Positions 1 to 64,000 of a stretch of DNA of 64,000 nt are shown here, piece after piece. The notes beneath the pieces are model-generated. The model was not told the origin of the DNA. It made no database searches and was given only the letters and a program-made list of their open reading frames with translations. Position numbers and translations under genes: made by a program. The stretch covers positions 48,632 through 112,631 of the IMG/VR virus record IMGVR_UViG_3300045988_116681. One strand, written 5' to 3'. How positions within the stretch are numbered: position 1 is the first letter of the stretch; the number at the start of each line of letters is the position of its first letter. The stretch comes from a virus.

Positions 1-923
1 ACTGTTTTAAGCGGAACTTCATACTTTTTTGCAATTTCTGCTGGCATTAGCCCCTTGTTATGGTCGTAGCGAATAGCCAATCTGGTTTCAATATCAGTAG
101 TCATTGTGCGCTTCCAGTTGTCATAACCATTATACAAGAAACTGTCATCATACAATCCATCTTGAAAGCCTTTGCTAATGTTTTCTTCACGAGAACACCA
201 TTCAAGGTTTTCAATATTGTTTTGATGCTTTTTACCATTGATGTGATTTACGGTAAGGCTTTGCCAATTTTCTACTGGAATCCACACATAAGCCATAAGA
301 CGGTGTAACTGCCATTTTTCTGTTCCGCAACGTCCGCCAAGATTCAGTTCAAAATAACCTCGTGGATTTTTGTGTGGTTTTAATTCCTTTTCTGCAAAAT
401 GGCGAGTACGTCCGCTTTTATAATTATCATTTACTTCAAAAGCACAAGAGAACACTCTGCCATTTTTATATACTTTGTATTGTCTACCGTTTTCACAAGT
501 ATAGATTTTATACTCGTTGGTTTCATAAGGATATTCAATATCTTCCCATTCTTTGTTTCGATTAAGTAACTTTTGCACTTCTGGTGAAGTAGTAAAATCA
601 TCAATCGTAAACGGTTTCGCAAGACCTTTGTGCATGAAGCTACATGAGTTACGAGCAGTGGCGATTTTATAGGTGTCCTGTTCAAAAATAAAATAAGACG
701 GTGCTACAATATCCATCTGAACGTGAATAAAGCGTAGGAACTTACGGTGCTCTGTGCCAGCCTTTACAAGACGCTTTGCAAGGTTAAGGTCAGCTTCACC
801 AAGAGAGAATGTGCCGTCTGGGTAAAAGAAGCTATCTGACTTAGCCCATGAGTTTAGAGGATTTCGCATACCTCTAAAAGCGCCTTCCCAGCCGTAAGTT
901 TGGATGTTATCAATTTTAATCAT
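1..923 (-). CDS. ThyX-like (flavin-dependent thymidylate synthase superfamily) N-terminal region, continuing in frame into a NUMOD4/HNH_3 homing-endonuclease module; the 3' end lies outside the window
   Basis: ATG at 923 follows AAGGAGG. I checked every codon from 923 to 1 and found no stop; the ORF is missing from the track because it has no stop in the window. The N-terminus 'GTEHRKFLRFIHVQMDIVAP..TYKIATARNSCSFMH' fits the ThyX pattern. Later, 'HRLMAYVWIP..VNHINGKKHQNNIENLEWCSREEN' is an HNH_3 motif. Confidence 0.5.
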   Translation of the reverse strand, partial: MIKIDNIQTYGWEGAFRGMRNPLNSWAKSDSFFYPDGTFSLGEADLNLAKRLVKAGTEHRKFLRFIHVQMDIVAPSYFIFEQDTYKIATARNSCSFMHKGLAKPFTIDDFTTSPEVQKLLNRNKEWEDIEYPYETNEYKIYTCENGRQYKVYKNGRVFSCAFEVNDNYKSGRTRHFAEKELKPHKNPRGYFELNLGGRCGTEKWQLHRLMAYVWIPVENWQSLTVNHINGKKHQNNIENLEWCSREENISKGFQDGLYDDSFLYNGYDNWKRTMTTDIETRLAIRYDHNKGLMPAEIAKKYEVPLKT

Positions 924-936
924 TGGGGATTCCTCC

Positions 937-1251
937 TTATAAGTGTTGTACATAGTTTTCTTTATGAATAGTGCTGTGTTTGTCATTGTGACGATTAACC
1001 CAAACAGTGCGAACAACAGCAGTACCATCTGCGTTCAAAACGATAGCGGCACAGGTGTCTTTATCAGGGAACTTATTATTTTGCAAGCGAACAACAACCT
1101 TAGTTACGCTACCGAGTTCAAATTCGGCTTCAATTACTTCGCCGTGCAACATAGCTTTATAGCAATTATGAGGAAGGTGAAGTTCAGAAATGCGCTTGAA
1201 ATAATGCCGTGTAGGGATAATAGTGTATTTCTTTCTCAAGGCGTACTGCAC
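937..1251 (-). CDS. hypothetical protein
   Basis: 104-aa ORF in the track, inside a minus-strand operon. No family recognised. Confidence 0.5.
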   Translation of the reverse strand: MQYALRKKYTIIPTRHYFKRISELHLPHNCYKAMLHGEVIEAEFELGSVTKVVVRLQNNKFPDKDTCAAIVLNADGTAVVRTVWVNRHNDKHSTIHKENYVQHL

Positions 1252-1463
1252 GGCGTATTCAACTTCATCACACCAGAATACATTTTTATTAAATGTGCCG
1301 TTAAGAGAGTAAAGGAAAGTGCTAAAAAGATAACTTTCAAAAGATAACTTTCAAGAGAACGAGATAAACTACTCCAAGTATACTGACCATCTCGAATTTG
1401 ATGCTTCATGCCGTTAATTTCAACATAGTCATTGTGAATGTCCACATCAAAAGTAATCTTCAT
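1236..1463 (-). CDS. hypothetical small protein
   Basis: First ORF downstream of the promoter at 1505..1533. The C-terminal half looks low in complexity, so the true end is uncertain. Confidence 0.35.
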   Translation of the reverse strand: MKITFDVDIHNDYVEINGMKHQIRDGQYTWSSLSRSLESYLLKVIFLALSFTLLTAHLIKMYSGVMKLNTPCSTP

Positions 1464-1504
1464 TTTAATCTCTCAAAAAAACAATACTTCTTGTTCATAT
1501 AGAT

Positions 1505-1533
1505 AGTATATCACAAGAAGTATTGTAAGTCAA
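1505..1533 (-). promoter_or_regulatory. sigma-A-type promoter
   Basis: Minus strand reads TTGACT-17 nt-TATACT. Confidence 0.6.
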
Positions 1534-1553
1534 GGGTTATTTAGTTGTCAGAA

Positions 1554-1781
1554 TTAAAAAAGAGTAACGTTACAGTCAACCATAATAACGCGGTCACTTT
1601 CGCCATAAGTATAAGATACACTGTCTACACGAGCAGTTTCACAAGTGTTGGATGAAGTGTAAATATATTCGCCTACACGCGGAGTAGGTGAACCGAGTGG
1701 CATTTCCCATTGTGCGTATACATAGTCGTTATACTGACCTGATTCTGCGTCAAGGTCAAATAGTCTGATTAGTATGTTCAT
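1554..1781 (-). CDS. hypothetical protein
   Basis: ATG at 1781 (MNILIRL..) follows GGAGGG and overlaps the nrdG stop. The track ORF extends further upstream, inside nrdG. Confidence 0.55.
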   Translation of the reverse strand: MNILIRLFDLDAESGQYNDYVYAQWEMPLGSPTPRVGEYIYTSSNTCETARVDSVSYTYGESDRVIMVDCNVTLF

Positions 1782-2302
1782 TAAGTTCCCTCCATTAGAA
1801 TAGGTTCTTTTTGATTGATAGACATACGAGAAAGGATGACACGTTGGTTGCTTGAGCCACGCCATTTAAGTGTAAGGTCGCGCAGAGAATCAACATATTG
1901 TCCATCTACTACTACGTCACATAATGATATTAGGTTTTGGCGATAGATTCTCATGTCAGATTCATCGTTCCATATATCTTCCCACTTAAAGCCAGTCCAT
2001 AGCCATACTGTTTTGCCAAGGCTACGAGCGGTTAAAGCAAGTTGATTCATAATGTGAAAGCCTGTGTTGTCTTGACATAGTGGGTCGCCACCTGTGAATG
2101 TAATACCACTGCACCAAGGTTGACGAAGCGTGTCACAAACGAAATTAAATTGTTCTTCGCCAAATTCGTCACCATTGTGGCTATCCCATGTTTCTGGGTT
2201 AAAGCAGTTTTTGCAATGATGATTACAGCCAGATACCCAAACTACGCAACGTAAACCGCTACCATTATTCATGTTACAAGAGTCAATTTTAATATAGTTC
2301 AT
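1781..2302 (-). CDS. nrdG: anaerobic ribonucleoside-triphosphate reductase activating protein (radical SAM)
   Basis: CNHHCKNCFN (CxxxCxxC) near the N-terminus; typical size; sits immediately downstream of nrdD. Confidence 0.9.
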   Translation of the reverse strand: MNYIKIDSCNMNNGSGLRCVVWVSGCNHHCKNCFNPETWDSHNGDEFGEEQFNFVCDTLRQPWCSGITFTGGDPLCQDNTGFHIMNQLALTARSLGKTVWLWTGFKWEDIWNDESDMRIYRQNLISLCDVVVDGQYVDSLRDLTLKWRGSSNQRVILSRMSINQKEPILMEGT

Positions 2303-2311
2303 ACTGACACC

Positions 2312-3274
2312 TCACATTGATTTGCGGTCTTTGAACTCTGCGAGTTTGTGGTCTGCATACATGGTTCTGCCTTTGATTTTAGAATATCCCAAATATCCGT
2401 TCATTCTCTCAATACGAGTGATGTTTTTACTGCCACATTTAGGACATTCATCTTTATCAATGAAAGAAGCGCCACAATCTTCACAATAATCAAGCTGTAG
2501 ATTTACGCCTTCGTAGAAGCCCATATCCATTGCTCTACGAATAAGAGTTTTCATTGCTTCAATATTGTAGTCTGTAGTATAACGACAATATTGAATATTA
2601 CCACCATTGCATAGATGGAACATTGGATATTCAATATCTTGCTTTTGAATAGGTGAAATATCTTCCCATACACCACAATGGAATGAATTAGAAGTGTAAG
2701 GACGGTCAGATACGCCCTTAATAATGCCGTATTTCTTGCGGAACTGCTCGACTTGCAAACCGCAAAGGGATTCAGCAGGAGTTCCGTAAAGAGCGTATAG
2801 AATGTTGTCGATTTTCTTATACTTCTCAGCATAATCATTGATAAACTTCAAAACTTCAATGGCAAAAGTATTATCTTCAGCAATGGTTTTACCGTTATAC
2901 AGTACACTGGTTTCATTGAGTGCAGTAATACCAAAACTCATTGTCATAGGACGAAGGAAATCTTCGCCAATTTCTTCTTCTGGGTCAAAGTGACCGTTAA
3001 GGAAACCGCCTTGACAGAAAGCAAGTGGGTTAGTACCAGCTTTCTTGTGAGAAAGATAAGTAAATGTGCGCTTGTGAATAGCACGGCACATATCAAGATA
3101 ATAAGTTAGTACATCATAAAAATCCTTGTTTTCTTGCTTTGCTTTAGCAAGAATCATAGGAAAGTGAAGGGAAATTGCTCCGAGGTTACAACGCCCTTCA
3201 TATACAGGCTTGTCTTGGTCATCTGCGGGGTACATACCGCCACGCTCATACCAAGGTGAAAGATTTGCTCGACA
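2312..3274 (-). CDS. nrdD: anaerobic ribonucleotide reductase NrdD, 3' exon (C-terminal part with the glycyl-radical region)
   Basis: Begins CRANLSPW.., which completes the ..ISRMG|CR.. junction motif. Carries a C-terminal Cys4 cluster and the RMNGYLGY glycyl-radical motif. Confidence 0.85.
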   Translation of the reverse strand, partial: CRANLSPWYERGGMYPADDQDKPVYEGRCNLGAISLHFPMILAKAKQENKDFYDVLTYYLDMCRAIHKRTFTYLSHKKAGTNPLAFCQGGFLNGHFDPEEEIGEDFLRPMTMSFGITALNETSVLYNGKTIAEDNTFAIEVLKFINDYAEKYKKIDNILYALYGTPAESLCGLQVEQFRKKYGIIKGVSDRPYTSNSFHCGVWEDISPIQKQDIEYPMFHLCNGGNIQYCRYTTDYNIEAMKTLIRRAMDMGFYEGVNLQLDYCEDCGASFIDKDECPKCGSKNITRIERMNGYLGYSKIKGRTMYADHKLAEFKDRKSM

Positions 3275-4097
3275 CAAGGGAATTATATCCCTTAGACTAT
3301 ATCATAATTGTTTGGTCAATTCTTCGCGCTTCCATAGCAAGAATTGCACTTGCTATGTACTCTACTTGGTTACTTTCTGATACAACCCAAATTACATATC
3401 AGATACCCTTTTGATAGTCGTTTAACATACATATTCAAATTTGTAATTATCGAAGTAATTAGGACTTAGTTCGCCTTTTAGCACTCGCGCAATTTTGTGC
3501 CTATCCATATGTAAACATCTACCAGCTTCACGAATAGAAGTGAAATTTTGCACATTGCCTTCTTTGTTAATAGCGCGAATAGCCGTGTTGTTTTTGTGTG
3601 TTCTATTGCCACTATCCCAACCATGTTGTACATTATAAGCATTAGTACACCATTCAAGATTTTCAAGACGATTGTCTGTTTTATCAGAATTGATATGATT
3701 AACGTACTTATAATTGTTAGGATTTGGGATGAAACAATGTGCTAAGATAACATGAACTCGTTCATGTACAAAACTGTGGTCAGGTAAACTACGCATTACT
3801 TGCATATATCCATCACTGCCTTTATGTGGGGTGACTTGATTACCTGTGCGAGAGTTATAAAAGTTAAAATTTTCATCTACCAAAAATCCGTTGTATTCTT
3901 TATATTGCATTTTATCACCTTCTTTCATATAAAAAATCATTTGAATATGCTTAGCACAGCGATTATTTCATACTTTTGTATGAACCTTCCCTGTTAGCAG
4001 AGATATTAACAAACCATTTCCTGTTTGAACTTACGTTATCTCCACACCATATATTTATATGTTCACGAAGTTTTACATGGGCTATCGTGTCATTTCA
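3275..4097 (-). other. probable group I intron (823 nt) interrupting nrdD
   Basis: Exon 1 ends ..ATG GGT with T as its last base, followed directly by a stop. The insert ends in G just before TGT CGA (CR..). It carries a free-standing HNH ORF. The joined exons restore the conserved ..SRMGCRANL.. sequence. Confidence 0.65.
3422..3910 (-). CDS. NUMOD4/HNH_3 homing endonuclease (intron-encoded)
   Basis: YKEYNGFLVDENFNFYNSRTG (NUMOD4-like) and HVILAHCFIPNP..VNHINSDKTDNRLENLEWCT (HNH_3). ATG at 3910 follows AAGGTGA. Confidence 0.85.
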   Translation of the reverse strand: MQYKEYNGFLVDENFNFYNSRTGNQVTPHKGSDGYMQVMRSLPDHSFVHERVHVILAHCFIPNPNNYKYVNHINSDKTDNRLENLEWCTNAYNVQHGWDSGNRTHKNNTAIRAINKEGNVQNFTSIREAGRCLHMDRHKIARVLKGELSPNYFDNYKFEYVC

Positions 4098-5285
4098 ACC
4101 CATTCGGCTAATAGTTACACCATACTTTTTATAAATTTCTGGCGCATAACCGTCACCTGTACACGAGATAAAATCAGGGTACATACATTTGCTACTGCAA
4201 TCAATCGCTTCATCAAACAGCCATTCCAGTTCTTTACCTTCGCCGTGAAGTTCTTTATCATAAAGGAAACTTAGTTTAGGAAATAGTACAGGATGCTTGA
4301 AACCTTTCTTACCTTGTCCTTCCTTGCGTACCCTTAGGCAAACAGAAGATAGCATAGATTCCATACGGTCAGTGCCAAGACCAAAAGAAACAGCAGTAAA
4401 CGGATAATCGCCACGACTTGAAGCCACAGAATTAAACTTCATTTCCCATGCTTGGAAACCTTGCTCTGCTTCACGAGCAACTTTATTAAAAGCATAGGTA
4501 TCTGCCGCTTGTTCAAATGCCCTACTGTTTGTATTGCCTTGCCAATTATCTACGATTTCAAAATAATCTTGGTAATATTTTTCATAACTCTTTTGAGCGT
4601 AAGGAGCAAGTAGTTTATCAATTTCGCTGATTGTATAGCCACCATACTGAGCCGCCGCCATATTCATTGCAACATCAGCTACAAGGTCAAAAGCTACATC
4701 AAGGCTATGTGGTTCTTCATAATCGAGATTACCCATAGTAAAACCGCCAGTAAGGATTGACTTCATATCAGCAAGACAACAGTTTACGCTATCAAGTCTT
4801 GAGCCACGGTCGTGAATATAAATATAGCCTTCAGACATGGCTTGTTCTTCTTCGATAGTAAGGAAGAATTTCTTGTAAAGTTCGCTGTTTAATTCATTGT
4901 ACACAATAGCCTTTTGTGTGGTTACAAGAGCACTATCAGCATTAGCGTTGCTTCTATCTCCGATAAAAGATAGGGACAGCTTCTTGCTATATACCTTATC
5001 CAGCATTGAAGCAAAGGCACTCTTATTGTCACGATATTCACGATAAGATTTTGCTACTGCTGAATTAACCGAATCAAGAGCAACTTCTACCATATTGTGA
5101 ATAGTGCTGACAGGAACAGGAGTTTCATTGTACTGTAACTTGCCACGAACGGTTGATACAACCTTATCTTCATCATTCTTAGATAAAGGCATACATACAC
5201 GTTCTGCGCTTTTTTGGATAGCTTTGCGAATCTTGTTTCCGTCAAAATTTACGATAGCCCCATTCTTTTTAAGGACTTTAATCAT
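4098..5285 (-). CDS. nrdD: anaerobic ribonucleotide reductase NrdD, 5' exon (ATP-cone plus N-terminal barrel)
   Basis: MIKVLKKNGAIVNFDGNKIRKAIQ is an ATP-cone. The ORF stops one codon after ..ISRMG. Confidence 0.85.
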
Positions 5286-5339
5286 AAATTATCACACTCC
5301 CTTGTATATAAATTTTTATAACCTACAATATCTTGTAGA

Positions 5340-5373
5340 ATACCATAGTAACATAAAAATGTTACTATGGTAT
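5340..5373. repeat. perfect 15-bp inverted repeat (hairpin with an AAAA loop)
   Basis: ATACCATAGTAACAT-aaaa-ATGTTACTATGGTAT, between the 5405 gene and the nrdD start. Confidence 0.8.
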
Positions 5374-5404
5374 GAACAAATTGTAAACAAATTATGAACA
5401 ATTA

Positions 5405-5737
5405 TTACGATGCTCTACACTTTGCTTCACGTTCGATTTGTGCAATCTTCGGCAACAGAACTTCAAATAGAATATCAAGTTCTTCGGCATAACTGAAATT
5501 ACTGCCACGAGCAGGTGGTGCATCTATAATATCACGATAAGTCTGAATCAGCCAATGGTATAATAGTTTATCTCGTTCATAGAAGAATTGCGTATTAAAA
5601 TAGTTATTTACATCTTCAAAAGTATCAAAAGTGATAAGAAAACTTCTTTTTCCAAATTCATCAAAACTTTTTTCATCACCAAAATTGACTTCATCAAAGT
5701 TTACAAATCCTCTGGTTGTACGGTCATCAATATACAT
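5405..5737 (-). CDS. hypothetical protein
   Basis: 110-aa ORF with a TAATG overlap to the upstream gene. Confidence 0.6.
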   Translation of the reverse strand: MYIDDRTTRGFVNFDEVNFGDEKSFDEFGKRSFLITFDTFEDVNNYFNTQFFYERDKLLYHWLIQTYRDIIDAPPARGSNFSYAEELDILFEVLLPKIAQIEREAKCRAS

Positions 5738-5931
5738 TACTTTAAGTCCTCATCAAAACCGATAACGGTAACTTCTTCAGCCCTGACAAAGACATGACTG
5801 TTGTTGACTCTTTCGATAACCCAATAATCTCCATCATATGGTAGTCTAAATTCTACCACATCGTAAAGAAATAATGAACTACCATTCTTCATGATAATTC
5901 TAAGTTTTTGTGGCTTATCCATCATTTTCAC
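5737..5931 (-). CDS. hypothetical protein
   Basis: 64-aa ORF behind a GAGGTGA SD. Confidence 0.55.
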   Translation of the reverse strand: MKMMDKPQKLRIIMKNGSSLFLYDVVEFRLPYDGDYWVIERVNNSHVFVRAEEVTVIGFDEDLK

Positions 5932-5932
5932 C

Positions 5933-6421
5933 TCACTTCACGCTAATGCTCTTGTTCTCCACCAGCTTAACGCCATGTAGCGGAGTACCGCTCTGTACCA
6001 TCTTCTTGAGGTCAGTCTTACTATACTTATAGGTTTCAACCTTAGTACATAGGTCTTTGTGGAACTTGAAAAATTCTTCTTCGTTGACTTCGGTGCTTGT
6101 AGACTTACGGAAAGAAATCTTGCAACGTGCAGTTTCAAACTTGCTACCTTGCAGGTCATCAGACAGCATAACCTTTAGGCGATTGATAAGATTTTCCTTG
6201 ACCTTTCTACGCTTTGCAAGGTTGACTTCTTCCTTCTTGATAGCATCACACTCAGCTTCAACAGACTTGATGTAGCAAGCGATGTTTTCAATCTTTTCGT
6301 CATGCGCTACTTGAAGCTGGTCAAGTAGTGACATATCGGTAAGAATTTCGCCAGTTTCTTCGTCAATCTCGATGTTGTTCATAAAGTCAAGAATTTGAGA
6401 ATTAATATCATATAGTGTCAT
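5933..6421 (-). CDS. Gp157-family protein (Sipho_Gp157)
   Basis: MTLYDINSQ..IDEETGEI..NIACYIK..AIKKEE..LAKRRK..ENL..RLK matches the siphovirus Gp157 family pattern. Confidence 0.75.
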   Translation of the reverse strand: MTLYDINSQILDFMNNIEIDEETGEILTDMSLLDQLQVAHDEKIENIACYIKSVEAECDAIKKEEVNLAKRRKVKENLINRLKVMLSDDLQGSKFETARCKISFRKSTSTEVNEEEFFKFHKDLCTKVETYKYSKTDLKKMVQSGTPLHGVKLVENKSISVK

Positions 6422-6445
6422 TTTGATTCCTCCATTAAAAATGGT

Positions 6446-6904
6446 TTATAGTTCTACGTTTTCGATTTCAGCGCGTACTTCAAGGATATGCAGATACTCG
6501 CCCATTACGTTAGCTTGATGCTCAAGAAGTTCAATAGGACAAGTCGGCTCAAAGTCAAGTGTGCCAGCTTCATGCTTCACGAGCATACGATGTAGCTTGG
6601 TGTACTTATCCTTGAGTTCGTGATACTCGTTAATCATACGGTTTACATAAGCAGGAGCTTCTTCGGTGGGTTCATTTTCAGTAGACTCGTTCTTGCAATC
6701 ACAAGAGTTATCACAAGGAACAATCTCAAACCCAAAGTCGCCGTTTCCGTTTTCTGGGTAATCATCTGGCTTGAAGTTATACATAGTGAATTTCGGCATA
6801 CATACAATAATATTGTTAATCTTACCGCTGTATGGTATGTCACTTGCGTTGAGTCGTTCAATCAGGTCGTCAACATCAATTAGTTTCTTCATCTGTGCTT
6901 TCAT
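6446..6904 (-). CDS. hypothetical protein
   Basis: ATG at 6904 follows AAAGGAGAA. The C-terminal helical region is of a type common in phage proteins. Confidence 0.55.
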   Translation of the reverse strand: MKAQMKKLIDVDDLIERLNASDIPYSGKINNIIVCMPKFTMYNFKPDDYPENGNGDFGFEIVPCDNSCDCKNESTENEPTEEAPAYVNRMINEYHELKDKYTKLHRMLVKHEAGTLDFEPTCPIELLEHQANVMGEYLHILEVRAEIENVEL

Positions 6905-7091
6905 AGTGTTTTCTCCTTTTACTAATCTTAATACACTTGTGTCCACCATGTCGTGTGCCGTTGATTTTTACTTGCTTTTCAGTTACCTTTTCGATAACGC
7001 CTTCTTCAAAGTTGGCTGAAGTCTGAATCTCGCAAATATAAACAACGGTATCTCCGACACGAAGTTCCTTACCAAAGTAATCTCGTGCCAT
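6876..7091 (-). CDS. hypothetical protein
   Basis: 71-aa ORF within the operon. Confidence 0.45.
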   Translation of the reverse strand: MARDYFGKELRVGDTVVYICEIQTSANFEEGVIEKVTEKQVKINGTRHGGHKCIKISKRRKHYESTDEETN

Positions 7092-7096
7092 AAAAG

Positions 7097-7339
7097 TTAT
7101 ACCTTTTCGTATGTTTTCTCGAAAATGTCTGGCTTGCAGGGGTAGAACTCACCGTTTACACCCTTGATGATGTAGTCACCAACAGATGCCAGCATAGTTC
7201 CTTCAAGAGTTAAAACAAGGAACATTTTCTTGTTCTCACTCCACACGACATTCATTCCACAAAACTTGTCGATTTCCGTTTGGTTCTTGCTTGTCCATTG
7301 GACAGCTTCGATAACTACGGGTTTCTTACGATATTTCAT
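7097..7339 (-). CDS. hypothetical protein
   Basis: ATG at 7339 lies 8 nt after GGAGAG, just past the upstream TGA. Confidence 0.55.
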   Translation of the reverse strand: MKYRKKPVVIEAVQWTSKNQTEIDKFCGMNVVWSENKKMFLVLTLEGTMLASVGDYIIKGVNGEFYPCKPDIFEKTYEKV

Positions 7340-7344
7340 AATCT

Positions 7345-7542
7345 TCACTCTCCGAAAATCATAATATATTTAGTCCCGCTCTCAGGGTCATGCTTGCGTA
7401 ACCAATCCTTAAATTCCTTTTCAGTAGAACAGCGATATAGCATATTCTGCATTTCATTTAAGTTCTGACGAATAATTTCAAGGTCTTTACGAACACCGTT
7501 GATTGACTCGATAACATCTTGTCGTACTTCTTTACTAATCAT
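7345..7542 (-). CDS. hypothetical protein
   Basis: ATG at 7542 follows AAAGGAGAA. Confidence 0.5.
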   Translation of the reverse strand: MISKEVRQDVIESINGVRKDLEIIRQNLNEMQNMLYRCSTEKEFKDWLRKHDPESGTKYIMIFGE

Positions 7543-7771
7543 TGTAGTTCTCCTTTCTAATACCAACACCAGCAAATCTTAGAATATCATCCAATTCGTT
7601 GTTGAAATTGCCTACATAATCGCCATTTTCATCATAAAGACTGTATGCAACATAAGGCTTTGCTGTAATACCAGTAGCTTCATGCAGTTTGGTGAGAAAC
7701 TCTTCGTCAACGCCATCATATTCGAGATAGTCATTTAATTCATTGAATTGCTTTTGAGAGATTGTTCTCAT
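7535..7771 (-). CDS. hypothetical protein
   Basis: ATG at 7771 follows GGAGGAA. Confidence 0.5.
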   Translation of the reverse strand: MRTISQKQFNELNDYLEYDGVDEEFLTKLHEATGITAKPYVAYSLYDENGDYVGNFNNELDDILRFAGVGIRKENYND

Positions 7772-8013
7772 TCTAATTCCTCCTGCAAGTCCATATTCAC
7801 TGTTTCGGTACCACAAGCGTTCGGCTGTACCTTGTACTCAAAGCCATACTGCTTCTCATACCCTTGTAGCACACCTTCAATAGCTTCATAACCTGTGTCG
7901 AATCTATGGACATCATGATTTGCCTTGTCGATTAACTGCTCTGGGTCAATTTCATCTTCACATTCAATAATGTGATAGTGCTTGGTTAGTTCAACGATTA
8001 GGTACTTAGCCAT
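7768..8013 (-). CDS. hypothetical protein
   Basis: ATG at 8013 follows GAAGGTGA. Confidence 0.5.
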   Translation of the reverse strand: MAKYLIVELTKHYHIIECEDEIDPEQLIDKANHDVHRFDTGYEAIEGVLQGYEKQYGFEYKVQPNACGTETVNMDLQEELE

Positions 8014-8206
8014 TGGTTTCACCTTCATTTGAAGAATTTTGTAAGTCGTTAATAAACGTCATAATCTTATTATAGCACTCGTTACATACGCAACTGTACA
8101 CCTTGTCAACAAAACCTTCGTGTTTTTTCGTCATGATATTCCAACTCATGCACATCGTTCTCGCATTCATTTCCTTGCTACATACATCGCAAAATGTTTT
8201 AGTCAT
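8006..8206 (-). CDS. hypothetical zinc-ribbon protein
   Basis: ATG at 8206 follows AAAGGAGAA. Contains CDVC..CVCNEC. Confidence 0.5.
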   Translation of the reverse strand: MTKTFCDVCSKEMNARTMCMSWNIMTKKHEGFVDKVYSCVCNECYNKIMTFINDLQNSSNEGETNG

Positions 8207-8465
8207 TTTTATTCTCCTTTCCATCTTTAATTGGATATTTTCGGAACAACTTACTATATTGCCAAAACTCATGAACTGGGTACAGATACATTAGTGTTTT
8301 GAAGATATAATACATTTCACCAGTATTTTCATCTAAAGCAAAATGACTATGTCCATTCCAAATTAACTTAAATTGTTGACCGAATTGTTCTTTCAACCAT
8401 TCTTCTTTAATCTTATTTTCGCCACGATTTTCGCCTACTCGTGGTTGATATTTAAGCCTTTTCAT
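8199..8465 (-). CDS. hypothetical protein
   Basis: ATG at 8465 follows GGAGGAA. Confidence 0.5.
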   Translation of the reverse strand: MKRLKYQPRVGENRGENKIKEEWLKEQFGQQFKLIWNGHSHFALDENTGEMYYIFKTLMYLYPVHEFWQYSKLFRKYPIKDGKENKND

Positions 8466-8466
8466 T

Positions 8467-8718
8467 TTATTCCTCCATGCCACTATCCATCCGTTTGCAA
8501 TAGTTCTCGCAAAGGCGTGCAAGTTCTTCTATTGAATGCTTTTGCCAATCTATGTCAAGTTCGCACACCACGAATTTATCTTCTCTATCTTCCCCGATGA
8601 CATTATTGCCCGCTTCACATAGTTGTTTAATTTTCTCTCTTGTCCTCCATTGAGGAATGTCGAGTCCACAACAATAAACCATATTACAAACTTTACGAAA
8701 TAGGATAAGTGATTTCAT
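8467..8718 (-). CDS. hypothetical protein
   Basis: 83-aa ORF from the track. Confidence 0.45.
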   Translation of the reverse strand: MKSLILFRKVCNMVYCCGLDIPQWRTREKIKQLCEAGNNVIGEDREDKFVVCELDIDWQKHSIEELARLCENYCKRMDSGMEE

Positions 8719-8776
8719 TCTTTATAATACCTCATTTATTTATTGTAATATTGAGTCTACAATTTTTTCAATCGGC

Positions 8777-9025
8777 TTAAACCAATAAATCTTTTATTTC
8801 TTTGCCATCAATAGATTTAACAAAATAAAGCATAATATTAGACGAAGAAGGACTTCCCAGTAAAATTGAAGTTGTCATATTTGTGTTAGTGCAATATACT
8901 GTGATAACATCATTTTCGATAGATTTAACATACCCAGTTGTGTTATCTTTGAATAAAATAAGCATATTAGGTTCAATCCAGCCAAATACTTGTTTTAAGT
9001 ATGTGCTTGAAAATTTCGTTTTCAT
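8777..9025 (-). CDS. hypothetical protein
   Basis: 82-aa ORF from the track. Confidence 0.45.
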   Translation of the reverse strand: MKTKFSSTYLKQVFGWIEPNMLILFKDNTTGYVKSIENDVITVYCTNTNMTTSILLGSPSSSNIMLYFVKSIDGKEIKDLLV

Positions 9026-9081
9026 TGAACGCCAACCGCCTTTCTTAGCTTTTTATAATTGCTTATACACCACAAAATGTT

Positions 9082-9854
9082 TTAATCATTATTATATTTT
9101 CCTCTCCACCTAAACAACTTCTCTGTTTTCTTAGGCTGATTATTCTTATTATAGTCAAGCGTTCTTCTCAATTCCTTTTCCCAGACAACTTCAAAATCGT
9201 CTGGCGCTTCTTGCTCGGAAATAAATACAATACATCTCTTAGAAAGTTCACGCATATATTCCCAAAATTCTTCGTGGTTAAAATCGCCAGTTGTATAACC
9301 AGTGGTTTTAGCATAAGGCGGGTCACAATATACAACCGCTCCATCTGGAATATCGACTTCACGATAATCAAGACAAGTAAAGTTGGCGTTTTGCACACCT
9401 TGTAAGTCACGAAGTAAGCTACGTTCCGCTCGGGCACAATAATTGTCACCTCGTTTATTACTTGCCAATCCACCAAACCACTTACCACCAAACGAACAGC
9501 CAAAACCAACAAAACCAGCTAACGCCTTATTCTCGTCTTTGTGCTCTTTGACGTAATAGTATTCTTCTTTAGTGATAATAGAAGGTGGTGTCCAGCCAGA
9601 TTGTAAGCCTTTCCACATTTCAATCAAATATGGATGTTTGTCATTAAGAATTTTGGTTTCTGCTTTTACTTTCGCTTCAACTGCACAAGACCCACAAAAC
9701 AGACTTACGAATGTCTGCCCCCCCCAAGTTCAAGGTGTGGTTGATAACTTGTGCAATCTGAGTTGAGATACGAGATTTTCCGCCCATGTATTGCATTGTT
9801 AATTACCTCCGAAATTTGTTTAGAAATACGAGATTTACCGCCTAAGTAACGCAT
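9082..9854 (-). CDS. Dam-like (D12 class) N6-adenine DNA methyltransferase, out of frame at a G8 tract in this assembly (candidate phase-variable gene)
   Basis: The body 9082..9627 carries DPPY. Upstream there are two ATGs (9854 and 9796), each encoding M(R/Q)Y(L/M)GGKSRIS... Motif I (FVSLFCGSCAV) is reached only with G7/G10 from ATG2 or G9 from ATG1. With G8 both reading frames stop. Confidence 0.8.
9718..9725 (-). repeat. G8 homopolymer in the 5' coding region of the Dam-like methyltransferase
   Basis: Counted C8 on the plus strand. Flanks read AACTT-G8-CAGACA on the sense strand. Confidence 0.95.
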
Positions 9855-9885
9855 ATAATCATCCTTTCATGTTGATGATTATATC

Positions 9886-10605
9886 TTATCTCATTTTAGT
9901 CGCTTTGTCAATACGCTCTTTGGCGATTTCAAAATAATTTTCATCAAGTTCCATACCGATAAAATTACGATTTGTATTGGCGCAAGCTACGCCTGTACTG
10001 CCAGACCCCATACAGTTGTCGAGAACGGTCATTCCTTCATTGGTATAGGTCTTAATTAGCCATTCAAGTAGGGCTACTGGCTTCTGTGTAGGATGAACAC
10101 GACTTGCGTCACGATTGAAAGAAAGAATAGACAACGGATTTCTTTCGCCGTTCTTGCTTTCGCTCCATGCTTGTTTTCTATCACCATAATTATCTGATAG
10201 CGAACCGTTCTTTGTACGAGTATAAGGCGTACTATACCAGAATTGCTTATTATATACTGGCTTTTTCTTATAGAAGATTGCAATTTCTTCATGAGACTTT
10301 AGTGGTTTTACATTGGCGTTAAGAAAATCACAGCCACGATTTTTATTCCAGACAAGATTATAACGCCACATCTTTGTGTTAGACAGCATAAGATTAGCCA
10401 TAAACAAGCCATCACAGAATAGAGCAATTACGCCATTGTTGGTGATGATACGATTGTACTGTTCCCACAACTTATCAAATGGAACAATCGTATCCCACTT
10501 ATTTTTGGTCGAGCCATAAGGCAAATCACATAGAATCATATCCACCGACTGGGGGGGGATATGGGGCATAAGTTCAAGGCAATCGCCATTCTTAATATCA
10601 ATCAT
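9886..10605 (-). CDS. DNA methyltransferase (N6_N4_Mtase family, beta class)
   Basis: DLPY follows the N-terminal domain. The C-terminus has VLDNCMGSGSTGVA (FxGxG-like) and IGMELDENY. Confidence 0.85.
   Translation of the reverse strand: MIDIKNGDCLELMPHIPPQSVDMILCDLPYGSTKNKWDTIVPFDKLWEQYNRIITNNGVIALFCDGLFMANLMLSNTKMWRYNLVWNKNRGCDFLNANVKPLKSHEEIAIFYKKKPVYNKQFWYSTPYTRTKNGSLSDNYGDRKQAWSESKNGERNPLSILSFNRDASRVHPTQKPVALLEWLIKTYTNEGMTVLDNCMGSGSTGVACANTNRNFIGMELDENYFEIAKERIDKATKMR
10551..10558 (+). repeat. G8 (C8 on the coding strand) homopolymer in codons 15-18 of the methyltransferase
   Basis: The coding strand reads CAT ATC CCC CCC CAG. The gene is in frame (ON) as assembled. Confidence 0.95.
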
Positions 10606-10633
10606 TGTTTGTTCTCCTATTTAACTTAAATGT

Positions 10634-11155
10634 TTACTTCTTTTGAATTTCTTCAAAGACAATCTGCTTTGGTAGCATCTTATGGCATACATACACACTA
10701 CTGAAAGGTGGGTTAAGGCTGGGCTTCTGGTCTGCGTAGTCCTTGAAGTAAGCCACTCTGCGGTTAAGATACATGATTTCAAACTCATTGTTCTTAAACA
10801 TATCGAATCTTCGCTGAGATTCAAACAAGCCTACAACACCCACCAACATTGCGAACGGCTTGCCAATTTCAAACAGTCGTTCCAACACTTCTGTCTTGAC
10901 GCTATAAGGCGGATTGCTGATAATCATGTCGCACTGTGGTACTGGCGTTGTGAAAAAGTCCTGACCATTATCAATGTGCGTACAGATTACCTTGTTGCCC
11001 TGTGCTTTAAGCATTTTAACAAAGTGTGATTCTTCTGTGTCAAAAGGACACCATACTGTCAGTTGGGGGGGGGCGTAAACCAAGATAGGCTTGACCGCAT
11101 AGGGCGGTGTATAGAAGTTATCATTGCCAGAGCCAGCTACTTTATCCATTTTCAT
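10634..11155 (-). CDS. N6-adenine DNA methyltransferase (NPPY motif)
   Basis: Contains ISNPPYS and an N-terminal YTPP motif. ATG at 11155 follows GGAGAG. Confidence 0.75.
   Translation of the reverse strand: MKMDKVAGSGNDNFYTPPYAVKPILVYAPPQLTVWCPFDTEESHFVKMLKAQGNKVICTHIDNGQDFFTTPVPQCDMIISNPPYSVKTEVLERLFEIGKPFAMLVGVVGLFESQRRFDMFKNNEFEIMYLNRRVAYFKDYADQKPSLNPPFSSVYVCHKMLPKQIVFEEIQKK
11065..11073 (+). repeat. G9 (C9 on the coding strand) homopolymer in the 5' part of the NPPY methyltransferase
   Basis: The coding strand reads TAC GCC CCC CCC CAA. In frame as assembled. The plus-strand flanks GTCAGTT-G9-CGTAAAC resemble those of the tract at 25553. Confidence 0.95.
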
Positions 11156-11168
11156 GATTGCTCTCTCC

Positions 11169-11624
11169 TTACTTAATCTCAATAATTTTTTCTGCGTTCC
11201 CAATTATCATATCATTGGAAACGCTTTTAACATAAAAGAAATACTTCTTTACTCCGTCCCTTACTTTGTAGATGATAAAGATATAGTCTTGTCCAAGAAC
11301 AAATGGCTCATCGTCTGTGTATTGAATGGTTTGGCTAACAACTTGTTCGTCAATGATTTCAGCGTGAGCGTCTAACCACGCTGAATCAATTTCTTCTACG
11401 CAACAAGCGGGATAAGAAAAATTTTCTGTACCGTTATAATAAGTGGTATAGTAGTCAAATTTACCGTTATTGCTCTTCTTGGCTTCTACAATATGCCCCC
11501 AATCTCCACATCGAGGAAGGATACCGAAAATAAAATCAATGCCGTCTACAGTGTCTACGAGTCTTTCGTCAAATTCTTTAGCACTTTTCAGCGCTTCTTC
11601 CCAAGGCTTAATATAAACTTTCAT
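11169..11624 (-). CDS. hypothetical protein (tandem paralog 1)
   Basis: MKVYIKPWEEALKSAKEF..; a paralog of the next gene upstream. Confidence 0.6.
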   Translation of the reverse strand: MKVYIKPWEEALKSAKEFDERLVDTVDGIDFIFGILPRCGDWGHIVEAKKSNNGKFDYYTTYYNGTENFSYPACCVEEIDSAWLDAHAEIIDEQVVSQTIQYTDDEPFVLGQDYIFIIYKVRDGVKKYFFYVKSVSNDMIIGNAEKIIEIK

Positions 11625-11636
11625 AGCATTTTCTCC

Positions 11637-12095
11637 TTAGTTAATTTCTCTAAAATCTTCTACAGTTTCTTCGCAACCGTTATACGAAATACAATAAACA
11701 TAAAAGAAATAAGCGTGTCTTGCGTCCATAGCCTTGTAAATCGTGATGTGGTGGGTTTCGTAACTTTCAAAGTTATCGTCCCATGCATCTGTGGTGAATA
11801 CTTCTTCGCTAAACTTACTTGCGTGCTCTTCAAGCCAATTTGGTGTGATTTCTTCTACGCAACAAGCATCATAACTAAAACCTATATCTTTAGACCGAGA
11901 ATGCACTACGGTATAAGAAGTATGTTCATCATCACTGTTTTTCGTAACCGTGCAAATATATCCCCAATCGCCCATGCGGCGAGAAACGCCCAAAATTTCC
12001 GCACGGTCAGGAAAGAATTTTACAAACCCTTCATGCTTCTTGGCTTCTTTCAGTGCTTCAACCCACGGTTTGATGTATACTTTCATAGTTTCCAT
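11637..12095 (-). CDS. hypothetical protein (tandem paralog 2)
   Basis: ATG at 12095 follows AAGGAGG. METMKVYIKPWVEALKEAKKH.. parallels the 11169..11624 protein. Confidence 0.6.
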   Translation of the reverse strand: METMKVYIKPWVEALKEAKKHEGFVKFFPDRAEILGVSRRMGDWGYICTVTKNSDDEHTSYTVVHSRSKDIGFSYDACCVEEITPNWLEEHASKFSEEVFTTDAWDDNFESYETHHITIYKAMDARHAYFFYVYCISYNGCEETVEDFREIN

Positions 12096-12120
12096 AATAA
12101 AACCTCCTTGATTTGATACT

Positions 12121-12149
12121 ATTGTACCATTCTCAAGGAGGTCTGTCAA
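12121..12149 (-). promoter_or_regulatory. sigma-A-type promoter
   Basis: TTGACA-17-TACAAT on the minus strand. Confidence 0.7.
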
Positions 12150-12166
12150 GCATTTATTTTAAGTTT

Positions 12167-12523
12167 TTAGAGAGAATTATAGCCAGAATTTTGTTTAACT
12201 AAATCTTGGAGGCCTTCTGACAGCACTTTATACATCAACTCTGCGTCATCAGTTGTCCAATATTCATCACGAATCCTGTATTTAACTACACAATTTACGC
12301 CATAATTTGTTAGAGCATCTTTGAATAGCTTTGCTAATTCTCTACCATACACCACTGGTTCGCCCATAATGGTTTTCACGCCATCTTTAGGTACAGAAAC
12401 ATAGTATGTTCCAGACAGTGAAGCAGTATAGTTGCTGGGTTCTTGCTGTATATAAAGCCCCATTATATACGTTTTTACGATAGTGGAAATAAGTTCTAAA
12501 TCTTTTTGTTGCTTTTCGTTCAT
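12167..12523 (-). CDS. hypothetical protein
   Basis: 118-aa ORF behind GAAGGAGGG. Confidence 0.6.
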   Translation of the reverse strand: MNEKQQKDLELISTIVKTYIMGLYIQQEPSNYTASLSGTYYVSVPKDGVKTIMGEPVVYGRELAKLFKDALTNYGVNCVVKYRIRDEYWTTDDAELMYKVLSEGLQDLVKQNSGYNSL

Positions 12524-12526
12524 TGC

Positions 12527-14761
12527 TTAGCCCTCCTTCAGCATATCTTTCAGCCAAGTATCTCGTGTAGTTTCTTCTTGTACTTCTAACGCATCTCTCA
12601 ACACATCTACATTGCTAATAACAATTAACTTATCACGAGAACGTGTCATAGCTACATAGCATAAGTTGCGAGATAGTAGACGCTTATGTGCTTGGTCGGC
12701 AAGGAAAATTACCGCCTTTGCGCTCGACCCTTGGCTCTTATGTGTAGAAATACAATAGCCCAAAATCAAGTTTCTAAGGTCAGCACCTTCATATACACCG
12801 TAGCCATTCTCAAATTCAACAATAAGAGCATAACCCTTATCAGTTTCCATAACTTCGCGCACATAACCAATATCACCATTCATTACTTCGATAGGGAAAG
12901 AAGGGCTAAAAGAGCCTTCGTCATTCAACGCAACAGCAGTCATGCGATAATTGTTCTTGGTATTTAGTACCTTATCGCCCCACTTAAACTGAATCTTACC
13001 ACCCTTATTGTTATCTTCATATTCAACAGGCGTATAGTCTCTATCATTGAAATGCGTTTGGATAGCACGATTGATTGCCACTGAGCCAGCTTCACCCTTG
13101 TTAAACGGCGAAAGAATCATAATATCGTCCTTAGTATATCCTTCATCGAGCAAATGCTGATATTCTGTCATCACTTGCTTAATAGGATTTGAAATCGGCT
13201 CAAATTCATAATCGTCATACTTTTCTGCTATATGGTCAATATTACCGTTATGAGTATCAGTTGCAATCGTGATTAGACCGCTTGTAGAATAGCGAAAAAT
13301 CTTATTTAGACTTGCCACTGGCACAATTCCACTATTGATAACATCAACGATAAAATTGCCACATTGAATAGATGCTAACTGTGCAGGGTCGCATACAAAT
13401 ACAAGTTTGCATTTATAGCCGACCTTCTTGAGAAGTTGTGCCATAAGGTGTACGCTTACCATTGAACTCTCGTCCACAATAACAACACCACGATACTGCA
13501 TACATTGCCCTTCTTGCTCATCCATACTATGCTGTGCAAGAAAACGATGAATAGTAGAAGCCTTACGTCCTGTGCTATTAGCCAATACTTTACTTGCAAT
13601 ACCAGTAGGTGCTAATAACATATAGTCTACACACATATCTTCTAACATACGAACAAGCGCTTTGGTAGACGCTGACTTACCCGAACCACTATAACCACGA
13701 AGGACGCAAATATTCTGCTCCCAAGTATTATAAAGCACTTGCATCTGCTCATCGGTACACTTAAAGCCGTCAACTTCTCTGAACTTTTCAAAGTCTGGCT
13801 TGCTCATAGTGTATTCTGTTTCAAAGATATTACCTTGTAGTAGTCTATCCTTAATATGTTTTGCAATCGTTTCTTCGGCTTCATAAGTATCAATCAACGC
13901 CGAATAACCAGTAGTTTCATCGTGATGAATAAAACGGCAACCGTTTACTACTTCTGGAATGTACTCTTTGCACTCTGGAATCATTTCTTCTGCCATATAA
14001 CCGAGAACTTCTGCTTCAATGCGCGTATCGCCTTCAAGTTCGTTCTCATGTAGAATATTAACACAGCCATATTCACAGCGAAGTTTGCTGTTTTTTAGGT
14101 CAGGATAGCGCTTCAACACCTCTCTATCGCTCTTAGCAAACGACCAGTTAATAACATCGTGATAAATACGGTAAGGATTTTCTTCAAAGTCTTGCTGAAG
14201 CAGTTCTGGACTTGCGTATTTGTCCGAAAGTTTCTGTACATCTTTGTCTTGTGTGATACCCAATTCAGCGCAAACGGGGAAGAAAAGGATGGATTCAAGG
14301 TTCTTCTTAATTTTATCAATATACATTTCAACGCGAACCTTGCCTACGTTATAAATGTTATGATAATCAATATCTTCTTCTTCACCGCGCAACACCATCT
14401 GAACAAAGTGAGGATATGCTTCATGCACACGTTCGGCTTGAATATATTCCATCATCGTGCTAAGAATAGATATTTCTTTTTCTTCTTCGACTACAATCTC
14501 ATCTTTTTCCATCTTTAGACCCGGATAACCGACAAGAATATAACTTGCTGGACGTTTGGCGTTCTGATTAGGGCGAATAGTAATTTCAACTTCATCGCCT
14601 TCCTTAAAACCAAATAGATTGCTACCAGAGATAGAGAAACCACCCCACTTATCAAGTTCCATATTATAGTTTCCAATGGGTTTACAGCCCAAAATACGGA
14701 ACTCATCAAGATAATTGACGAATACTTGCTTTCTAATTTTGCATTTAACGTCTAATGCCAT
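12527..14761 (-). CDS. RecD-like SF1 DNA helicase
   Basis: GYSGSGKS (Walker A), VVIVDESSMV (Walker B) and ISTHKSQGS. ATG at 14761 follows GGAGGT, downstream of the promoter. Confidence 0.85.
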   Translation of the reverse strand: MALDVKCKIRKQVFVNYLDEFRILGCKPIGNYNMELDKWGGFSISGSNLFGFKEGDEVEITIRPNQNAKRPASYILVGYPGLKMEKDEIVVEEEKEISILSTMMEYIQAERVHEAYPHFVQMVLRGEEEDIDYHNIYNVGKVRVEMYIDKIKKNLESILFFPVCAELGITQDKDVQKLSDKYASPELLQQDFEENPYRIYHDVINWSFAKSDREVLKRYPDLKNSKLRCEYGCVNILHENELEGDTRIEAEVLGYMAEEMIPECKEYIPEVVNGCRFIHHDETTGYSALIDTYEAEETIAKHIKDRLLQGNIFETEYTMSKPDFEKFREVDGFKCTDEQMQVLYNTWEQNICVLRGYSGSGKSASTKALVRMLEDMCVDYMLLAPTGIASKVLANSTGRKASTIHRFLAQHSMDEQEGQCMQYRGVVIVDESSMVSVHLMAQLLKKVGYKCKLVFVCDPAQLASIQCGNFIVDVINSGIVPVASLNKIFRYSTSGLITIATDTHNGNIDHIAEKYDDYEFEPISNPIKQVMTEYQHLLDEGYTKDDIMILSPFNKGEAGSVAINRAIQTHFNDRDYTPVEYEDNNKGGKIQFKWGDKVLNTKNNYRMTAVALNDEGSFSPSFPIEVMNGDIGYVREVMETDKGYALIVEFENGYGVYEGADLRNLILGYCISTHKSQGSSAKAVIFLADQAHKRLLSRNLCYVAMTRSRDKLIVISNVDVLRDALEVQEETTRDTWLKDMLKEG

Positions 14762-14786
14762 AAGTAAGACCTCCGTTCTTGCGATT

Positions 14787-14815
14787 ATTGTACCACAGAA
14801 CGAAGGTCTTGTCAA
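14787..14815 (-). promoter_or_regulatory. sigma-A-type promoter
   Basis: TTGACA-17-TACAAT. Confidence 0.7.
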
Positions 14816-14830
14816 GCATTTTGTTTAATT

Positions 14831-15016
14831 TTATTCTTCTTCTCGTCTAAATTGTTCAATCCAATCAATGTAATTCTTCCAGCCACACCGAGGGCAATAA
14901 ACTACACGATAATCTATAAGAGAGAACCAGTTATCTTTAACCTTCCAATCAATCATATCATCATCGACTTCAAAGGTTTTATGACAACCTTGACAGTTTA
15001 CCTTTAGAATAGCCAT
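14831..15016 (-). CDS. hypothetical zinc-ribbon protein
   Basis: CQGC..CPRC in 61 aa. Confidence 0.5.
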   Translation of the reverse strand: MAILKVNCQGCHKTFEVDDDMIDWKVKDNWFSLIDYRVVYCPRCGWKNYIDWIEQFRREEE

Positions 15017-15018
15017 AA

Positions 15019-15342
15019 TTATACCTCTTGGTCTACAATCTCGACAATCTCTTGCAAAGCGTCTAAAGCAGTTTGAGATTGACGTACTCTCCCCAGTCCA
15101 GAAATACGCTGAACAATTTCCTTAATGTCCATAAGAGCACGTTGAGCCGATTCAAGGGTTGCTTCATAGGATTCAAGTTCATACTTGGTAGCGTCTAAAT
15201 CGTCTTGAACGTTAATAGGTTCTATGTAATTCTTGAGTTCTCTAAGAAAATCGCCACCCATATATTGATGGATATAATAGTAGCAATCTTCAAGGTCGTC
15301 AATAATTGCTTGACCACCATTCTTAATTGGCGTTACTGTCAT
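15019..15342 (-). CDS. hypothetical protein
   Basis: ATG at 15342 follows GGAGGTGA. Confidence 0.5.
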   Translation of the reverse strand: MTVTPIKNGGQAIIDDLEDCYYYIHQYMGGDFLRELKNYIEPINVQDDLDATKYELESYEATLESAQRALMDIKEIVQRISGLGRVRQSQTALDALQEIVEIVDQEV

Positions 15343-15527
15343 TCTTTCACCTCCGCTCTCCTGTTCCATGCTTCAATCACTTTTTCAACAGCCATAGTTT
15401 CGTAACATTCACTGTCTACCAAAATCTTTGAAGAAGCGCGACATTTAGTACAAAGCACTCTTACGCCGTCATCTACAAACAACCTCGCTTCTCCACCGCA
15501 GAAGGGACACGGTTTCAGTTCAGTCAT
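15339..15527 (-). CDS. Lar-family restriction alleviation protein
   Basis: MTELKPCPFCGGEARLF..VLCTKCRAS is the Lar-type zinc ribbon. ATG at 15527 follows GGAGGTGA. Confidence 0.7.
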   Translation of the reverse strand: MTELKPCPFCGGEARLFVDDGVRVLCTKCRASSKILVDSECYETMAVEKVIEAWNRRAEVKE

Positions 15528-15891
15528 TGTCTTCACCTCCGTCCATCTTCGCGCCGCATCGCCAGCAATAATAACCTTTAATTGCTGTATGTTTGTTTTC
15601 GTGTGCGCCACAATTAGAGCATTCAAAATATCTACACCCTTCAGGAACGGTTTTCTCAATCCACCGCCCATGTGCCACCGGAGCAACATCAGAAACATTT
15701 TGGCATTCCTCCAAACACTTCAAAGCCTTACGAATACCTCCACGCATCGCCATACCCTGTGTATATGGTTTTTCGCGCATAAGTTCATACGTTGCGGCAG
15801 GAACAGTCAGTGGAATGCTATTTCTGACTTCCAGTAACTTGTTCTTATATTCCTCGTAGTTAATCAATCTCAATATCCGCACCTCCGTCAT
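15520..15891 (-). CDS. hypothetical zinc-finger protein
   Basis: C-terminal CSNCG..CWRCG. The start is uncertain: ATG 15891 or TTG 15873. Confidence 0.45.
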   Translation of the reverse strand: MTEVRILRLINYEEYKNKLLEVRNSIPLTVPAATYELMREKPYTQGMAMRGGIRKALKCLEECQNVSDVAPVAHGRWIEKTVPEGCRYFECSNCGAHENKHTAIKGYYCWRCGAKMDGGEDND

Positions 15892-16147
15892 TTCTGTCAC
15901 CAGCGTCACAAAAACCATCTTGCTTCTTCATCTGCATACTTACAGAACAAAGTATAGCACCTGATGGGTTAATATATGCGTACTTGCAATCCTTGCATCG
16001 TATTACAGGTGTAACATCAGCGGTAGGAATTTTCTTCAACGCTCTCGCTGATTTCCATATAGCTTCATAAGCCGAGCGTGTCGGGGCTTTCCCTGCAAGG
16101 TCGGTTATAGTATCAAACGCAACTGCACGCTCAATGTATTCAGGCAT
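15860..16147 (-). CDS. hypothetical protein
   Basis: 95-aa ORF behind an AGGAGGAA SD. Confidence 0.5.
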   Translation of the reverse strand: MPEYIERAVAFDTITDLAGKAPTRSAYEAIWKSARALKKIPTADVTPVIRCKDCKYAYINPSGAILCSVSMQMKKQDGFCDAGDRNDGGADIEID

Positions 16148-16149
16148 AC

Positions 16150-19100
16150 TTATTCCTCCTTCGGCTCATAACCATATCTGTAACTTTGTAACTCCATTGT
16201 ACCATCATCTTCATTGATTGTCAAGATTTTTTGTAGCTTGTGTGGGAAGATACTATTCTTATAAGACTTAACGCGGAATGTATCTTCACTACGATAACCA
16301 GTAAGAACAAGACCTTGACCGCGAGTAAACCAGCTTGTGTCCATTACAGTTTTTGTGCCGTCTGCGTGTTGTTCGCTAATCTGTTGCTTGTAAAATGGAT
16401 AAGAGTGATTGTCGAAACGAGCTTGTACTACATTGTTATTAGAATCAAGCACAGTAATAGTTGAATGAGCGTCATTTCTTGCTATCACCGTACCCATAAT
16501 TCGACTAAGCTGATACTGTCGCCATTCACGCTTGCCGTACTTCTTAGTAACAAATACTGGTTCAGTAGGCAACTTATCAAACGTAGTAACATTGTATCTA
16601 TCAGCGTCAATGCAAGCCAATTCATGCTCATTAGAATAATAGGATAGTGCTTCAAAACTCCAATGATTGACGTTCATGTTAGGCAACTTATCACGCATAC
16701 GAGCCTTGATAGATTGTTCGTTATACATCTTTAGGAACTCTGGCTGGTTAATATAAGCCTTTAGTTCTTCAGTAACGTTCTTGAATAGTTTCTCAAGCGA
16801 CTTATCAACAACAAGCGTTCTGCCTTCCTCATCATACCACCAATCTACGTTCTCTTCAAGTTGACTACGGCACATTGAATCGAAGAAAACTAATGCTCGT
16901 TCGTCAAGCCAATAGATTTTCTTTGACTTGAACTTGGGGTGTGTGCCATAGAGGAATTGCTTTGAGCAAACGTATTTTTTGAAGGCGAGTGGCATGGTAA
17001 GGGTGTTGGGTAGCTTACAGCCAATGCGTTGTAATTCAGCCAAATTAGCAGTGGTAAGCGTTTGTTTGCGAGGTGTAGAAAGAGCGAAGTACGCTTGCAT
17101 GACGCGCATACGGTCAGGACAGAACTCATCAAAACAGCCAGCCTTGATTAGTTGGATAAACTTGGATGGTGTGATAAGTGTGCCTTGATATGAGTTGCGT
17201 GAATAGAAGTCGCGGAAAGAAGAGTAGGGGCGGTTAGTGATAATTTGTTGAGCAATTTCTGCGTTAATGGAAGAGATGCCACCTAAACCGAAAAGAATAG
17301 TGTTATTTGCTTCATCAACGCCAAAAGACATTTCTGCATGATTAGCTGGTGGTGGGGCAACGGAAATACCATTTTCTTTAGCCTTATATACAGAGCCAGC
17401 AATCTTACCGTAGTCCGTAGTATTAGCCACGTTATCACGTTCATCTTCTACGCCAGCTTGGGTAATTACGACAGCGGCGTTCCAATAAATCTTAGGGAAC
17501 TTGTAGTAAAGATTTAGTTCTTGCAGACATTCAGTGCTGTACTCGTTAGAGTGGCTAAAGTCGAAGGCGTAAGATTTGGACATTTCAATTTGTACTTTCC
17601 ATAGATAGTCAAGAAAAGCCTTAGTTCTACCACATTCTGCGCCCTTACGGTACAATCTTTCTTCGGTTTCTGCAAGTGCTTCGGCGTTTTTCTTTGCAAC
17701 CGCCTTCCTCGCCTTATCCGATTCCTTTAGATTGAAGTTGCACACACGCTCATCCATTAGCACGCTCATCATGGTACTTTGAGCAATCATAAGACCACAA
17801 TAGTTGCCAAGTAGTTCTTTAAGGATTTCTTGCTCTTCTTGTGGAATGCCATAATTGGTCATATCTTGATACCATTCATTGATATTCTTACGATAGCGAA
17901 CATACATATCCATAGGTTGTTCACCATCAGCAACAGCAAGACGCATTAGACCATTGGCAAGCGTAAGTTCGGTAAGATTCTGAGCGCCGATTTTACGCAA
18001 TGCTTCTTTACCCGCCTTAGAATCATACTGAAACGCAGAAGCCATAGTAGGTAACAAGTCCCACATTTCTTTTGTTGTCTTATCAAGTTTGTCGTAAGAC
18101 AAGTAATAATTGTAAGTATCTCTGAGCGAACCCTTATCTTCAATTTTACCGTTCTTTAATAGTAGTTCCATGCATGTTCTAATGGTTTGTAGACAGTCGA
18201 TAGACAACAGGTCGAACTTGAGGTCGCCCGCATATTCAGCGTCATGCAAGTTAAATTGACTGCATACAGCACCATTAGAAGATACCATGTAACTACCTGT
18301 TTCTGTGTAATCGCCTTGAAGCACGTTAAGTGCGCCAGCGTGAACGCCAGAAGAAACAATCATACCTTCAAAAGCAAGTGCAGTTTCAAGCAAGTCGCCA
18401 TACTTTTTTACTTCTGCGACAAATTCTGGCACGGGTGCTCTGCCCTTCTTTTCATTACCATACAAGCAATCTTTAAGAGAATAGATAGAGCCACGGACAG
18501 TAGGAATCAAAGACTTGATATATCCCACAGTATCAGAAGAGATACCCAGTCCAGTTGCGGCACGTTCAAGTGCTGTCTTTGCAGACAACCTGCCCCATGT
18601 TACGCATTGACAAGTTCTGCGCCAACCAAAATAGTCTTTAATAGCTTGAATAATTCGCTCTTTCTTAAAACTTTGAATATCAATATCACAATCGAAAATG
18701 CTTTCCGAACGAGCAATAGAACAGAAACGCCACCAAGGGTAAAATTCTTTCGTTTCTGGGAGCATAGGGTCAATACCAGTGATGTTCAATAACTTATTAG
18801 TAAGATAGCAACCAGCCGAACCACGACCAATGCCAACATAGCTATCGCCTTCAGTCCAAATAAGGTCTACTACCTTTTGCACAACAGTAAAATAATCTGC
18901 CATACATTCACCATCAAATGCTTCACCCAATCCTTTAACTTGCTCCATTTCAATGTTAATCTGAGCAAGATATTCTTCAATATTCACTGGATGAATATTA
19001 TTGTATTCGTATAGTCCTTTTTCTACTTGATAATAGTAGTACCGTTCATTAAGCGTACCTTCAGTAGCATAATATTTTACAAAAGGAAATTTATCATAAT

Positions 19101-20079
19101 AGTCCTTATAGTAATGCTTAATTTCAAATTCTGGAATCTTAGGCAATGCGGGTACACGAGTGGTCTTTTTAATGGTAATAGGCTGAACCTTGTCAGCAAT
19201 CTGATTAGTCGTGTCAAATAATACGTCAATCATTTCGTCATTAAAGCCACTTACATACATTTGTTCTCTAAGTTCTTGCGGAGTAAACAGATAGGTGGTC
19301 TGATAGAACTTCTCAGGTTCACGAGAATCACCGCCGTCTTTAGACTTTAGAAAAGCTGTATGAATCTTTCTATCTTCTGGACGCATGAAATGAGAATCAG
19401 TAGTAACAATAATAGGAATGTTTAACTGTTCATGCAACTTCCACAATGAATTGTTGACCTTAATCTGTTCTTCGTTATCTTCCCAGCAAGGCTGACATTC
19501 AAGATAGAAATTATCCTTGCCAAACGTTCGCCAATTCCACTGAATAAATTCTTTGGCTTTAGCCGTATCGCCAGTAAGAATGCACTTAGGCAAGAACCCG
19601 CCGATACATCCTGTGCTAACCGCCAAATGACCCTTGTCTTTACCTACGACTTCTTCAAAGTCTGAATAAAAACTTGGTCTGCGCAACTGACCTTTGTAAG
19701 TATAGCTTCTAAGCCATGCTCTTGCGGATAATTCATACATTTGCTTTAGACCAATCTCATCCAATACAATTACCAAATAATGCCAATAGTATGGACGGTC
19801 GTTTTCGCTAAAGCGCAGATTATCTTCTTCTTCTGACAGCAAATAAAACTCATTGGCAAAGATATGTTGGAACGGACGCTGTTTGTCCAAAGCATTGTAT
19901 GCTTTTTCAAGTTCTACATATCCGCTTACAGTTTGGTGGTCTGAAATAGCATAACCTCTCAGACCATTTTCATAGCACCAGTTTACACATTTAGGGATAT
20001 TGCAAATAGCGTCAGCAAAACGAAGAACAGCGGAACTGTATTCACTGTGATTGTGTAGTGAAGTATATGTGTTAATCAT
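16150..20079 (-). CDS. dnaE: DNA polymerase III alpha subunit (DnaE-type, PHP domain)
   Basis: 1309 aa. N-terminal PHP motif HNHSEYS, then polymerase core motifs. Confidence 0.9.
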   Translation of the reverse strand: MINTYTSLHNHSEYSSAVLRFADAICNIPKCVNWCYENGLRGYAISDHQTVSGYVELEKAYNALDKQRPFQHIFANEFYLLSEEEDNLRFSENDRPYYWHYLVIVLDEIGLKQMYELSARAWLRSYTYKGQLRRPSFYSDFEEVVGKDKGHLAVSTGCIGGFLPKCILTGDTAKAKEFIQWNWRTFGKDNFYLECQPCWEDNEEQIKVNNSLWKLHEQLNIPIIVTTDSHFMRPEDRKIHTAFLKSKDGGDSREPEKFYQTTYLFTPQELREQMYVSGFNDEMIDVLFDTTNQIADKVQPITIKKTTRVPALPKIPEFEIKHYYKDYYDKFPFVKYYATEGTLNERYYYYQVEKGLYEYNNIHPVNIEEYLAQINIEMEQVKGLGEAFDGECMADYFTVVQKVVDLIWTEGDSYVGIGRGSAGCYLTNKLLNITGIDPMLPETKEFYPWWRFCSIARSESIFDCDIDIQSFKKERIIQAIKDYFGWRRTCQCVTWGRLSAKTALERAATGLGISSDTVGYIKSLIPTVRGSIYSLKDCLYGNEKKGRAPVPEFVAEVKKYGDLLETALAFEGMIVSSGVHAGALNVLQGDYTETGSYMVSSNGAVCSQFNLHDAEYAGDLKFDLLSIDCLQTIRTCMELLLKNGKIEDKGSLRDTYNYYLSYDKLDKTTKEMWDLLPTMASAFQYDSKAGKEALRKIGAQNLTELTLANGLMRLAVADGEQPMDMYVRYRKNINEWYQDMTNYGIPQEEQEILKELLGNYCGLMIAQSTMMSVLMDERVCNFNLKESDKARKAVAKKNAEALAETEERLYRKGAECGRTKAFLDYLWKVQIEMSKSYAFDFSHSNEYSTECLQELNLYYKFPKIYWNAAVVITQAGVEDERDNVANTTDYGKIAGSVYKAKENGISVAPPPANHAEMSFGVDEANNTILFGLGGISSINAEIAQQIITNRPYSSFRDFYSRNSYQGTLITPSKFIQLIKAGCFDEFCPDRMRVMQAYFALSTPRKQTLTTANLAELQRIGCKLPNTLTMPLAFKKYVCSKQFLYGTHPKFKSKKIYWLDERALVFFDSMCRSQLEENVDWWYDEEGRTLVVDKSLEKLFKNVTEELKAYINQPEFLKMYNEQSIKARMRDKLPNMNVNHWSFEALSYYSNEHELACIDADRYNVTTFDKLPTEPVFVTKKYGKREWRQYQLSRIMGTVIARNDAHSTITVLDSNNNVVQARFDNHSYPFYKQQISEQHADGTKTVMDTSWFTRGQGLVLTGYRSEDTFRVKSYKNSIFPHKLQKILTINEDDGTMELQSYRYGYEPKEE

Positions 20080-20596
20080 AATATTTTAGTCCTCTTTCTT
20101 GCCATTCTTTAGGCATTTTAGTAACCCTGTTAAGCCAACGCCAAACTGTTGGTGGATTCATATTGTTGTGTTGTTGACAAAATTCTGGCAGTGAATGATA
20201 AATTATACCGTCACAAACAATGGATTTTTGAACATGAGTTGTTTTAACGTTCTTTCGACCTTTTGCGATACGATGGCAATGCTGTGGTGTATTGTTATTT
20301 TCTGTGCTGGTTGTCCAATACAAATTATCAGCACGATTGTTTGTCCTTATTTCGTCTTTATGCCCTACCTGTGGAAGATGGTCAGGGTTAGGGATAAACG
20401 CTTCAGCAACAATACGATGCAACAAACAAAGTTTCGTTTTTCCGTAATTGCAACGTGCCAATCTTAAACTTACATACTGATTATTTCCAATATAGGTAGA
20501 CATAATTTTGTTTGTAAATAAACTTTTAACTCTACCAAGATTGCTCACTTGATAGAATCCTTCATAACCTACAACGTCTTTCCAAATTTCTTCCAA
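20072..20596 (-). CDS. NUMOD4/HNH_3 homing endonuclease (free-standing; overlaps the dnaE start)
   Basis: EEIWKDVVGYEGFYQVSNLGRVKS (NUMOD4) and HRIVAEAFIPNP..VGHKDEIRTNNRADNLYW (HNH_3). Probable TTG start at 20596, 8 nt after AAGGAGG. Confidence 0.8.
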   Translation of the reverse strand: MEEIWKDVVGYEGFYQVSNLGRVKSLFTNKIMSTYIGNNQYVSLRLARCNYGKTKLCLLHRIVAEAFIPNPDHLPQVGHKDEIRTNNRADNLYWTTSTENNNTPQHCHRIAKGRKNVKTTHVQKSIVCDGIIYHSLPEFCQQHNNMNPPTVWRWLNRVTKMPKEWQERGLKYYD

Positions 20597-20645
20597 TATC
20601 AACCCCTCCTTAAAACAAAAATGGGAATAGCTTTTCACTACTCCC

Positions 20646-20674
20646 ATTCTATCACATATCTATTTACTTGTCAA
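20646..20674 (-). promoter_or_regulatory. sigma-A-type promoter
   Basis: TTGACA-17-TAGAAT with TGTGA upstream of the -10. Confidence 0.6.
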
Positions 20675-21053
20675 GAAGTTCTAACATCATTTTTCTAAGT
20701 TTTCTGAGTTCGTCACCGCAAGCGTTCAATGCACAAAAAGCACTGTTAACTTTACGAGCAACTTTTTCATACTGCTCCAACATAGCGCTCTTGTCTGGAT
20801 TCAATGTATTCTCTCCAATCTTATCAAAAGTTTTGTTTAGATTGTCAATCTGTCCCACCCACGCATAATCGGTATATGAATAAATAGTTTCAGAATCATT
20901 TTTATTTGCAACATTAACAGTAAAATCAAGGGGCTGTAAATCAAGCCGAATTTCTCCAAATTTTCTATAAGTGTAATAAAAATTTACAATTCTATATCTA
21001 ACGCCTTCTTTAGTAACAACAATATCACCAACGTGAATATCATTAAGATTCAT
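20664..21053 (-). CDS. hypothetical protein
   Basis: ATG at 21053 follows AAGGAGAA. Confidence 0.55.
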   Translation of the reverse strand: MNLNDIHVGDIVVTKEGVRYRIVNFYYTYRKFGEIRLDLQPLDFTVNVANKNDSETIYSYTDYAWVGQIDNLNKTFDKIGENTLNPDKSAMLEQYEKVARKVNSAFCALNACGDELRKLRKMMLELLDK

Positions 21054-21066
21054 TATAATATTCTCC

Positions 21067-21411
21067 TTAAAATTTACTGTGCGCCATGTTATAAGCATTT
21101 ACTTGTCTTTCCAAGTAATTAACACATTCAGTTAAATTAGCGACTTGTTCCTGCAAAGCCTTGAAATCGCTCATACTAACCGTCTGTAGATTTTCGCCAC
21201 CAACAGACTCAAAATACTTATACATATCTTTTTCAAGACCGTGCCATTCAATGCGCTTGCCAATATAATCACCAAATCTATCGCCAGTATCGTCTGGCTT
21301 AATACGAAGGTCGTACCAAACTTCACCGTGATGACTCTGCATCTCAACCTTGGTAACTGTTCCTTTTGCGCCTTCGATAGTCTTAATTCCCATGCCTTCA
21401 CGAATATTCAT
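21067..21411 (-). CDS. hypothetical protein
   Basis: 114-aa ORF behind GGAGGC. Confidence 0.55.
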   Translation of the reverse strand: MNIREGMGIKTIEGAKGTVTKVEMQSHHGEVWYDLRIKPDDTGDRFGDYIGKRIEWHGLEKDMYKYFESVGGENLQTVSMSDFKALQEQVANLTECVNYLERQVNAYNMAHSKF

Positions 21412-21414
21412 TGA

Positions 21415-22284
21415 TTATGCCTCCAACAGCTTATGTGTTAACGTCCAATTATAACGTCTTACTTCAGCACACTTCTTGTTATATTCTTCTCGCGCTTTCT
21501 TGCTACGAGCATAATTGTCTGGATATTTAGGTCTGTCCATCAGCATTTTCTTATTACAGCACTCGCTATCTACATATACCTTGCCGTCACGCACCCACAA
21601 TTCCTTATCAGCAATGTTATCTACCTCTTTGAAAGCGTCCAGATACTTCTTTCTATCTATTGCACTAAAACCTTTACACTTCAAATATTGACACGCTTCA
21701 CACACAGAATATTCTTCATCGGACAGTGCTAACCTTTGTTCAGCGCAAAACTGCCTATAAGCAATATACTTTTCACACGCTTCATAGGTAGAGAACATCT
21801 CGTTCTCATAGCATTTAATGCTATCAGCAAGGCTCTTGCCAAAGAATCCAGTATCATGTGCTTGAAACTTCTCAGTGAGGATATAACCATTACCGTCTTT
21901 TTTAGCGTCATGGTCAACATAGAATACGTTCTTATAAGAAATCGGCACAAGCCAACCTTTAACAAGATACTGATATACAGCTTCTTCGTCACGCCAATAA
22001 ATGACAATTTTCATGCTCTCAGGGTAAGCCCAATGCTCTTCGCGCTCATAGGGACAATGCGACTTGTAGGTAAATTCCTTTGCACTGACCTTACAAGATA
22101 CTTGTCCAATTTCATACCAAGGCTTACCATTGATGTAAGTTTCGATGTTAGGCACAATACGCTTTAGACCTTCGTCAGTTAAGTAAACGCACATTGGTTT
22201 AACATTGCCACGAATATAACTGTAATTCATTGCATCATTACAAATATTAGGGATATAATAGATGTTCTTTTTTACGATTTCCAT
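21415..22284 (-). CDS. hypothetical protein
   Basis: ATG at 22284 lies 8 nt after AAGGAGAG and is the first gene after the promoter. Confidence 0.6.
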   Translation of the reverse strand: MEIVKKNIYYIPNICNDAMNYSYIRGNVKPMCVYLTDEGLKRIVPNIETYINGKPWYEIGQVSCKVSAKEFTYKSHCPYEREEHWAYPESMKIVIYWRDEEAVYQYLVKGWLVPISYKNVFYVDHDAKKDGNGYILTEKFQAHDTGFFGKSLADSIKCYENEMFSTYEACEKYIAYRQFCAEQRLALSDEEYSVCEACQYLKCKGFSAIDRKKYLDAFKEVDNIADKELWVRDGKVYVDSECCNKKMLMDRPKYPDNYARSKKAREEYNKKCAEVRRYNWTLTHKLLEA

Positions 22285-22308
22285 AGTTTTCACTCTCCTT
22301 GTGTGATT

Positions 22309-22337
22309 ATTGTATCACATAGCGTGCACGGTGTCAA
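22309..22337 (-). promoter_or_regulatory. sigma-A-type promoter
   Basis: TTGACA-17-TACAAT. Confidence 0.7.
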
Positions 22338-22345
22338 GACTTTTC

Positions 22346-22555
22346 TTAGTCAATATAAATTTTGAAAATAGGTCGAGTCCACCAATCTGTATTTAGACCC
22401 ACACGTTCTACAAAATGGTTGGCAAACAATGCTCGGTAGTCTACACTCTCAAGAATTTTTTCTTTTGTACCGTCAAATAAAAGTCCACTTTCCCCGTAAA
22501 TTTCAATATTGTGAATATCTTCGGACAATGCAAGCAATTCACTTAATCTAAGCAT
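22346..22555 (-). CDS. hypothetical protein
   Basis: ATG at 22555 lies 2 nt after the deaminase TGA. Confidence 0.45.
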   Translation of the reverse strand: MLRLSELLALSEDIHNIEIYGESGLLFDGTKEKILESVDYRALFANHFVERVGLNTDWWTRPIFKIYID

Positions 22556-22556
22556 A

Positions 22557-22979
22557 TCAATCAATCCTTTCTTCAGCCGTGCCAAAGTTAGTAGTATAAA
22601 CTACTCTTTTAACACCTAAACTCTTAATCATCTTCATACACCCAGCACACGGTCTTGCCATGCCATTCTCACCATCACATTTTCTCTTACGAGCAATGTA
22701 GACCGTTACTTTAGACCATTCAATTTCTTCGTTAAGCAGTGGGGCGAGTGCGTGTATCTCTGCGTGAAGATAATGCGGTTTATCATCTTCTGGGAAACGC
22801 TCTCTATTATATTTCTTCTGCAAGGGGTGTGTCTTGCAAGTATTGAACGCTGTGTTAAGCACTGTGTTCTTCTGTGCCACTACACATCCCATATGGTATC
22901 TGCCATAGTCACTGCATTCAGCAATAGACAAGGCATGAGCCAGCATTTTCTTATCGTTCTTGTTCATAAAATTAGCCAC
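22557..22979 (-). CDS. dCMP deaminase (ComEB/cytidine-deaminase fold)
   Basis: Zinc motifs HAEIHAL and PCAGCMKMI. Confidence 0.85.
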   Translation of the reverse strand: MANFMNKNDKKMLAHALSIAECSDYGRYHMGCVVAQKNTVLNTAFNTCKTHPLQKKYNRERFPEDDKPHYLHAEIHALAPLLNEEIEWSKVTVYIARKRKCDGENGMARPCAGCMKMIKSLGVKRVVYTTNFGTAEERID

Positions 22980-23155
22980 TTAATTATACTACACCAATAA
23001 AAAATCCAGAGAATGATGATAGATAAAGAAGCAAAGATAATAATACTCCAACTTCTATCACGGCAATAATACTCCCATTCATCACGGATTGTCCATATTG
23101 CATTTACAGTCATAAAAATCAATGCAAATAAAGGGAAAGAAAAAAGAACAAACAT
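22964..23155 (-). CDS. small membrane protein
   Basis: 63 aa with two hydrophobic helices, behind GAGGTGA. Confidence 0.5.
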   Translation of the reverse strand: MFVLFSFPLFALIFMTVNAIWTIRDEWEYYCRDRSWSIIIFASLSIIILWIFYWCSIIKWLIL

Positions 23156-23174
23156 TTATAATTTCACCTCACAA

Positions 23175-23387
23175 TTAACATACCCAAAGAATAACCCATG
23201 CAACCATGCACAACAGAACAATATACCATTCAATCCAATTTCCCCAGAACAGTACGGGTGTTTGGTGCTTTCTAAGCCAATACTTCATATCTTTCCATAC
23301 ATTATATGAACTAAGACCAAAAGCAAGCAAGAGAATTGGAACAACAGCCCAACGAATAAACTCTACAAAAATACCATCATTCATCAT
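23175..23387 (-). CDS. small membrane protein
   Basis: Hydrophobic. ATG at 23387 directly follows the upstream TGA. Confidence 0.5.
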   Translation of the reverse strand: MMNDGIFVEFIRWAVVPILLLAFGLSSYNVWKDMKYWLRKHQTPVLFWGNWIEWYIVLLCMVAWVILWVC

Positions 23388-23389
23388 TA

Positions 23390-23734
23390 TCACTCCCAAT
23401 CAATCAGCACTTCGATATATCTCATTCTACACTGGTCATTCGGCACATCACCAGACACGACCCTATATCCCTTTTGCTCAAGCGCTCTCATAAGCCGCTG
23501 TTCAGCCAGTACAGAAATGAGGTTAGCATTGTACACGATACGAGGATTGACCGCTTGAGCATCGTTAATGCGCTTCATCATTTCAATGTGCATAGTGCTC
23601 TTGAGATAAGAATAACCGCTTACATCCTTAAAGCCCTGCTTACCCTTAGATAGATTGTTAAAGATACCGATATTCTTACGAATCATCTTCATATATTCTT
23701 CCTTAGTTGGAAGTACGTTATAACTGTTTGCCAT
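23390..23734 (-). CDS. hypothetical protein
   Basis: 114-aa ORF behind GGAGAT. Confidence 0.55.
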   Translation of the reverse strand: MANSYNVLPTKEEYMKMIRKNIGIFNNLSKGKQGFKDVSGYSYLKSTMHIEMMKRINDAQAVNPRIVYNANLISVLAEQRLMRALEQKGYRVVSGDVPNDQCRMRYIEVLIDWE

Positions 23735-23744
23735 GATTATCTCC

Positions 23745-23909
23745 TTATCCCTTAAAATAAATAAATGTAAATACCATACCTAAGAATGAAATAGCAAAAG
23801 GAACAACGCATACTGCAACTTCTTCACGGCTGAGTCCTACCGCTTTAAGTATGGTCATATAAACAAAGATAACGCCCATAGCCATCATTCCAATAATCAC
23901 ATTTGCCAT
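23745..23909 (-). CDS. small membrane protein (54 aa; below the track cutoff)
   Basis: My own translation gives MANVIIGMMAMGVIFVYMTILK.. behind GGAGGAA. Its stop lies inside the next gene's SD. Confidence 0.45.
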   Translation of the reverse strand: MANVIIGMMAMGVIFVYMTILKAVGLSREEVAVCVVPFAISFLGMVFTFIYFKG

Positions 23910-23911
23910 GT

Positions 23912-24130
23912 TTATTCCTCCGCCTTTACAATAAAACTTTTCTCAACAAGCCATGTATGATTATCCGAAGTGCCGCTATCTTCACCCCAATTTACGAGAA
24001 CCATTTTTTTATCCACCGTTGTCACTACCTTACCAATTACTGTACAATCGGGATAGAACTCAGGAAAAGCAATGTGCGCTACATCGTCCTTCATACGCAC
24101 TTTATCGCCAACACAAAACCAAGTTTCCAT
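23912..24130 (-). CDS. hypothetical protein (SH3-like DUF4314-type fold suspected)
   Basis: The GDKVRMKDD..GKVV..VNWGEDSG pattern is repeated in the 28244 protein. Confidence 0.5.
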   Translation of the reverse strand: METWFCVGDKVRMKDDVAHIAFPEFYPDCTVIGKVVTTVDKKMVLVNWGEDSGTSDNHTWLVEKSFIVKAEE

Positions 24131-24142
24131 ATTTATTCTCCT

Positions 24143-24469
24143 TTATTCACGTTCAACATGATAGTTCATACCTGCTCTAAAAGATTCAATCAACAAATCC
24201 TTAATGATTTCTTGTTCTTTTGCGCTGAAATTCTTTAGGACATTATCGTTAATGTTCTTTTCAATATAGTCCCATGACTCTGCTTTAGGTAATAAAACAT
24301 AAGGCTTTAATTTCTCTTCATCACACCAATGATTAAACTTTTCTCCTGTGACGAAATAATCATATCCACGACCATCATAGCTTACTTGGGTAACAATTCC
24401 CAGCGGAATTTTTGAGCGTTCTGACACTTCTTTGGTTACTTTATCGCCAATCTTAAACTTCGCTTTCAT
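24143..24469 (-). CDS. hypothetical protein
   Basis: 108-aa ORF behind GGAGGTTG. Confidence 0.55.
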   Translation of the reverse strand: MKAKFKIGDKVTKEVSERSKIPLGIVTQVSYDGRGYDYFVTGEKFNHWCDEEKLKPYVLLPKAESWDYIEKNINDNVLKNFSAKEQEIIKDLLIESFRAGMNYHVERE

Positions 24470-24487
24470 AAAAACAACCTCCTTAAA

Positions 24488-24655
24488 TTAACCAAAAAGA
24501 TAGTACACAGTAACAAGAGAAGTTACAAAATACATAATTAAAACACATCCAAAAATAAGTGCGTATTCTGAAGTAATAGCTAAATATAACAGCACTGCAA
24601 AAATAATAGTCCACAGCGAAATACCTAACGAAACCATAATAATTGTACCTACCAT
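24488..24655 (-). CDS. small membrane protein (55 aa)
   Basis: GGAGG, then 8 nt, then ATG 24655. It translates to MVGTIIMVSLGISLWTIIFAVLLYL... I prefer it over the overlapping Y/F/C-rich track ORF 24483..24695, which begins inside the promoter. Confidence 0.45.
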   Translation of the reverse strand: MVGTIIMVSLGISLWTIIFAVLLYLAITSEYALIFGCVLIMYFVTSLVTVYYLFG

Positions 24656-24685
24656 AAAAAAATAACCTCCTTTGTTTATGTATCA

Positions 24686-24714
24686 ATGATACCACAAAGG
24701 AAGTTGTCTGTCAA
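24686..24714 (-). promoter_or_regulatory. sigma-A-type promoter with a conserved upstream A/T module
   Basis: TTGACA-17-TATCAT, preceded by ATAAAATTTCATAAAA. The same module occurs at 29856 and 40471. Confidence 0.6.
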
Positions 24715-24730
24715 GGGATTTTATGAAATT

Positions 24731-25216
24731 TTATCTCAATCCGTAGATTGTTTGAATTACTGGTGCGGGGAAATGCTCTGTATCATATTGGGATAAATAT
24801 ACTTCGTCAAGTTTAACTGAAGAATCAAGCCTTGAAGTCGAATCACTGTAAATATTTCCTTGAGCATCATAAGCAAGACCTTGAATCACTGTGTTCCACC
24901 ATCTCCAAGAGGTCGTTCCAACACATTGTGTACATCTATTAAATGTCATACAAAAACTATTATCTTCAGTAAACAAATGATTGCCACGATACGAGTAAAT
25001 AAACAAATAATATGAGTTTGAAGTAAGAGCGACATATTGTAAAGCCACGCCCTTAGGTACAGTAACAACATTCATTACAGAAGCGTAAGAATCATAGTCA
25101 ACAAAATGTGAATAAGTGCCTGTGCTTGTGATTTCTCGCTGACCAATAATATTCCAACCCAATCCATTAGAAGCGGGTGGAGTATAAGCATCTGAAAGCA
25201 TTACTTTTGCGTTCAT
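24731..25216 (-). CDS. hypothetical 161-aa protein, downstream partner of B4
   Basis: ATG at 25216 (MNAKVML..) sits in an ATGA context. It is the end point of the stop-free -1 frame that runs across B4. Confidence 0.6.
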   Translation of the reverse strand: MNAKVMLSDAYTPPASNGLGWNIIGQREITSTGTYSHFVDYDSYASVMNVVTVPKGVALQYVALTSNSYYLFIYSYRGNHLFTEDNSFCMTFNRCTQCVGTTSWRWWNTVIQGLAYDAQGNIYSDSTSRLDSSVKLDEVYLSQYDTEHFPAPVIQTIYGLR

Positions 25217-25238
25217 GCTACCACCCCGCTTTCGGAGT

Positions 25239-25544
25239 TTAGTGGAATAATAGCACTTGGATTCCATACCAATTTGTGAGACAATTCAAAGTAATATCGT
25301 GTTCTGTTATGCTGACAACCATCCGATTTGCGTTTTGAGTATAAAAATAGCCTGATTGCACAAAGGTTTCTGCAACGTATTCTGTTGATAAAGAAGGATA
25401 CAAACTTCCGCTTACCACAATCATTTTCACAGGAGCGTTGAGAGGAATCACTTTGTTGATACCCTGCTCTAATTCCCCTATTTCGACTGTTGTTACTTGA
25501 AGTGCTGTACCTTCCAACATTTCCTTCATTACTTTTGCATCCAT
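25239..25544 (-). CDS. family B small protein (B4)
   Basis: MDAKVMKEMLEG... It is a paralog of the proteins at 32610, 34998 and 40870. Confidence 0.6.
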   Translation of the reverse strand: MDAKVMKEMLEGTALQVTTVEIGELEQGINKVIPLNAPVKMIVVSGSLYPSLSTEYVAETFVQSGYFYTQNANRMVVSITEHDITLNCLTNWYGIQVLLFH

Positions 25545-25552
25545 TACTTACG

Positions 25553-25559
25553 CCCCCCC
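25553..25559 (-). repeat. G7 homopolymer 8 nt upstream of the B4 ATG
   Basis: Sense strand reads TTCAGTT-G7-CGTAAGTA-ATG. Confidence 0.95.
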
Positions 25560-25611
25560 AACTGAACGAGAAGTTTGTAAGTTGTGAGCGTCAGGAGGAT
25601 TGCTTACGCGC

Positions 25612-25656
25612 TCAACGTAAGCCCCCCCCCAGTGAAACAATGGTTTGGTTCTTCAT
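25612..25656 (-). CDS. leader ORF L6 (14 aa as assembled) containing a G9 tract
   Basis: AAGGAGG, 9 nt, then ATG. It translates to MKNQTIVSLGGGLR*, and the stop lies inside the hairpin GCTTACG-ttgagcg-CGTAAGC. Confidence 0.45.
   Translation of the reverse strand: MKNQTIVSLGGGLR
25622..25630 (-). repeat. G9 homopolymer in leader ORF L6
   Basis: Counted C9 on the plus strand. Confidence 0.95.
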
Positions 25657-25689
25657 AGACCAAATCCTCCTTTATAAAATATATTAACC

Positions 25690-26547
25690 TCACATAAAAG
25701 CAGAGGTTTGAATCTTAGTAACCATGTTGCTTAGAGCAACAGCAAGTTCTTGCCTTGTTACTTGCTTAGTAGGATTGAACTTACCGTGATTATCGCCCTG
25801 CATAACGCCATACTTTGTTACGATTTCAACAGCGTCACGCGCCCAATCGTCAACATTATCCTTATCTTCGTACATCGCCAAAGGGTCTTTCTTTAGGTAA
25901 ACGCAAAATGCGCTATCAACCTTGCGATTCTCAGAAGGATTGTTTACAACCTTGCCGTTGTGTAGCTTTCTTACGCTACCACCGCCATCAAGGTTCATAG
26001 CATAAACTGCATGATATTGTAGAAAAATTGCAGTCATTTGCTCAAAAGTCATACCGGGCTTATCTACGGTCAGCACAAGAACATTACCAGTCTCAGTAAT
26101 GCCAATAGCGGTACGAGCCGTTCTGTAATTCAGTGTCTTAGCATTGCCATATTCCTTGTTTGCCTTGCCGTCAATAACCAGCATAGGATAAGCGGTCATA
26201 AAGTCGCGCCATTCCTTTTCGTTATCCTTGCCATACTGTAGCGTCTGCGCCTTATAGCAAGTAGTACCCATGCCTACAAAGCCGTTCTTATAGTTTTGCT
26301 CAGTGTACATAGACACGAACGACATGACATTGTGCCCTGTTTTCATATCAAACAAACCGCCATTTACCATGATGTTCGGCTTGTTCTCGGCACGATTATA
26401 GTAATGCTCAAGCATCTCTGTCGGCTCTGCCAACTTACAGAACCTTACTTCTTGAATGCTGTCAAAAGGGATAATATCAAGCTGTGTGTATTCATTTACA
26501 CGCACAGTCTGAAAAGACATATATTCATTCAAAACAAATCTCTCCAA
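25690..26547 (-). CDS. phosphodiester glycosidase (NAGPA-like) with a C-terminal SLH domain
   Basis: AMNLDGGGS is the phosphodiester glycosidase signature. The C-terminal DDWARDAVEIVTKYGVMQG..FNPTKQVTRQELAVAL is SLH-like. The start is uncertain: TTG 26547 or 26532. Confidence 0.65.
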   Translation of the reverse strand: MERFVLNEYMSFQTVRVNEYTQLDIIPFDSIQEVRFCKLAEPTEMLEHYYNRAENKPNIMVNGGLFDMKTGHNVMSFVSMYTEQNYKNGFVGMGTTCYKAQTLQYGKDNEKEWRDFMTAYPMLVIDGKANKEYGNAKTLNYRTARTAIGITETGNVLVLTVDKPGMTFEQMTAIFLQYHAVYAMNLDGGGSVRKLHNGKVVNNPSENRKVDSAFCVYLKKDPLAMYEDKDNVDDWARDAVEIVTKYGVMQGDNHGKFNPTKQVTRQELAVALSNMVTKIQTSAFM

Positions 26548-28247
26548 TCGTCATCGTCAGCAAGCGACTTAACCTTGCTCTTAGGCGCAATCTCGTACTG
26601 TTGAATCATAGCTTGAGGATAGTAGCGACCGTTCCATTCGTTTGTGCAAAGGGTTACTATTGCTTCAAACGTGAATTTGTCATACTTTTCCCATTCAGCG
26701 GATTGTTCTTCGCTTAATCTAAACTTGATAAAATCTACGCCGTAAGCACTGATTTTACCTGTTGTTGTTTTCTTTCTGAATAAACGAACCCAGTTTTGAT
26801 AGCAAGTAAACTTGACATAAAACGTAGGTTCAACAACACCGCTACCTGCGCTACCCCACATATCTTTGTATTCTTCACAGTTCATACAGAGTGGAAGATT
26901 GATTTGCTGTGGAGTCAACCTTGCTGTAACATCTATTGTATCACAAATTACATCATTTGTCAAGTGCGAATCAAGATATTTTAGAAGTTTTTTTAGATTG
27001 GCTTTAGGCATGATTAAGCCAGAAGCACACTCGTGACCTTCAGCCTTGGCAAGTCGTGATTCATTGATGATACTTGCAATGGGGAAAGGTGAGCGCATAC
27101 TACCAGAGTATTGTGTTGGATTGACTGGACGCAGGATGAAAGACGGCTTATTCACAAGTGATAACATCTTATTCGCTACCAGTCCAGTATAGTTAGCTTG
27201 CTCATTCTCGATAAATCCAACAGCGGCTTTATGCTCGTTATCCATATCTTCTGTAATTGTAGACATAATCTCGTCTACAGTTTTGCGTTGTTCGTTTACA
27301 GCCTTGCGAAGAACGGCAATACCACCTGCCATATCACATTTGCCAACAAGCGACTCAAAGAAAATCCGCTTGCCTTCTTGGTCATTACTGCGACATAGAG
27401 CGTTGATTGGTGGAATACAACCAAAGGAAAAGCCGTGTGGGTCTGTTTCACCCTTGTAATTTAACGTCTGCACAAGTTCATTTAGTTCTGGCGCGTAGGC
27501 AAGATTCTTAATTCCGTCTATAAAATATGTTCGGTTTTCAAGACTTGTCATATCACATACATCGCTAATTAGACTAACGGCGATAAAAGGGGTATATTCT
27601 TGATAATTTCTAATCTCGGTAATTGGGTCTAAATAAAGTTCGCCATATCGCTCAATCAGCTTAAAGGTAACACCTGTACCTGACAAAGCTGTATTTAGTC
27701 CATTACCAAGATGATGATTGACCACTGTGGCATAGTTATTGCTTGTGGGCGTGGTTTCATGGTGGTCACATACGATGGTCTGCACGCCATTTTCCTTCAG
27801 CGTCATACAAGGTTCATTGTCGGAACTGCCAGCGTCAGGAATGATTAGTAGCTTTGCACCAGAATCAATGACTTGTTGTACCATATTTTCTTCTGGTGCT
27901 CTCAAGCCATGTTGCTTCGCGGTATGGAATAGAACTTGAATTTTGTCTTGAGGAACGTCAAGATACTCTTTTAGAAATTTGTACATGATTGCGCTTGAAA
28001 GATTGCCGTCAGTATCGCTGTCAACGCAAATCGCAACTTTTTCGCCCTTTTCAACCGCTGTCTTAATCTCAGCACAAGCATCATCAATGTTAGGATAATC
28101 GCCAGCGTAATCATAGCAATAAGCCACATCGCCATTGCCAGAGAGGTCGATATAACGCTCGACCTCATCTGCCTTCACGCCACAAGCTACCAGATATTCA
28201 CGAATGAAATCTCCTGTGACTTTATTTAAGAGTGGGCGTACCTTCAT
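26529..28247 (-). CDS. DHH-family phosphoesterase (RecJ-like ssDNA exonuclease)
   Basis: VDSDTDGNLS, IIPDAGSSD and VCDHH (DHH motifs I-III). Confidence 0.75.
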   Translation of the reverse strand: MKVRPLLNKVTGDFIREYLVACGVKADEVERYIDLSGNGDVAYCYDYAGDYPNIDDACAEIKTAVEKGEKVAICVDSDTDGNLSSAIMYKFLKEYLDVPQDKIQVLFHTAKQHGLRAPEENMVQQVIDSGAKLLIIPDAGSSDNEPCMTLKENGVQTIVCDHHETTPTSNNYATVVNHHLGNGLNTALSGTGVTFKLIERYGELYLDPITEIRNYQEYTPFIAVSLISDVCDMTSLENRTYFIDGIKNLAYAPELNELVQTLNYKGETDPHGFSFGCIPPINALCRSNDQEGKRIFFESLVGKCDMAGGIAVLRKAVNEQRKTVDEIMSTITEDMDNEHKAAVGFIENEQANYTGLVANKMLSLVNKPSFILRPVNPTQYSGSMRSPFPIASIINESRLAKAEGHECASGLIMPKANLKKLLKYLDSHLTNDVICDTIDVTARLTPQQINLPLCMNCEEYKDMWGSAGSGVVEPTFYVKFTCYQNWVRLFRKKTTTGKISAYGVDFIKFRLSEEQSAEWEKYDKFTFEAIVTLCTNEWNGRYYPQAMIQQYEIAPKSKVKSLADDDDWRDLF

Positions 28248-29398
28248 ACGTTCACACCTTCGTGTTTGAGATAATCACAAATTGGGACAAGAGCCTTGAA
28301 GTCGGGGCTGTGAATTGCTGGATAGCACTCTGGCATACCCCATTCGGGCTTGAACGTCAGAGACACACACGTTTGATTACCAAAGTGCGTCATTTTATTA
28401 TACTCACCAATCGCCCACTGTTTAATATGGCACAGACCCACTGGCTTGTTTCCACAATATAGTGCCTTAATAGACTTACTGTCAAACTGCTCTACCGCTT
28501 CGTTAAACGGAATAGCTACATACATTTCACAATCTGGGTTATTGAGAACGTCAAATCCAAAAGACCATGAATCACCTGCGGAACTGTAAGCAATATCAGC
28601 ATAAATTTCTGTCTTTCTACCGTTTTCACGAGAATAGGCGAAATTAGCTACATTATAGCTATTGTCATCCTTGTAGAAAGTGACAATCGTCTTACCGCCA
28701 AGCACATCATCAATCGACTTTTTGCTCGGCTTCTTGCTTACCTTCGGCTTAATCATAAAGCTACGACCCTTGGTAGCACGACCATAACCAGAGCGATATG
28801 CGGCGACAACCATCTTCTTGACAACAGAAGAATACATATCAATATCTCCAACACGGATTGGAACAAACTGGTTTAGTTTTGGCTTCAGCATTTCCCATAC
28901 TTCGTCATCGGTGTAATCATATTCTTCGCAAGTGAACGACGGCTTAACATCGTCCTCACTGCACCACCATGACATTGTGGCATCTCCCCAATCAACTAAT
29001 AGGGTATTCTCGCCAAGCGCTCCCGTGCCAATCGTTTTTACAGTACCAACAGTGCCAACTGCGGGATAGAATCGACTTATCGTTTCATGCTTTTGTGAAT
29101 TAGTGAAAACAACCTTATCGCCAACCTTAAACTTGCTCATATTACAAACTTCCTTTTGTGTATTTACTTGCGTATTTGCGTTGACTTTTGCCAATCTCTT
29201 CTCGCTACACCACCAAGCATATTCACCATGAAGATTAGGGTCTACTCCCGAATCTTGACCCCAATCAACAAGAGCATTTTCATCACGGAGTGAATACTTA
29301 ACTACAACACCAATACTACCCTTCATAGGATAATACTCTGGATTGTACGCATGAGGTTCTTTTTCCATCATCATTACTTCATCGCCAACATTAAACAT
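28244..29398 (-). CDS. hypothetical protein with two SH3-like repeats
   Basis: ATG at 29398 in a TAATG overlap. The module GD.V....YP..G..G.V..LVDWG...WWCSE occurs twice. Confidence 0.6.
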   Translation of the reverse strand: MFNVGDEVMMMEKEPHAYNPEYYPMKGSIGVVVKYSLRDENALVDWGQDSGVDPNLHGEYAWWCSEKRLAKVNANTQVNTQKEVCNMSKFKVGDKVVFTNSQKHETISRFYPAVGTVGTVKTIGTGALGENTLLVDWGDATMSWWCSEDDVKPSFTCEEYDYTDDEVWEMLKPKLNQFVPIRVGDIDMYSSVVKKMVVAAYRSGYGRATKGRSFMIKPKVSKKPSKKSIDDVLGGKTIVTFYKDDNSYNVANFAYSRENGRKTEIYADIAYSSAGDSWSFGFDVLNNPDCEMYVAIPFNEAVEQFDSKSIKALYCGNKPVGLCHIKQWAIGEYNKMTHFGNQTCVSLTFKPEWGMPECYPAIHSPDFKALVPICDYLKHEGVNV

Positions 29399-29793
29399 TA
29401 TCTTACACGCTCCTTCATCTTGTTGCAAAAGCCCTGAAAACTATCGTGAACATAGTCCTTAACGAGACACATAACAGGATGGTCTACATCATTAATCGCA
29501 ATCCATGACTCGCACTCGTCATCTTCAAATGGACACCAATACTTGTCCTTGGTGTAAATTTTAAGAATCATATCTTCTTCGTCATACTCAATGTAATCGA
29601 AGCGAGATTCACTACTATGTTCACGAAACTTTTTGCTTGTGTCCTTCTCACGGCGGAACAGTGACGCTTCTTTAAGCATCTCACTCGCAAACAGAATGAA
29701 ATTGTCAACAGGAATAAATGATTCTGTTCCGTCAATCATGCCGACATACACCAGTGGCTCACCTTCGTGCTTCAACACTTTACCAAAAAACAT
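29398..29793 (-). CDS. hypothetical protein
   Basis: 131-aa ORF, the first gene after the promoter at 29827. Confidence 0.6.
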   Translation of the reverse strand: MFFGKVLKHEGEPLVYVGMIDGTESFIPVDNFILFASEMLKEASLFRREKDTSKKFREHSSESRFDYIEYDEEDMILKIYTKDKYWCPFEDDECESWIAINDVDHPVMCLVKDYVHDSFQGFCNKMKERVR

Positions 29794-29826
29794 ATTAAAT
29801 AACCTCCTTGGTTTGTTTGTGAGTAC

Positions 29827-29855
29827 ATTGTATCACATACCAAGGAGGTTGTCAA
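29827..29855 (-). promoter_or_regulatory. sigma-A-type promoter with a conserved upstream A/T module
   Basis: TTGACA-17-TACAAT, preceded by ATAAAATTTCATAAT. Confidence 0.7.
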
Positions 29856-29874
29856 TAGAAATTATGAAATTTTA

Positions 29875-30144
29875 TTAGTCTTTCTTTGGAACAGTATAAG
29901 ACTTAGCATTAGTGCTATCGCCCAACCCTGCTGTGGTAGGGTCATTGAGCGCGTTCCAAATATTTGATGCAACAAGGAATAGGCAGTAAGGATTTGATAC
30001 AGTGCCCTTAATCACGTTCCATACGCCCATCCAAGTTGTGAGGTCTGCCGCTGTCAGACCTGCATAAGCAAGTGCAGTGGCAAAAGCACCAATAATGATT
30101 TGTACCCAAAAGGTCGGGTTCTTAATTCTCACTTTTAGATTCAT
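29875..30144 (-). CDS. holin (Phage_holin_1 / LL-H type)
   Basis: KNPTFWVQIIIG..TWMGVWNV..NPYCL..DPTTAGLGDS pattern, directly downstream of the endolysin. Confidence 0.8.
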   Translation of the reverse strand: MNLKVRIKNPTFWVQIIIGAFATALAYAGLTAADLTTWMGVWNVIKGTVSNPYCLFLVASNIWNALNDPTTAGLGDSTNAKSYTVPKKD

Positions 30145-30147
30145 ACT

Positions 30148-31878
30148 TTATTCCTCCCCATACATACCCGCTCTATCGTTAATAACAAGAACTCGTAGCA
30201 AATCTTCACTCAAGTCAAGACCCTTGCCATTGCCCTTGAGATAGCCCTTGTCTACCAACTTCTTAATAGTTGCCTTGCCCCAGTCTGGAACTTCAGCAAC
30301 ACTATTATATACCTTATTATACTTGTCGTATACTTGTTCAGCAATCTTACCAGCCACTTGATTAGCAATCTTCTTTGCTTCGGACTGAGCAATAGCTGTA
30401 GTTTCTGCCTTAGTCATGTCATCAACCTTTCTAACCATTTGTAAAAATTCTGTCCATTGTTCATAGTGTTTTACAAAAGGTTCAGGACAGTTACCAACAA
30501 TAAAAGTTCTTCCCTTTTGACGAATAAGAATATATCCTGTTGGCACACTTACACACGAAACTCGTGCATTTCTTTTTTCAACACTATATTGTTTATCACC
30601 TATTGTATAATTACAAGTGGCAATATCTACACTATCATAATGATATTTTTTATAATGATTTTTAGCATGAAGAGCCTTTTTTGCCCTCATTCCATGCGTA
30701 GCACAAATAGCTTGAACAACGTCTAAATTTTTTTCAATAACGGAGCAATAATTATTTTTTGCTACGCATCCATCAACTTGTAACAATTCTTCCCAAAAAA
30801 CTTCAAATTGATTTTGTGTCATTTCAATCCAATCATAGGTAAATTGTTTATCAGATAACCATTTGCAACACCAATCATAAGTAATTTTGTCAAATTTTAC
30901 ATAAATTAGAGTACTTCCATCATTTTTATAAGAAATCTGAGGAACAATTTCCATTTCATTTAACAAAGACAGTAATCTATCAATTTTTCTTTGTCTTTTA
31001 AAATGGAACTCGATACCATAAATTGAATTAGAAGGTTTCCATCTTCTATAATGACCATCACCTTGAAGCCATACTAAAAAACGAATTTCATTGTCTGAAA
31101 GAGGTAGACCTTTATTTTCATAAAAACCGTTGGTTTTTATCATGGTTGTTCTGCCTTTGTCAAGAATCTCTTGATAAGATTTTTCTTCCCATCTCTCGTT
31201 AGCGTGATAAAAACGCGCCCACATACGGTGATTAGCAGTAGCTTCAAAATTATGGTTCTTTAGAACTTCAGCTTCGTAAGGCTCAACCACGCTACTAACA
31301 GCGCCAAAAGATAGTCTATCAGTATTAGTGTCATACTGCATAACTTCTTCTCCAACCTTAATATCTCCAAGAGCCTTCCAACCTTCTCGTGTTAGAAGTT
31401 CGGTTGAATCCAAAGGTAAACAATACTTATGCGTAACATGATAGTGCATACACACATGGTTAATATCAATACCATACTGTTCCATTAGCCACTGTACCAG
31501 CTTTACAGTGCGCTTCTGGGTTTCCATAGTAATTACATATTCACCGTTCTTCCAGTCGCTACACATTTCAATACCAATGGAATTAACGTTGCGACAGCTA
31601 TTGTAATAATAGCCTGTTTCACTACCACAATGCCATGCTGTGTTAGCAAGGTTTACAGTCTGCCAAATTTCATTCTCGTCAACAAAGAAATGTGCGCTTG
31701 CATTAAGCCCACCGCAACGAGCAAAATAATCTGCATTGTTCTTTGCAGTATCGCCCTTGCCAGCAGTAAAGTGAATAACAATCCATTGAATCTTATGCTT
31801 TACGCCATTCTTAGTTCGACCATACATGAAATTAGATTCATTACATTGCTTAAATTGAAAATAAGGTTTTTCTGCCAT
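30148..31878 (-). CDS. N-acetylmuramoyl-L-alanine amidase endolysin (Amidase_2) interrupted by an intein
   Basis: The exteins join as ..HVTHKY|CPEPF.., restoring the K.CP zinc-ligand motif. The N-extein carries the AHFFVD and GIEMC motifs. The C-terminal tail is a putative wall-binding region. Confidence 0.85.
   Translation of the reverse strand: MAEKPYFQFKQCNESNFMYGRTKNGVKHKIQWIVIHFTAGKGDTAKNNADYFARCGGLNASAHFFVDENEIWQTVNLANTAWHCGSETGYYYNSCRNVNSIGIEMCSDWKNGEYVITMETQKRTVKLVQWLMEQYGIDINHVCMHYHVTHKYCLPLDSTELLTREGWKALGDIKVGEEVMQYDTNTDRLSFGAVSSVVEPYEAEVLKNHNFEATANHRMWARFYHANERWEEKSYQEILDKGRTTMIKTNGFYENKGLPLSDNEIRFLVWLQGDGHYRRWKPSNSIYGIEFHFKRQRKIDRLLSLLNEMEIVPQISYKNDGSTLIYVKFDKITYDWCCKWLSDKQFTYDWIEMTQNQFEVFWEELLQVDGCVAKNNYCSVIEKNLDVVQAICATHGMRAKKALHAKNHYKKYHYDSVDIATCNYTIGDKQYSVEKRNARVSCVSVPTGYILIRQKGRTFIVGNCPEPFVKHYEQWTEFLQMVRKVDDMTKAETTAIAQSEAKKIANQVAGKIAEQVYDKYNKVYNSVAEVPDWGKATIKKLVDKGYLKGNGKGLDLSEDLLRVLVINDRAGMYGEE
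30490..31422 (-). mobile_element. intein (311 aa) with a LAGLIDADG homing endonuclease, inside the endolysin
   Basis: Starts CLPLDSTELLT..GDIKVGEEV (Hint N-terminus) and ends ..ILIRQKGRTFIVGN|C (Asn plus Cys+1). Two LAGLIDADG-like motifs: LVWLQGDGH and LLQVDGCV. Confidence 0.8.
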
Positions 31879-31892
31879 TATATCACTTCCTT

Positions 31893-31921
31893 TAGAGAAA
31901 GGGGAGAGACGAACTCTCCCC
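31893..31921 (-). terminator. candidate intrinsic terminator upstream of the endolysin
   Basis: GGGGAGAG-ttcgt-CTCTCCCC followed by TTTCTCT on the minus strand. Confidence 0.45.
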
Positions 31922-31928
31922 TTGATAA

Positions 31929-32144
31929 TTACTTATGAAGCAGACCGTTTTCTTCCAGTAGCTTACGATAAGGAATGCTTAGAAGTTCTGGTACACCAGT
32001 CTTTTCAGCACGCCACTGAATGTAAACAGCACGAGCGAGGTCGTCATGCTCGATGTTGTGAGCGTTATCCCACTTATCAAGTTGAACCCCAATATCTCCT
32101 TCAAGTTTTGCAATGTGTCGATGTTGTAGTTTGTAGTTGTACAT
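31929..32144 (-). CDS. hypothetical protein
   Basis: ATG at 32144 (MYNYKLQHRH..). Confidence 0.5.
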   Translation of the reverse strand: MYNYKLQHRHIAKLEGDIGVQLDKWDNAHNIEHDDLARAVYIQWRAEKTGVPELLSIPYRKLLEENGLLHK

Positions 32145-32167
32145 AATTTTTTCTTCCTTTCTTTTTG

Positions 32168-32590
32168 TTATGCGACTTTTATCCATTCTGTAGGATAACC
32201 AATAATTATTTTTGCAGTCGAAGAAGCAAAATAATCTTTTGCGATTTCTCCTTGCTTTTTAACATATATAATTTTATATTTAATTGTAAAATTATATGTT
32301 CGAGTAAGCGGAGTGCGAGAATAAATTTGTATACCAAATCCAACTTCTTTAGAATTGAGATATAGAGAATTATCGTCAGTAGTATAATAACCCGGTGGTT
32401 CTACATCTACTGTACCGCTTACCCACTGTAAGCCCACAGCAGTGTCTATTCCTAATAATTGAAGTGAAGCAGACGTACCATTTATGAAAGTATTGTTTAT
32501 TGCTAATTCAAAAGTTCCTTCATATACGCCCAACTCCGCAATGCCAGTATCAATTCCTTTACTTCCAAGGTGATTGACGATACTATTCAT
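32168..32590 (-). CDS. family A small protein (A, partner of B1)
   Basis: MNSIVNHLG... Own SD GAGGTGA. The start sits in an ATGA context. Confidence 0.65.
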   Translation of the reverse strand: MNSIVNHLGSKGIDTGIAELGVYEGTFELAINNTFINGTSASLQLLGIDTAVGLQWVSGTVDVEPPGYYTTDDNSLYLNSKEVGFGIQIYSRTPLTRTYNFTIKYKIIYVKKQGEIAKDYFASSTAKIIIGYPTEWIKVA

Positions 32591-32976
32591 GCAATCACCT
32601 CGTTTCTATTTAATAGAACGCTACTGCATAAGCCGAGTCTTTCCCTTGTAAATGGTCTATGGTCATTGTTTTGCCAGCGAATGTTACATCTATATAATCG
32701 TTTTCTGAGTTGGAGTCGGCATAATGGTAAGTTGTTGTTTGTTCGGAATAATAAATGCTTACTGAATATCCGTAATTGTATCCACTGGCAGAATAATACA
32801 TACTTAAAGAAACAAATTTCGGGACGTGAGAGAAAGTAAATTTTATTTCTTCGTTGTAGGCTTCTGCTTCTTTGTATTCCGCAGTTAAGCCTTGCACTTG
32901 TAAAGGCTCTCCCATAATCTTTCCGTTCATCTACTCTGCCCCCCCCAAGTCTCATTGAGGTTTGCATATTATACAT
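32587..32976 (-). CDS. leader ORF L2, which as assembled (G8) continues through all of B1 in the -1 frame and stops on the start codon of the A gene
   Basis: This is the same frame as track ORF 32587..33030. ATG at 32976 follows AAAGGA. Its TGA (32587-32589) overlaps ATG 32588-32590. Confidence 0.4.
   Translation of the reverse strand: MYNMQTSMRLGGGRVDERKDYGRAFTSARLNCGIQRSRSLQRRNKIYFLSRPEICFFKYVLFCQWIQLRIFSKHLLFRTNNNLPLCRLQLRKRLYRCNIRWQNNDHRPFTRERLGLCSSVLLNRNEVIA
32610..32930 (-). CDS. family B small protein (B1)
   Basis: MNGKIMGEPLQVQGLTAEYKE... A paralog of the 40870 protein (shared ..GLTAEY.. and ..VTF(A/S)GK.. segments). Confidence 0.65.
   Translation of the reverse strand: MNGKIMGEPLQVQGLTAEYKEAEAYNEEIKFTFSHVPKFVSLSMYYSASGYNYGYSVSIYYSEQTTTYHYADSNSENDYIDVTFAGKTMTIDHLQGKDSAYAVAFY
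32939..32946 (-). repeat. G8 homopolymer 8 nt upstream of the B1 ATG
   Basis: Sense strand reads GAGACTT-G8-CAGAGTAG-ATG. Confidence 0.95.
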
Positions 32977-33002
32977 ATTGCTCAAATTCCTTTCTGAGCA
33001 AT
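32977..33002. repeat. inverted repeat ATTGCTCA-10 nt-TGAGCAAT
   Basis: The TTGAGCAA motif in both orientations. The loop contains the leader SD. Confidence 0.8.
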
Positions 33003-33026
33003 GAGAAGGAGATGAAGGATAAAAAG

Positions 33027-33356
33027 TCAAGACAAAGTGCCTAATTCAAGATACTTAAAATAGGGTGAAATTGAATTATTATAATAGTTTTCAACCTTGA
33101 AATGCCCCTCCCCGAAATAGAACCACACCGCAGGACTATTTTCGCCAAAGGCACCATACGAGAACTCTATTACTTCCTTAAAAACACTCACTTTACCAAT
33201 CATTACGCTGTTGTCGGTCATCATCAACTTAAAATATAAACTCGCATCTGTTGTTGCAATTTTTACAACTGAGCTACCTTCTGCTACATCTTGATGAATA
33301 GCACTCTTAAAATGAATTGTTCCTTCTACACCCTTACCTGTTACAATCCCATCCAT
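33027..33356 (-). CDS. family A small protein
   Basis: MDGIVTGKG....LELGTLS. Confidence 0.65.
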   Translation of the reverse strand: MDGIVTGKGVEGTIHFKSAIHQDVAEGSSVVKIATTDASLYFKLMMTDNSVMIGKVSVFKEVIEFSYGAFGENSPAVWFYFGEGHFKVENYYNNSISPYFKYLELGTLS

Positions 33357-33406
33357 CAGCCGACACTTCCCTTCATGCCAGCCATCTCATTGCTCATATT
33401 AAATTT

Positions 33407-33469
33407 TAGGAGAATGCTAACGCATTGCCCCCCCCAACCGAAGTCAGGGTTGACTGAATGTTAAACATA
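33407..33469 (-). CDS. leader ORF L1 (20 aa as assembled)
   Basis: AAGGAGAA, 4 nt, then ATG. It translates to MFNIQSTLTSVGGGNALAFS*. Confidence 0.45.
33429..33436 (-). repeat. G8 homopolymer in L1
   Basis: Counted C8 on the plus strand. Confidence 0.95.
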
Positions 33470-33514
33470 ATGTTCTCCTTTTTGTGTAGTTATATTTGAG
33501 CAATGAGTAGAGGG

Positions 33515-33859
33515 TTATTCTAACAACCCAAAATCCACCGAGGAAATATACAAAGACAAATTATTATTGTTAAAACCAAAACCAACATATTCTATTCCTT
33601 CAGTATTAGTATAATCTATGCTAAACGAAGGAGAGTAGTCGCCTGAACTATTTCTAAAAGTAAAATAATTAGTACCTCTTAAAGTTTCATACTTAAAAAT
33701 GCTAATTTGTCCATATAAATCAACGATTTTAACATATGGCGCAATTCTGTCTACAAGAAAGTTAATATGGAACGTATTTAACGCATCGTCTTTATATGAT
33801 TTTTTACTCATGAATGTCAAAGCATTAGCAGTAAATGGCTTATTAACAATCCCATTCAT
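33515..33859 (-). CDS. family A small protein
   Basis: MNGIVNKPF....VDFGLLE. Confidence 0.65.
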   Translation of the reverse strand: MNGIVNKPFTANALTFMSKKSYKDDALNTFHINFLVDRIAPYVKIVDLYGQISIFKYETLRGTNYFTFRNSSGDYSPSFSIDYTNTEGIEYVGFGFNNNNLSLYISSVDFGLLE

Positions 33860-33969
33860 ACAGTCACCTGCTTTCGGTGACTCACATTGCTCAAATATTC
33901 AGTTGTTAGGGAGTTATTGCCCCCCCCCAAGTGAAGCATAAGTTCACTCAGAGAAAACTTGATACGCAT
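33856..33969 (-). CDS. leader ORF L3 (37 aa), terminating in ATGA on the start of the A gene
   Basis: AAGGAGTG SD. It translates to MRIKFSLSELMLHLGGGNNSLTTEYLSNVSHRKQVTV*. Its TGA overlaps ATG 33859. Confidence 0.5.
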   Translation of the reverse strand: MRIKFSLSELMLHLGGGNNSLTTEYLSNVSHRKQVTV

Positions 33970-34003
33970 GGTATCACTCCTTGTTGTTTAATTGAGCAAC
34001 GTG
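33883..34003. repeat. 12-bp inverted repeats (1 mismatch) CACATTGCTCAA / TTGAGCAACGTG flanking leader L3
   Basis: Arms at 33883-33894 and 33992-34003. Confidence 0.8.
33920..33928 (-). repeat. G9 homopolymer in L3
   Basis: Counted C9 on the plus strand. Confidence 0.95.
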
Positions 34004-34013
34004 TGTGATGTGA

Positions 34014-34415
34014 TTAGGATTTTAAGGCAAGCGCTAAATAGAAGCGAGTACCATCTTGGACATTATTTTTGAACAATCGGCATATTATACCAGTATTGAT
34101 AATGTTAAAATCACAATAATAAATATCGCTTGTTCCATTTGTAGTACCCGTTTTATATATTTTAGAACTTAATAAAACATGATTGCTTGTACTGCCACCT
34201 ATAACATCAGCCTTATACTCATATATAGATAGACACGGTGAAGCATAGTACCACGCATTGTCACAACCAATAAGCAAAAGCTTGCAACTATTGTGCGATT
34301 CTTCGTACCAATATAGTATCTGAAATTGTTCACTGGTAGCTTCTGCGGTGATAATATCATCAACATTGATACTTATGTCAGCCAGTTCAGCCAGCTTATT
34401 CACAATCCCATTCAT
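34014..34415 (-). CDS. family A small protein
   Basis: MNGIVNKLAEL... ATG at 34415; the track ORF begins at the GTG one codon earlier. Confidence 0.65.
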   Translation of the reverse strand: MNGIVNKLAELADISINVDDIITAEATSEQFQILYWYEESHNSCKLLLIGCDNAWYYASPCLSIYEYKADVIGGSTSNHVLLSSKIYKTGTTNGTSDIYYCDFNIINTGIICRLFKNNVQDGTRFYLALALKS

Positions 34416-34493
34416 CACATGACCCCCTTACTTGCGTATAGGAGGTTGCCAATCCTGTTGCTCAAAGGAAAGGCGTTAATGACCATTAGAAGG

Positions 34494-34532
34494 TCAGAAG
34501 AACGCCCCCCCCAAGTTAAAGCGAAGGTTCAT
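34494..34532 (-). CDS. leader ORF L4 (12 aa as assembled)
   Basis: AAAGGAGAA SD. It translates to MNLRFNLGGAFF*. Confidence 0.4.
   Translation of the reverse strand: MNLRFNLGGAFF
34505..34512 (-). repeat. G8 homopolymer in L4
   Basis: Counted C8 on the plus strand. Confidence 0.95.
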
Positions 34533-34588
34533 AATTTTGTTCTCCTTTGTTTAATTTTGAGCAACATTAGATGGGTGGTTAGATTGAT

Positions 34589-34978
34589 TTATCCAAACAC
34601 ATAATAATGAACGTTTTTTATTTTGCCACTTTGATTATTCAAATGAAAAGTTATTTTATTGTTTGAATAATCATAGTTCAAATTTTCTATGTCTATAGAA
34701 GAATATCGCACATAAGTTGGGTTGTCACCATCATATTCATAAAGTCTATATGAAAACCCCGAAGTTGAGTTGAGTGGAATCATTTGAACAAATTGCGCTC
34801 TAATTAACATAGATGACGGATTTGGAATAACCACTACTGCCATCGCTTGTGCGTCTATTGGCAATGATTGAAAATCAAAAATAGGAAGTGATACTTCATG
34901 AATGTTACTTGAATAACTACCTTCAAATGAAAAACACTTGTTTTGATTTACAAGTACAGGATTCACGATACCATTCAT
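34589..34978 (-). CDS. family A small protein (partner of B3)
   Basis: MNGIVNPVL... ATG at 34978 in a TGATG context. Confidence 0.65.
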   Translation of the reverse strand: MNGIVNPVLVNQNKCFSFEGSYSSNIHEVSLPIFDFQSLPIDAQAMAVVVIPNPSSMLIRAQFVQMIPLNSTSGFSYRLYEYDGDNPTYVRYSSIDIENLNYDYSNNKITFHLNNQSGKIKNVHYYVFG

Positions 34979-34997
34979 CAAGCCACCCCCTTGAGGG

Positions 34998-35309
34998 TCA
35001 GCCTAAGAATGTCACCAATAAGGGGTCGCTTACGTTGTTGTATTCTATCCGAACAGTGCCAACAGAATAACGAACTATCTGCACTCTTGCTGAAGTAACA
35101 CTTTGGTCTATTAAATATAATTTGTCTGCCGAAAGTAAAGGTAAATAAATCATTGCACCTATCAACGCACTTATGTTGTCTACACTTATTGTGCAAAATA
35201 AAGGTGTTACATCGAAGCCAAAAGTTAGCCCTCTGGTAATGGATTTTGCTTGCAATACTTTTAACCCGCTCATGGATTTTTCTACTTCTTGAATAATCTT
35301 TCCATCCAT
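34998..35309 (-). CDS. family B small protein (B3)
   Basis: MDGKIIQEVEKSM... ATG at 35309 in a TAATG overlap with leader L5. Confidence 0.6.
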   Translation of the reverse strand: MDGKIIQEVEKSMSGLKVLQAKSITRGLTFGFDVTPLFCTISVDNISALIGAMIYLPLLSADKLYLIDQSVTSARVQIVRYSVGTVRIEYNNVSDPLLVTFLG

Positions 35310-35410
35310 TAGTACGCCCACCTCTCTTGTTGCTCAACCGAGAGGTAATCATCGGTGGGCTTACTTGGCGTATGCCCCCCCCAGTGACGGGGAGTTTTAG
35401 TCTTAATCAT
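35309..35410 (-). CDS. leader ORF L5 (33 aa), terminating TAATG on the B3 start
   Basis: GGAGAA SD. It translates to MIKTKTPRHWGGHTPSKPTDDYLSVEQQERWAY*. Confidence 0.45.
   Translation of the reverse strand: MIKTKTPRHWGGHTPSKPTDDYLSVEQQERWAY
35375..35382 (-). repeat. G8 homopolymer in L5
   Basis: Counted C8 on the plus strand. Confidence 0.95.
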
Positions 35411-35422
35411 ATGTATTTCTCC

Positions 35423-35830
35423 TTACATATTGTCTACAATTTCATGCATCTTATCTTCTAAATGAATTGCAATGAACGATAGTAACGCCCATGCAAAGCA
35501 GAAGAATAGATTGCACTGTCCAAAAAAGAAGGTAAATGGTAAGTGGCTGTAGTCCCACACACCCATGTGTAAGATATTATTCAGCACTACACCAGTCAAT
35601 CCTTCAAGAACCGTGATAACCACAGTTCCAATTACTACTTGTTGCCATTGCTTGTATTGGTGTTTTCCTTCATTTAGCAATCCTACAATGACGAAACATA
35701 AGCCGCCGAGAACTGCCATAGTCCAGTTGGTTGGTTTACCCTTCCAAATGGTTTCGATGGCGAAGTAAATCCCGCCACCCATCACACCAAATAGCGCATG
35801 AACAAGTATTGAATTTAGTTTATGCTTCAT
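35423..35830 (-). CDS. polytopic membrane protein
   Basis: Four or more hydrophobic helices. ATG at 35830 lies just after the upstream stop. Confidence 0.55.
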   Translation of the reverse strand: MKHKLNSILVHALFGVMGGGIYFAIETIWKGKPTNWTMAVLGGLCFVIVGLLNEGKHQYKQWQQVVIGTVVITVLEGLTGVVLNNILHMGVWDYSHLPFTFFFGQCNLFFCFAWALLSFIAIHLEDKMHEIVDNM

Positions 35831-35834
35831 AGCT

Positions 35835-36521
35835 TTAAGCCAACTTAGCAAGCATAGCGTCCATCTGAGCCTTTGCAGAAGCCAATACCTTAACTTCTTG
35901 CTCTGCTAACTTACCAGTTAGTTCAGTTGCAAGGGTAATCGCTTTAACAGTTTCCTTATCCTCACAGCTATTAGCAAACTGCCGCAAAAGATTGCAATGT
36001 GTGGTCAGTTTAGTAATGAGCGTTTGCATTGCTACATACAAACTAACAATATCAGCCTTTGGATAAATCACACATTCCTTGCCGTCAGCGTGATAAGGAA
36101 ATTCCTCAACGCCCATAACAACTGCATTGAAGATGTTGCCAATGTTGGCTTGGTCGTTTGCTGTTAGGCTGAAATGTTCATCGCCGTAAGAAGTCTTAAC
36201 GTCAACGCCAGCGTAAATAGTCTGCTCAGTAGTATCATTGAGTGACTTAATAGCTTCTGCACGAACTTCTTCAATGGTCGGCTCGTATGGTGTCGGCTTA
36301 ACTTCTTCGTCTACATTGATATGAACAGCATTACCAGTACACTTCCATACCTTGTAATCAGCCTTTTCGTATGCTACCAGTAGCTTGCCATCATCAGAAG
36401 TGAACATTAGTTCATCGCCAAGTTCAATATCGTGATTGCCGTTAAGATACATAGTACATACCTTATCGTTCAGCATACCAGTAACATTGTTATATGTCTT
36501 GCCATTAGTTAGTAGTTTCAT
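35835..36521 (-). CDS. hypothetical protein (tail-fibre-associated, DUF4376-like)
   Basis: 228 aa, coupled by ATGA to the tail-fibre-like gene. The family call comes from recalled sequence patterns only. Confidence 0.5.
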   Translation of the reverse strand: MKLLTNGKTYNNVTGMLNDKVCTMYLNGNHDIELGDELMFTSDDGKLLVAYEKADYKVWKCTGNAVHINVDEEVKPTPYEPTIEEVRAEAIKSLNDTTEQTIYAGVDVKTSYGDEHFSLTANDQANIGNIFNAVVMGVEEFPYHADGKECVIYPKADIVSLYVAMQTLITKLTTHCNLLRQFANSCEDKETVKAITLATELTGKLAEQEVKVLASAKAQMDAMLAKLA

Positions 36522-36919
36522 TACTGCACCTCACCTACAACTTGAACAACAAACCCTGATTGTGGAGCAGAATTACCGCTTGTAGTAAGAGTTAGTGTGT
36601 TATTACCTGTCTGACCATAGTCTGCAAGCAGAGCGAACGCAGCTTTTTCATTTGCCGCTGTTGCCGAGTCAGAAGATGGTAGAAGATAAATGATTGGCTG
36701 ATAGCGCATTGTTTCAGCAAGACCTTGAATAGTCTGTGTCTGCTTGTAAACGCCGCCCTGTAGTGTCCAGCCAGCTTTCGTAAAGGTTGCAGTACCGAAC
36801 ACTGTTTTGCCAACTTCAAGGTTGGTTCGTGCTCCCAGCGCCGTAGTAGCGCCAGTACCGCCATCGGGGATTGAAACTGGGGTGGAAATACCCTGTCCCA
36901 GTATACCGCCAAAACCCAT
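36521..36919 (-). CDS. tail-fibre-like protein
   Basis: VSIPDGGTGATTALGARTNL matches the GGTGATTAxxAR.NLG motif that recurs at the N-termini of phage tail-fibre proteins. Confidence 0.6.
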   Translation of the reverse strand: MGFGGILGQGISTPVSIPDGGTGATTALGARTNLEVGKTVFGTATFTKAGWTLQGGVYKQTQTIQGLAETMRYQPIIYLLPSSDSATAANEKAAFALLADYGQTGNNTLTLTTSGNSAPQSGFVVQVVGEVQ

Positions 36920-36975
36920 ACTTTGTCACTTCCTTTTCTATAAATTTAGGCGAATCTCTCGCCTTTGATATTAGC

Positions 36976-37004
36976 ATTATACCACATCCTTATACACTTG
37001 TCAA
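36976..37004 (-). promoter_or_regulatory. sigma-A-type promoter
   Basis: TTGACA-17-TATAAT. Confidence 0.7.
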
Positions 37005-37026
37005 GGGGTAAATTGTAAATAATTTG

Positions 37027-38118
37027 TTAATTATTCAGAATATCAATCGTCCGCGCTTCATACAGCTTTTGCCATGTCTGAAAGTCGCGGTCTACTGCAT
37101 TTTCTTTACGCTCAAGTAGACCCAAGCTATCCCACACAACATCAACTTGTGCAAGACCAGACCATAGTTCAGCTTGCTTCATAATCTTGTTGTTCCATTG
37201 CTCAAACTCTGCGTCTGTACCGCCAGTAGCATCATTATCTACAATAAGGACAACATGGTTAACGCCCAACTTCAGCAGTTGATTCCTGCGCTGTAAGCCA
37301 AGCTGTGAGCCAAACATAGCGACTGCCGTTGATTGTGAGCCAAGAAAACTATGCAATTTGAGCACCGCTTTCTCGCTTTCGGCAATCATTACAGTACCAG
37401 TACGCTCTATTTCATATTGATTCTGCGCCAATCCGTATAGAACTGCATTAGTAGGGAACTTATAGATAGTGCCATCCAACAGTTGCAAAGGTCGATATTT
37501 ACCATTTATTGCATTTTCACCCCAATACCTACAGCGAATCCCTACCAAGTCATAATTTTCATTAAACACAGGAATGGTCGTTCCCCATTCTCGCCCATAC
37601 CAACCGATACGAAACAAGGCTTGCGTTTCTTCGCTTATACCTTCATTTACCCATGCTTGACACGGCATATTGGGTATAGTGTCAAGAATAGATGCGTCAT
37701 AAGTCGGCAATAAGCTACCGCCATTTCGTACTGTAATGAACTTCTCAAGTCCAGACCAATCCGTAATATTGGGGTTGGCTACACGCTGAACTTGAGAAGA
37801 TTCAATACCAGTAACATCAAGAATGTAATTTACCGCGTCTATGAAAGAGCAAGGTTGCTTTAGTAGAGATAATCGTGTTTGTGTTAGTGAGATAATGTCG
37901 TATGAACGCCCAGCGGTTAGACCAAGGTAAACGCTTGTGTCTGGATAAAATAGTAATTTTGCTGAACCATCTAAAGCATTAACATTCTTATCGCCAGTAA
38001 AATAAATAATTTCATTTGGGCGTTCCATAAAGATAGGAATACCCAACGACTTCATTATCTTCTTGTGGTCATCAATAGTTAATCGGGCTTTCAGAGCCTT
38101 AGTATTTATCTTAGCCAT
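37027..38118 (-). CDS. DNA primase (Toprim domain)
   Basis: MIAESEKAV (Toprim Glu) and LIVDNDATGG (DxD). Confidence 0.65.
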   Translation of the reverse strand: MAKINTKALKARLTIDDHKKIMKSLGIPIFMERPNEIIYFTGDKNVNALDGSAKLLFYPDTSVYLGLTAGRSYDIISLTQTRLSLLKQPCSFIDAVNYILDVTGIESSQVQRVANPNITDWSGLEKFITVRNGGSLLPTYDASILDTIPNMPCQAWVNEGISEETQALFRIGWYGREWGTTIPVFNENYDLVGIRCRYWGENAINGKYRPLQLLDGTIYKFPTNAVLYGLAQNQYEIERTGTVMIAESEKAVLKLHSFLGSQSTAVAMFGSQLGLQRRNQLLKLGVNHVVLIVDNDATGGTDAEFEQWNNKIMKQAELWSGLAQVDVVWDSLGLLERKENAVDRDFQTWQKLYEARTIDILNN

Positions 38119-38136
38119 TTCCAGCCCGTCCTTTAC

Positions 38137-38553
38137 TTACTCAATATCTGCTACATAATATCCTTTAGCTACATAAAGATGAACCCCATCGTCCGCGTTA
38201 AGCGCAAACAAAATAGAATTGCCACAAGCGACAAACTTTAGCGATTCATCTGGGTGAGCAAGGAAATAATCAATGGCTTCACGAATCCAATCGTTAATCT
38301 CTTGGTCACTCTGCTGAACACCGCCATTAAAATCATAAAAATCTTCTGGAAAACGCGGTGGGTTGCTTAGTGAGAATGTTTCTGCACAAAAACCATTACA
38401 TTCAGGGCAAATCACATATGCGTTATTGTGAATATCGCGCTGTACGTCATCACTATCGTACTCAAATTCACAACCACAAATAGGGCAAGTTACACGCTTT
38501 GTTACAATTTCGCGTGCGGTACTCTTAGTATCACCGTGCTTAATTACCTTCAT
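38137..38553 (-). CDS. hypothetical zinc-ribbon protein
   Basis: CPICG..CPECNG. ATG at 38553 lies 6 nt after AGGAGG. Confidence 0.5.
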   Translation of the reverse strand: MKVIKHGDTKSTAREIVTKRVTCPICGCEFEYDSDDVQRDIHNNAYVICPECNGFCAETFSLSNPPRFPEDFYDFNGGVQQSDQEINDWIREAIDYFLAHPDESLKFVACGNSILFALNADDGVHLYVAKGYYVADIE

Positions 38554-39667
38554 TTTCATCCTCCTGCTCTTCTTGTGAAATGCCATAAGTTACAATAAAT
38601 TCCTTTACTGCCTTGGCAAATTCATCAATTTCGGCTTGTGTGGTGGGAGTAACACCGCCGTCAAAACTTAGCCGAATACATTCGCTTGCTTCTTTTTCGG
38701 AATAACCAGCGTGCATTAGTACGCGATAACGCTCCTTACCATCTTCACATGAACTGTGCCCTACGCCAATGTAAATCTTCTTACTTGCGAGGAAAACCTG
38801 CAATGCGTCAGCGTACACACCATTGATACGAAGGCACACAATATCAGTGATGTAATCTTCTGCGCCAGATAGAGCCATTGTACTGTACTTAACGCCTTGC
38901 TCAAACAGCGCATTTCTAACAGCATTATCCCATTCTTCTGTACAGCGATGATTATAATGCACTACACTACGCATAAGCGCATAAGCTGTACTTGTTGCAC
39001 TGTCAACGTCAGGTGTACCGATATAATCAATACCATTCAGCCATTCATTAAATCGGTCGCTTACCCAAATAAAGCCTTGACCCTTTTCACCGTGGAATTT
39101 ATGAGCACTGGCAATAACGCAATCACAGAAATCTTCAAGGTGCTCTGGAATATCATACTTGCCAATGCTTGCGGTCATGTCACACACAAAAAAGCCGTTA
39201 AGTTCTCGCGTCACAGTGCCAATGTCAACAACAGGGAAAACTTCACCAGTGATATTGGAAACAAGCTGACAAAATGTAATAGGTGTCCTATTAAGACAGC
39301 AGTCTTTTACCACTTTTTTATCGCATAGTTCTTCAATATTATAAGCAAACACTGGATTGCTGGCAATACATTCATGCTCATAGGGTGAACTCATCATACG
39401 ATAATTCTTGTCTGGAACATCGTCATCGTCAAAGGCTTCAACCCATGCTTCACTGATTTTGTTAAACAAATAGTCAAACATCTTGCTTGCTGTACCGCCA
39501 AACACAACCTTGCCAGAACTTACGCCAAGCGAATGCTTTACGCTGTTTTCTGCATTAAATAGTGCTTCACGGCTCTCAGCACCATAAGGCGTGTTAGCGT
39601 TCAACCAAGTACAACTATAAGACGTGTACTTAGGGAAAGTGGTAGCCGCACTATCAAGATAAATCAT
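38540..39667 (-). CDS. class V aminotransferase / cysteine desulfurase-like (NifS/IscS/DndA-type)
   Basis: MIYLDSAATT at the N-terminus and SAHKFHG (the PLP-binding lysine). Confidence 0.7.
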   Translation of the reverse strand: MIYLDSAATTFPKYTSYSCTWLNANTPYGAESREALFNAENSVKHSLGVSSGKVVFGGTASKMFDYLFNKISEAWVEAFDDDDVPDKNYRMMSSPYEHECIASNPVFAYNIEELCDKKVVKDCCLNRTPITFCQLVSNITGEVFPVVDIGTVTRELNGFFVCDMTASIGKYDIPEHLEDFCDCVIASAHKFHGEKGQGFIWVSDRFNEWLNGIDYIGTPDVDSATSTAYALMRSVVHYNHRCTEEWDNAVRNALFEQGVKYSTMALSGAEDYITDIVCLRINGVYADALQVFLASKKIYIGVGHSSCEDGKERYRVLMHAGYSEKEASECIRLSFDGGVTPTTQAEIDEFAKAVKEFIVTYGISQEEQEDENEGN

Positions 39668-39873
39668 TCATTATCACCCCATGTATTCAGTTCAATAAAC
39701 AAATCAGCAAGAACCATAACTACAATGTTAACGCCCCAGAAAATAACGCTGAAGCCCATTTCTATGGAAGAAATATTAACAGACAAACTTTCTGTTTGCA
39801 TTGCCATATCAGCCAATTGGTACGCTGTTCTAATACAGCCTATAAGCAGATAAATTAAAACAAAAAACCACAT
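39664..39873 (-). CDS. small membrane protein
   Basis: 69 aa with two helices and ATGA coupling. Confidence 0.5.
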   Translation of the reverse strand: MWFFVLIYLLIGCIRTAYQLADMAMQTESLSVNISSIEMGFSVIFWGVNIVVMVLADLFIELNTWGDNE

Positions 39874-40229
39874 TATTCGTTTTCTCCTAAATCCTTAATC
39901 ATGCAAAGTTGCTTGATATGCTTTACACCATGTCCATCAATAAAATAAGAATAGAACCAAATCTGGTGATTGTATTCGTAAGTGTACAAGAAGTGAATAC
40001 TACCGTTTGCGGCAGTTACGCTTTCACTTGCCAGTAGCTTGCCGTTTCTATCCAGAACTTCGGGTGGCATGATAAGGTGAATCTGCTGTTCAGTGTAAAC
40101 ACGAGTTTCGCCATTATCATATGCAATGGTATACTTAATAACAGGCGAACTCATGTAATCAATATCAACAACCTTGCCGATACCGCGTGGCGTAGCTACA
40201 CTACAATAATTCTCATAACGAACGTTCAT
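39873..40229 (-). CDS. hypothetical protein
   Basis: 118-aa ORF. Confidence 0.55.
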   Translation of the reverse strand: MNVRYENYCSVATPRGIGKVVDIDYMSSPVIKYTIAYDNGETRVYTEQQIHLIMPPEVLDRNGKLLASESVTAANGSIHFLYTYEYNHQIWFYSYFIDGHGVKHIKQLCMIKDLGENE

Positions 40230-40230
40230 A

Positions 40231-40395
40231 TTACTGCTCCTTTCTCCAATTAAACCAAGTTACATATCCCCAGCCACACGTTGCAATACCCCATAGAGCA
40301 CCAAGTAGAATTTGGTTTAGTTGAAACTTCATGATTGCTTCTAACAGTGTGGCAATGAAGCCAGCTAATGATAGAACTCTTAGTGCGATTTTCAT
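40231..40395 (-). CDS. small membrane protein (54 aa; below the track cutoff)
   Basis: GGAGGT, 6 nt, then ATG. It translates to MKIALRVLSLAGFIATLLEAIM... Confidence 0.45.
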   Translation of the reverse strand: MKIALRVLSLAGFIATLLEAIMKFQLNQILLGALWGIATCGWGYVTWFNWRKEQ

Positions 40396-40441
40396 AATTA
40401 GACCTCCTTAATATAATAGGAAACGCTGTTCCTTTGTGATT

Positions 40442-40470
40442 ATTGTATCACAGGAACAGCGTTTTGTCAA
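40442..40470 (-). promoter_or_regulatory. sigma-A-type promoter embedded in a 13-bp inverted repeat
   Basis: TTGACA-17-TACAAT. The arms AAACGCTGTTCCT..AGGAACAGCGTTT enclose the -10. The upstream ATAAAATTTCATAAT module is present. Confidence 0.7.
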
Positions 40471-40487
40471 TAAGGAATTATGAAATT

Positions 40488-40847
40488 TTATTGTAAAGTT
40501 CCAACTGCGATTTTGGAAAGTATACTATTTATTTGTATATTGGCATTGATTTGTACAAAATTAGCATTTATATAATATTGTGTGCCTACATAAATTTCTG
40601 CTATACCTCCCCAATTATCACTGTAAAAACGAATTGTGGTATAATTTGAAGATTGCAGTGTGCTAAGTTGTAACATAACACTACTATCATAAATTCCATA
40701 AATTATTATATATTTTTCTTTATGGTTTTCTTCTTGCATAATAGAAGTGGTATAACGACTTGAAGTTACTTCAGACAAATCATAATATTCTTCAGCCACA
40801 AAAGAAACATCAGACAGAACAGGCGATTGCGCGATAATTGCATTCAT
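40488..40847 (-). CDS. family A small protein (partner of B2)
   Basis: MNAIIAQSP....IAVGTLQ. SD GAGGTGA. ATGA context. Confidence 0.65.
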   Translation of the reverse strand: MNAIIAQSPVLSDVSFVAEEYYDLSEVTSSRYTTSIMQEENHKEKYIIIYGIYDSSVMLQLSTLQSSNYTTIRFYSDNWGGIAEIYVGTQYYINANFVQINANIQINSILSKIAVGTLQ

Positions 40848-40869
40848 GCAATCACCTCATTTCTGGCGG

Positions 40870-41193
40870 TTAGAAGAAGCCTACTGCAAAAACCTTGCTT
40901 GCACTGACTGAAGATAATTCTATATTTTTCCCAGAAAATGTTACATAAAATGAATTGGTTTGTGAACCTTCCAAAGCGTAATACACATAGCAATTGTCTG
41001 GAAACCATGCTATATTCACGCTGTATGCTGCGTTTGAAGTGTACCTTTGAGGACTCCAAAGTGTTAGGCTTACAAAACTCGGCGCTTGGGAAAAAGAAAG
41101 CGTGACTTCTTGTTGATGGACTTCTTCTTCGAGATACTCTGCCGTCAGCCCGTTTTCCTGCTCCACAAATTCCTTCATTACTTTTGCGTTCAT
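40870..41193 (-). CDS. family B small protein (B2)
   Basis: MNAKVMKEFVEQENGLTAEY... Confidence 0.65.
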   Translation of the reverse strand: MNAKVMKEFVEQENGLTAEYLEEEVHQQEVTLSFSQAPSFVSLTLWSPQRYTSNAAYSVNIAWFPDNCYVYYALEGSQTNSFYVTFSGKNIELSSVSASKVFAVGFF

Positions 41194-41201
41194 TTAATCT
41201 G

Positions 41202-41209
41202 CCCCCCCC
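41202..41209 (-). repeat. G8 homopolymer 8 nt upstream of the B2 ATG
   Basis: Sense strand reads GCGAGTT-G8-CAGATTAA-ATG. Confidence 0.95.
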
Positions 41210-41243
41210 AACTCGCGCCAAGGTTGACAGATTACAGCTTACA

Positions 41244-41294
41244 TCACCGTGTAAGCCCCCCCCAAGTGAAACGGAGGTTTGGTAAATTGAACAT
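41244..41294 (-). CDS. leader ORF L7 (16 aa as assembled)
   Basis: AAAGGAGGA SD. It translates to MFNLPNLRFTWGGLTR*. Confidence 0.45.
   Translation of the reverse strand: MFNLPNLRFTWGGLTR
41256..41263 (-). repeat. G8 homopolymer in L7
   Basis: Counted C8. Followed by the hairpin GCTTAC-acggtgat-GTAAGC. Confidence 0.95.
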
Positions 41295-41332
41295 AAAAAT
41301 GTCCTCCTTTAATTATATTATGAGGAAAATCC

Positions 41333-42856
41333 TCACTTTAACTTAGGTTTTGGAATTGATACAAATTTATTGTAAGAATCGCATACAAAAAAATCAGTAT
41401 TACGCATAGTACCCATGTCAAAATAATGGAATATTTTGAGTTTACGGTCTTGATATTCGCCAAATCGTGACTTGTGAATATATGTAATACGGTTAGGAAC
41501 AAGCGTGTTATTTAGCCCCTTTTCTCTTTGGTGCTTAATAAACGGCTCTACCAGCTTCATTTCTTTCGGTCTGTCTTTAGCGGCTAATACAACACAGCCA
41601 AAGTCAACCTTGGTTCGTGAAGCCTTAGAGGAAGAAATACAGCTTTCGTCAGGGAAGTCTAATTGCTTCTCATTACCGTTGGTCTGCGTCATTGTAAGCA
41701 AGCCAACATTATACTTCTCTGCATATGCTTTAAGGTCTGTTGCCAGTCCTCTTAAAGCCATATCTTCACGCGCTTGTACGCCTGTATTGGCACGATACTC
41801 CATAGACAATGCGCTGTTAAGCATCATATAGTCGAAACAGCCGTACACTGCGCCATAGCCTTCTACACATTCCTTAATCTTACGGTCGATATTAGCTGAA
41901 GTAAAATCAGGCATATCAATCAATCTAAGGTTGCAGTTCTTAATAATCTCTGCGGCTTTGATAACTCGCTTGCGTTCTTCGTCAGTACAGTTACCCATAG
42001 TAATTGTATTTGATGGCACATTGGCTATGCAAGCAAGAAACATAGGTTGCATCTCTGTACGCTGTGCCAACTCAGTATGGATAAAGAATCCTGCGCCTTG
42101 ATAATTGGGATTGGGGATAAAATCTTGCGCTTCATCGTCCCAATATTGGTCTACACAAAGACCACAAATATCAGCTACAGCCATACGAGTTTTACCCACG
42201 GAACTCGGGCAAGACCGCATAAACAAGTGTCCACGGTTAAATCCATGCGCTAATTCTGTTTGATAAGGTGAATACAAGAACGCGCCATAAGACGGCTTCT
42301 CGTCAAATTCAGCAAGCAATCCTTCAATATCTTCGCCTACCGTCATTTCTTCACGCACATACTTACTATCGTACTTTGTTCTTAGGCTGTTCGCCTTATA
42401 CTCAACAGCATTAAGAATCTGCTCAATAGTCAGCTTTTCCAGCTTTGCGCGTTCATCGGATTCATTGCCAAGCGTATCATAAAATTCTTTAATATCCACA
42501 CCTTGCTCGTCAAGTTCTCTTAACAGAGCAAACTTGCGGATAACAGAATAATAATATTCGTAGTTATCTGGGTTCGCCAATTCCTTTACTGTGTAAATAA
42601 AGTCAAGGTAATTGTTATCTCGGCAAACTTCCATTTGTGGAACATGATTCTGAAGCACAGATTCAATTTCAACTTCTGTAACTTCGCCTACACCACTTCT
42701 TGCCAGCTTTGCAATACATACAAAGATAACTTGATGAAAGTTTGAAGGAGCAAATGTGGCTTTATCCAATGGATATTCTGGTAATGATAGCAACTGTGGT
42801 CGTTTCATTAAACTGCCAAGCATCAGTGATGCAAGGTTTACATCATAAAGTTCCAT
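41333..42856 (-). CDS. DnaB-like replicative helicase
   Basis: DnaB-type N-terminal domain (ELYDVNLASLMLGSLM) and a RecA-like core (SCPSSVGKTRMAV). Confidence 0.75.
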   Translation of the reverse strand: MELYDVNLASLMLGSLMKRPQLLSLPEYPLDKATFAPSNFHQVIFVCIAKLARSGVGEVTEVEIESVLQNHVPQMEVCRDNNYLDFIYTVKELANPDNYEYYYSVIRKFALLRELDEQGVDIKEFYDTLGNESDERAKLEKLTIEQILNAVEYKANSLRTKYDSKYVREEMTVGEDIEGLLAEFDEKPSYGAFLYSPYQTELAHGFNRGHLFMRSCPSSVGKTRMAVADICGLCVDQYWDDEAQDFIPNPNYQGAGFFIHTELAQRTEMQPMFLACIANVPSNTITMGNCTDEERKRVIKAAEIIKNCNLRLIDMPDFTSANIDRKIKECVEGYGAVYGCFDYMMLNSALSMEYRANTGVQAREDMALRGLATDLKAYAEKYNVGLLTMTQTNGNEKQLDFPDESCISSSKASRTKVDFGCVVLAAKDRPKEMKLVEPFIKHQREKGLNNTLVPNRITYIHKSRFGEYQDRKLKIFHYFDMGTMRNTDFFVCDSYNKFVSIPKPKLK

Positions 42857-42944
42857 CGGAATCAACCCCAATCTGCTTTGTCATTTACTGCTATCAAAAA
42901 AGCAATAGCAATGATTAAAATAAACCATTTTGCCATTTCTGTCA

Positions 42945-43514
42945 TTAAAAATCAACTGCCTTCACATTGTAGTTAGTTCGGTTTCCATCTCGCTCGATTT
43001 CTACAGTTTCTTCTTCGGGTAGAACAAACGTCTTATTTGCCTTTAGCTTTTCCATGAACTGATAAAACGGCTCAATATATCGAGGAAAAAACTGTGTTAA
43101 GCTAATCTTCGGGTCGAACTGGTGATTATCATACATCAGTGCATATACTATTATACCACGAAGCTGAGAATAGTCAAGACCAAATTTCTCCATATAGTTG
43201 CTGGCTTGGCGTTGCCACAATGGGAAGTTACGGCAATCTTCTGGATATGTTACGTTAAGCAAATCCAAGAACTTGCGATATTCGCCATCACCATTATCTC
43301 GCATATCTTTTTGGCGTTGCTTTTCTTCACGCTTTTGTCGTGCTTTTCCTTCACGCGCTCTTGCTTTGGTTTCGTCTTGAATTTGACGTTCTTCTGCCTT
43401 GGCAAGTAAGTATGCGTCATAGCAATCTTGACTGCAAAAATGGTTCGTTTTATAACGCTTACCATTATATCGCTGACCTCTGGGGATGTCTGCCCCACAT
43501 ACGTCACAAGTCAT
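42945..43514 (-). CDS. hypothetical zinc-finger protein
   Basis: ATG at 43514 follows GGAGGTGA. Contains CDVCG..HFCSQDC. Confidence 0.55.
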   Translation of the reverse strand: MTCDVCGADIPRGQRYNGKRYKTNHFCSQDCYDAYLLAKAEERQIQDETKARAREGKARQKREEKQRQKDMRDNGDGEYRKFLDLLNVTYPEDCRNFPLWQRQASNYMEKFGLDYSQLRGIIVYALMYDNHQFDPKISLTQFFPRYIEPFYQFMEKLKANKTFVLPEEETVEIERDGNRTNYNVKAVDF

Positions 43515-43562
43515 TTGTTCACCTCCAATACAAAGACCGCAGTTATTTCTAACCACGGTCTA

Positions 43563-43591
43563 ATTGTATCACATATTTATTGGTTTGTCAA
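43563..43591 (-). promoter_or_regulatory. sigma-A-type promoter
   Basis: TTGACA-17-TACAAT. Confidence 0.7.
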
Positions 43592-43600
43592 GAAAAATTT

Positions 43601-44629
43601 TTAATCTTCTACAACAATTCCTCGGTCACAACAGAAAGATGTGAAATCAGAATAGATGTTCGCCAGTTCTTGAATCTCATCATCAGTAGCGGTAGATACC
43701 TTACGACCTTCGCCCAGATTATCGGCTACAACCTGCTGAACATAATCAGGATATAGCTTGTGTAGCTTGATAAAATATGGCTGAATCATAGAGATATAAT
43801 CTTCCTTGGTGAAGTTGAAGTCTACATTCTTGTAATCTACCAGACCAGCGCCTTCGTTCTCTGCTTCCTTCTTGATAGCGGTTTCAATCGCTTCAATTAG
43901 ATTTTCCGCAGTGAACTTTTCAATATAAGTCTGCATCTGCGTAAAGCGAGAACGTGCAAATACTGTGTGCGTTTCCTTACAGATTGCCTTAGAGTAAATG
44001 GTCTTTTGCGTTTCTGGGTCAACACCCATTGGCACAGTAGTCACAACAAAGTCACACAAATTGATAACAAAACGTGTACTGCCCTTTTCCTTAGAATAGT
44101 TATAAGGATAAGTCTTAGTATACTTTTCGCCAGTAAAGGGGTCGGTAACTTCCACCTGCTCAACGTGAGTAATGAAAATAACCGTTAGACCAATAGAAGT
44201 CAGTAGGTTAATCTGTTGCTTAAACATTGCACGAGCGACAGAATAACCATTTGGGTTGTTCTTTGGGTCGGCAGACTGTACCATACCAACCTCGGTAACG
44301 CCAAAACGTCTTGCTACGGCTTCTTCAGCGCGTGCTACAAGTTCTTCAGTGGTGTCAATGATAATAGTCTGGTAAACTTCCAGTGTCTTAGCTGGGTCTG
44401 CTACCAGTTGCTTGACAATAGTGGTAAACGTCTGCCAATCTGGAACAGGGAACTTCGGCACAGGACGAGCCGCACCGCCTGATTCAGCCATTAGTAGCAG
44501 TGGCTTTGGGAAACGTGTTGCTTGGAACGTCTTACCGCCATCGCTACTACCTGCAATAGTAATCTTAACACCAGCAAGAGAAGAAACCATGCTCTTCTCT
44601 TGTGGCGCGAAAATGTCAATCTTAGCCAT
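43601..44629 (-). CDS. Sak4-like AAA_24 ATPase (recombination mediator)
   Basis: IAGSSDGGKT (Walker A) and IIIDTTEE (Walker B), positioned next to an SSB-like gene. Confidence 0.6.
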   Translation of the reverse strand: MAKIDIFAPQEKSMVSSLAGVKITIAGSSDGGKTFQATRFPKPLLLMAESGGAARPVPKFPVPDWQTFTTIVKQLVADPAKTLEVYQTIIIDTTEELVARAEEAVARRFGVTEVGMVQSADPKNNPNGYSVARAMFKQQINLLTSIGLTVIFITHVEQVEVTDPFTGEKYTKTYPYNYSKEKGSTRFVINLCDFVVTTVPMGVDPETQKTIYSKAICKETHTVFARSRFTQMQTYIEKFTAENLIEAIETAIKKEAENEGAGLVDYKNVDFNFTKEDYISMIQPYFIKLHKLYPDYVQQVVADNLGEGRKVSTATDDEIQELANIYSDFTSFCCDRGIVVED

Positions 44630-44646
44630 TGGATTTCACCCCTTGA

Positions 44647-45762
44647 TTAAAAGTCAATGTTGTCAATATCGTATGGGTCGCCATCTGGTACTGGGTCAGC
44701 AATCGGCTTCTTCTTCTGAGCGGACGCAGTTGCCTTTGCCTTGGCACGAGCCTTGTTACTGTTGAATGCAGAGTTACCAGAGGTAGGTGCGCTATTCTGC
44801 TGTGGCTTACCCTTAATTGCTTCAGCTTCAAGTGCTTCAACCTTTTCCTTACGAACCTTTAGAGCCGCCTTAATGGTTTCTGGGTCAAGCCACATGGTAT
44901 CAATAGCGACTTCATTGCCCTCTTCATCAGTATAGGTCTTTTCTTCTGGTTCTTCGACCTGCATTGGGTCAATCTCACGCAGAACCATAATGCTACGATA
45001 CATAGAGTTATTGTTCTCGGACGGGTCATCGCCAGTACGAGCCTTCTTACCAATAACACGACCCTTAGTAGGCTTCTTAACTTCGACCTGCTGACCCATA
45101 GCATTAACAAGTTCCATCTTTAGATTAGAACGAGTCTGCGCTGGCTCAAAAGCATCAAAATCGCTGTCGCCTTCAAGGATAAGTTCACCAGCGTCTTCAT
45201 CGGTGGTAATCTCAATCGGGAATACTTCACCATTGTAGGTAACGCCAAGCATCTTAATCAGTGCACGACCAGTTTCTTCATCGTTTACAATCTCAGGAGC
45301 AACCTTAGTTACAAAACCGTTCTTTAGATTGATATTGAAGAAATCTTCTACATCGTCTGGTACGTTAGTAGATGCAGAACGAATGCTGTAACGCAGAGAA
45401 TAACCTGCCTTCTTTTCCTTGTAAGAAGGATAATCGTTCGGCTGAATCTCGCCCTTAATACGGACACGAGTAGCAGGAATGTTGGAATTGCCGTTAATCA
45501 TCGGATTCCACTCAAGCATAGACTGTGCCATGCTCCACTGACGCGCTTCACCACCATCGTAACCAACAGAAGGGAAGTATGCGCGAAGGGTGGTAATCAG
45601 ATTATTGGTCTTAATTGCTACAGTGCCACGGACTACCTGACATGGTACGGTTTCCTGACCGTGGTTAATCTTCTGCTGACCATCGACCAGTTCAAGTTTT
45701 AACTCGCTTACAGTTCCCACACAAGCAAATACAAAATCGGTCTTATTTAGTGTCGTTTCCAT
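44647..45762 (-). CDS. putative ssDNA-binding protein
   Basis: Acidic C-terminal tip ..DPYDIDNIDF resembles SSB tails, preceded by a low-complexity linker. The gene context is replication. Confidence 0.45.
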   Translation of the reverse strand: METTLNKTDFVFACVGTVSELKLELVDGQQKINHGQETVPCQVVRGTVAIKTNNLITTLRAYFPSVGYDGGEARQWSMAQSMLEWNPMINGNSNIPATRVRIKGEIQPNDYPSYKEKKAGYSLRYSIRSASTNVPDDVEDFFNINLKNGFVTKVAPEIVNDEETGRALIKMLGVTYNGEVFPIEITTDEDAGELILEGDSDFDAFEPAQTRSNLKMELVNAMGQQVEVKKPTKGRVIGKKARTGDDPSENNNSMYRSIMVLREIDPMQVEEPEEKTYTDEEGNEVAIDTMWLDPETIKAALKVRKEKVEALEAEAIKGKPQQNSAPTSGNSAFNSNKARAKAKATASAQKKKPIADPVPDGDPYDIDNIDF

Positions 45763-45819
45763 AAATAAATCTCCTTATTAAATAAATGAAAATAAATATT
45801 ATAAGCGGGTTAAACCCGA

Positions 45820-46071
45820 TTATTTCTTGTTTGCGATAATATCTTCAATAGAATCCATCGCTTCAAGCGTCTTGCTATCCATGCTTAGCTTCTTCTGAAT
45901 ACGTTCAGCTTCAACGTTGAAATACTCAATAGCGTCCTTCTTATTCATCTTGTTGGCGATGCGCTTAGAAGCAATCATCGCCGCACAATAGCCAATAAGA
46001 ATACCAATGTTACGGTGTTCGGTGAAACGCTTGGTCAGTTCTTCCTTTAGTACGGTCTGAAAATCGTCCAT
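45820..46071 (-). CDS. hypothetical protein
   Basis: 83-aa ORF. Confidence 0.5.
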   Translation of the reverse strand: MDDFQTVLKEELTKRFTEHRNIGILIGYCAAMIASKRIANKMNKKDAIEYFNVEAERIQKKLSMDSKTLEAMDSIEDIIANKK

Positions 46072-46568
46072 TACTGCACCTTCTTTAGACCCTTTCGGTC
46101 AATAAGAAAATACTTCTTGTTCTGTTCATTAACAATTAGATAGACTTCCTTAGTCTGTTCAAAAACAGCGGAATCAACAACACGAAATGTGCCAGAATCA
46201 TAATTTGACAGTCTCCTGCCCCAGTCAAGAAGAATATCATTTGCCAACTTTGTATTACCTAAGTCGCGCTGTGCATTGGCAAACGTAACAATCCAATCAC
46301 AAGCCGTTGGGTAACACCAACCGTGGTCTGCTACTGTTACCTCATCAGTAACCAGAATTTCATCCTTATGCTCAAGATAATTGTTCAGTACCCAACCAGC
46401 GTCAAACTTATCGTCTGGATGGCACTTGTAACTCTTAGTCTTATCGCGGTTTTTCCCATAGAAATGCACTGCATCTTCAAAACCAACAGGAGTGATAGCG
46501 GTTTCATTGCCGTTAATCATCACCATGTAAGTGCCTTCAATTTCACAAGGTGCTTTGTTCTTGTCCAT
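46071..46568 (-). CDS. hypothetical protein
   Basis: ATG at 46568 follows GGAGGT. The track ORF extends up to 46682. Confidence 0.55.
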   Translation of the reverse strand: MDKNKAPCEIEGTYMVMINGNETAITPVGFEDAVHFYGKNRDKTKSYKCHPDDKFDAGWVLNNYLEHKDEILVTDEVTVADHGWCYPTACDWIVTFANAQRDLGNTKLANDILLDWGRRLSNYDSGTFRVVDSAVFEQTKEVYLIVNEQNKKYFLIDRKGLKKVQ

Positions 46569-46681
46569 TGTTTTTACCTCCGTTTTGTTGTTTGTGTTAT
46601 TTTTGCGTGGATAAACTCTAAGCAACGTATCGTCACACCATGATTCACACCATTCTTCGTAAAGTTTCATCCATTCTTTCA

Positions 46682-47518
46682 TTAGAACACCAGTCCCTTC
46701 ATAGCTTCGTTAATCTGAGCCTGTTCATGCTTAATGTAACGAGTGGTAGTAGCGATAGAATTATGCCCCAACATTGCACTAATAGTTGCTACACCTACGC
46801 CATTAGCATTAGCAATAGTAGCCGCTCCCGCTCTAAGCGCATGATTAGTAATTTCATTCCAGAACGGAATGCCAGCACGCTTTGCAGTCAACTTCAGCAT
46901 CTTGTTAAGATTGCTATTATCAAGATGTTCACCACGTTCAGAAGTGAACAAATACTCACCATCTGCACGCTCAAACTTGATGTAGTTATCAATGCTTTCC
47001 TTTGCCTGTTCATTGACATAAATCGTGCGTTCCTTCGCGCCCTTGCCGAGAATAACAATCTGATTATCAATCATGTTATTGTAGTCCTCAAAAGTGATGG
47101 AAGTTAACTCGCTGAAACGAAGTCCAGTAGAGCAATACAGAGCAATAACTGCAATATCTCTGAACTTTTTGCAGTTGTGAAGCATCTTGCGTACATCTTC
47201 TGCGGAGATATAATGCTTTTCCTTGTTCTTAATCTTAGGAGAAGTAAGGTCAAGAGCAGGATTCTCATTGATAACCTTGGCAGAAGTCAGAAACTTGAAG
47301 TAATTCCTAACTGCACTAATCTGGATGTTCATGGATGCGGTAGACAGATTGCTGATAGACGCTTTCCACGCGGTCAAGTCGAGGAAAGAAATTTCTTCGA
47401 CAGGCTTATTAACGAATGCCAGCATCTTATCTACATAAAGCAAATAGTTCTTGATGGTGTTTTCGGACTTCTTATCTGCTACCAGAGAAGCCTTGTAATA
47501 CTCGTTAATGTTAGTCAT
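46682..47518 (-). CDS. tyrosine recombinase (phage integrase / XerC-D family)
   Basis: ..TGLRFSEL.., HALRAGAAT, LGHNSIATTTRYIK (R..H.R..Y). ATG at 47518 follows AAGGAGAG. Confidence 0.85.
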   Translation of the reverse strand: MTNINEYYKASLVADKKSENTIKNYLLYVDKMLAFVNKPVEEISFLDLTAWKASISNLSTASMNIQISAVRNYFKFLTSAKVINENPALDLTSPKIKNKEKHYISAEDVRKMLHNCKKFRDIAVIALYCSTGLRFSELTSITFEDYNNMIDNQIVILGKGAKERTIYVNEQAKESIDNYIKFERADGEYLFTSERGEHLDNSNLNKMLKLTAKRAGIPFWNEITNHALRAGAATIANANGVGVATISAMLGHNSIATTTRYIKHEQAQINEAMKGLVF

Positions 47519-47549
47519 TGAAATCTCTCCTTCGTTTCTTGATGTGCTT

Positions 47550-47578
47550 ATTGTAACATGGCACAAGCCAAAAGTCAA
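47550..47578 (-). promoter_or_regulatory. sigma-A-type promoter
   Basis: TTGACT-17-TACAAT. Confidence 0.65.
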
Positions 47579-47584
47579 TAGGTT

Positions 47585-47638
47585 TTTTCAAAAAATCAGA
47601 AAAGAATTTCCCACCCTCGGCAGGTATGAGGGTGGGAA
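47585..47638 (-). terminator. intrinsic terminator / right-end hairpin of the IscB element
   Basis: TTCCCACCCTC-atacctgcc-GAGGGTGGGAA followed by a T-rich run on the minus strand. Confidence 0.6.
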
Positions 47639-47652
47639 TTAAAATGGAGGTT

Positions 47653-48912
47653 TTACATTTTTATTGTTTGAATCATTTGCGTAGTTCTTGCTGTAATTCT
47701 TTTACATCTTTGGAGTTTTGGTGTTTTATATCCTCTTGGCAAATAAGAAAAATTAAGACGGTTTCCTTCAAAATCCATTAAAACGACTTGCCCTTGTATA
47801 CCTCTACCTTTAATATAACATTCTACTCCAAAATATCTGACTTTATCAAATTTTCTGAACCCGTTAATTTTTGTTGTGGTTATACGCCTTTCAGACCGAA
47901 CACCTTTTGTTTGCTGAAAGTCGCCTTCGGGAACACATTTCTTTTTATAAAGATTGGTATTTATTGTAAAATTTTTACCTTGTGTCGCTATTACGCAAGC
48001 ATCATAATAATGTTCTTTATCCACTTTTAATTGCAAACGATTAAACTTAGTAATATATCCATAAGTCTCTATTGCTTGCGGATATAATCTAAAAAGCTGT
48101 GTTCGTATACTATTCATTTGAGTGGCAAATTTGAGAACACCTTTCGCTTTTCCTTCTTGCTTGAGAATTATTTTCCCATTGTGTAATTTTTTATGACAAG
48201 TATGACAGAGAGTTATCAGATTGTTTTCTTCGTCAGACCCACCTTGGCTACGAAAAATTATATGATGAACTTCCAATCTTTTATCTTTATGTTTATTTTT
48301 ACAATATTGACAAGTATAGTTATCACGATTAAGCACCTTTGCTTTTGTGTTTTCAAACCCATAATTGACTCCTTTTTGATACCCCCAATGTCGAATTTCA
48401 GCGTTAGCAAGCAAAGGGTTTTTCAACAAATGAGTATCAAATTGGCTTGTTTCAAATACTATTTCAGAAATAGGCAAAATACTTTTAATAAATTCTATTT
48501 CTTTCACATGACTATACAATTTACTTACCATTGTTGGGCTAAACCGATTTTTTCTAAAAGAGTTAGCACGATTTAACCATCTTGGTTTTCTATAACGAGT
48601 TTTACGACTTCTTCTGTTTCTACGATAAGAAGCTCTACGAGTCATTTTATTAGTAATATTATTTCTTACTATTACTTCTGACATATATACTATCTTTCCC
48701 TTATCCGTAGCCACAGCCGTACCAAAAGTTCCGCTTCCAGTATCAACACCCAAAGTCAATTTTTGAATATAATTTGTAGAATCGTTAAGCAGTTTAATCG
48801 TAAAAGGTTCACGCCTTTTTACTTTTGCTTTACCTTGTTTAAGTAATAATCTTGCAATTACATTTGTGCAAGGCATTAAGGGCTTGTTGTTTTTAGAAAC
48901 TACATAAACCAT
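47653..48912 (-). CDS. iscB: IscB RNA-guided nuclease (PLMP, split RuvC, HNH)
   Basis: KPLMPC (PLMP), LGVDTGSGTFG (RuvC-I), Arg-rich bridge helix RRASYRRNRRSRKTRYRKPRW, EIVFETSQFD (RuvC-II), CQYC..HHIIFRSQGGSDEENNLITLCHTCH (HNH), HYYDACVIA (RuvC-III). Confidence 0.9.
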   Translation of the reverse strand: MVYVVSKNNKPLMPCTNVIARLLLKQGKAKVKRREPFTIKLLNDSTNYIQKLTLGVDTGSGTFGTAVATDKGKIVYMSEVIVRNNITNKMTRRASYRRNRRSRKTRYRKPRWLNRANSFRKNRFSPTMVSKLYSHVKEIEFIKSILPISEIVFETSQFDTHLLKNPLLANAEIRHWGYQKGVNYGFENTKAKVLNRDNYTCQYCKNKHKDKRLEVHHIIFRSQGGSDEENNLITLCHTCHKKLHNGKIILKQEGKAKGVLKFATQMNSIRTQLFRLYPQAIETYGYITKFNRLQLKVDKEHYYDACVIATQGKNFTINTNLYKKKCVPEGDFQQTKGVRSERRITTTKINGFRKFDKVRYFGVECYIKGRGIQGQVVLMDFEGNRLNFSYLPRGYKTPKLQRCKRITARTTQMIQTIKM

Positions 48913-49169
48913 GATAAGTCTCCTTATAAATACTCTGTCTTATGACAGGTGATGCGTACTTTGTCTCACTATTACCATGAGATTGTTCCGACTTCAACTC
49001 GACAATGATATAAAGGCTTTTAAGTATATATCACAAGGCTATGCTTACTCTGACCTAACTTAAATATATACGATAGAGCGATGGTCTGTTGCGTCAACCA
49101 AAGGTATCATGACCTAAATATCGTAGCTATTATTTCTAATAACTAAGTCTGGCAGACTGTTTAACAGAA
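48913..49169 (-). ncRNA. candidate omegaRNA of IscB
   Basis: A structured non-coding stretch lying directly upstream of iscB, the position where omegaRNAs are encoded. I cannot confirm the fold by eye. Confidence 0.45.
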
Positions 49170-49254
49170 GCCCACCACTCTTAATTGAGAGGTGGGCGGT
49201 CTGCGGAGGTGAAAACCATGAAAAGCAAACGCCTTTCTTATGGCACGATATGGG

Positions 49255-49329
49255 TGGAGCGCTATGGCGTAATCGAAACGCCATCTTCAGTTTGGAAAAC
49301 TGAGGTTCTTACCATTAAACTAATAGCGC
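49255..49329 (-). tRNA. tRNA-Gly(UCC)
   Basis: Manual fold: acceptor GCGCTAT/ATAGCGC, anticodon arm TCAGT-ttTCCaa-ACTGA, T arm GGCGT-ttcgatt-ACGCC, discriminator U, encoded CCA. Confidence 0.8.
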
Positions 49330-49445
49330 AAATCGCCCCGCGACCTAAAGGTACATCATGCGCGCTTGACTTGTTTTCCACTGGGAATCGCAGTACAGTC
49401 ATGGGCTAAACCGCAATAAGCGTGAACTTAACAAACGGGGAACAC

Positions 49446-49519
49446 TGGTGGGAACGGAAAGAATCGAACTTTCAATTTCTGAGTCAAAGTCAGAAGTTAT
49501 ACCATTTAACTACGCTCCT
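49446..49519 (-). tRNA. tRNA-Gln(UUG)
   Basis: Anticodon arm TCTGA-ctTTGac-TCAGA, T arm GAAAG-ttcgatt-CTTTC, 1:72 mismatch, encoded CCA. Confidence 0.75.
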
Positions 49520-49675
49520 ATATTTCTCCTACGATGACGGGTCGCAGGAGAGAAATTAAATTGTATGCCGACACGTTTGAGCGTGTCTATTAAATTGTTT
49601 GTCTGCCGTACCAGACGATGTGTGTGAGTGGAGTTTTTGCTCACGGACATAAAATTTACCTTGTACGGAAGGCAT

Positions 49676-49751
49676 TGGTCTACCATCGCAGGCTCGAACT
49701 GCGGACTTCTTGATTAAAAGTCAAGTGCTCTACCAACTGAGCTAATGGTAG
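49676..49751 (-). tRNA. tRNA-Lys(UUU)
   Basis: Acceptor CTACCAT/ATGGTAG, D arm GCTC..GAGC, anticodon arm CTTGA-ctTTTaa-TCAAG, T arm CGCAG-ttcgagc-CTGCG, encoded CCA. Confidence 0.85.
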
Positions 49752-49778
49752 ATTTGATTGGGGCATATGCCCCATCAT

Positions 49779-49883
49779 TTATCGCAGATTGTAACGGTCT
49801 ACACCGCGCATATTCTTCTGCATCTCAAGGTTTGCTTCATACAAACCTCTGAAAAAATGCTTGATATTGTTCTTAACGCCCAT
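49779..49883 (-). CDS. small ORF (34 aa) at the head of the tRNA operon
   Basis: AAAGGAAGTGA SD. It translates to MGVKNNIKHFFRGLYEANLEMQKNMRGVDRYNLR*, followed by the hairpin GGGGCATATGCCCC. Confidence 0.35.
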   Translation of the reverse strand: MGVKNNIKHFFRGLYEANLEMQKNMRGVDRYNLR

Positions 49884-49913
49884 TGGTTTCACTTCCTTTC
49901 TGATTACTTTAGT

Positions 49914-49942
49914 ATTATATCACATAACAACTAAGTTGTCAA
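49914..49942 (-). promoter_or_regulatory. sigma-A-type promoter (tRNA operon)
   Basis: TTGACA-17-TATAAT. Confidence 0.7.
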
Positions 49943-50549
49943 GTGCTTTTTTAACTTTATTTTTCATTTCTTCTCGCTCTTTCTTGGAGTCATATCTCAT
50001 ACGACAATAAGGGCGAGTGCCTTCTCTGTAGTGTTTCTGCAAAATTCGTATTTGCTTATTTACCATTTCTTTAGAAACATCTAACTTATCAGCCACTTCT
50101 TGACACGTTTTACATTCTGTCAGCTTTGCGTATATGACTTTAAGCATAGCAGTTGAAGCGTACTCAATAAACCAATAAGCCCAATCTTTGCCAACGATAT
50201 ATTCTTCATTCTTTGCGCCACTGTCAATAACAGCTTCAAGCGGTACATCTTCATTATAGACGGTTTTAACTTCGCTGTTCAATGAAATAACACGACTGTC
50301 ATTGCGCTTCTTTGCTGATTGAGTTCGTTTTGCTTTTTTTACTTCATTGTGCATACAGTAATAAGCAAATGTACTAAAGCGGTTACTGCCATCATAAGCC
50401 ATACCAGCCTTGCACAAACCAATAGCACAAACATCATACCATGTGCTGAAGTCAAGTTTATACTTTGTCAAGAAGCCGTAGATTAAATCGTGATTATCTT
50501 CGACTAATTTCTTCTGCTCAGTATTTAATTTGATAATTGGCTTGCTCAT
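49920..50549 (-). CDS. phage-encoded sigma-70-family sigma factor
   Basis: Region 2-like LVEDNHDLIYGFL..FSTFAYYCMHNEV and a region 4 HTH, CQEVADKLDVSKEMVNKQI. ATG at 50549 lies below the tRNA gene. Confidence 0.75.
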   Translation of the reverse strand: MSKPIIKLNTEQKKLVEDNHDLIYGFLTKYKLDFSTWYDVCAIGLCKAGMAYDGSNRFSTFAYYCMHNEVKKAKRTQSAKKRNDSRVISLNSEVKTVYNEDVPLEAVIDSGAKNEEYIVGKDWAYWFIEYASTAMLKVIYAKLTECKTCQEVADKLDVSKEMVNKQIRILQKHYREGTRPYCRMRYDSKKEREEMKNKVKKALDNLVVM

Positions 50550-50577
50550 AACAGTTGTTTCCTTTAGTTTGAAATAA

Positions 50578-50652
50578 TGGAGCGCCACATCAGAATCGAA
50601 CTGACGTTTCCAGTTTGGGAAACTGGTGTACTAACCACTGTACGAGTGGCGC
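50578..50652 (-). tRNA. tRNA-Gly(CCC)
   Basis: Acceptor GCGCCAC/GTGGCGC, anticodon arm CCAGT-ttCCCaa-ACTGG, T arm GTCAG-ttcgatt-CTGAT, discriminator U, encoded CCA. Confidence 0.8.
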
Positions 50653-50657
50653 ATATG

Positions 50658-50723
50658 ATAACAGGGAATGAGTTAGAAAGAAGGTATGTCAAAAGAAGGA
50701 GAAAAAATCTCATTCCCTGTTAT
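50658..50723. repeat. perfect 15-bp inverted repeat with a 36-nt loop, abutting the 5' end of the tRNA
   Basis: ATAACAGGGAATGAG...CTCATTCCCTGTTAT. Confidence 0.8.
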
Positions 50724-50749
50724 TTACTTATGTTTATTATGCTTAGAAG

Positions 50750-50887
50750 TTATCGCTTAAACTTCGGCAGAAGATTATGATTTGCGTCCTCAAGCATATT
50801 CTGCACTGCAAGGTCGTACTTCTGCTTCTCGGTCATAGGCTTGTTCTTCTTTTCATTTTCCTTTGCTCGGCGGTTATTCTTTGCCAT
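50750..50887 (-). CDS. small basic protein (45 aa)
   Basis: My own translation gives MAKNNRRAKENEKKNKPMTEKQKYDL.., directly downstream of the 3D-domain gene. Confidence 0.4.
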   Translation of the reverse strand: MAKNNRRAKENEKKNKPMTEKQKYDLAVQNMLEDANHNLLPKFKR

Positions 50888-50909
50888 TTTCGTTTCGTTC
50901 CTTTCAAAA

Positions 50910-51563
50910 TCAGTTTACAAGGTATACATTTCTATATTGAACTCCCCAACTATCTGCTTGACCATAGCCAACCAGTAAGTCGAAGCGATTCGACCCTTTA
51001 ATTGCCCCTCCACAATCCTGCGCCGACACATATCCTACACCTTCGATATAGAACTTTGTGCCATATCGCCAATAGGATGGGTCAATAGCTACAATAGACC
51101 ACTCATTACCAGCAAGGCTACGACCTGTTGCTGTCAATGTGCTACCGCCATTCTCTGACGGACTTGGCGTATATGCAGTAATTTTGAACTTCCCAAGTGG
51201 AGTCATAGACGGCTTTTGAGCCTTCTTCTTAGCTTCTTCTTCAGCCTTACGCTTTGCTTCAGCTTCGCGTTCAGCCTTGAGAGCCTTGTTATAATCTTCT
51301 GTTAGTGCTACTACGGTTTCATTATGTTCATCCCACTTATCCTTGGCATGAAGAATAATGTAATCGTCCTCTTCTGCTCCCAAAGTTCTTGCACATTCAG
51401 CAAGCTGGTGAGCAGTGTTTCGCATTGTGATTGCTTCATCGAGATTGGATTTAATCTCCGCACTTGTTTGCGTCTGGCTTGAAGCAAAAGCCGATGTAGA
51501 AAGACATACACCAACCATCACTACGGTAGCGAAACTTTTTGTTAGTTTGTTTCCAAACTGCAT
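50910..51563 (-). CDS. secreted 3D-domain (RlpA-like double-psi barrel) cell-wall hydrolase
   Basis: Signal peptide, a coiled linker, and a C-terminal ITAYTPSPSENGG..TATG..VAIDP..GTKFYIEGVGY..AQDCGGAIKG 3D-domain pattern. Confidence 0.75.
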   Translation of the reverse strand: MQFGNKLTKSFATVVMVGVCLSTSAFASSQTQTSAEIKSNLDEAITMRNTAHQLAECARTLGAEEDDYIILHAKDKWDEHNETVVALTEDYNKALKAEREAEAKRKAEEEAKKKAQKPSMTPLGKFKITAYTPSPSENGGSTLTATGRSLAGNEWSIVAIDPSYWRYGTKFYIEGVGYVSAQDCGGAIKGSNRFDLLVGYGQADSWGVQYRNVYLVN

Positions 51564-51718
51564 TGGTATCGCGTCCTTTCGCTTATTTTGGTTTTTGTTT
51601 TAGCCCTTTTGGGCTGGTGGTTCGGGTGAATCCTGACATCACAATCTGCGGTTATGAGCCGCATCGTTTTCCTTTAGCGTACCGAACCATATATCGAGGG
51701 CGTATTGCCCTCAGTATT
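51564..51718 (-). promoter_or_regulatory. structured 5' leader; candidate (variant) c-di-AMP ydaO-type riboswitch
   Basis: Long-range stem GGUUCGG..CCGAACC. GGUACG and AUUCACCCGAACCACCAGC...CUAA..AAUAAGCG resemble the conserved 3' half of ydaO. The downstream gene class fits the known ydaO regulon. The 5'-half motifs were not found. Confidence 0.3.
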
Positions 51719-51796
51719 TTACTTGGTGCTGTGACGCTTGGTGCAGTCACCATAGCACCATTCTTCAAAGTCTACTGACTTATCATACTGATACAT
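51719..51796 (-). CDS. upstream small ORF (25 aa) in the leader
   Basis: GAAGGAGGT, 6 nt, then ATG. It translates to MYQYDKSVDFEEWCYGDCTKRHSTK*. Confidence 0.4.
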   Translation of the reverse strand: MYQYDKSVDFEEWCYGDCTKRHSTK

Positions 51797-51824
51797 AACC
51801 TTACCTCCTTCGTTTCACTTAAAC

Positions 51825-51853
51825 ATTGTATCGCAACCTTTCGCCGTTGTCAA
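51825..51853 (-). promoter_or_regulatory. sigma-A-type promoter
   Basis: TTGACA-17-TACAAT. Confidence 0.7.
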
Positions 51854-52129
51854 GTATGATTTTTAATTTGATATTGCGTACTACTGCAAGAAGCGAAACG
51901 AAATTTGTTCTTGTCTCTGTTTATACGCCGCCCATTTCATACGCTATATCATTAACGTGCCCTAAAACCGTATCACTCAGGCACTTTGAATTTCCCCACA
52001 CATCCGTTCACGCACTCTGGCGTTACAGAACTTACCATTGCACCTCGGATAGTACAACTACGACTATCAGTTCCGATGCTGACAGTATGAAATTCGTTAC
52101 CGTTTTTTTCTGCGAGTAAATCGCTGTGT

Positions 52130-52201
52130 TTGACTTCGCAGGACTCGAACCTGTAATTCACTTGCTTTCGCAAAGCGTGTTCCCTATTACACCATCAGTC
52201 A
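52130..52201 (-). ncRNA. tRNA-like element without a canonical anticodon loop
   Basis: It has a T arm (ACAGG-ttcgagt-CCTGC), a D arm (GTGT..ACAC with GG) and a 5-bp acceptor plus tandem G.A pairs. The anticodon position is an extended hairpin with a 3-4 nt loop (GCUUU-gcg-AAAGC). No CCA is encoded. Confidence 0.4.
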
Positions 52202-52321
52202 ATATAAACCGTCTTTATTCATCAAACCTGAAGCCACAGGTAACGGTTATGATGATTATTTTTGAAAGGAGTCGTGCTTCTGGTAGTAATAGAAGCACAT
52301 GAAAAATGAAAAAGATGTGGT

Positions 52322-52407
52322 TGGTCGCCCAACTGGGGGTCGAACCCAGACGCTTTTCAGCAACGGATTTTGAATCCGCATCGTATACCAAATTCCGGCA
52401 TTGGGCG
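52322..52407 (-). tRNA. tRNA-Leu(CAA), type II with a long variable arm
   Basis: Acceptor CGCCCAA/TTGGGCG, anticodon arm GCGGA-ttCAAaa-TCCGT, variable arm GCTGAAAAGC, T arm CTGGG-ttcgacc-CCCAG, encoded CCA. Confidence 0.75.
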
Positions 52408-52630
52408 TTATATTTTCCACGGCATAGCCCATCACCGTGGTAGGGGTCTATTGGCTATCAAAATACCCTTTGTGTAATTCTCTTGATTACCAGTCATCCC
52501 AATTCTTCATCTCAAAGAGAGTCAAGCATTATGGGATTAGCTTGATTTAATTTCAAATTCTTATTTTTTGAAGAGTACGCTGACCAACTAACAAAGAACT
52601 TGAAGTGCTGTTCATCTCTGAACTGTTTAT

Positions 52631-52659
52631 ATTGTACCACACATTTTACTGTGTGTCAA
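52631..52659 (-). promoter_or_regulatory. sigma-A-type promoter (tRNA-Leu operon, proximal)
   Basis: TTGACA-17-TACAAT. Confidence 0.7.
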
Positions 52660-52735
52660 TACCTTTTTGAAAAATTTCTTTTTCAATTTTCCAGACGATG
52701 TGTCCAGACCTATATGTTCGACAATCATATCATAT

Positions 52736-52764
52736 ATTATACCATACAATTATCAATTTGTCAA
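52736..52764 (-). promoter_or_regulatory. sigma-A-type promoter (distal, in tandem)
   Basis: TTGACA-17-TATAAT. Confidence 0.7.
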
Positions 52765-53029
52765 CCCTAAATTTGAATTTTGGATGAAAAATTTTGAATT
52801 TGAATTTTCCTGCTCGTTTTTCGATTTCGATTATCTAATTCATTTCTGCAATAAGAATCTCGATTTTGATTTTCCAAACACAAATTTCAATTTGAAATCT
52901 AAAACTCAAATCTCGATTTCAATTTTGCAATTATTTGTTTTTTGAAACAGAACCAAATAGCGTAAATAGTGATAACCATGCAAGTAATAAAACAAGCAAA
53001 ACACAGTCCTTTAAGAAACATTAACTCCG

Positions 53030-53368
53030 TCATGTTGCTTCCTCCTCTGGAAAGATGACTTGAACCGTGACGTAAGAATCCAAAACTTTGAGCGTTGTTG
53101 ATTCAACGACATGGCGTTCCTCCAAATCGTTTATGGTTTCAACTATTTTATAAAACTCATGTACAATATCTTGTTCTTTAGAAATTGCAAAAGGAATTAT
53201 TCCTTCACGATATTGCGCGATACTTCCTGCTAACCAACGCTGAATCCATTCAGTTGCTTCTTCAGCGGTCATGCCATCGTATCGTTTAATAAACAAATTG
53301 TGGACGTTAGTTGCGTCTGTGTTTTGCCCTACAAGGAATCTTCTCACCGTAATATCGTATTCAGCCAT
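53030..53368 (-). CDS. hypothetical protein
   Basis: 112-aa ORF behind GGAGGTGA. Confidence 0.6.
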   Translation of the reverse strand: MAEYDITVRRFLVGQNTDATNVHNLFIKRYDGMTAEEATEWIQRWLAGSIAQYREGIIPFAISKEQDIVHEFYKIVETINDLEERHVVESTTLKVLDSYVTVQVIFPEEEAT

Positions 53369-53392
53369 CTCGTCACCTCCTTGACTGTGACT

Positions 53393-53421
53393 ATTGTATC
53401 ACGCTGTCACCAGTTTGTCAA
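53393..53421 (-). promoter_or_regulatory. sigma-A-type promoter
   Basis: TTGACA-17-TACAAT. Confidence 0.7.
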
Positions 53422-53430
53422 CAACTTTTT

Positions 53431-53580
53431 TCAAAAGAAAACAATCTTCAGCCACATCACTTTATCCACAACATTAGCTATCGCCAGTATCAGCATAGAC
53501 GCTACAATAAACGATGATACAATCAGTCGTGCTACGTCCGTAGTATACATATCTTTCAGCGTTCTTAACTTTCTTCTCAT
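53431..53580 (-). CDS. small membrane protein (49 aa)
   Basis: AAAGGAGAA SD. It translates to MRRKLRTLKDMYTTDVARLIVSSFIVASMLILAIANVV... Confidence 0.35.
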   Translation of the reverse strand: MRRKLRTLKDMYTTDVARLIVSSFIVASMLILAIANVVDKVMWLKIVFF

Positions 53581-53966
53581 GCGCTACATTCTCCTTTCAT
53601 TCTATCCTATCAGCCGTGAAATTGCTAACCATCCCACACGCGATTCTGCCGTCTATCACACAAGGAATAACCGTAGTGCGAATCGAAGTATCGACTATTA
53701 TACGAATAATATATATAATCGGAATTAAATTACTAATTAACTGGTAACAATACCATCTATTATTCATATGTATAACGGGGGATTTTTCGCGTTCGCATAA
53801 TGCGCGTGACCGCCACCATATATAGGTGTGTATATGTGGGGAAAATTTTAATCTCGCGTAATGCGCGAAGGCTCTCCCCACCTTGCGGGAAAATTCCAAA
53901 TCCTGTAAACTCTGGGGATTTTTGGAAAAACTTTAGCAATTTAACGCTTTAACACGTTAAAACCCT

Positions 53967-54049
53967 GTATTCCTATCGGAATTTCCTCAATCCCCTGCAC
54001 TCCTATAGGAATTATCGGAAAACTTTAATTTCCTGTATTCCTATAGGAA
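53967..54049. repeat. cluster of palindromic boxes (GTA)TTCCTATMGGAA(T)
   Basis: Copies at 53967-53982, 54001-54013 and 54035-54049. The same box recurs at 59281, 59351, 61668 and 61710. Confidence 0.8.
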
Positions 54050-54070
54050 ACGCACCATACAGAACCAGCG

Positions 54071-54193
54071 ACAAAAAGAAAAAGCGCAAAACCTAAACAC
54101 TGAATAATCAGTGAATAAAGTTTTGCGCTTGCTGTCTCTTTTCCCTTGCGGGCAAGTGTTGCTTGTGCTGGGATTTAACCTTGTTTAATTTAC
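54071..54193 (-). ncRNA. candidate small non-coding RNA (about 120 nt) bounded by a consensus promoter and a strong terminator
   Basis: Promoter at 54200..54229. Terminator GCGCAAAAC..GTTTTGCGC plus TTTTTCTTTTT. There is no ATG anywhere in the transcript. Confidence 0.5.
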
Positions 54194-54199
54194 TTGTCT

Positions 54200-54229
54200 A
54201 TTGTACCACAAAAAAAGAGCGCTTGTCAA
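54200..54229 (-). promoter_or_regulatory. sigma-A-type promoter overlapping a terminator hairpin
   Basis: TTGACA-18-TACAAT. The -35 lies in the loop and stem of AGAGCGCTTG-a-CAAGCGCTCT. Confidence 0.65.
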
Positions 54230-54236
54230 GCGCTCT
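54209..54236 (-). terminator. intrinsic terminator of the 54247 gene
   Basis: 10-bp perfect stem followed by T7 on the minus strand. Confidence 0.7.
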
Positions 54237-54246
54237 CTTTGAATTT

Positions 54247-54414
54247 TTATCGGTATTCAATAACGAGTGTTTCGCCGTTATCTTCTACCAATAACACCGG
54301 AAGATTTTCCAGTGCTTGCACTTGCGATTTTGCCATATAACGCAAATCGCTTTTCAGAATCGCCCTATCTTCAAAAATAAGGCGTTTCCAATTCGGGAAA
54401 TCTTTTACTTTCAT
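54247..54414 (-). CDS. small protein (55 aa)
   Basis: GGAGGTGA SD. It translates to MKVKDFPNWKRLIFEDRAILKSDLRYMAK... Confidence 0.5.
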   Translation of the reverse strand: MKVKDFPNWKRLIFEDRAILKSDLRYMAKSQVQALENLPVLLVEDNGETLVIEYR

Positions 54415-54435
54415 TTTGTTTCACCTCCTATATAT

Positions 54436-54464
54436 AATATATCACACTCAATAACATTTGTCAA
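54436..54464 (-). promoter_or_regulatory. sigma-A-type promoter
   Basis: TTGACA-17-TATATT. Confidence 0.6.
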
Positions 54465-55079
54465 AACATTTATTAAAATATATTGCACAAAAACTTTTTC
54501 AAATTTTGTTCATTTTACCATTGACTTTTTCATACTTTAGCAGACTAAAGCAAAATGAGTATCCTCCCCCTCCTCTCACTTTAGCTTTCTCGGTACTACT
54601 TTGTCACTTCATATTCTTTATTGTACTTATATTATAGCACTTTCACAAGGTTTTGCAATAGGCAAACTGCACAAATTATTGTTTTCTTTTTGTGCGTTTT
54701 CCGTCCGTTCCTTTTCCTGCTCATGTTCCTATTCCGCTATACATCCATAACATAACGATAAGCGCACGAGAACGCGCCTAAAATCGTTTTTCGTCTGTTA
54801 GCCGTATAACTTGACCTTATACACCTAAAACGCAATACAGCGCATTTTCAGCCGATTGCACTATATACTCCTATAATCGGCTCAGAACGCGCCGCAAGCG
54901 CACGAGCAAACAAAACCTATAAACATACGTCAGACCAACTAAAAACGATTATAGCGCATCCTCGCGCTAAAGAAAGCAATAAACAGCAGACCACACGACC
55001 ACACGGACAGACCAGACCAGCAGAAACAGAGAAGCGGACAAAAAGAAAGAGCCGTTTAATAACGACTCTTTTTCTTTGC

Positions 55080-55283
55080 TTATTTGGTTTTAGCCTCTTT
55101 AAATGCGTAATGCTCCGCGTTTACTATCATTTCCATCGCTTCATCTATTGTTATAAATCCCTCTTCACACTTTTCAACTGCTTTATTTATGCGATAGATA
55201 TAAAGCTGATTCTTAACATTATCATAATAAAACGGATTGCGCGAAAGTTTATAGTTCGCGTATTCCTTTATAAATCTTTTCAT
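55080..55283 (-). CDS. hypothetical protein
   Basis: 67-aa ORF behind GAGGAGGT. Confidence 0.55.
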   Translation of the reverse strand: MKRFIKEYANYKLSRNPFYYDNVKNQLYIYRINKAVEKCEEGFITIDEAMEMIVNAEHYAFKEAKTK

Positions 55284-55286
55284 TTT

Positions 55287-55415
55287 TCAAACCTCCTCGA
55301 CAAGTAAAATCGTGATTTCGGGATTCCAAACAAAATCAAAGTATTCTTCCCACGAATTAAAAAAACCGTTACCAAAAACGCCTTTCTTAGTCCATTCCGC
55401 ATAAACTTTATTCAT
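55287..55415 (-). CDS. small protein (42 aa)
   Basis: GGGAGA SD. It translates to MNKVYAEWTKKGVFGNGFFNSWEEYFDFVWNPEITILLVEEV*. Confidence 0.4.
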   Translation of the reverse strand: MNKVYAEWTKKGVFGNGFFNSWEEYFDFVWNPEITILLVEEV

Positions 55416-55462
55416 CTTGAAAATCTCCCTTCAAAAGTGGCTTGCTTTTGTTTACGTCTATA

Positions 55463-55490
55463 ATTATATCACCTGTCCGCATAAAGTCAA
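55463..55490 (-). promoter_or_regulatory. sigma-A-type promoter
   Basis: TTGACT-16-TATAAT. Confidence 0.55.
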
Positions 55491-55624
55491 GAATTATTTA
55501 CTAAAAATCTTCCGTCAAATTACACAAATAAAAACTTTAATTTTGTTTATTTTGACGTTGAATTTTCTTGACTTTAGCGTTATAATTATGTTAGTCTGGA
55601 AGAGCACTATATAAAAAAAGAAAA

Positions 55625-55666
55625 CAGAAATAGAAAAAGCTGGAAGTCATGCGCTCCCAGCTTTTT
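55625..55666 (-). terminator. intrinsic (bidirectional) terminator
   Basis: AAAAGCTGG..CCAGCTTTT with T runs on both strands. Confidence 0.65.
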
Positions 55667-55669
55667 TAT

Positions 55670-56224
55670 TTACTTGTTCATAAGTCTTGCCAACTTTGTA
55701 AACTGTTCGTGATTAGTATTAGGCAAAATTGCGATAGAAACATCTAAATTCATATAAACACACATTGTAAAAATAGTGTTTCTTAAATACGCTTTGCCGA
55801 ACGTACACCAGCGAATAGGCTTAATGTATTTTTCATCATATGCAAATAATTGTTCGCCGTCCGTAAATGCGTAAACCGTGCGCCATGTATCTTCTGCACT
55901 AACGCCTGTATAGTGCAGTAAGCCACTTTCTAACGTTGTCGGCATAAATGCCGCTATTGTCTGGTCACTCTTAACGCAATAATCGCCCAAACACCTAACA
56001 CAAAAATTACCGCCAGCCGTAAAATTGAATGTTTCTTGTAGAAAATCAATCATATTTTCGCGGACAGCGGCGAAACTTGCAATAAATTCCCCATTGGAAA
56101 AATAAACAGTTGCATCTTTCCGCTGAATATATACTTTTCTAACCTTTGTCTCCTTCTTCGCCAGCTTGATATAATATTCAAGCACTTTTTCAGCACTCAT
56201 CTTTTTCATTTTCAACAACTCCAT
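55670..56224 (-). CDS. hypothetical protein
   Basis: 184-aa ORF. Confidence 0.6.
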   Translation of the reverse strand: MELLKMKKMSAEKVLEYYIKLAKKETKVRKVYIQRKDATVYFSNGEFIASFAAVRENMIDFLQETFNFTAGGNFCVRCLGDYCVKSDQTIAAFMPTTLESGLLHYTGVSAEDTWRTVYAFTDGEQLFAYDEKYIKPIRWCTFGKAYLRNTIFTMCVYMNLDVSIAILPNTNHEQFTKLARLMNK

Positions 56225-56247
56225 TTCAAATTTGTTCCCGTGTCGGG

Positions 56248-56283
56248 ATGGTGGAAGGCTTTAGGGGTAAACCTTCCAGAACC
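56248..56283 (-). repeat. 36-nt intergenic hairpin repeat, copy 1
   Basis: ATGGTGGAAGGCTTTAGGGGTAAACCTTCCAGAACC; differs from copy 2 at one base. Confidence 0.85.
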
Positions 56284-56286
56284 TTT

Positions 56287-56634
56287 TCACAGTGCGTCAA
56301 CCTCTGCCAGCATTTCACAAATTAACTTGTAGTTTCTGCGCTTTACGGTTTCCCACTTTTTAATTTTATTTTTTTGAAATGCAATATAATTTTTTTCCGC
56401 TTTGTTGTCATATTTTTTGATAACTTCATACGGAACAGCCTTACCGATAGGCGCATAACCTGTACTAATGCAAGTTACGCCACAATCGTAAAAATCAGCC
56501 TTCCAGCCTTCACGCCCGCAAGTGTAAGCAAACGGATTTTCGCAGATTAAAAGATTTTGTGCATTGCAATATCCAATTCTTACCACATCGGAAAAGCTGT
56601 TGCGGATTTCCTTTTCAGTTACACGACATTTCAT
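56287..56634 (-). CDS. hypothetical protein
   Basis: 115-aa ORF behind GGAGGT. Confidence 0.6.
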   Translation of the reverse strand: MKCRVTEKEIRNSFSDVVRIGYCNAQNLLICENPFAYTCGREGWKADFYDCGVTCISTGYAPIGKAVPYEVIKKYDNKAEKNYIAFQKNKIKKWETVKRRNYKLICEMLAEVDAL

Positions 56635-56680
56635 TTTTCATACCTCCAAAATTCAAAGCCTTAACGCTTTCGACAATACT

Positions 56681-56709
56681 AATATATCATATCCGCGTTA
56701 TCTTGTCAA
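56681..56709 (-). promoter_or_regulatory. sigma-A-type promoter
   Basis: TTGACA-17-TATATT. Confidence 0.6.
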
Positions 56710-56851
56710 GCTAAAACTTCAACAATTTAAATATTTTTTTCGATGGTTTCCGCGCCATCGAAAAAATCAAAATAAACCGTATCGTCCAGCACTTGAAAAT
56801 GCTTCACACCTTCAAGTTGAACCGAGCCGAGCGCATCCCGAAAAATAACAG

Positions 56852-57091
56852 TCATTCTTCTACTACCTCCATTTTATCTACCTGTTTCTCTGTCCATAGC
56901 CAGCAACTAACTAAACCGTTGCGCGTCCATAACTTGCAATTATGCTTTGCTGGTTCGCCCTTGCGCGGTCTGTAGCCTGTAGCAATCCAATATCCATAAG
57001 TTCCCAATTTGAGGGAAGAGGGAATTTTGTTTTCCCTCTTGTACTCCTCAAGCAAAAGCGTGTTTAACATTGTTTTCGTTTGTCTTGTCAT
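56852..57091 (-). CDS. hypothetical protein
   Basis: ATG at 57091 lies 8 nt after AGAGG, just past the upstream TAA. Confidence 0.5.
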   Translation of the reverse strand: MTRQTKTMLNTLLLEEYKRENKIPSSLKLGTYGYWIATGYRPRKGEPAKHNCKLWTRNGLVSCWLWTEKQVDKMEVVEE

Positions 57092-57102
57092 GTCGATACC
57101 TC

Positions 57103-57540
57103 TTAACCGTAGCATTCGACAAGATAAATCTTTGCGCCCTCAGGCTTGAGATATTCGCCAGCGACAAGCAAACAATCGCGCATCGCGCTTTCACCCATGC
57201 CCGAACATCCAATACTAAAACGCATACCAGCACGGCAAAAAGCACTTTCAAGCGCGGCGCTCGCTCTATGGTATCCCCATCCGCCAGCCTTGCCAGCGCC
57301 ACAAGCAGAACCACAAGTATTATAATAATCATTATCATAATATCTCATGTTCAGCCAAACCGAAGCATAATGGCAACTATCCGTTACACCAAGTCGAGCA
57401 TCTACCAACTCGACCATCTCACCATTCACAATGGTTACGACCTTGTAACCGTTGTAAAAGTGCTTTGCTTGTCTCTCTCTGTAGCTTGCGGGCATATCCT
57501 GCGCGGGATTGAATGCAATAACCTTGTTTTCCATTTCCAT
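57103..57540 (-). CDS. hypothetical protein
   Basis: 145-aa ORF. Confidence 0.6.
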   Translation of the reverse strand: MEMENKVIAFNPAQDMPASYRERQAKHFYNGYKVVTIVNGEMVELVDARLGVTDSCHYASVWLNMRYYDNDYYNTCGSACGAGKAGGWGYHRASAALESAFCRAGMRFSIGCSGMGESAMRDCLLVAGEYLKPEGAKIYLVECYG

Positions 57541-57586
57541 TTTTCAACACTCCATTTTTCAAAATTTTTATTTACGCTTTGCGCGT

Positions 57587-57622
57587 ATGGTGGAAGGCTT
57601 TAGGGGCAAACCTTCCAGAACC
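57587..57622 (-). repeat. 36-nt intergenic hairpin repeat, copy 2
   Basis: ATGGTGGAAGGCTTTAGGGGCAAACCTTCCAGAACC. Confidence 0.85.
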
Positions 57623-57626
57623 GAAT

Positions 57627-57869
57627 TTATAATGCGGAATATTCTTTTTTATTCATCCCGCAAAACGCTTTAATATGTCTGCCTGTTGTAGCTGTCCAGC
57701 CGTTTCAATGCTTTACAAGTTCGCCGTTTGGCTTTCTCGAAACGATTTTCGTATTGTACGAAAACAGCGTTTCCGTGCCGTCATCGCTAACTTCGACTAC
57801 AGCTTTACAGCCGAAAGACTTTTGATTCTGTTTTTCTGTTGGCATAAGATAATATTTTTTCATTTTCAT
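57627..57869 (-). pseudogene. small gene with an in-frame TGA (57705-57707) at a position where Trp is expected
   Basis: AAAGGAGCA SD. It translates to MKMKKYYLMPTEKQNQKSFGCKAV..NGELVKH[TGA]NGWTATTGRHIKAFCGMNKKEYSAL*. As I recall them, homologous small proteins read ..W.G.SATT.RH..AF at this point. Confidence 0.45.
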
Positions 57870-57908
57870 TTGCTCCTTTCAAAAGCGCGTTGTTTTGTTT
57901 GTGTAACT

Positions 57909-57937
57909 AATATATCATACCAGAAACACAAAGTCAA
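57909..57937 (-). promoter_or_regulatory. sigma-A-type promoter
   Basis: TTGACT-17-TATATT. Confidence 0.55.
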
Positions 57938-57953
57938 GCATTGTTTTTATTTT

Positions 57954-58223
57954 TTATTCGCTGATTGAATAATCATCAATTATTTTGTAGAAAAATTTTT
58001 CATCCTTCAATAGTTTTAGTATATCGGAATATGCAATTTCTTTTCCCTTAAATTTCATCATTGCTTCATGTATAAATAAATCTCCGTAATTGTTTTTTAT
58101 CATTTCGCGCGTTGCTTTAGCATTTGTTTCTGCGTTTTTGCGCAAGACTTCTAACAATTTAATTTGTATATATTGTTTAATTTTCGATTTCAATTTTCCA
58201 GATGGTATATACATATTGCACAA
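57954..58223 (-). CDS. hypothetical protein (start uncertain)
   Basis: 89-aa track ORF with a TTG start. Its 5' part overlaps an A/T repeat block. Confidence 0.35.
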   Translation of the reverse strand: MCNMYIPSGKLKSKIKQYIQIKLLEVLRKNAETNAKATREMIKNNYGDLFIHEAMMKFKGKEIAYSDILKLLKDEKFFYKIIDDYSISE

Positions 58224-58339
58224 TACAAGCGTGATTTTGGATTTCGATTTTCTAAATCGTTTTGTATATATCCATACAAAAAAATTCTGTTTTCCGTTGA
58301 TTTCTGCATATATACAGCGTTTAGGCGTGAAAATTGTTT

Positions 58340-59260
58340 AATTTTTGGATGTGGCATTTCATCCGATAGATACACACAAGCGCAAAACACAAGCAGAACC
58401 ACCATTATATATATCTATCCATATACGCGCAAGCAGACCACCACCACCACCATACAAGCCACAAGCGCATTATATAGATACATATATACACCACCACACC
58501 AACACCACACGACACGGAATAAACCTTGATACATCCATACACAAGCAAACCACCAGCCAGCGCCACAACCACCACACAAGCACGAGAACGCGCCACAATC
58601 ACGCGCCACATCATCAGTATATAAATTATATATCTATAGCACTAAAGCCAGTACGCGCCATCCTCACGTCAAAAGCAGATAACAGCGCAAACCAGCACGG
58701 CACAAGCCACACCAACACCAACACCAACAGCACGACACGAACGCGCAAACCGTCCTATCATCAGCCGACAACATGGTAAACACTTATAAAACGCGCCACA
58801 ATCGCACGATAACGCACAAGGTAAAACTACACTACCGAGCACGGAAAAGCGATTACAGCGCATTGTAACACGAGTACACCATATATCAACAGACAACAGC
58901 GCACAACACAACACAAACGACACGAGCAGACCGAACCGAAAGCAGACCGACAAGCAGACCGAACCAACAGCACGAGAACGCCACAAGCCAACACAGCACA
59001 AGCCACAAGCGGAACACAATATCTATATATCTATATACATACAATAGCGCACGCACGACAAGCCAGCACGCGCCAGCACAAGCGCATTATCGCGGGGAAA
59101 ATGCGCCACACTAACGCGCACGCAATATATACATATATATAATAGCTATCGCCCGCGCTCCGTCCGTCCGTCTGCGTTTCGTCCGTCCGCGCCCGCCCGC
59201 GCAAGTGTATGTATATGATATTACGGGGAATTTTTGATGCGCTAATACGCGCACGCTACA
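58340..59260. repeat. A+C-rich, strand-asymmetric degenerate repeat island punctuated by (TA)n blocks
   Basis: The plus strand is almost free of G and T outside its TATATA islands. Recurring units include CACGAGAACGCGCC, ACAAGCGCATTAT and CCACCACC. The only ORFs are low-complexity artefacts. Confidence 0.8.
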
Positions 59261-59280
59261 CGCGCACGCCCATATAATGA

Positions 59281-59366
59281 GTATTCCTATCGGAATAGTA
59301 GGAATTTAACGCTTTATCACTTTAGCACGATAAAACGATGAAATAACCCAGTATTCATATAGGAAT
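59281..59366. repeat. palindromic boxes GTATTCCTATCGGAAT / GTATTCATATAGGAAT, each followed by AGTAGGAATT
   Basis: Two copies 70 bp apart; homologous to the module at 53940-54050. Confidence 0.8.
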
Positions 59367-59704
59367 AGTAGGAATTGAAGTTAGTCGCTGTTAACTCCTA
59401 CCTGTTCACTATGAGTTACCTCTTACTAACTCCCACCTTCACAATAGGAATTAAAATCATACTAAACCAATAGGAATACAGGGCAAAAAGCAATCCCTAT
59501 AAACACAATAGGAATATAGAGATATACAAGCGATTGCATAAAGTTAAACCGTCTTGTGATACCAGACAACAACGGCATAGCAAGACGGCGTAAACAGCGC
59601 GTGAGAATACGCTATAATCGCGTTTTATGGGTATGGGTATATAACTATATACCCACAAGCTAAAATGCAGTACGGCGCATCCTGACGCGAAATAGCGATA
59701 GACA

Positions 59705-59732
59705 CGAAAAAAAGAGGGCTTTAGCGCCCTCT
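59705..59732 (-). terminator. intrinsic terminator
   Basis: AGAGGGC-gctaaa-GCCCTCT followed by T7 on the minus strand. Confidence 0.65.
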
Positions 59733-59897
59733 TCTCCCATTGTATCGTGCTCGCGCTTTGCGGACTCTTGCCAGCCTTGCGTGCTCCTCTGCCTTGCACA
59801 TCAACAGTACGCAAGCAATCACTCCCAACATAACGGGCGCGCCTACAATGAGTCTGTCAGCCAAATTAAACCAGTCAAACACTGTAAATCCCTCCCA

Positions 59898-60185
59898 TCA
59901 GTCCATAGCGACAGCGAGTAAAACGCGGTCATCCTCGATGTTATCCGTGCCGTTAGTGTCAAATACGACAGCATACAGCCGCGATGCATCCAGAGCGCCA
60001 TACACGCCCCAGATATTACCATCTTCAGTCTGAATGTACATCAGGCCGCGGTCACTGGAAACGATTTCGGCGGCGTGCGATACTCGGATGCAGTCATCAC
60101 TCCACACAACGGGAGCGGTAGAAGCTGGAATATTGCCAGCCAAAAGAGCGGATACGATAGATGCACAGATACCAAAATTTAACAT
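59898..60185 (-). CDS. hypothetical secreted or membrane-anchored protein
   Basis: N-terminal hydrophobic segment, GAGGAGGT SD, and locally elevated GC. Confidence 0.55.
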   Translation of the reverse strand: MLNFGICASIVSALLAGNIPASTAPVVWSDDCIRVSHAAEIVSSDRGLMYIQTEDGNIWGVYGALDASRLYAVVFDTNGTDNIEDDRVLLAVAMD

Positions 60186-60188
60186 TTT

Positions 60189-60404
60189 TCAGACCTCCTC
60201 AGAATTGACCATTTCAGCGACTTCTTCGAGCGCGCCGATTGCTCCGCTTGCGCGTGTAATCTGGTCACGCCAGTAATCGGCGTTCGCACTGTTATCCATT
60301 GCAATAGCCGCATCAAGTTCACAATTTGCCAGTGCCAGCCATTCGCGCTTTTCTCCCAGCACATAACCGAGCGCATATACTGCATTTTTTTCCATTTTAG
60401 TCAT
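60189..60404 (-). CDS. hypothetical protein
   Basis: ATG at 60404 follows GAAGGGAG. Confidence 0.5.
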   Translation of the reverse strand: MTKMEKNAVYALGYVLGEKREWLALANCELDAAIAMDNSANADYWRDQITRASGAIGALEEVAEMVNSEEV

Positions 60405-60453
60405 TTCAAAAACTCCCTTCAAAATTTCGGTATTGTTTTCTTTCGATGTTTTA

Positions 60454-60482
60454 ATTATAGCGACTCATTGCTATAATTGCAA
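60454..60482 (-). promoter_or_regulatory. sigma-A-type promoter (leftward member of a divergent pair)
   Basis: TTGCAA-17-TATAAT. Confidence 0.6.
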
Positions 60483-60551
60483 GACTTTTTTATTCGTCAA
60501 TTTATACAAAAAGACTTCATATATTTTTACACTTATAAATATAACTTTATC

Positions 60552-60580
60552 TTGACTTTTATTATAAACTATGATATAAT
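60552..60580 (+). promoter_or_regulatory. sigma-A-type promoter on the plus strand
   Basis: TTGACT-17-TATAAT. It is the only strong plus-strand promoter I found. Confidence 0.6.
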
Positions 60581-61402
60581 CGCGCGCGCCCGTTTCCATA
60601 TCATTACAAGAAGTTATTATTGATACTTTATATCAATAGGTATTCCAATTCCTGTAAATAACTTGTCAATAGCAATTCTACACAATATCACGTCATCAAT
60701 CTTGTGTACTTTACCTATTGACGGAAAATTACTGATAACTCATATCATTAAGAGTATAGATAGCCGTATTTGGCGCGAGAATCACTCAGAATCGTTTCTA
60801 AACCTCAAACGTGAAATTATATTCGGATTTTCTGAAAAGCGACCGTGACGCGATTCGTCAAAATCAGCGCTTCATTTTTGTATACTTTGCCTATTGAATG
60901 TGCAAATTCCGTGCTATTTAGTAATGTTATACAAAAGCAGGACTTTATATTTGTTACTATTGCACAAGCAACTGAAGATAAAGAACATCATGAATGATAA
61001 TAAACATTTGAATATATGAATGTACAATATGATATTCGATATTCAATATCATACACGATATGCAATAACTACAGGAAAGCAATAGATACTAAATGGATAC
61101 ACTTTATCAAACTAAAACATACAATTAAAGTATACAATTCTAATAATGAATACTGTTTTAGTATATGATTATTGTATGTTATGCAGTGATGGTATATGTT
61201 TACTGATATAGTATATGTTGCTTTACTATGATACTATGCTATTGCTATACTTAACTAAAGTATACTATAGTTGTATACGTTCATATGCTGACGCTATACT
61301 ATACTATATCAGTACACATTAAACATATACTAAATGAGTATACAATGAATGAATACTATCATAGTACACATTCATTAAACGTATACAATATAAGTACACA
61401 TT

Positions 61403-61995
61403 GAAGGGAGGAAGGGAGGCGATGGATATATATACAATATGATGAATAAAGAGAAGGTGACAAGGTGATAGAAGGGAAGGATGGTTGAAGGTGGTTTGCG
61501 ATGTGATGAGATGTAGAGATGGAAGCTATATAACAGGGAGAAGATGATACACACGGGTACGTTGTTAGGTGAAAAGTGAGGGATTTATACCAGAAAAGAA
61601 AAAAATCGTAATATACACGCGCGAGAAGTTGCAAAACACGACATTTTCAACAGTTACCATATTCCTTGTATTCCGATAGGTTTAGTAGGAATTGCTTTAT
61701 ATCCCAGCTTTCCGATAGGAATATAGGGGGAGGGTATTAGATTTACCATATAATCACAATTAGTCGGTGCTGATTGGTAACATTTTCCATTCTGTAGAGG
61801 GGGTAAATTCTGGATGAAGAACCATTTTTTGGAACTTTTTTCGGCATTAGTCCTCACCATCACACCACCCCTAATCACTCCCATTTCCACCATATTTTAC
61901 CACCCCTTTCCCTCCTCTTTCCCCTTCCATTCATCCCTCTTCCTCACCCATTCCCACACCCATCCACCAGCCTTCCCTTTCTCTATCCCAATCGG
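61403..61995. repeat. purine-rich arm (61403-61590) and pyrimidine-rich arm (61851-61995) forming a long imperfect inverted repeat around a box-containing core
   Basis: For example, GATAGAAGGGAAGGATGG.. compared with the reverse complement GATAGAGAAAGGGAAGGCTGG... The core carries TTCCGATAGGAAT boxes. Confidence 0.6.
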
Positions 61996-62292
61996 TCATT
62001 TTCGCCATTTTTAACCCTTCAAATTTCCCCTTAAAATTCCGTCACATTTTTATAGGGAGTTTTCACCTATATTCACACATTTTTATAGCGACTTTCAAAA
62101 AGTTAATAAAATGTTTACAATTTATTCATATTGTTATAATAAGTTTGTGATAGTGTTATAATGTGCGTCAAAGTATACCAAAATAGTATATATTCAGATT
62201 ACGTTAATTTGCGTTGTTCAGACAACAAAAATATACCTAAAATTATCCGTGGTTTTCCGTGAGTTTTAAGGAGTGGTAGAACCGTTAAGAAT

Positions 62293-62413
62293 TTTTGGAC
62301 AAAAAATGTATATATAACAAGGGCTATGATATATATACAAAAAATGTCCAAAAATTAAAATGGCTTTAGCCAGTATAGGTAATACGACATATTTTGTCTT
62401 ATGTCCAAAAATT
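62293..62413 (+). promoter_or_regulatory. three copies of TGTCCAAAAA(TT) (one inverted) around the start of the plus-strand gene; candidate operator sites
   Basis: Copies at 62293-62302 (inverted), 62345-62356 and 62402-62413. Confidence 0.5.
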
Positions 62414-63528
62414 TAGAAGGGGGTTTCTATGTGAGAGAACCAAAAAAGAATCCAATAGAAAGTATGAAAGGAGAAGAATTAGAAAAGTTTATTAGTAACT
62501 TGAGAAAGATACAAGGTCAGCCGTTATCTTATTCTAAACTATGTGAAGCATTGAATTTGCCGAAGAAGTCCAGTAATTCTAAAACAGCGCAATTAAATGA
62601 CCTAAAGGTTATCTGTAATTTTGATATTAGTTCCAGCCCAACTCGATATACTATTACAGAAGTATTTAGCTATTTGCAACCGTGTATGGATTTCTTAAAT
62701 TCTAATGTCATGCGGATTCAGTTGTCTATGGAATCAGCGCTCTTTCAAGCGTTCTTAAATAACAATGGTAAGAGTTTGTATCTATCTAACATGGAATTGC
62801 TAAAGACTGTTGGAGCAGTTAATGAGAATTTCGCTTACTGTATTGATTATAAGGCATTAAACAAAATTGATAAGAACCTGCTTTATATGTCAGATATGGT
62901 TATGCCAGTTTATCGTTTGCTATCGGTTTGGGTTAAAAGAAAGATTGAAAAGATGGTTATTCGTGGAACGTTCCATACAGGGTTCGGCTTTAGGTTATAT
63001 CGTTATCATAGAGGACAGTATGGTATGTATATAACCAAACATGATGTGCCGAGAGAAACCGAACTAAATAAAGAATGTATGGCGCTGTTCAATCAAGCTG
63101 TTAATCATTGTTTGCCAAGAAGCTGGGGAGGAGAATGGGTTTCAATCAAGACCTGGGAGAACTTTGAAAAGTACCTTGATGAAATTACCAGTGAATATTT
63201 TGAAGGTAAGGGCGATTATTATAAACTTCGGCGCATCACTATCTATGAACCATCTAAAGATGAATGGATTCTACAACAACTAAAGAATGTAAATGAGCAA
63301 CTTAATGCCTTACAAGAAGTTAATAGCAAGTCTAAGTCGAAAATTCTTACAGGTAAACATATTGGTATTACTTATGATAAGCAAGGTGACGAAGTTATTG
63401 ATAGCGACTTTACTATTATGCAACGTGATAAATTTGTAGATTATAATATTGATTTGCACCCACCAGTTATTTTCAAAGAAGTGTTAAAGCAAATTAACTA
63501 TTTAGAGTCGCTAAAAGAAAAGGAATAA
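62401..63528 (+). CDS. hypothetical protein (the only plus-strand gene)
   Basis: 375-aa ORF. An alternative GTG start at 62431 lies 7 nt after GAAGGGGG. No family recognised. Confidence 0.65.
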   Translation: MSKNLEGGFYVREPKKNPIESMKGEELEKFISNLRKIQGQPLSYSKLCEALNLPKKSSNSKTAQLNDLKVICNFDISSSPTRYTITEVFSYLQPCMDFLNSNVMRIQLSMESALFQAFLNNNGKSLYLSNMELLKTVGAVNENFAYCIDYKALNKIDKNLLYMSDMVMPVYRLLSVWVKRKIEKMVIRGTFHTGFGFRLYRYHRGQYGMYITKHDVPRETELNKECMALFNQAVNHCLPRSWGGEWVSIKTWENFEKYLDEITSEYFEGKGDYYKLRRITIYEPSKDEWILQQLKNVNEQLNALQEVNSKSKSKILTGKHIGITYDKQGDEVIDSDFTIMQRDKFVDYNIDLHPPVIFKEVLKQINYLESLKEKE

Positions 63529-63535
63529 GCAAAAG

Positions 63536-63568
63536 AAAAAGACCTTGAATAATATCAAGGTCTTTAAC
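63536..63568. terminator. bidirectional intrinsic terminator between convergent genes
   Basis: AGACCTTGA-ataata-TCAAGGTCT flanked by an A run and a T run. Confidence 0.7.
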
Positions 63569-63591
63569 ATTAGTCCGTCATCGTTATTTAT

Positions 63592-63951
63592 TTATTCGAG
63601 CGTTCCTATTTCAATAGATGTATAATAATCATTTAGATTTAAGCGATTTTGGTCATTATCGTACATTGTTATATTTACATAACTATTATCGGTAGATCTC
63701 TTGAATCGCGTCCAAACCGTATTATTATAAGGCTCTGGATAGAAGCAAAACCAATACTTATTAGCAGTTGGGTCAGTACAGAAAGCGCAAATAATAGAAA
63801 TTAAATTGTTTTTTGTCACAACTTTAATATACTTATTAATTATGTTTGTATAAAAAGTATAATCTGTATTATATAAATCTGCTGTTTGTTCAGTCTTAAA
63901 CACCAAACTTCCCTCTGGCTTTTCAATCTTACCAACAACAATAGCATTCAT
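63592..63951 (-). CDS. family A small protein
   Basis: MNAIVVGKIEKPEG....IEIGTLE. ATG at 63951 in a TGATG context. Confidence 0.65.
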   Translation of the reverse strand: MNAIVVGKIEKPEGSLVFKTEQTADLYNTDYTFYTNIINKYIKVVTKNNLISIICAFCTDPTANKYWFCFYPEPYNNTVWTRFKRSTDNSYVNITMYDNDQNRLNLNDYYTSIEIGTLE

Positions 63952-63992
63952 CAATAATCACCACCTTTCGGCAGTTGATTACTTAACCAATG

Positions 63993-64000
63993 CCCCCCCC
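63993..64000 (-). repeat. G homopolymer of at least 8 nt, cut by the window edge
   Basis: The plus strand ends ..AATGCCCCCCCC. Confidence 0.9.

Follow-up and report, generated by a model that had tools for sequence, protein, structure and literature searches.

All four B genes in the window, the 64,000-nt stretch of a phage genome of about 112 kb analysed here, are free of stop codons in their -1 reading frame, and each time the stop that closes the frame falls on the start of the following C gene, as ATGA or TGATG. This is far beyond chance, and chance is excluded as the explanation. At a probability of roughly 65%, our preferred reading is that poly-G tracts in short upstream leader ORFs act as phase-variable switches through translational coupling, with the open -1 frame ferrying ribosomes over B to C.

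The anatomy of such a cassette is best seen at the B4 locus, which comprises the following features.

25666-25672, minus strand: SD site AAGGAGG of leader ORF L6, seen on inspection of the sequence, 9 nt before ATG 25656
25612-25656, minus strand: leader ORF L6 in its present G9 state, 14 codons, MKNQTIVSLGGGLR then TGA
25622-25630, minus strand: tract 1, the 'gate', G9 on the coding strand
25602-25622, minus strand: hairpin 1, GCTTACG, loop TTGAGCG, CGTAAGC
25593-25598, minus strand: CCTCCT, an anti-SD-like stretch predicted to pair with a G tract in the minimum-free-energy fold
25553-25559, minus strand: tract 2, the 'selector', G7, doubling as an SD-like element that precedes the B4 ATG by 8 nt
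25213-25590, minus strand: stop-free -1 frame over B4, 125 codons, closed by the TGA of ATGA and proposed to serve as a ribosome conduit
25239-25544, minus strand: gene B4, 101 aa, a small all-beta protein
24731-25216, minus strand: gene C4, 161 aa, its start ATG overlapping the conduit stop
24686-24714, minus strand: sigma-70-type promoter, TTGACA-17-TATCAT with an upstream TG, just past the B4 cassette and beginning the next transcription unit

Re-reading the sequence confirmed the leader that an earlier, sequence-only reading had described, with its start at 25656, its G9 tract and a stop after 14 codons inside the hairpin; that stop is the TGA at 25614-25612, within the loop of hairpin 1, and the present G9 state of tract 1 is a closed gate. 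Simulation of tract lengths showed that the leader clears hairpin 1 only with tract 1 at G8 (or G11). At G8, L6 grows to 35 codons and, as had been proposed, runs through the G7 of tract 2, stopping 3 nt before the B4 ATG (25544). With tract 1 thus open, a second tract of G6 or G7 leads to the B4 start in the simulation and one of G8 leads to the C4 ATGA. The -1 frame itself is open from 25590 to the TGA at 25215-25213, which overlaps the C4 ATG (25216) as ATGA, in agreement with the hand translation in the sequence-only reading. That reading had also given the frame no start codon of its own, which stands in that it holds no ATG and no usable start, although late TTG codons exist.

The sequence-only reading had claimed that the -1 frame is open as far as the next start codon in all four B paralogs and that this is hard to ascribe to chance. 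Each of the four indeed contains no stop, against a rate of 0.118 stops per codon in the -1 frame of the other genes in the window. Holding the protein sequence and the genome codon usage fixed, the probability of no -1 stop is 1.9e-5 for B4, 1.2e-5 for B41, 2.2e-9 for B32 and 9e-7 for B35, i.e. 1e-5 to 2e-9 per gene, and an open frame of about 105 codons is very improbable under codon shuffling. The same holds among related metagenomic phages, reached through DnaB, RecJ and the protein-cluster database: all 18 distinct B alleles that precede a C gene, which form 12 clusters at <50% amino-acid identity, have 0 stops in the -1 frame (18/18), compared with 221 stops over 1994 codons in the +1 frame of the 19-allele set. 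B sequences that differ completely, namely B4' in L003 and alleles P0077, P0081 and P0101, have an open frame as well, and three further genes in the B position, missed by the profile, lie under open delivery ORFs of 119-159 codons.

These data bear on the possibility that the open frame has no function and is a by-product of B composition, shared ancestry or assembly error. B genes are slightly poorer in T-ending codons and richer in A-ending codons than the genome average, and the B alleles are mutually homologous, both of which would favour such a by-product. However, shuffling synonymous codons within each gene, which preserves composition, still gives P <= 0.003 of no -1 stop per gene, and alleles <25% identical, with saturated synonymous sites, are all open. 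A further signal comes from at-risk junctions, where the next codon begins AA, AG or GA and a T-ending codon before it would create a -1 stop. Such junctions are preceded by a T-ending codon in 0 of 451 cases in the 18 alleles, against 39% at the other B junctions and 40% at at-risk junctions of reference genes. Chance and composition are thus refuted by the shuffles, the relatives' alleles and the junction counts, and an explanation without function is almost certainly wrong. The view that the -1 frame is under selection linked to frame changes at the G tracts is supported by the shuffles, the relatives and the tract-length simulation.

The only exception to the open frame coincides with the loss of C. 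Allele P0087 (in L007, L008 and L009), the sole allele without C, has the C gene deleted and carries 4 stops in its -1 frame, which can be taken as a natural control, of n = 1 allele, in which the presumed conduit was lost where C was deleted. At two loci with a truncated C, of 23 aa (L010/L011) and 46 aa (L007), the -1 frame is still open; this is compatible with recent decay of C and lends no positive support.

An open frame of this length could also mark a real second gene, overlapping B and encoding a basic leader-fused protein of about 125-150 aa that one tract phase would produce. Its length is far above chance, ribosomes starting at a genuine SD and ATG could enter it by way of the tract, and gene callers have already produced hybrid 'proteins' with a -1-frame C-terminus (P0042, P0060, P0090 and P0092). 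Substitutions between close alleles speak against it: the -1 frame shows 45 synonymous and 215 nonsynonymous changes, compared with 89 and 171 in the B frame, so that these counts reveal no purifying selection on a -1-frame protein. The constraint on the -1 frame is confined to stop-creating junctions, and the peptide it would specify has a high content of Arg, Lys, Ser and Cys and is not conserved between alleles. In addition, the equivalent ORF of A-type cassettes has only 11-67 codons, the end of the ORF always falls exactly at the next start codon, and stops arise upon loss of C even though B is retained. An independent overlapping gene was rejected on the substitution counts and the stops in the C-less P0087, and a second protein is very unlikely. 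From these sequence comparisons, the -1 frame appears to be kept open without coding for a protein.

B4 is not the only such locus. Counting it, the window holds at least 8 poly-G cassettes; the others are given below.

40488-41308, minus strand: B41 cassette, leader ATG 41294, tract 1 at 41256-41263, tract 2 at 41202-41209; B41 at 41193-40870, conduit running to TGA 40846-40844, C41 at 40847-40488
34589-35410, minus strand: B35 cassette, leader ATG 35410, tract at 35375-35382; B35 at 35309-34998, conduit stop 34980-34978 (TGATG), C35 at 34978-34589
32168-33045, minus strand: B32 cassette, leader ATG 32976, tract at 32939-32946; B32 at 32930-32610, conduit stop 32589-32587, C32 at 32590-32168
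33027-34564, minus strand: three A-type cassettes without a B gene, leaders 34532, 33969 and 33468; tracts at 34505-34512, 33920-33928 and 33428-33435; genes at 34415-34014, 33859-33515 and 33356-33027
63592-64000, minus strand: A-type cassette truncated at the edge of the window, tract at 63993-64000, gene at 63951-63592

The cassettes share a strong SD, a leader ORF of about 10 codons, a G7-G10 tract and a hairpin. Of the frames that follow the tract, one terminates at the start codon downstream (ATGA or TGATG) and the remaining ones stop early. By frame analysis, B35 is routed to the B start at G8, to the C start at G7 and to an early stop at G9, and the B32 leader reads through to C32 at its present G8. 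In the single-tract A-type cassettes of the window, exactly one of the three tract phases ends on the start codon of the gene. The single-gene A-type cassettes follow the same logic as the B-type ones, via short leader extensions. In total, the window contains 13 G/C tracts of 7-9 nt at 38% GC, and three methyltransferase genes carry a tract within the gene, the classical phase-variation arrangement.

The stop-start arrangement is general among the relatives as well. A stop codon lies on or beside the ATG in 47/47 distinct A/C-type genes, and the upstream ORF that ends there contains a G tract in nearly all cases, measuring 11-67 codons without an intervening B and 108-163 codons when it crosses one. 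At B starts, the upstream stop is arranged as ATGA, TAATG or TAA-ATG, or lies 3 nt apart. In predicted folds, the SDs of the downstream genes lie under hairpins, with a mean SD pairing probability of 0.63 at A/C starts and 0.77 at B starts, compared with 0.53 in controls (p = 0.005 and 1.5e-5, for sequences that are interrelated), which lends modest support to a sequestration of the SD. B4-type and B41-type cassettes both retain hairpin 1, in which one pair has changed in a compensatory way (A-U to G-C, 5 versus 4 sequences). An Rfam search returned no known RNA family in the cassettes. Tract 2, or its counterpart GGGAGGGGG in L012, provides B with an SD-like element of its own, so that a closed gate need not silence B.

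The cassettes sit at the ends of transcription units and have no promoter of their own, none having been found inside them by a promoter scan. This would fit a different role for the -1 frame, in which its translation keeps the mRNA covered against Rho-dependent termination, attenuation or RNA decay upstream of C. A precedent is the pil1 pilus operon of Streptococcus gallolyticus, in which a transcription terminator and GCAGA pentanucleotide repeats give two states: the repeats vary the length of the leader, and with a longer leader the ribosome disrupts the downstream stem-loop and the operon is on (Danne et al. 2014, PMC3894217). As in pil1, a repeat in a leader-peptide gene sets how far the leader ribosome travels; unlike in pil1, the repeat here is a G homopolymer, stop-start overlaps are present, a 100-codon gene is crossed in the -1 frame and the terminator is missing. 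A terminator scan detected no intrinsic terminator on the coding strand of any cassette, the hairpins lacking a U run, and a terminator-based attenuator was rejected on this ground. Moreover, the placement of all 47 upstream stops on or beside a start is predicted by coupling and not required by coverage, and translation in the B frame would cover the same RNA. We consider mRNA coverage quite unlikely as the reason for the open frame.

The tracts themselves differ between relatives. Orthologous tracts vary by ±1-2 G between genomes about 95% identical; between the window and L002/L003 (~95% nucleotide identity), the pairs are G8/G9, G8/G7, G9/G7 and G7/G8. One G11 also occurs among the orthologous tracts. 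These differences come from consensus assemblies, and homopolymer miscalls could account for some of them. The orthologues of B4 tract 1 are G9 in L003 and L016 and G10 in L012, and those of tract 2 are G8 in L003, G9 in L016 and, in interrupted form, GGGAGGGGG in L012. One tract is locked by a G-to-A interruption. Among 43 leader tracts, G8 is the most frequent (23), followed by G9 (11), G7 (7), G6 (1) and G10 (1). The predicted outcome is an early stop for 31 of the 43, delivery to A or C for 9 and delivery to B for 3.

Instead of a heritable change in the tract, the frame could be shifted in every infected cell, by a ribosome (-1/+1 on GGG GGG G) or an RNA polymerase slipping at the tract. 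Early-stop, B and C products would then be made in fixed ratios, and the -1 frame would still be a conduit, but by recoding and not by phase variation. The G run formally matches the X XXY YYZ slippery pattern and is followed by a hairpin, the phage encodes tRNA-Gly(CCC) and tRNA-Gly(UCC), suggesting that GGG decoding matters, and an early stop in 31/43 consensus states would be wasteful unless slippage rescues expression. However, tract length is not conserved, ranging from G6 to G11 and varying between near-identical genomes, where a tuned recoding site would keep its length, and the hairpin starts 0-1 nt after the tract rather than at the canonical 5-9 nt. The same tracts also occur in the three methyltransferase genes with their classical phase-variation layout. 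A canonical programmed -1 frameshift site was rejected because of the variable tract length and the wrong hairpin spacing. Non-heritable slippage as the main explanation is unlikely; it is nevertheless compatible with phase-variable coupling, and the two are not mutually exclusive.

In the phase-variable coupling that we favour, a ribosome would begin at the strong SD and ATG and translate the leader of about 10 codons into the G7-G10 tract, whose length, altered by slipped-strand mispairing during DNA replication, would set the reading frame beyond it. In closed frames the ribosome would halt within the first hairpin. In the open frame it would terminate on a stop overlapping or abutting a downstream start (ATGA, TGATG or TAATG), and termination there would unfold the structure over the ribosome-binding site of that gene and allow reinitiation, i.e. 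translational coupling. B-type cassettes would have two such delivery points, the B start and the C start, and B would lack -1 stops because a ribosome bound for C must cross the whole of B in the -1 frame. At B4, tract 1 would act as the gate (open at G8, closed at G9) and tract 2 as the selector (G6/G7 to B4, G8 to C4). We infer from this arrangement that the leader is translated, that delivery drives B and C expression and that heritable switching is frequent.

B4 is modelled by AlphaFold2 with confidence as an all-beta protein of nine strands (pLDDT 87.4), in contrast to the absence of protein-level constraint in its -1 frame; the model of C4 has a pLDDT of 32.5. The B family comprises 101 clusters in the protein search, and the 16 homologues of C4 all lie within the same phage family. 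PHROGs and Pfam scans returned no protein family for B, C or A; a profile search with the A/C family gave matches confined to this phage clade and without annotation. No match to the cassettes or to B was found in GenBank phages by megablast, blastn or tblastn, and a back-translated B pattern returned no relatives in IMG/VR. When B was compared with A/C by hhalign, the alignment was limited to some 33 residues at the N-terminus (57% probability), which does not establish a common origin of B and C. A Foldseek search with the B4 model gave nothing significant in the PDB (best E 0.06), and in BFVD only weak matches (E >= 6e-3, TM <= 0.58), enriched for tail-fibre C-terminal domains, an enrichment that is suggestive but is given no weight here as to function. 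B and C appear to be fast-evolving small beta-rich proteins and are possibly fibre-tip or host-interaction modules. A broader picture, to which we give even odds, is a combinatorial contingency system of about 10 independent poly-G leaders, with B open solely for ribosome transit and three heritable states (none, B and probably C, or C alone), whose small beta-rich proteins may be exchangeable fibre-tip or host-interaction modules.

Routing by poly-G leaders is best read, on this sequence evidence, as a new variant of simple-repeat phase variation. As in Campylobacter, Neisseria and Haemophilus, the G/C tracts are 7-10 nt long, changes of ±1 shift the frame, and a genome carries many independent loci, most of them OFF in the consensus. 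In contrast to classical contingency loci, the tract lies outside the regulated gene and its promoter, in a separate upstream ORF of about 10 codons, and the outcomes are three (none, B or C) instead of on and off, set by the start codon at which the ORF terminates. Campylobacter phages have hypermutable polyG tracts, to which the formation of phenotypic subpopulations has been attributed (Sorensen et al. 2021, Cell Rep 35:109214, as cited in PMC12823448), and they reportedly resemble this phage in being virulent-type with several polyG tracts. Nucleotide and translated searches of GenBank phages detected no sequence relationship with them. Their tracts reportedly lie within receptor-binding-protein coding sequences, whereas those described here lie in leader ORFs and would act through translational coupling, with one gene open in two frames.

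The ATGA/TGATG overlaps (47/47) and the predicted hairpins on downstream SDs are also features of termination-reinitiation coupling in bacterial and phage operons. In contrast to the usual case, the upstream ORF here appears to be a leader without coding function; a mutable tract determines its frame, and in B-type cassettes it is superimposed on another gene. In the paramyxovirus P gene, co-transcriptional G-insertion mRNA editing in an RNA virus opens the V and W frames, which encode functional domains. There too, the G count at a short run picks the overlapping downstream frame and the alternative frames are kept open, but the alternative frame here is without protein-level constraint. The nearest cultured relative is Enterocloster phage PMBT24 (OQ326496.2; Pol III alpha 39% amino-acid identity), which carries a homologous module, ATG-GCAGTACTAAACCGCTTCCCAACT-G9-CATACC, with the same AAC...ACT-Gn-CATAC flanks. 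It falls in a gap of the annotation, and the genome paper is silent about it. Unlike in the window, its tract is located in the part of a long ORF that encodes the N-terminus, the arrangement of classical in-frame switching, and no B or C genes were found in PMBT24.

If the phase-variable routing proposed here is correct, it would add a third mode of tract control to in-ORF and in-promoter tracts, in which a tract in an upstream ORF chooses among downstream start codons by a compact design that is fully specified in sequence. It would also represent selection on a reading frame for ribosome transit and not for its product, in an unusually clean form (0/451 junctions), which annotators and predictors of overlapping genes would misread as dual coding; the hybrid 'proteins' already in databases would be such cases. 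For the phages themselves, it would mean that uncultured Enterocloster/SPbeta-related phages may hedge the expression of about 10 fast-evolving genes together with three DNA methyltransferases, and such hedging would bear on host range and the evasion of host defences.

The window lies in a phage replication region that encodes a Pol III alpha-like polymerase, RecJ, primase, DnaB, Sak4, NrdD, an amidase and XerD-like recombinases, and it holds seven complete cassettes plus one cut at the window edge. An A-type cassette consists of a leader (an upstream ORF of about 10 codons), a tract (a run of G in that ORF), hairpins and one gene starting MNGIV. In a B-type cassette a B gene is inserted between the tract and a C gene, whose N-terminus is of the same kind as that of A. 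Two of the four B-type cassettes, those of genes B4 and B41, carry two tracts, and the B4 locus is laid out as follows.

Features of the B4 locus
26547-25690, minus: gene for a NAGPA/SLH-domain protein (Pfam families as listed for orthologues), upstream of the cassette
25672-25666, minus: strong Shine-Dalgarno (SD) site AAGGAGG, preceding the leader ATG at 25656
ATG 25656 to TGA 25614-25612, minus: leader ORF, peptide MKNQTIVSLGGGLR, entering the G9 tract
25622-25630, minus: tract 1, G9, within the leader ORF
25622-25602, minus: hairpin GCTTACG/TTGAGCG/CGTAAGC, with the leader TGA in its loop
25553-25559, minus: tract 2, G7, 8 nt upstream of the B4 ATG
25544-25239, minus: gene B4, 101 aa
25590 to TGA 25215-25213, minus: open -1 frame of B4, its TGA being part of the ATGA that starts C4
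25216-24731, minus: gene C4, 161 aa, starting within ATGA
24714-24686, minus: sigma-70-type promoter, after the cassette

Re-reading of the sequence bore out every coordinate and statement of the sequence-only reading on this locus, including that the -1 frame of B4 lacks a stop until the TGA overlapping the C4 start. In a tract-length simulation, the present state (tract 1 G9, tract 2 G7) makes the leader stop early, and only G8 in tract 1 permits passage through the hairpin. With tract 1 at G8, a second tract of G6 or G7 ends translation at the B4 start, and one of G8 lets 147 codons be read to the ATGA of C4. Routing was simulated for other cassettes as well. For B35, the leader ends at the B start with G8, continues to the start of C with G7 and stops early with G9; for B32, two phases lead to B and one to C; and in the three complete A-type cassettes one phase each reaches the start while the other two stop 10-25 codons earlier. 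A stop codon lies on or adjoins the ATG in 47/47 distinct A and C genes of the window and related loci. This stop ends an upstream ORF of 11-67 codons without B and of 108-163 codons across B, with the G tract inside the ORF in nearly all cases.

The sequence-only reading had held the open -1 frame to be hard to ascribe to chance, and the statistics agree. The -1 frame of window genes averages 0.118 stops per codon, and B4 alone was stop-free there among 70 ORFs examined, a count in which the longer overlapping -1 ORF had been picked instead of B41, B32 and B35. With protein and genome codon usage fixed, a -1 frame without stops has a probability of 1.9e-5 for B4, 1.2e-5 for B41, 2.2e-9 for B32 and 9e-7 for B35. 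Within-gene permutation of synonymous codons, which preserves each gene's own composition, gives 0.0028, 0.0019, <5e-5 and 5e-5, respectively, and open frames are likewise rare when codon order is shuffled (P <= 1.5e-4 for B genes). At the protein level, B41, B32 and B35 share only 21-23% identity with B4, so inherited sequence does not account for the open frame.

The frame is also conserved in related metagenomic phages. Searches with DnaB and RecJ gave two ~114-kb contigs in IMG/VR, and a B profile search returned 101 unnamed protein clusters, of which many lie on contigs of 96-114 kb that come from numerous samples; twelve loci on contigs bearing B-cluster proteins were retrieved. The window and these loci together contain 19 B sequences that differ at the nucleotide level, and these fall into 13 clusters (<50% identity). 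A C gene follows B in 18 of the 19, and all 18 are free of -1 stops, the frame ending on ATGA or TGATG of C. This holds even for alleles such as that of locus L003 (B4'), in which nothing past the first eight residues is recognisably shared with B4, and three more B-position genes overlooked by the profile show the same open frame. Over the 1994 codons of the 19 alleles, the +1 frame has 221 stops and the -1 frame 4, all within allele P0087 (loci L007, L008 and L009), where the C gene is deleted except for its last ~20 nt; P0087 is a natural knock-out control for the open frame. At the 451 junctions in the 18 alleles that could make a -1 stop (next codon AA, AG or GA), a T-ending codon never precedes (0/451), against 39% elsewhere in B alleles and 40% at both junction kinds in reference genes, which indicates selection specifically against -1 stops. 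Given the codon shuffles, the allele survey and the junction counts, chance or artefact can practically be dismissed as the source of the open frame. Four database proteins (P0042, P0060, P0090 and P0092) join a B N-terminus to a -1-frame C-terminus (...NEVIA or ...SGVVA); these gene-caller hybrids are an annotation artefact of indels inside B running on in the open frame.

An open second frame could instead encode an overlapping protein. The B4 structure model (53-sequence alignment) is confident, with nine strands, an all-beta fold and a pLDDT of 87.4. Synonymous/nonsynonymous counts between close allele pairs are 89/171 for the B frame against 45/215 for the -1 frame, more diverged pairs are enriched for substitutions at the B third codon position, and the -1 peptides, rich in Arg, Lys, Ser and Cys, are unrelated from allele to allele. 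Together these show that B codes for a protein and that the -1 frame is kept open without being conserved as protein. A true overlapping protein is very improbable, as the 45/215 count, the avoidance confined to stop junctions and the stops arising upon C loss all contradict it. One relative has, at its DnaB locus, an A-type cassette without B whose leader extension is just 'GGGIRLNAVSSKEVIA*' and closes in the -EVIA stop context seen also in the B-type frames of the window; B thus looks like an insertion in a leader extension that was bound to remain open.

Tract length itself varies. Between the window and relatives ~95% identical around the tract, it is G8 vs G9 at 35375, G8 vs G7 at 34505, G9 vs G7 at 33920 and G7 vs G8 at 25553, and G11 is present at one locus. 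Among 43 leader tracts from about nine genomes, we counted G8 23 times, G9 11, G7 seven, and G6 and G10 once each, with predicted outcomes of early stop (31), passage to A or C (9) and passage to B (3); the predicted state of one and the same cassette, ON or OFF, differs among genomes. Tract 2 of the B4-type cassette in L012 (9985-9993) is broken by an A, giving GGGAGGGGG, a typical 'locked' allele whose phase would be fixed and which forms an almost perfect SD site for B. Non-heritable slippage by ribosome or RNA polymerase would be compatible with the open frame, yet as the main mode it is rather unlikely, since tract length is variable and the hairpin spacing non-canonical.

Three phage DNA methyltransferase genes of the window carry a tract in the classical position near the N-terminus: a Dam-like gene (9082-9900; tract 9718-9725, out of frame at G8), 9886-10605 (tract 10551-10558, in frame, C8) and 10634-11203 (tract 11065-11073, in frame, C9). 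Two alternative N-termini, MRYLGGKSRIS... and MQYMGGKSRIS..., stand in tandem in the Dam-like gene; their frames differ, and neither meets a stop before the tract. The catalytic part would be joined to MRYLGGKSRIS... by G9 and to MQYMGGKSRIS... by G7.

Predicted folds place the SDs of downstream genes in hairpins: GUCACC/GGUGAC before 33859, CCUCCU/AGGGGG before 34415 and GCCCACC/GGUGGGC before B35. SD pairing probability averages 0.63 for A/C and 0.77 for B, against 0.53 in 67 control starts, which gives modest support for SD occlusion in a set of sequences that are interrelated. B4-type and B41-type leaders share a conserved hairpin 1, with one compensatory pair, and pyrimidine stretches upstream of each tract are able to pair with it. 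Scans found no intrinsic terminator and no strong promoter within the cassettes, and no Rfam family matched them. That the open frame serves mRNA coverage or attenuation rather than ribosome delivery is quite improbable, given the lack of a terminator and the exact stop-start overlap that it leaves unexplained.

Whatever the reading frame, the 46 distinct contexts of all G tracts in the window and loci L002-L016 share a motif with AAC at -16 to -14 (96%, 85%, 83%), T at -1 (100%) and C at +1 (98%), also seen at methyltransferase tract 9718 and in Enterocloster phage PMBT24. AAC is followed by a pyrimidine stretch able to base-pair with the run of G; RNA structure, slippage context and a recognition site are candidate roles. 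In the A-type array, TTGCTCA/TGAGCAA inverted repeats (34564/34464, 33999/33893, 33503/33396, 33001/32984) flank the SD, leader and tract of each cassette, forming a predicted long-range stem around the leader; these heptamers occur 28 times on one strand vs 8.3 ± 2.8 in shuffles. The phage encodes tRNA-Gly(CCC) (50578-50652) and tRNA-Gly(UCC) (49255-49329), besides tRNAs for Gln, Lys and Leu. In a phage of 38% GC, where the regulatory leaders consist of consecutive GGG codons, a tRNA decoding GGG stands out, and it could tune decoding or slippage at the tracts.

We propose that tract length, altered most likely via replication slippage, would set the frame of a well-initiated leader ORF. Closed frames would terminate in the first hairpin; in the open frame the ribosome would pass the structure to the stop overlapping a start codon, and translational coupling would activate that gene. 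In B-type cassettes the -1 frame of B would be the track bringing the ribosome to C. We put the probability of this mechanism at about 0.65. The analysis itself shows the anatomy, the frame logic, the statistics, the conservation, the natural knock-out control and the polymorphism in tract length; leader translation, reinitiation, switching frequency and the biology are what we infer.

The cassettes would act like simple-repeat contingency loci plus translational coupling. PolyG tracts in Campylobacter phages reportedly lie within receptor-binding-protein genes. Such tracts (Sorensen 2021, as cited in PMC12823448) are the closest phage precedent; the closest mechanistic one is S. gallolyticus pil1, where a repeat-variable leader peptide acts on a terminator, with two states (PMC3894217). 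Full-text literature searches for systems of this kind found no account of a leader-ORF tract choosing among downstream start codons, nor of a gene whose second frame is held free of stops to serve ribosomes as a track.

Among cultured phages, PMBT24 and CB457P2 of Enterocloster bolteae are the closest relatives (polymerase 39% identity), followed by SPbeta. PMBT24 has a homologous leader-tract module, neither annotated nor discussed in its genome paper, which lies inside the N-terminus of a long ORF, unlike the separate leader ORFs of the window. Its record (OQ326496.2) has a G9 tract in that N-terminal coding region, out of frame as deposited, in an unannotated 575-nt gap, and a G6 remnant copy (the two at ~78317 and ~73705). 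The G9 ORF looks like an undescribed classical phase-variable gene and, PMBT24 being an isolate, is open to experiment. As to mobile elements, the stretch 47653-49204, with a HEARO RNA (RF02033, 86.8 bits) directly upstream of a 419-aa HNH-domain ORF, looks like an IscB/HEARO-type element within the phage, and relatives have OrfB_IS605/TnpB insertions at other sites.

B and C matched no Pfam or PHROG family, and their homologues are confined to this phage clade. B evolves fast, nonsynonymous changes outnumbering synonymous ones in close allele pairs, and C and A genes are swapped wholesale between 95%-identical genomes while leaders are conserved. B, C and A coding regions are unalignable between genomes ~95% identical in leaders and flanks (window 25516-24734 vs L003 7152-7907; 40834-40506, 35286-34992 and 34386-34024 vs L002), a cassette-like exchange with conserved leaders and MN(A/G)(K/I)(V/I) N-termini. 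Structural matches of the B4 model are all weak, with tail-fibre distal domains overrepresented, and the cassette array has two tail-fibre-like genes (36919-35835) immediately upstream. B and C may plausibly be exchangeable host-interaction modules.

What the first reader, a model, noticed from the sequence alone, without database searches (positions are those of the whole stretch)
30490..31422. LAGLIDADG intein inserted at the zinc-ligand cysteine of the endolysin amidase
The 576-aa lysin is an Amidase_2 enzyme split at ..THKY|C...N|CPEPF... The insert has the boundaries of an intein: Cys1, Hint blocks, a terminal Asn, and Cys+1. It carries two LAGLIDADG motifs. Inteins normally sit in replication, nucleotide-metabolism or terminase genes, and I do not recall one in a lysis enzyme. 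Splicing becomes a prerequisite for lysis, so splicing kinetics or redox sensitivity (Cys1 and Cys+1) could affect lysis timing. The penultimate residue is Gly rather than His.
Basis: partly seen in the sequence, partly recalled or inferred. Interest (0 to 1): 0.7.

Follow-up and report, generated by a model that had tools for sequence, protein, structure and literature searches.

The report
Self-splicing intein inside a phage endolysin
A phage cell-wall-cutting enzyme (endolysin) is interrupted exactly at one of its zinc-binding residues by a mobile, self-excising protein element (an intein with its own homing nuclease); related inteins turn out to sit in well over a hundred lysin families in metagenomes, and I found no published description of them.

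Summary
The minus-strand ORF 30148..31878 encodes a 576-aa Amidase_2 lysin, followed by a holin. Residues 153-463 (window 30490..31422) are a 311-aa insert, ..THKY|C...VGN|CPEPF.. Removing it restores a complete Amidase_2 profile, with Cys+1 at the position of the zinc-ligand Cys of PlyL, LysGH15 and LysBT1.

The insert is a real intein:
- It is homologous end to end to inteins in phage primase, polymerase, RNR and the Bethlehem gp51 intein, which has been shown to splice.
- An AlphaFold model (pLDDT 95) matches TliVMA, PI-PfuI and PI-SceI.
- Cys1, block B T..H, both LAGLIDADG Asp residues, Asn311 and Cys+1 are conserved in 109 lysin inteins.
- The penultimate Gly is a family trait, not a defect.

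Uninterrupted homologs exist. Intein and extein divergence disagree, which indicates mobility. The endonuclease domain is under purifying selection.

It is not a one-off. About 100 representative clusters are lysins, with at least four insertion sites in Amidase_2 and two in Amidase_5. There are also mini-intein and double-intein alleles.

Cultured phage records and the searchable literature show no lysin intein. The idea that splicing controls lysis timing is untested.

Verdict: a new member of a known kind, of moderate interest.

The parts
30148..31878 (-). Endolysin precursor ORF, 576 aa plus stop (67.0 kDa).
   Evidence: ORF list. Pfam Amidase_2 E 1.3e-22. The identical protein occurs on 21 metagenome contigs and JGI names it 'N-acetylmuramoyl-L-alanine amidase CwlA'.
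31423..31878 (-). N-extein, residues 1-152. This is most of the Amidase_2 domain, with Zn ligands His36 and His145, catalytic Glu104 and Lys151.
   Evidence: phmmer alignment to PlyL 1yb0, PlyG 2l47 and XlyA 3hmb. Residue roles come from LysGH15 (H214/H324/C332, E282) and LysBT1 (H31/H147/C156, E108, K154). Positions.
30490..31422 (-). Intein, 311 aa (36.5 kDa): a Hint splicing domain with a LAGLIDADG homing endonuclease nested inside it.
   Evidence: Boundaries. Full-length homology to phage inteins. AlphaFold pLDDT 94.9. Foldseek matches TliVMA, PhoVMA, PI-PfuI and PI-SceI, and I-DmoI for the nuclease part. GC3 is 0.20 against 0.35 in the exteins.
31378..31422 (-). Splicing block A, CLPLDSTELLTREGW, with nucleophile Cys1 (precursor residue 153).
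   Evidence: Cys1 is conserved in 109 of 109 lysin inteins from the first search and in 201 of 204 in the wider set.
31219..31248 (-). Splicing block B, FEATANHRMW, with Thr62 and His65 (the TxxH motif).
   Evidence: T62 and H65 are invariant in 109 of 109.
31048..31077 (-). LAGLIDADG motif 1, LVWLQGDGHY, with catalytic Asp122.
   Evidence: Asp is present in 108 of 109 and Gly in 109 of 109. The structural match to I-DmoI has TM 0.64 normalised to the target.
30763..30792 (-). LAGLIDADG motif 2, EELLQVDGCV, with catalytic Asp217.
   Evidence: Asp is present in 107 of 109. The endonuclease domain has dN/dS of 0.04-0.31 against three relatives.
30517..30564 (-). Splicing block F, RVSCVSVPTGYILIRQ, with an invariant Cys290 at position F:4 (usually Asp in class 1 inteins) and invariant Arg301.
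   Evidence: Cys is conserved in 109 of 109. It is also present in Bethlehem gp51, Turj99 TOPRIM, Vequintavirus polymerase and Silviavirus RNR inteins.
30490..30510 (-). Splicing block G, RTFIVGN, with penultimate Gly310 and terminal Asn311.
   Evidence: Gly and Asn are each conserved in 109 of 109.
30151..30489 (-). C-extein, residues 464-576. Cys464 is both the +1 splicing nucleophile and the third Zn ligand of the amidase. It is followed by the end of the amidase fold, a linker and a C-terminal domain.
   Evidence: The Cys aligns with PlyL C137 ('kyC-P'). The +1/+2 residues are Cys-Pro in 105 of 108 homologs. The Pfam profile is completed only after splicing.
29875..30144 (-). Holin gene immediately downstream (89 aa), which identifies the lysin as the phage's lysis enzyme.
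   Evidence: PHROG 297 holin, E 3e-14. Pfam Phage_holin_1 is recorded on the orthologs in relatives.

Best explanation
The 933-bp segment is a mobile intein with the features of class 1 (canonical-mechanism) inteins, inserted in frame in the phage's Amidase_2 endolysin gene. It lies between the catalytic Lys151-Tyr152 and the zinc-ligand cysteine.

The gene is translated as a 67-kDa precursor. In that precursor 311 residues separate the third zinc ligand and the end of the amidase fold from the rest of the active site, so the precursor is most likely inactive (inferred).

The Hint domain then excises itself in four steps (all inferred from the conserved residues and from a relative that has been shown to splice):
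1. Cys1 forms a thioester with Tyr152.
2. Cys+1 (Cys464) attacks that thioester.
3. Asn311 cyclises and releases the 36.5-kDa intein.
4. An S-to-N shift leaves ..HKY-CPEPF.. in a 30.5-kDa lysin, where the same Cys+1 now binds zinc together with His36 and His145.

The nested LAGLIDADG endonuclease is expected to cut intein-less lysin alleles at the conserved site, so that the element is copied in during co-infection (inferred from the conserved catalytic residues and the sequence comparisons).

The most likely reason it sits here is selfish. An invariant active-site motif gives a stable homing target and makes imprecise loss costly. Lysis timing is still expected to be set by the adjacent holin.
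For: Boundaries and host domain:
- Exact boundaries, and restoration of the full Amidase_2 profile on removal.
- Cys+1 aligns with the Zn-ligand Cys of solved amidases. Mutating that Cys abolishes amidase activity in LysGH15 and LysBT1.

Intein identity:
- End-to-end homology to annotated phage inteins.
- Homology to the Bethlehem gp51 intein, BLASTP E 2e-13. That intein has the same ..GN end and the same F:4 Cys, and was shown to splice to completion.
- The profile of lysin inteins hits intein chains in PDB, best 6zgq at E 8.6e-6.
- AlphaFold model pLDDT 94.9, pTM 0.91. Foldseek top hits are TliVMA, PhoVMA, PI-PfuI and PI-SceI, E 7e-11 to 7e-8. BFVD hits are intein-bearing polymerase, RNR and other proteins, TM 0.75-0.85.
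- Cys1, T/H of block B, Cys F:4, Gly, Asn and Cys+1 are conserved in 100% of 109 lysin inteins. The LAGLIDADG Asp residues are conserved in 98-99%.

Absence from homologs:
- Intein-less homologs span the junction without a gap (P0106, P0108 and P0113-P0120).

Mobility:
- Exteins that are 94-99% identical (dS 0.16-0.38) carry endonuclease domains only 49-53% identical (dS 1.3-2.5).
- Conversely, inteins 72-77% identical sit in exteins only 36% identical.
- A 138-aa mini-intein allele occupies the same site.
- GC3 is 0.20 against 0.35 in the exteins.

Function in a viable phage:
- dN/dS of the endonuclease domain is 0.04-0.31.
- The identical precursor is on 21 contigs, 14 of them 50-200 kb.
- A holin gene lies immediately downstream.
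Against: - Nothing here shows splicing or DNA cleavage by this protein.
- The intein lacks both the penultimate His and the block-F His that usually assist Asn cyclisation, and it has Cys instead of Asp at F:4. Its chemistry may therefore depart from the textbook class 1 scheme.
- Pfam and NCBIfam intein and LAGLIDADG models do not reach threshold on it.
- No closely related intein-less allele of this particular lysin lineage was found. Ongoing homing into this lineage is therefore inferred from sequence incongruence, not seen directly.
- Three relatives have Pro in place of Cys1. This could mean that some copies are decaying.
Confidence: 0.83

Rival explanations
1. The intein is a regulatory switch as well as a passenger. 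Splicing would be conditional, for example blocked by a Cys1/Cys+1/Cys F:4 disulfide or by zinc held between the extein histidines and a junction cysteine. Active lysin would then appear only under certain cytoplasmic conditions, which would help set lysis timing.
For: - Three invariant cysteines lie at the splice junctions and at F:4.
- Cys+1 is itself a metal ligand.
- Redox- and stress-responsive inteins with catalytic cysteines are documented. They are listed (Msm DnaB, PMC6195587) and cited in Kelley 2016 (SufB).
- The intein appears fixed in this lysin lineage. There is no close intein-less allele among 5.8 billion clusters.
- In the relative gp51, tuning of the penultimate residue changes the splicing rate.
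Against: - There is no evidence of any condition-dependence here.
- A holin gene directly downstream is the expected lysis clock.
- The signals of mobility, a mini-intein derivative and compositional foreignness fit a selfish element without need of a function.
- Relatives of the same intein family sit in many unrelated enzymes.
- The nearest tested relative splices fast and completely.
Confidence: 0.12
2. The insert is a decayed or non-splicing Hint-type domain, either BIL-like (bacterial intein-like, cleaving without ligating) or inert. On this reading the ORF is a disabled lysin, or it yields separate fragments, and lysis depends on another enzyme.
For: - The penultimate His is absent and no Pfam intein model matches.
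- A few relatives have lost Cys1.
- A second cell-wall-directed protein (NAGPA + SLH, 25690..26547) is encoded nearby.
Against: - All residues needed for splicing are present, including the +1 nucleophile that BIL domains lack, and they are 100% conserved.
- The extein halves are under strong purifying selection, dN/dS 0.01-0.12. They rebuild a complete Amidase_2 domain only if ligated.
- The identical ORF recurs on 21 contigs of a large phage.
- A family member with the same Gly-Asn end splices.
Confidence: 0.04
3. The insert is an ordinary accessory domain of this lysin family, or it is an intron removed at the RNA level rather than a protein-splicing element.
For: Group I introns in phage lysin genes are common: 20 of 205 staphylococcal phages, and S. 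thermophilus phages.
Against: - The reading frame is continuous through the insert.
- The insert folds as Hint plus LAGLIDADG.
- It is bounded by Cys...Asn|Cys.
- Homologs from cultured phages and solved structures lack it.
Confidence: 0.01

Closest known systems
Mycobacteriophage Bethlehem gp51 (RDF / metallophosphoesterase) intein, Kelley et al. 2016, PMC5050341
   Same: - Same intein family: BLASTP E 2e-13 over residues 10-311.
- Similar size, with a nested LAGLIDADG endonuclease.
- It has Cys1, Cys at block F:4 and a ..Gly-Asn C-terminus.
- It is inserted inside a metal-ligand motif (GNHD|) of its host enzyme.
- It was shown experimentally to splice completely, and G-to-H at the penultimate position slows splicing.
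   Different: - Only 23% identical.
- The host is a phosphoesterase involved in DNA transactions, not a lysis enzyme.
- The +1 residue is Ser, not a metal-binding Cys.
Inteins of phage TOPRIM primase (Turj99), Vequintavirus DNA polymerase and Silviavirus/T5-like ribonucleotide reductase
   Same: The closest relatives among cultured phages, 26-28% identical end to end. They share the V-x-C-V-x-V-P block F and the G-N terminus.
   Different: All are in replication or nucleotide-metabolism genes. None of the 275 cultured-phage records with a relative of this intein was seen to carry it in a lysin, judging from the 40 best and 60 evenly sampled rows.
PI-SceI, PI-PfuI, TliVMA and PhoVMA inteins (solved structures)
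   Same: Overall two-domain architecture, a Hint splicing domain with a LAGLIDADG endonuclease. Foldseek E 7e-11 to 7e-8, TM up to 0.67.
   Different: - 8-12% sequence identity.
- These are archaeal or yeast inteins in ATPase and RNR hosts.
- From my own knowledge, they have the canonical penultimate His. This was not checked here.
Group I introns in phage endolysin genes (staphylococcal phages; S. thermophilus phages, Foley 2000)
   Same: A self-splicing element interrupts the lysis enzyme gene, so that a splicing step precedes active lysin.
   Different: The intron is removed from the RNA, so no precursor protein exists. The intein is removed from the protein, and it uses an active-site residue of the enzyme as its own nucleophile.
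Class 3 inteins (WCT motif; e.g. AceL NrdHF 6zgq, MchDnaB1; PMC7664689)
   Same: Both have an invariant Cys at block F:4. A class 3 intein is the best sequence-profile hit in PDB. The family is phage-associated.
   Different: The window's intein keeps Cys1, has Met (not Trp) at B:12 and has Val (not Thr) at G:5.

Membership tests
Intein (Hint-fold protein-splicing element), class 1 | N-terminal nucleophile (Cys, Ser or Thr) at position 1. | tested here: met
   Cys153 of the precursor is Cys1. It is invariant in 109 of 109 lysin inteins.
Intein (Hint-fold protein-splicing element), class 1 | Block B TxxH motif. | tested here: met
   T62-A-N-H65. Both T and H are invariant.
Intein (Hint-fold protein-splicing element), class 1 | C-terminal Asn followed by a Cys, Ser or Thr at +1. 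| tested here: met
   Asn311|Cys464. Asn is conserved in 109 of 109 and +1 Cys in 108 of 108 homologs.
Intein (Hint-fold protein-splicing element), class 1 | Penultimate His (block G:6). This is usual but not obligatory. | tested here: not met
   Gly310, invariant in the clade and in its relatives. Kelley 2016 shows that phage class 1 inteins often lack this His and that a Gly-bearing relative splices completely.
Intein (Hint-fold protein-splicing element), class 1 | Hint fold. | tested here: met
   AlphaFold pLDDT 94.9. Foldseek to the intein structures 7qsu, 7qst, 1dq3 and 1vde has probability 1.00.
Intein (Hint-fold protein-splicing element), class 1 | In-frame insertion that is absent from homologs and whose removal restores the host domain. 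| tested here: met
   The Pfam profile is completed as 3-131 of 131 after removal. PDB amidases and 370 cultured-phage lysins are uninterrupted.
Intein (Hint-fold protein-splicing element), class 1 | Autocatalytic excision with ligation of the exteins. | not testable with these tools
   This needs expression and mass spectrometry. The only experimental support is from the homologous gp51 intein.
LAGLIDADG homing endonuclease (monomeric, two-motif) | Two LAGLIDADG helices, each ending in a catalytic acidic residue. | tested here: met
   LVWLQGD122G and ELLQVD217G. Asp is conserved in 108 of 109 and 107 of 109.
LAGLIDADG homing endonuclease (monomeric, two-motif) | LAGLIDADG alpha-beta-beta-alpha-beta-beta-alpha fold. 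| tested here: met
   Foldseek to I-DmoI (2vs7, 1b24), E 5e-6, TM 0.64 normalised to the target.
LAGLIDADG homing endonuclease (monomeric, two-motif) | Site-specific cleavage of the intein-less allele. | not testable with these tools
   The support is indirect only: dN/dS of 0.04-0.31 and intein/extein incongruence.
Amidase_2 (PF01510) zinc N-acetylmuramoyl-L-alanine amidase, acting as endolysin | Profile match above the curated threshold. | tested here: met
   87.2 bits against a cut-off of 26 for the spliced protein. PHROG endolysin, E 9e-38.
Amidase_2 (PF01510) zinc N-acetylmuramoyl-L-alanine amidase, acting as endolysin | His-His-Cys zinc triad plus catalytic Glu and Lys. | tested here: met
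   His36, His145, Cys464 (+1), Glu104 and Lys151 align with PlyL H29, H129, C137, E90 and K135. The triad is contiguous only after splicing.
Amidase_2 (PF01510) zinc N-acetylmuramoyl-L-alanine amidase, acting as endolysin | Lysis-cassette context. | tested here: met
   A holin gene lies 3 bp downstream. The same order is kept in relatives.
Class 3 intein | No N-terminal nucleophile, and the Trp(B:12)-Cys(F:4)-Thr(G:5) motif. | tested here: not met
   Cys1 is present, B:12 is Met and G:5 is Val. Only Cys F:4 is met.
Bacterial intein-like (BIL) domain | Hint domain lacking the +1 nucleophile, so that it cleaves rather than splices. | tested here: not met
   Cys+1 is present and invariant. The definition is from PMC7664689.

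The most novel reading that the evidence does not exclude
Lysin inteins may be more than passengers, in either of two ways.

(a) They may form a widespread post-translational gate on phage lysis. The zinc-ligand or catalytic residue of the lysin is held hostage as the +1 nucleophile. Redox state or zinc would then control when active enzyme appears.

(b) This intein family has both Cys1 and Cys F:4 invariant, no assisting His, and natural Pro1 variants that keep everything else. It may be able to splice through the block-F cysteine. That would make it a living intermediate between class 1 and class 3 inteins, a transition that structural work has called hard to explain (PMC7664689).
Probability: 0.15. 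Interest if true: 0.8.

Novelty: new member of a known kind. Interest (0 to 1): 0.5.

Why it matters
Inteins are held to concentrate in replication, repair and nucleotide-metabolism proteins. Kelley 2016 reported that every phage intein host binds nucleic acid. Here an intein sits in the enzyme that ends the infection cycle, at a residue that serves both splicing and catalysis. It represents a large clade that standard domain models do not recognise.

This matters in four ways:
- **Annotation.** These lysins are currently labelled 'amidase' or 'hypothetical', and their length is misleading.
- **Endolysin mining and engineering.** Precursors cloned as they stand need splicing to be active. A natural lysin-intein pair could serve as a conditional lytic switch.
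- **Intein biology.** Lysis gives a simple phenotype for asking whether an intein is neutral or regulatory.
- **Splicing classes.** The Cys1 + Cys F:4 family, with its Pro1 variants, bears on how the splicing classes evolved.

Tried and rejected
- Megablast of the locus against 50,697 phage records found no match, so the phage has no close cultured relative. By its PolIII-alpha protein, the nearest are Enterocloster phages (39%) and SPbeta-like phages (34%).
- Pfam and NCBIfam scans of the insert gave nothing above threshold, only LAGLIDADG_WhiA at E 0.02-0.08. Single-sequence phmmer against PDB gave only marginal intein hits, E about 0.3. Homolog alignment, profile search and structure prediction were needed.
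- A degenerate 'empty-site' DNA pattern (..HVTHKY-CPEPFV..) scanned against IMG/VR gave 0 hits. No intein-less allele closer than about 56% identity appeared in the protein search. I therefore could not show a recent presence/absence polymorphism for this lineage.
- Nine full-text searches and reading of the candidate papers found no report of an intein in an endolysin or amidase. The library lacks most subscription journals, so this is not proof of absence.
- I considered and rejected four readings: an ordinary domain, a group I intron, a BIL domain and a class 3 intein (see the membership table).
- I looked for further copies of the intein family in the window's six frames. Only this one is present. 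PolIII-alpha, the helicases and the primase of the window show no intein domains.
- I did not use the second structure job on the precursor. Only confidence values are returned, not coordinates, so it could not show whether the active site is disrupted.
Full report
**1. The observation**

The minus-strand ORF 30148..31878 encodes 576 aa. THKY|C places Cys1 at residue 153, and ..IVGN|CPEPF places Asn at residue 463. The insert is therefore 311 aa and maps to window 30490..31422, exactly the reported coordinates.

Pfam finds Amidase_2 at residues 28-153 of the precursor. After the insert is deleted, it finds a complete profile match (positions 3-131 of 131, E 1.6e-24). PHROGs call the spliced product an endolysin (E 9e-38) and the ORF 3 bp downstream (29875..30144) a holin.

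The insert is compositionally foreign. GC dips to 0.27-0.29 in its centre, and its GC3 is 0.20 against 0.35-0.36 in the exteins.

**2. The insertion point**

phmmer against PDB aligns residues 22-154 with PlyL (1yb0), PlyG (2l47) and XlyA (3hmb), ending at '..kyC-P'. Without gaps around these positions:
- His36 matches PlyL His29.
- His145 matches PlyL His129.
- The junction Cys matches PlyL Cys137.
- Glu104 and Lys151 take the places of PlyL Glu90 and Lys135.

LysGH15 (H214/H324/C332) and LysBT1 (H31/H147/C156) show that this His-His-Cys triad binds the catalytic zinc, and that mutating the Cys abolishes amidase activity.

After splicing, the residue at that position is Cys464, the +1 nucleophile. 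The intein therefore lies between the catalytic Lys-Tyr and the third zinc ligand.

**3. The insert is an intein**

Pfam and NCBIfam do not recognise it. This probably explains why sources call the identical protein 'amidase CwlA', and call a homolog in Planobispora 'hypothetical'. Other evidence is clear.

- **Sequence homology.** tblastn against 50,697 phage records finds 275 records. In 260 of them at least 80% of the insert is matched, at 22-28% identity, within DNA polymerase, primase, RNR, methylase, phosphoesterase, RtcB and other genes. Some are annotated as intein-containing.
- **Shared ends.** Translations of three of these show the same ends and blocks: C...VYCV.VP....GN|C/S.
- **A relative that splices.** The Bethlehem gp51 intein is a homolog (E 2e-13, aligned over residues 10-311) with the same F:4 Cys and Gly-Asn end. 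Kelley et al. showed that it splices completely and that Gly-to-His slows splicing.
- **Conserved residues.** An alignment of 30 lysin inteins has these invariant: C1, T62, H65, Q120-D122-G123, D217-G218, C290, R301, G310 and N311. The same holds over 109 sequences.
- **Profile search.** The profile of that alignment hits intein chains in PDB.
- **Structure.** The AlphaFold model is confident (pLDDT 94.9, pTM 0.91). Its best PDB matches are endonuclease-containing inteins (TliVMA, PhoVMA, PI-PfuI, PI-SceI), with I-DmoI matching the nuclease domain. BFVD gives TM 0.75-0.85 to intein-bearing viral proteins.

**4. It is not an ordinary domain**

The solved amidases lack the insert. All 370 cultured-phage matches to the spliced lysin are single uninterrupted pieces across the junction. 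One example is Agathobaculum phage AB434P3, where query residues 12-261 match within 690 nt. Intein-less homologs also occur among the metagenome proteins.

**5. It is, or recently was, mobile and under selection**

I compared the window with three related phage contigs.
- Exteins are 93-99% identical, with dS of 0.16-0.48.
- Against P0002 and P0003, the endonuclease domain is only 49-53% identical, with dS of 1.3-2.5. The first 46 intein residues are identical in the one comparison inspected (P0002).
- This pattern indicates exchange of intein alleles by recombination, not co-divergence.

Across 107 lysins the reverse also occurs: inteins 72-77% identical sit in amidase domains 36% identical.

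dN/dS of the endonuclease domain is 0.04-0.31, and its catalytic Asp residues are retained in 98-99% of copies.

A 138-aa mini-intein with no endonuclease occupies the same site in the lysin of a ~131-kb phage. It is found on 17 contigs and lies next to a holin gene. That is the expected late stage of the homing cycle.

The window's exact precursor is on 21 contigs, 14 of them 50-200 kb, so it belongs to a circulating phage.

No close intein-less allele of this lineage was found.

**6. The wider picture**

*Same site.* The first protein search returned 108 clusters (90% identity) with the intein at this same site. They are Amidase_2 lysins carrying many different wall-binding or second catalytic domains: PG_binding_1, SPOR, SH3, CW_7, ZoocinA_TRD, LysM, glucosaminidase and CHAP.

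*Family size.* An exhaustive search of 1.84 billion representatives found 3010 clusters at E<=1e-3 and 97 at E<=1e-30. Nearly all of the top ~100 are peptidoglycan hydrolases.

*Insertion sites in Amidase_2*:
- After the first zinc His (..IHH|C), in L007, P0135 and P0188.
- ..EAN|CAWH, in P0212.
- ..TAWH|CGN, in P0121 and P0178.
- Before the zinc Cys, which is this window's site.

*Insertion sites in Amidase_5*:
- Before the catalytic Cys (SYD|CSS), in P0107.
- After the catalytic His (GH|TG), in P0181 and P0184.

*Double inteins.* P0121 and P0135 each carry two inteins in one amidase domain.

*Cultured phages and literature.* None of the 100 cultured-phage matches whose annotation I saw is in a lysin. 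Full-text searches found no report of a lysin intein. Payne and Hatfull state that none of 224 mycobacteriophage lysin A genes is interrupted.

*A known parallel.* Group I introns in lysin genes are well known. Lysin genes are thus established targets of self-splicing elements at the RNA level.

**7. Mechanism and its uncertainties**

The residues fit class 1 splicing: Cys1, TxxH, Asn and Cys+1. The penultimate Gly is a family trait and is compatible with efficient splicing.

Two features are unusual. There is no block-F His. Position F:4 is an invariant Cys rather than Asp.

The best sequence hit in PDB is a class 3 intein. However, the class 3 Trp and Thr are missing from this intein.

Three divergent lysin inteins, and one genome locus, begin with Pro instead of Cys. 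They keep every other feature and all have Thr at G:5. This hints that the F:4 Cys may be able to act as the nucleophile in this family. I could not test that.

That the precursor is inactive, and that the endonuclease cuts empty lysin alleles, are inferences.

A regulatory role in lysis timing is possible, given three junction cysteines and a metal-ligand +1 residue. It is unsupported, and the adjacent holin is the expected timer.

**8. Context of the window**

The lysin-holin pair lies within the replication module of a large uncultured phage. That module includes:
- A PolIII-alpha-like polymerase, 39% identical to that of Enterocloster phages and 34% to that of SPbeta-like phages.
- RecD/Dda-like and DnaB-like helicases.
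- A primase.
- A RecJ-like exonuclease.
- A Sak4-like protein.
- A free-standing HNH endonuclease.

The Phage_holin_1 gene and an SLH-domain enzyme next to the module suggest a Gram-positive (Bacillota) host with an S-layer.

**9. Verdict**

The element is a new member (a new host gene and insertion site) of a known kind, within a known phage intein family. It represents a sizeable lysin-associated clade for which I found no published description. Interest is moderate.

Noticed in passing
P0125, P0130, P0185 (proteins); L005:3001-3921: Three divergent lysin inteins, and one locus in a Paludibacteraceae MAG (metagenome-assembled genome), start with Pro ('PLPI..') instead of Cys1. They keep an intact ORF, block B T..H, Cys F:4, the LAGLIDADG Asp residues and Gly-Asn|Cys. 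All have Thr at G:5. They are only 31-47% identical to each other, so Pro1 is either old or arose more than once. Either they are dead copies or they splice without an N-terminal nucleophile.
   Followed up: partly
window 30517-30564 (block F); all 109 lysin inteins; L001, L002, L003, L004: Cys at block F:4 is invariant across the whole intein family, including inteins in primase, polymerase, RNR and Bethlehem gp51. This position is usually Asp in class 1 inteins and is the nucleophile in class 3 inteins. The family also lacks both the penultimate His and the block-F His.
   Followed up: partly
P0121 (983 aa), P0135 (1037 aa): A single Amidase_2 domain carries two inteins of this family at two different active-site motifs. 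In P0121 the sites are TAWH|CGN and ..NTS|CP. In P0135 they are ISIH|S and ..STA|CPG. The two inteins in each protein are only 26-34% identical to each other.
   Followed up: partly
L007:3001-3918; P0188; P0212; P0178; P0107; P0181; P0184: Related inteins occupy at least five other sites in peptidoglycan hydrolases: three more in Amidase_2 and two in Amidase_5 (before the catalytic Cys and after the catalytic His). Each site lies at a conserved active-site residue.
   Followed up: partly
L064:8001-9125 (P0057; also L065, L066): A 138-aa mini-intein with no endonuclease domain sits at the same Zn-Cys site in a 374-aa lysin. The lysin follows a Phage_holin_6_1 gene in ~131-kb phage contigs and was seen on 17 contigs.
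   Followed up: partly
L063:5921-8714 versus window 26529-28247: In the relative that carries P0003, the RecJ-like DHH gene appears to be interrupted by a 247-aa ORF with a faint LAGLIDADG_3 hit, probably an intron or a free-standing homing endonuclease. In the window the RecJ-like gene is intact at 572 aa.
   Followed up: no
window 47653-48912 (-): A free-standing RRXRR + HNH endonuclease gene (419 aa) lies within the replication module. It is another likely selfish element.
   Followed up: no
window 25690-26547 (-): A 285-aa protein has a NAGPA phosphodiester-glycosidase domain and one SLH domain, and overlaps the end of the RecJ-like gene. It may be an accessory cell-wall-polymer enzyme and hints at an S-layer-bearing Gram-positive host.
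   Followed up: no
Enterocloster phages CB457P2, CB473P1 and CB473P2 (hits H42-H44): The PolIII-alpha gene of the nearest cultured relatives matches in three separate pieces with annotated 'DNA endonuclease' genes in between. It is a single 1309-aa ORF in the window (16150-20079).
   Followed up: no
L064:14110-16865: The ribonucleotide reductase large subunit of the mini-intein phage is called as two adjacent ORFs (294 and 527 aa). This suggests an intron or another interruption.
   Followed up: no
BFVD A0A8S5NZS4 (rank 35): A 561-aa 'TIGR02594 family protein' from an uncultured myovirus matches the intein model at TM 0.78. From memory, not checked here, this family is a cell-wall-hydrolase-like phage protein, so this may be a further lysin-type host already present in UniProt.
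   Followed up: no
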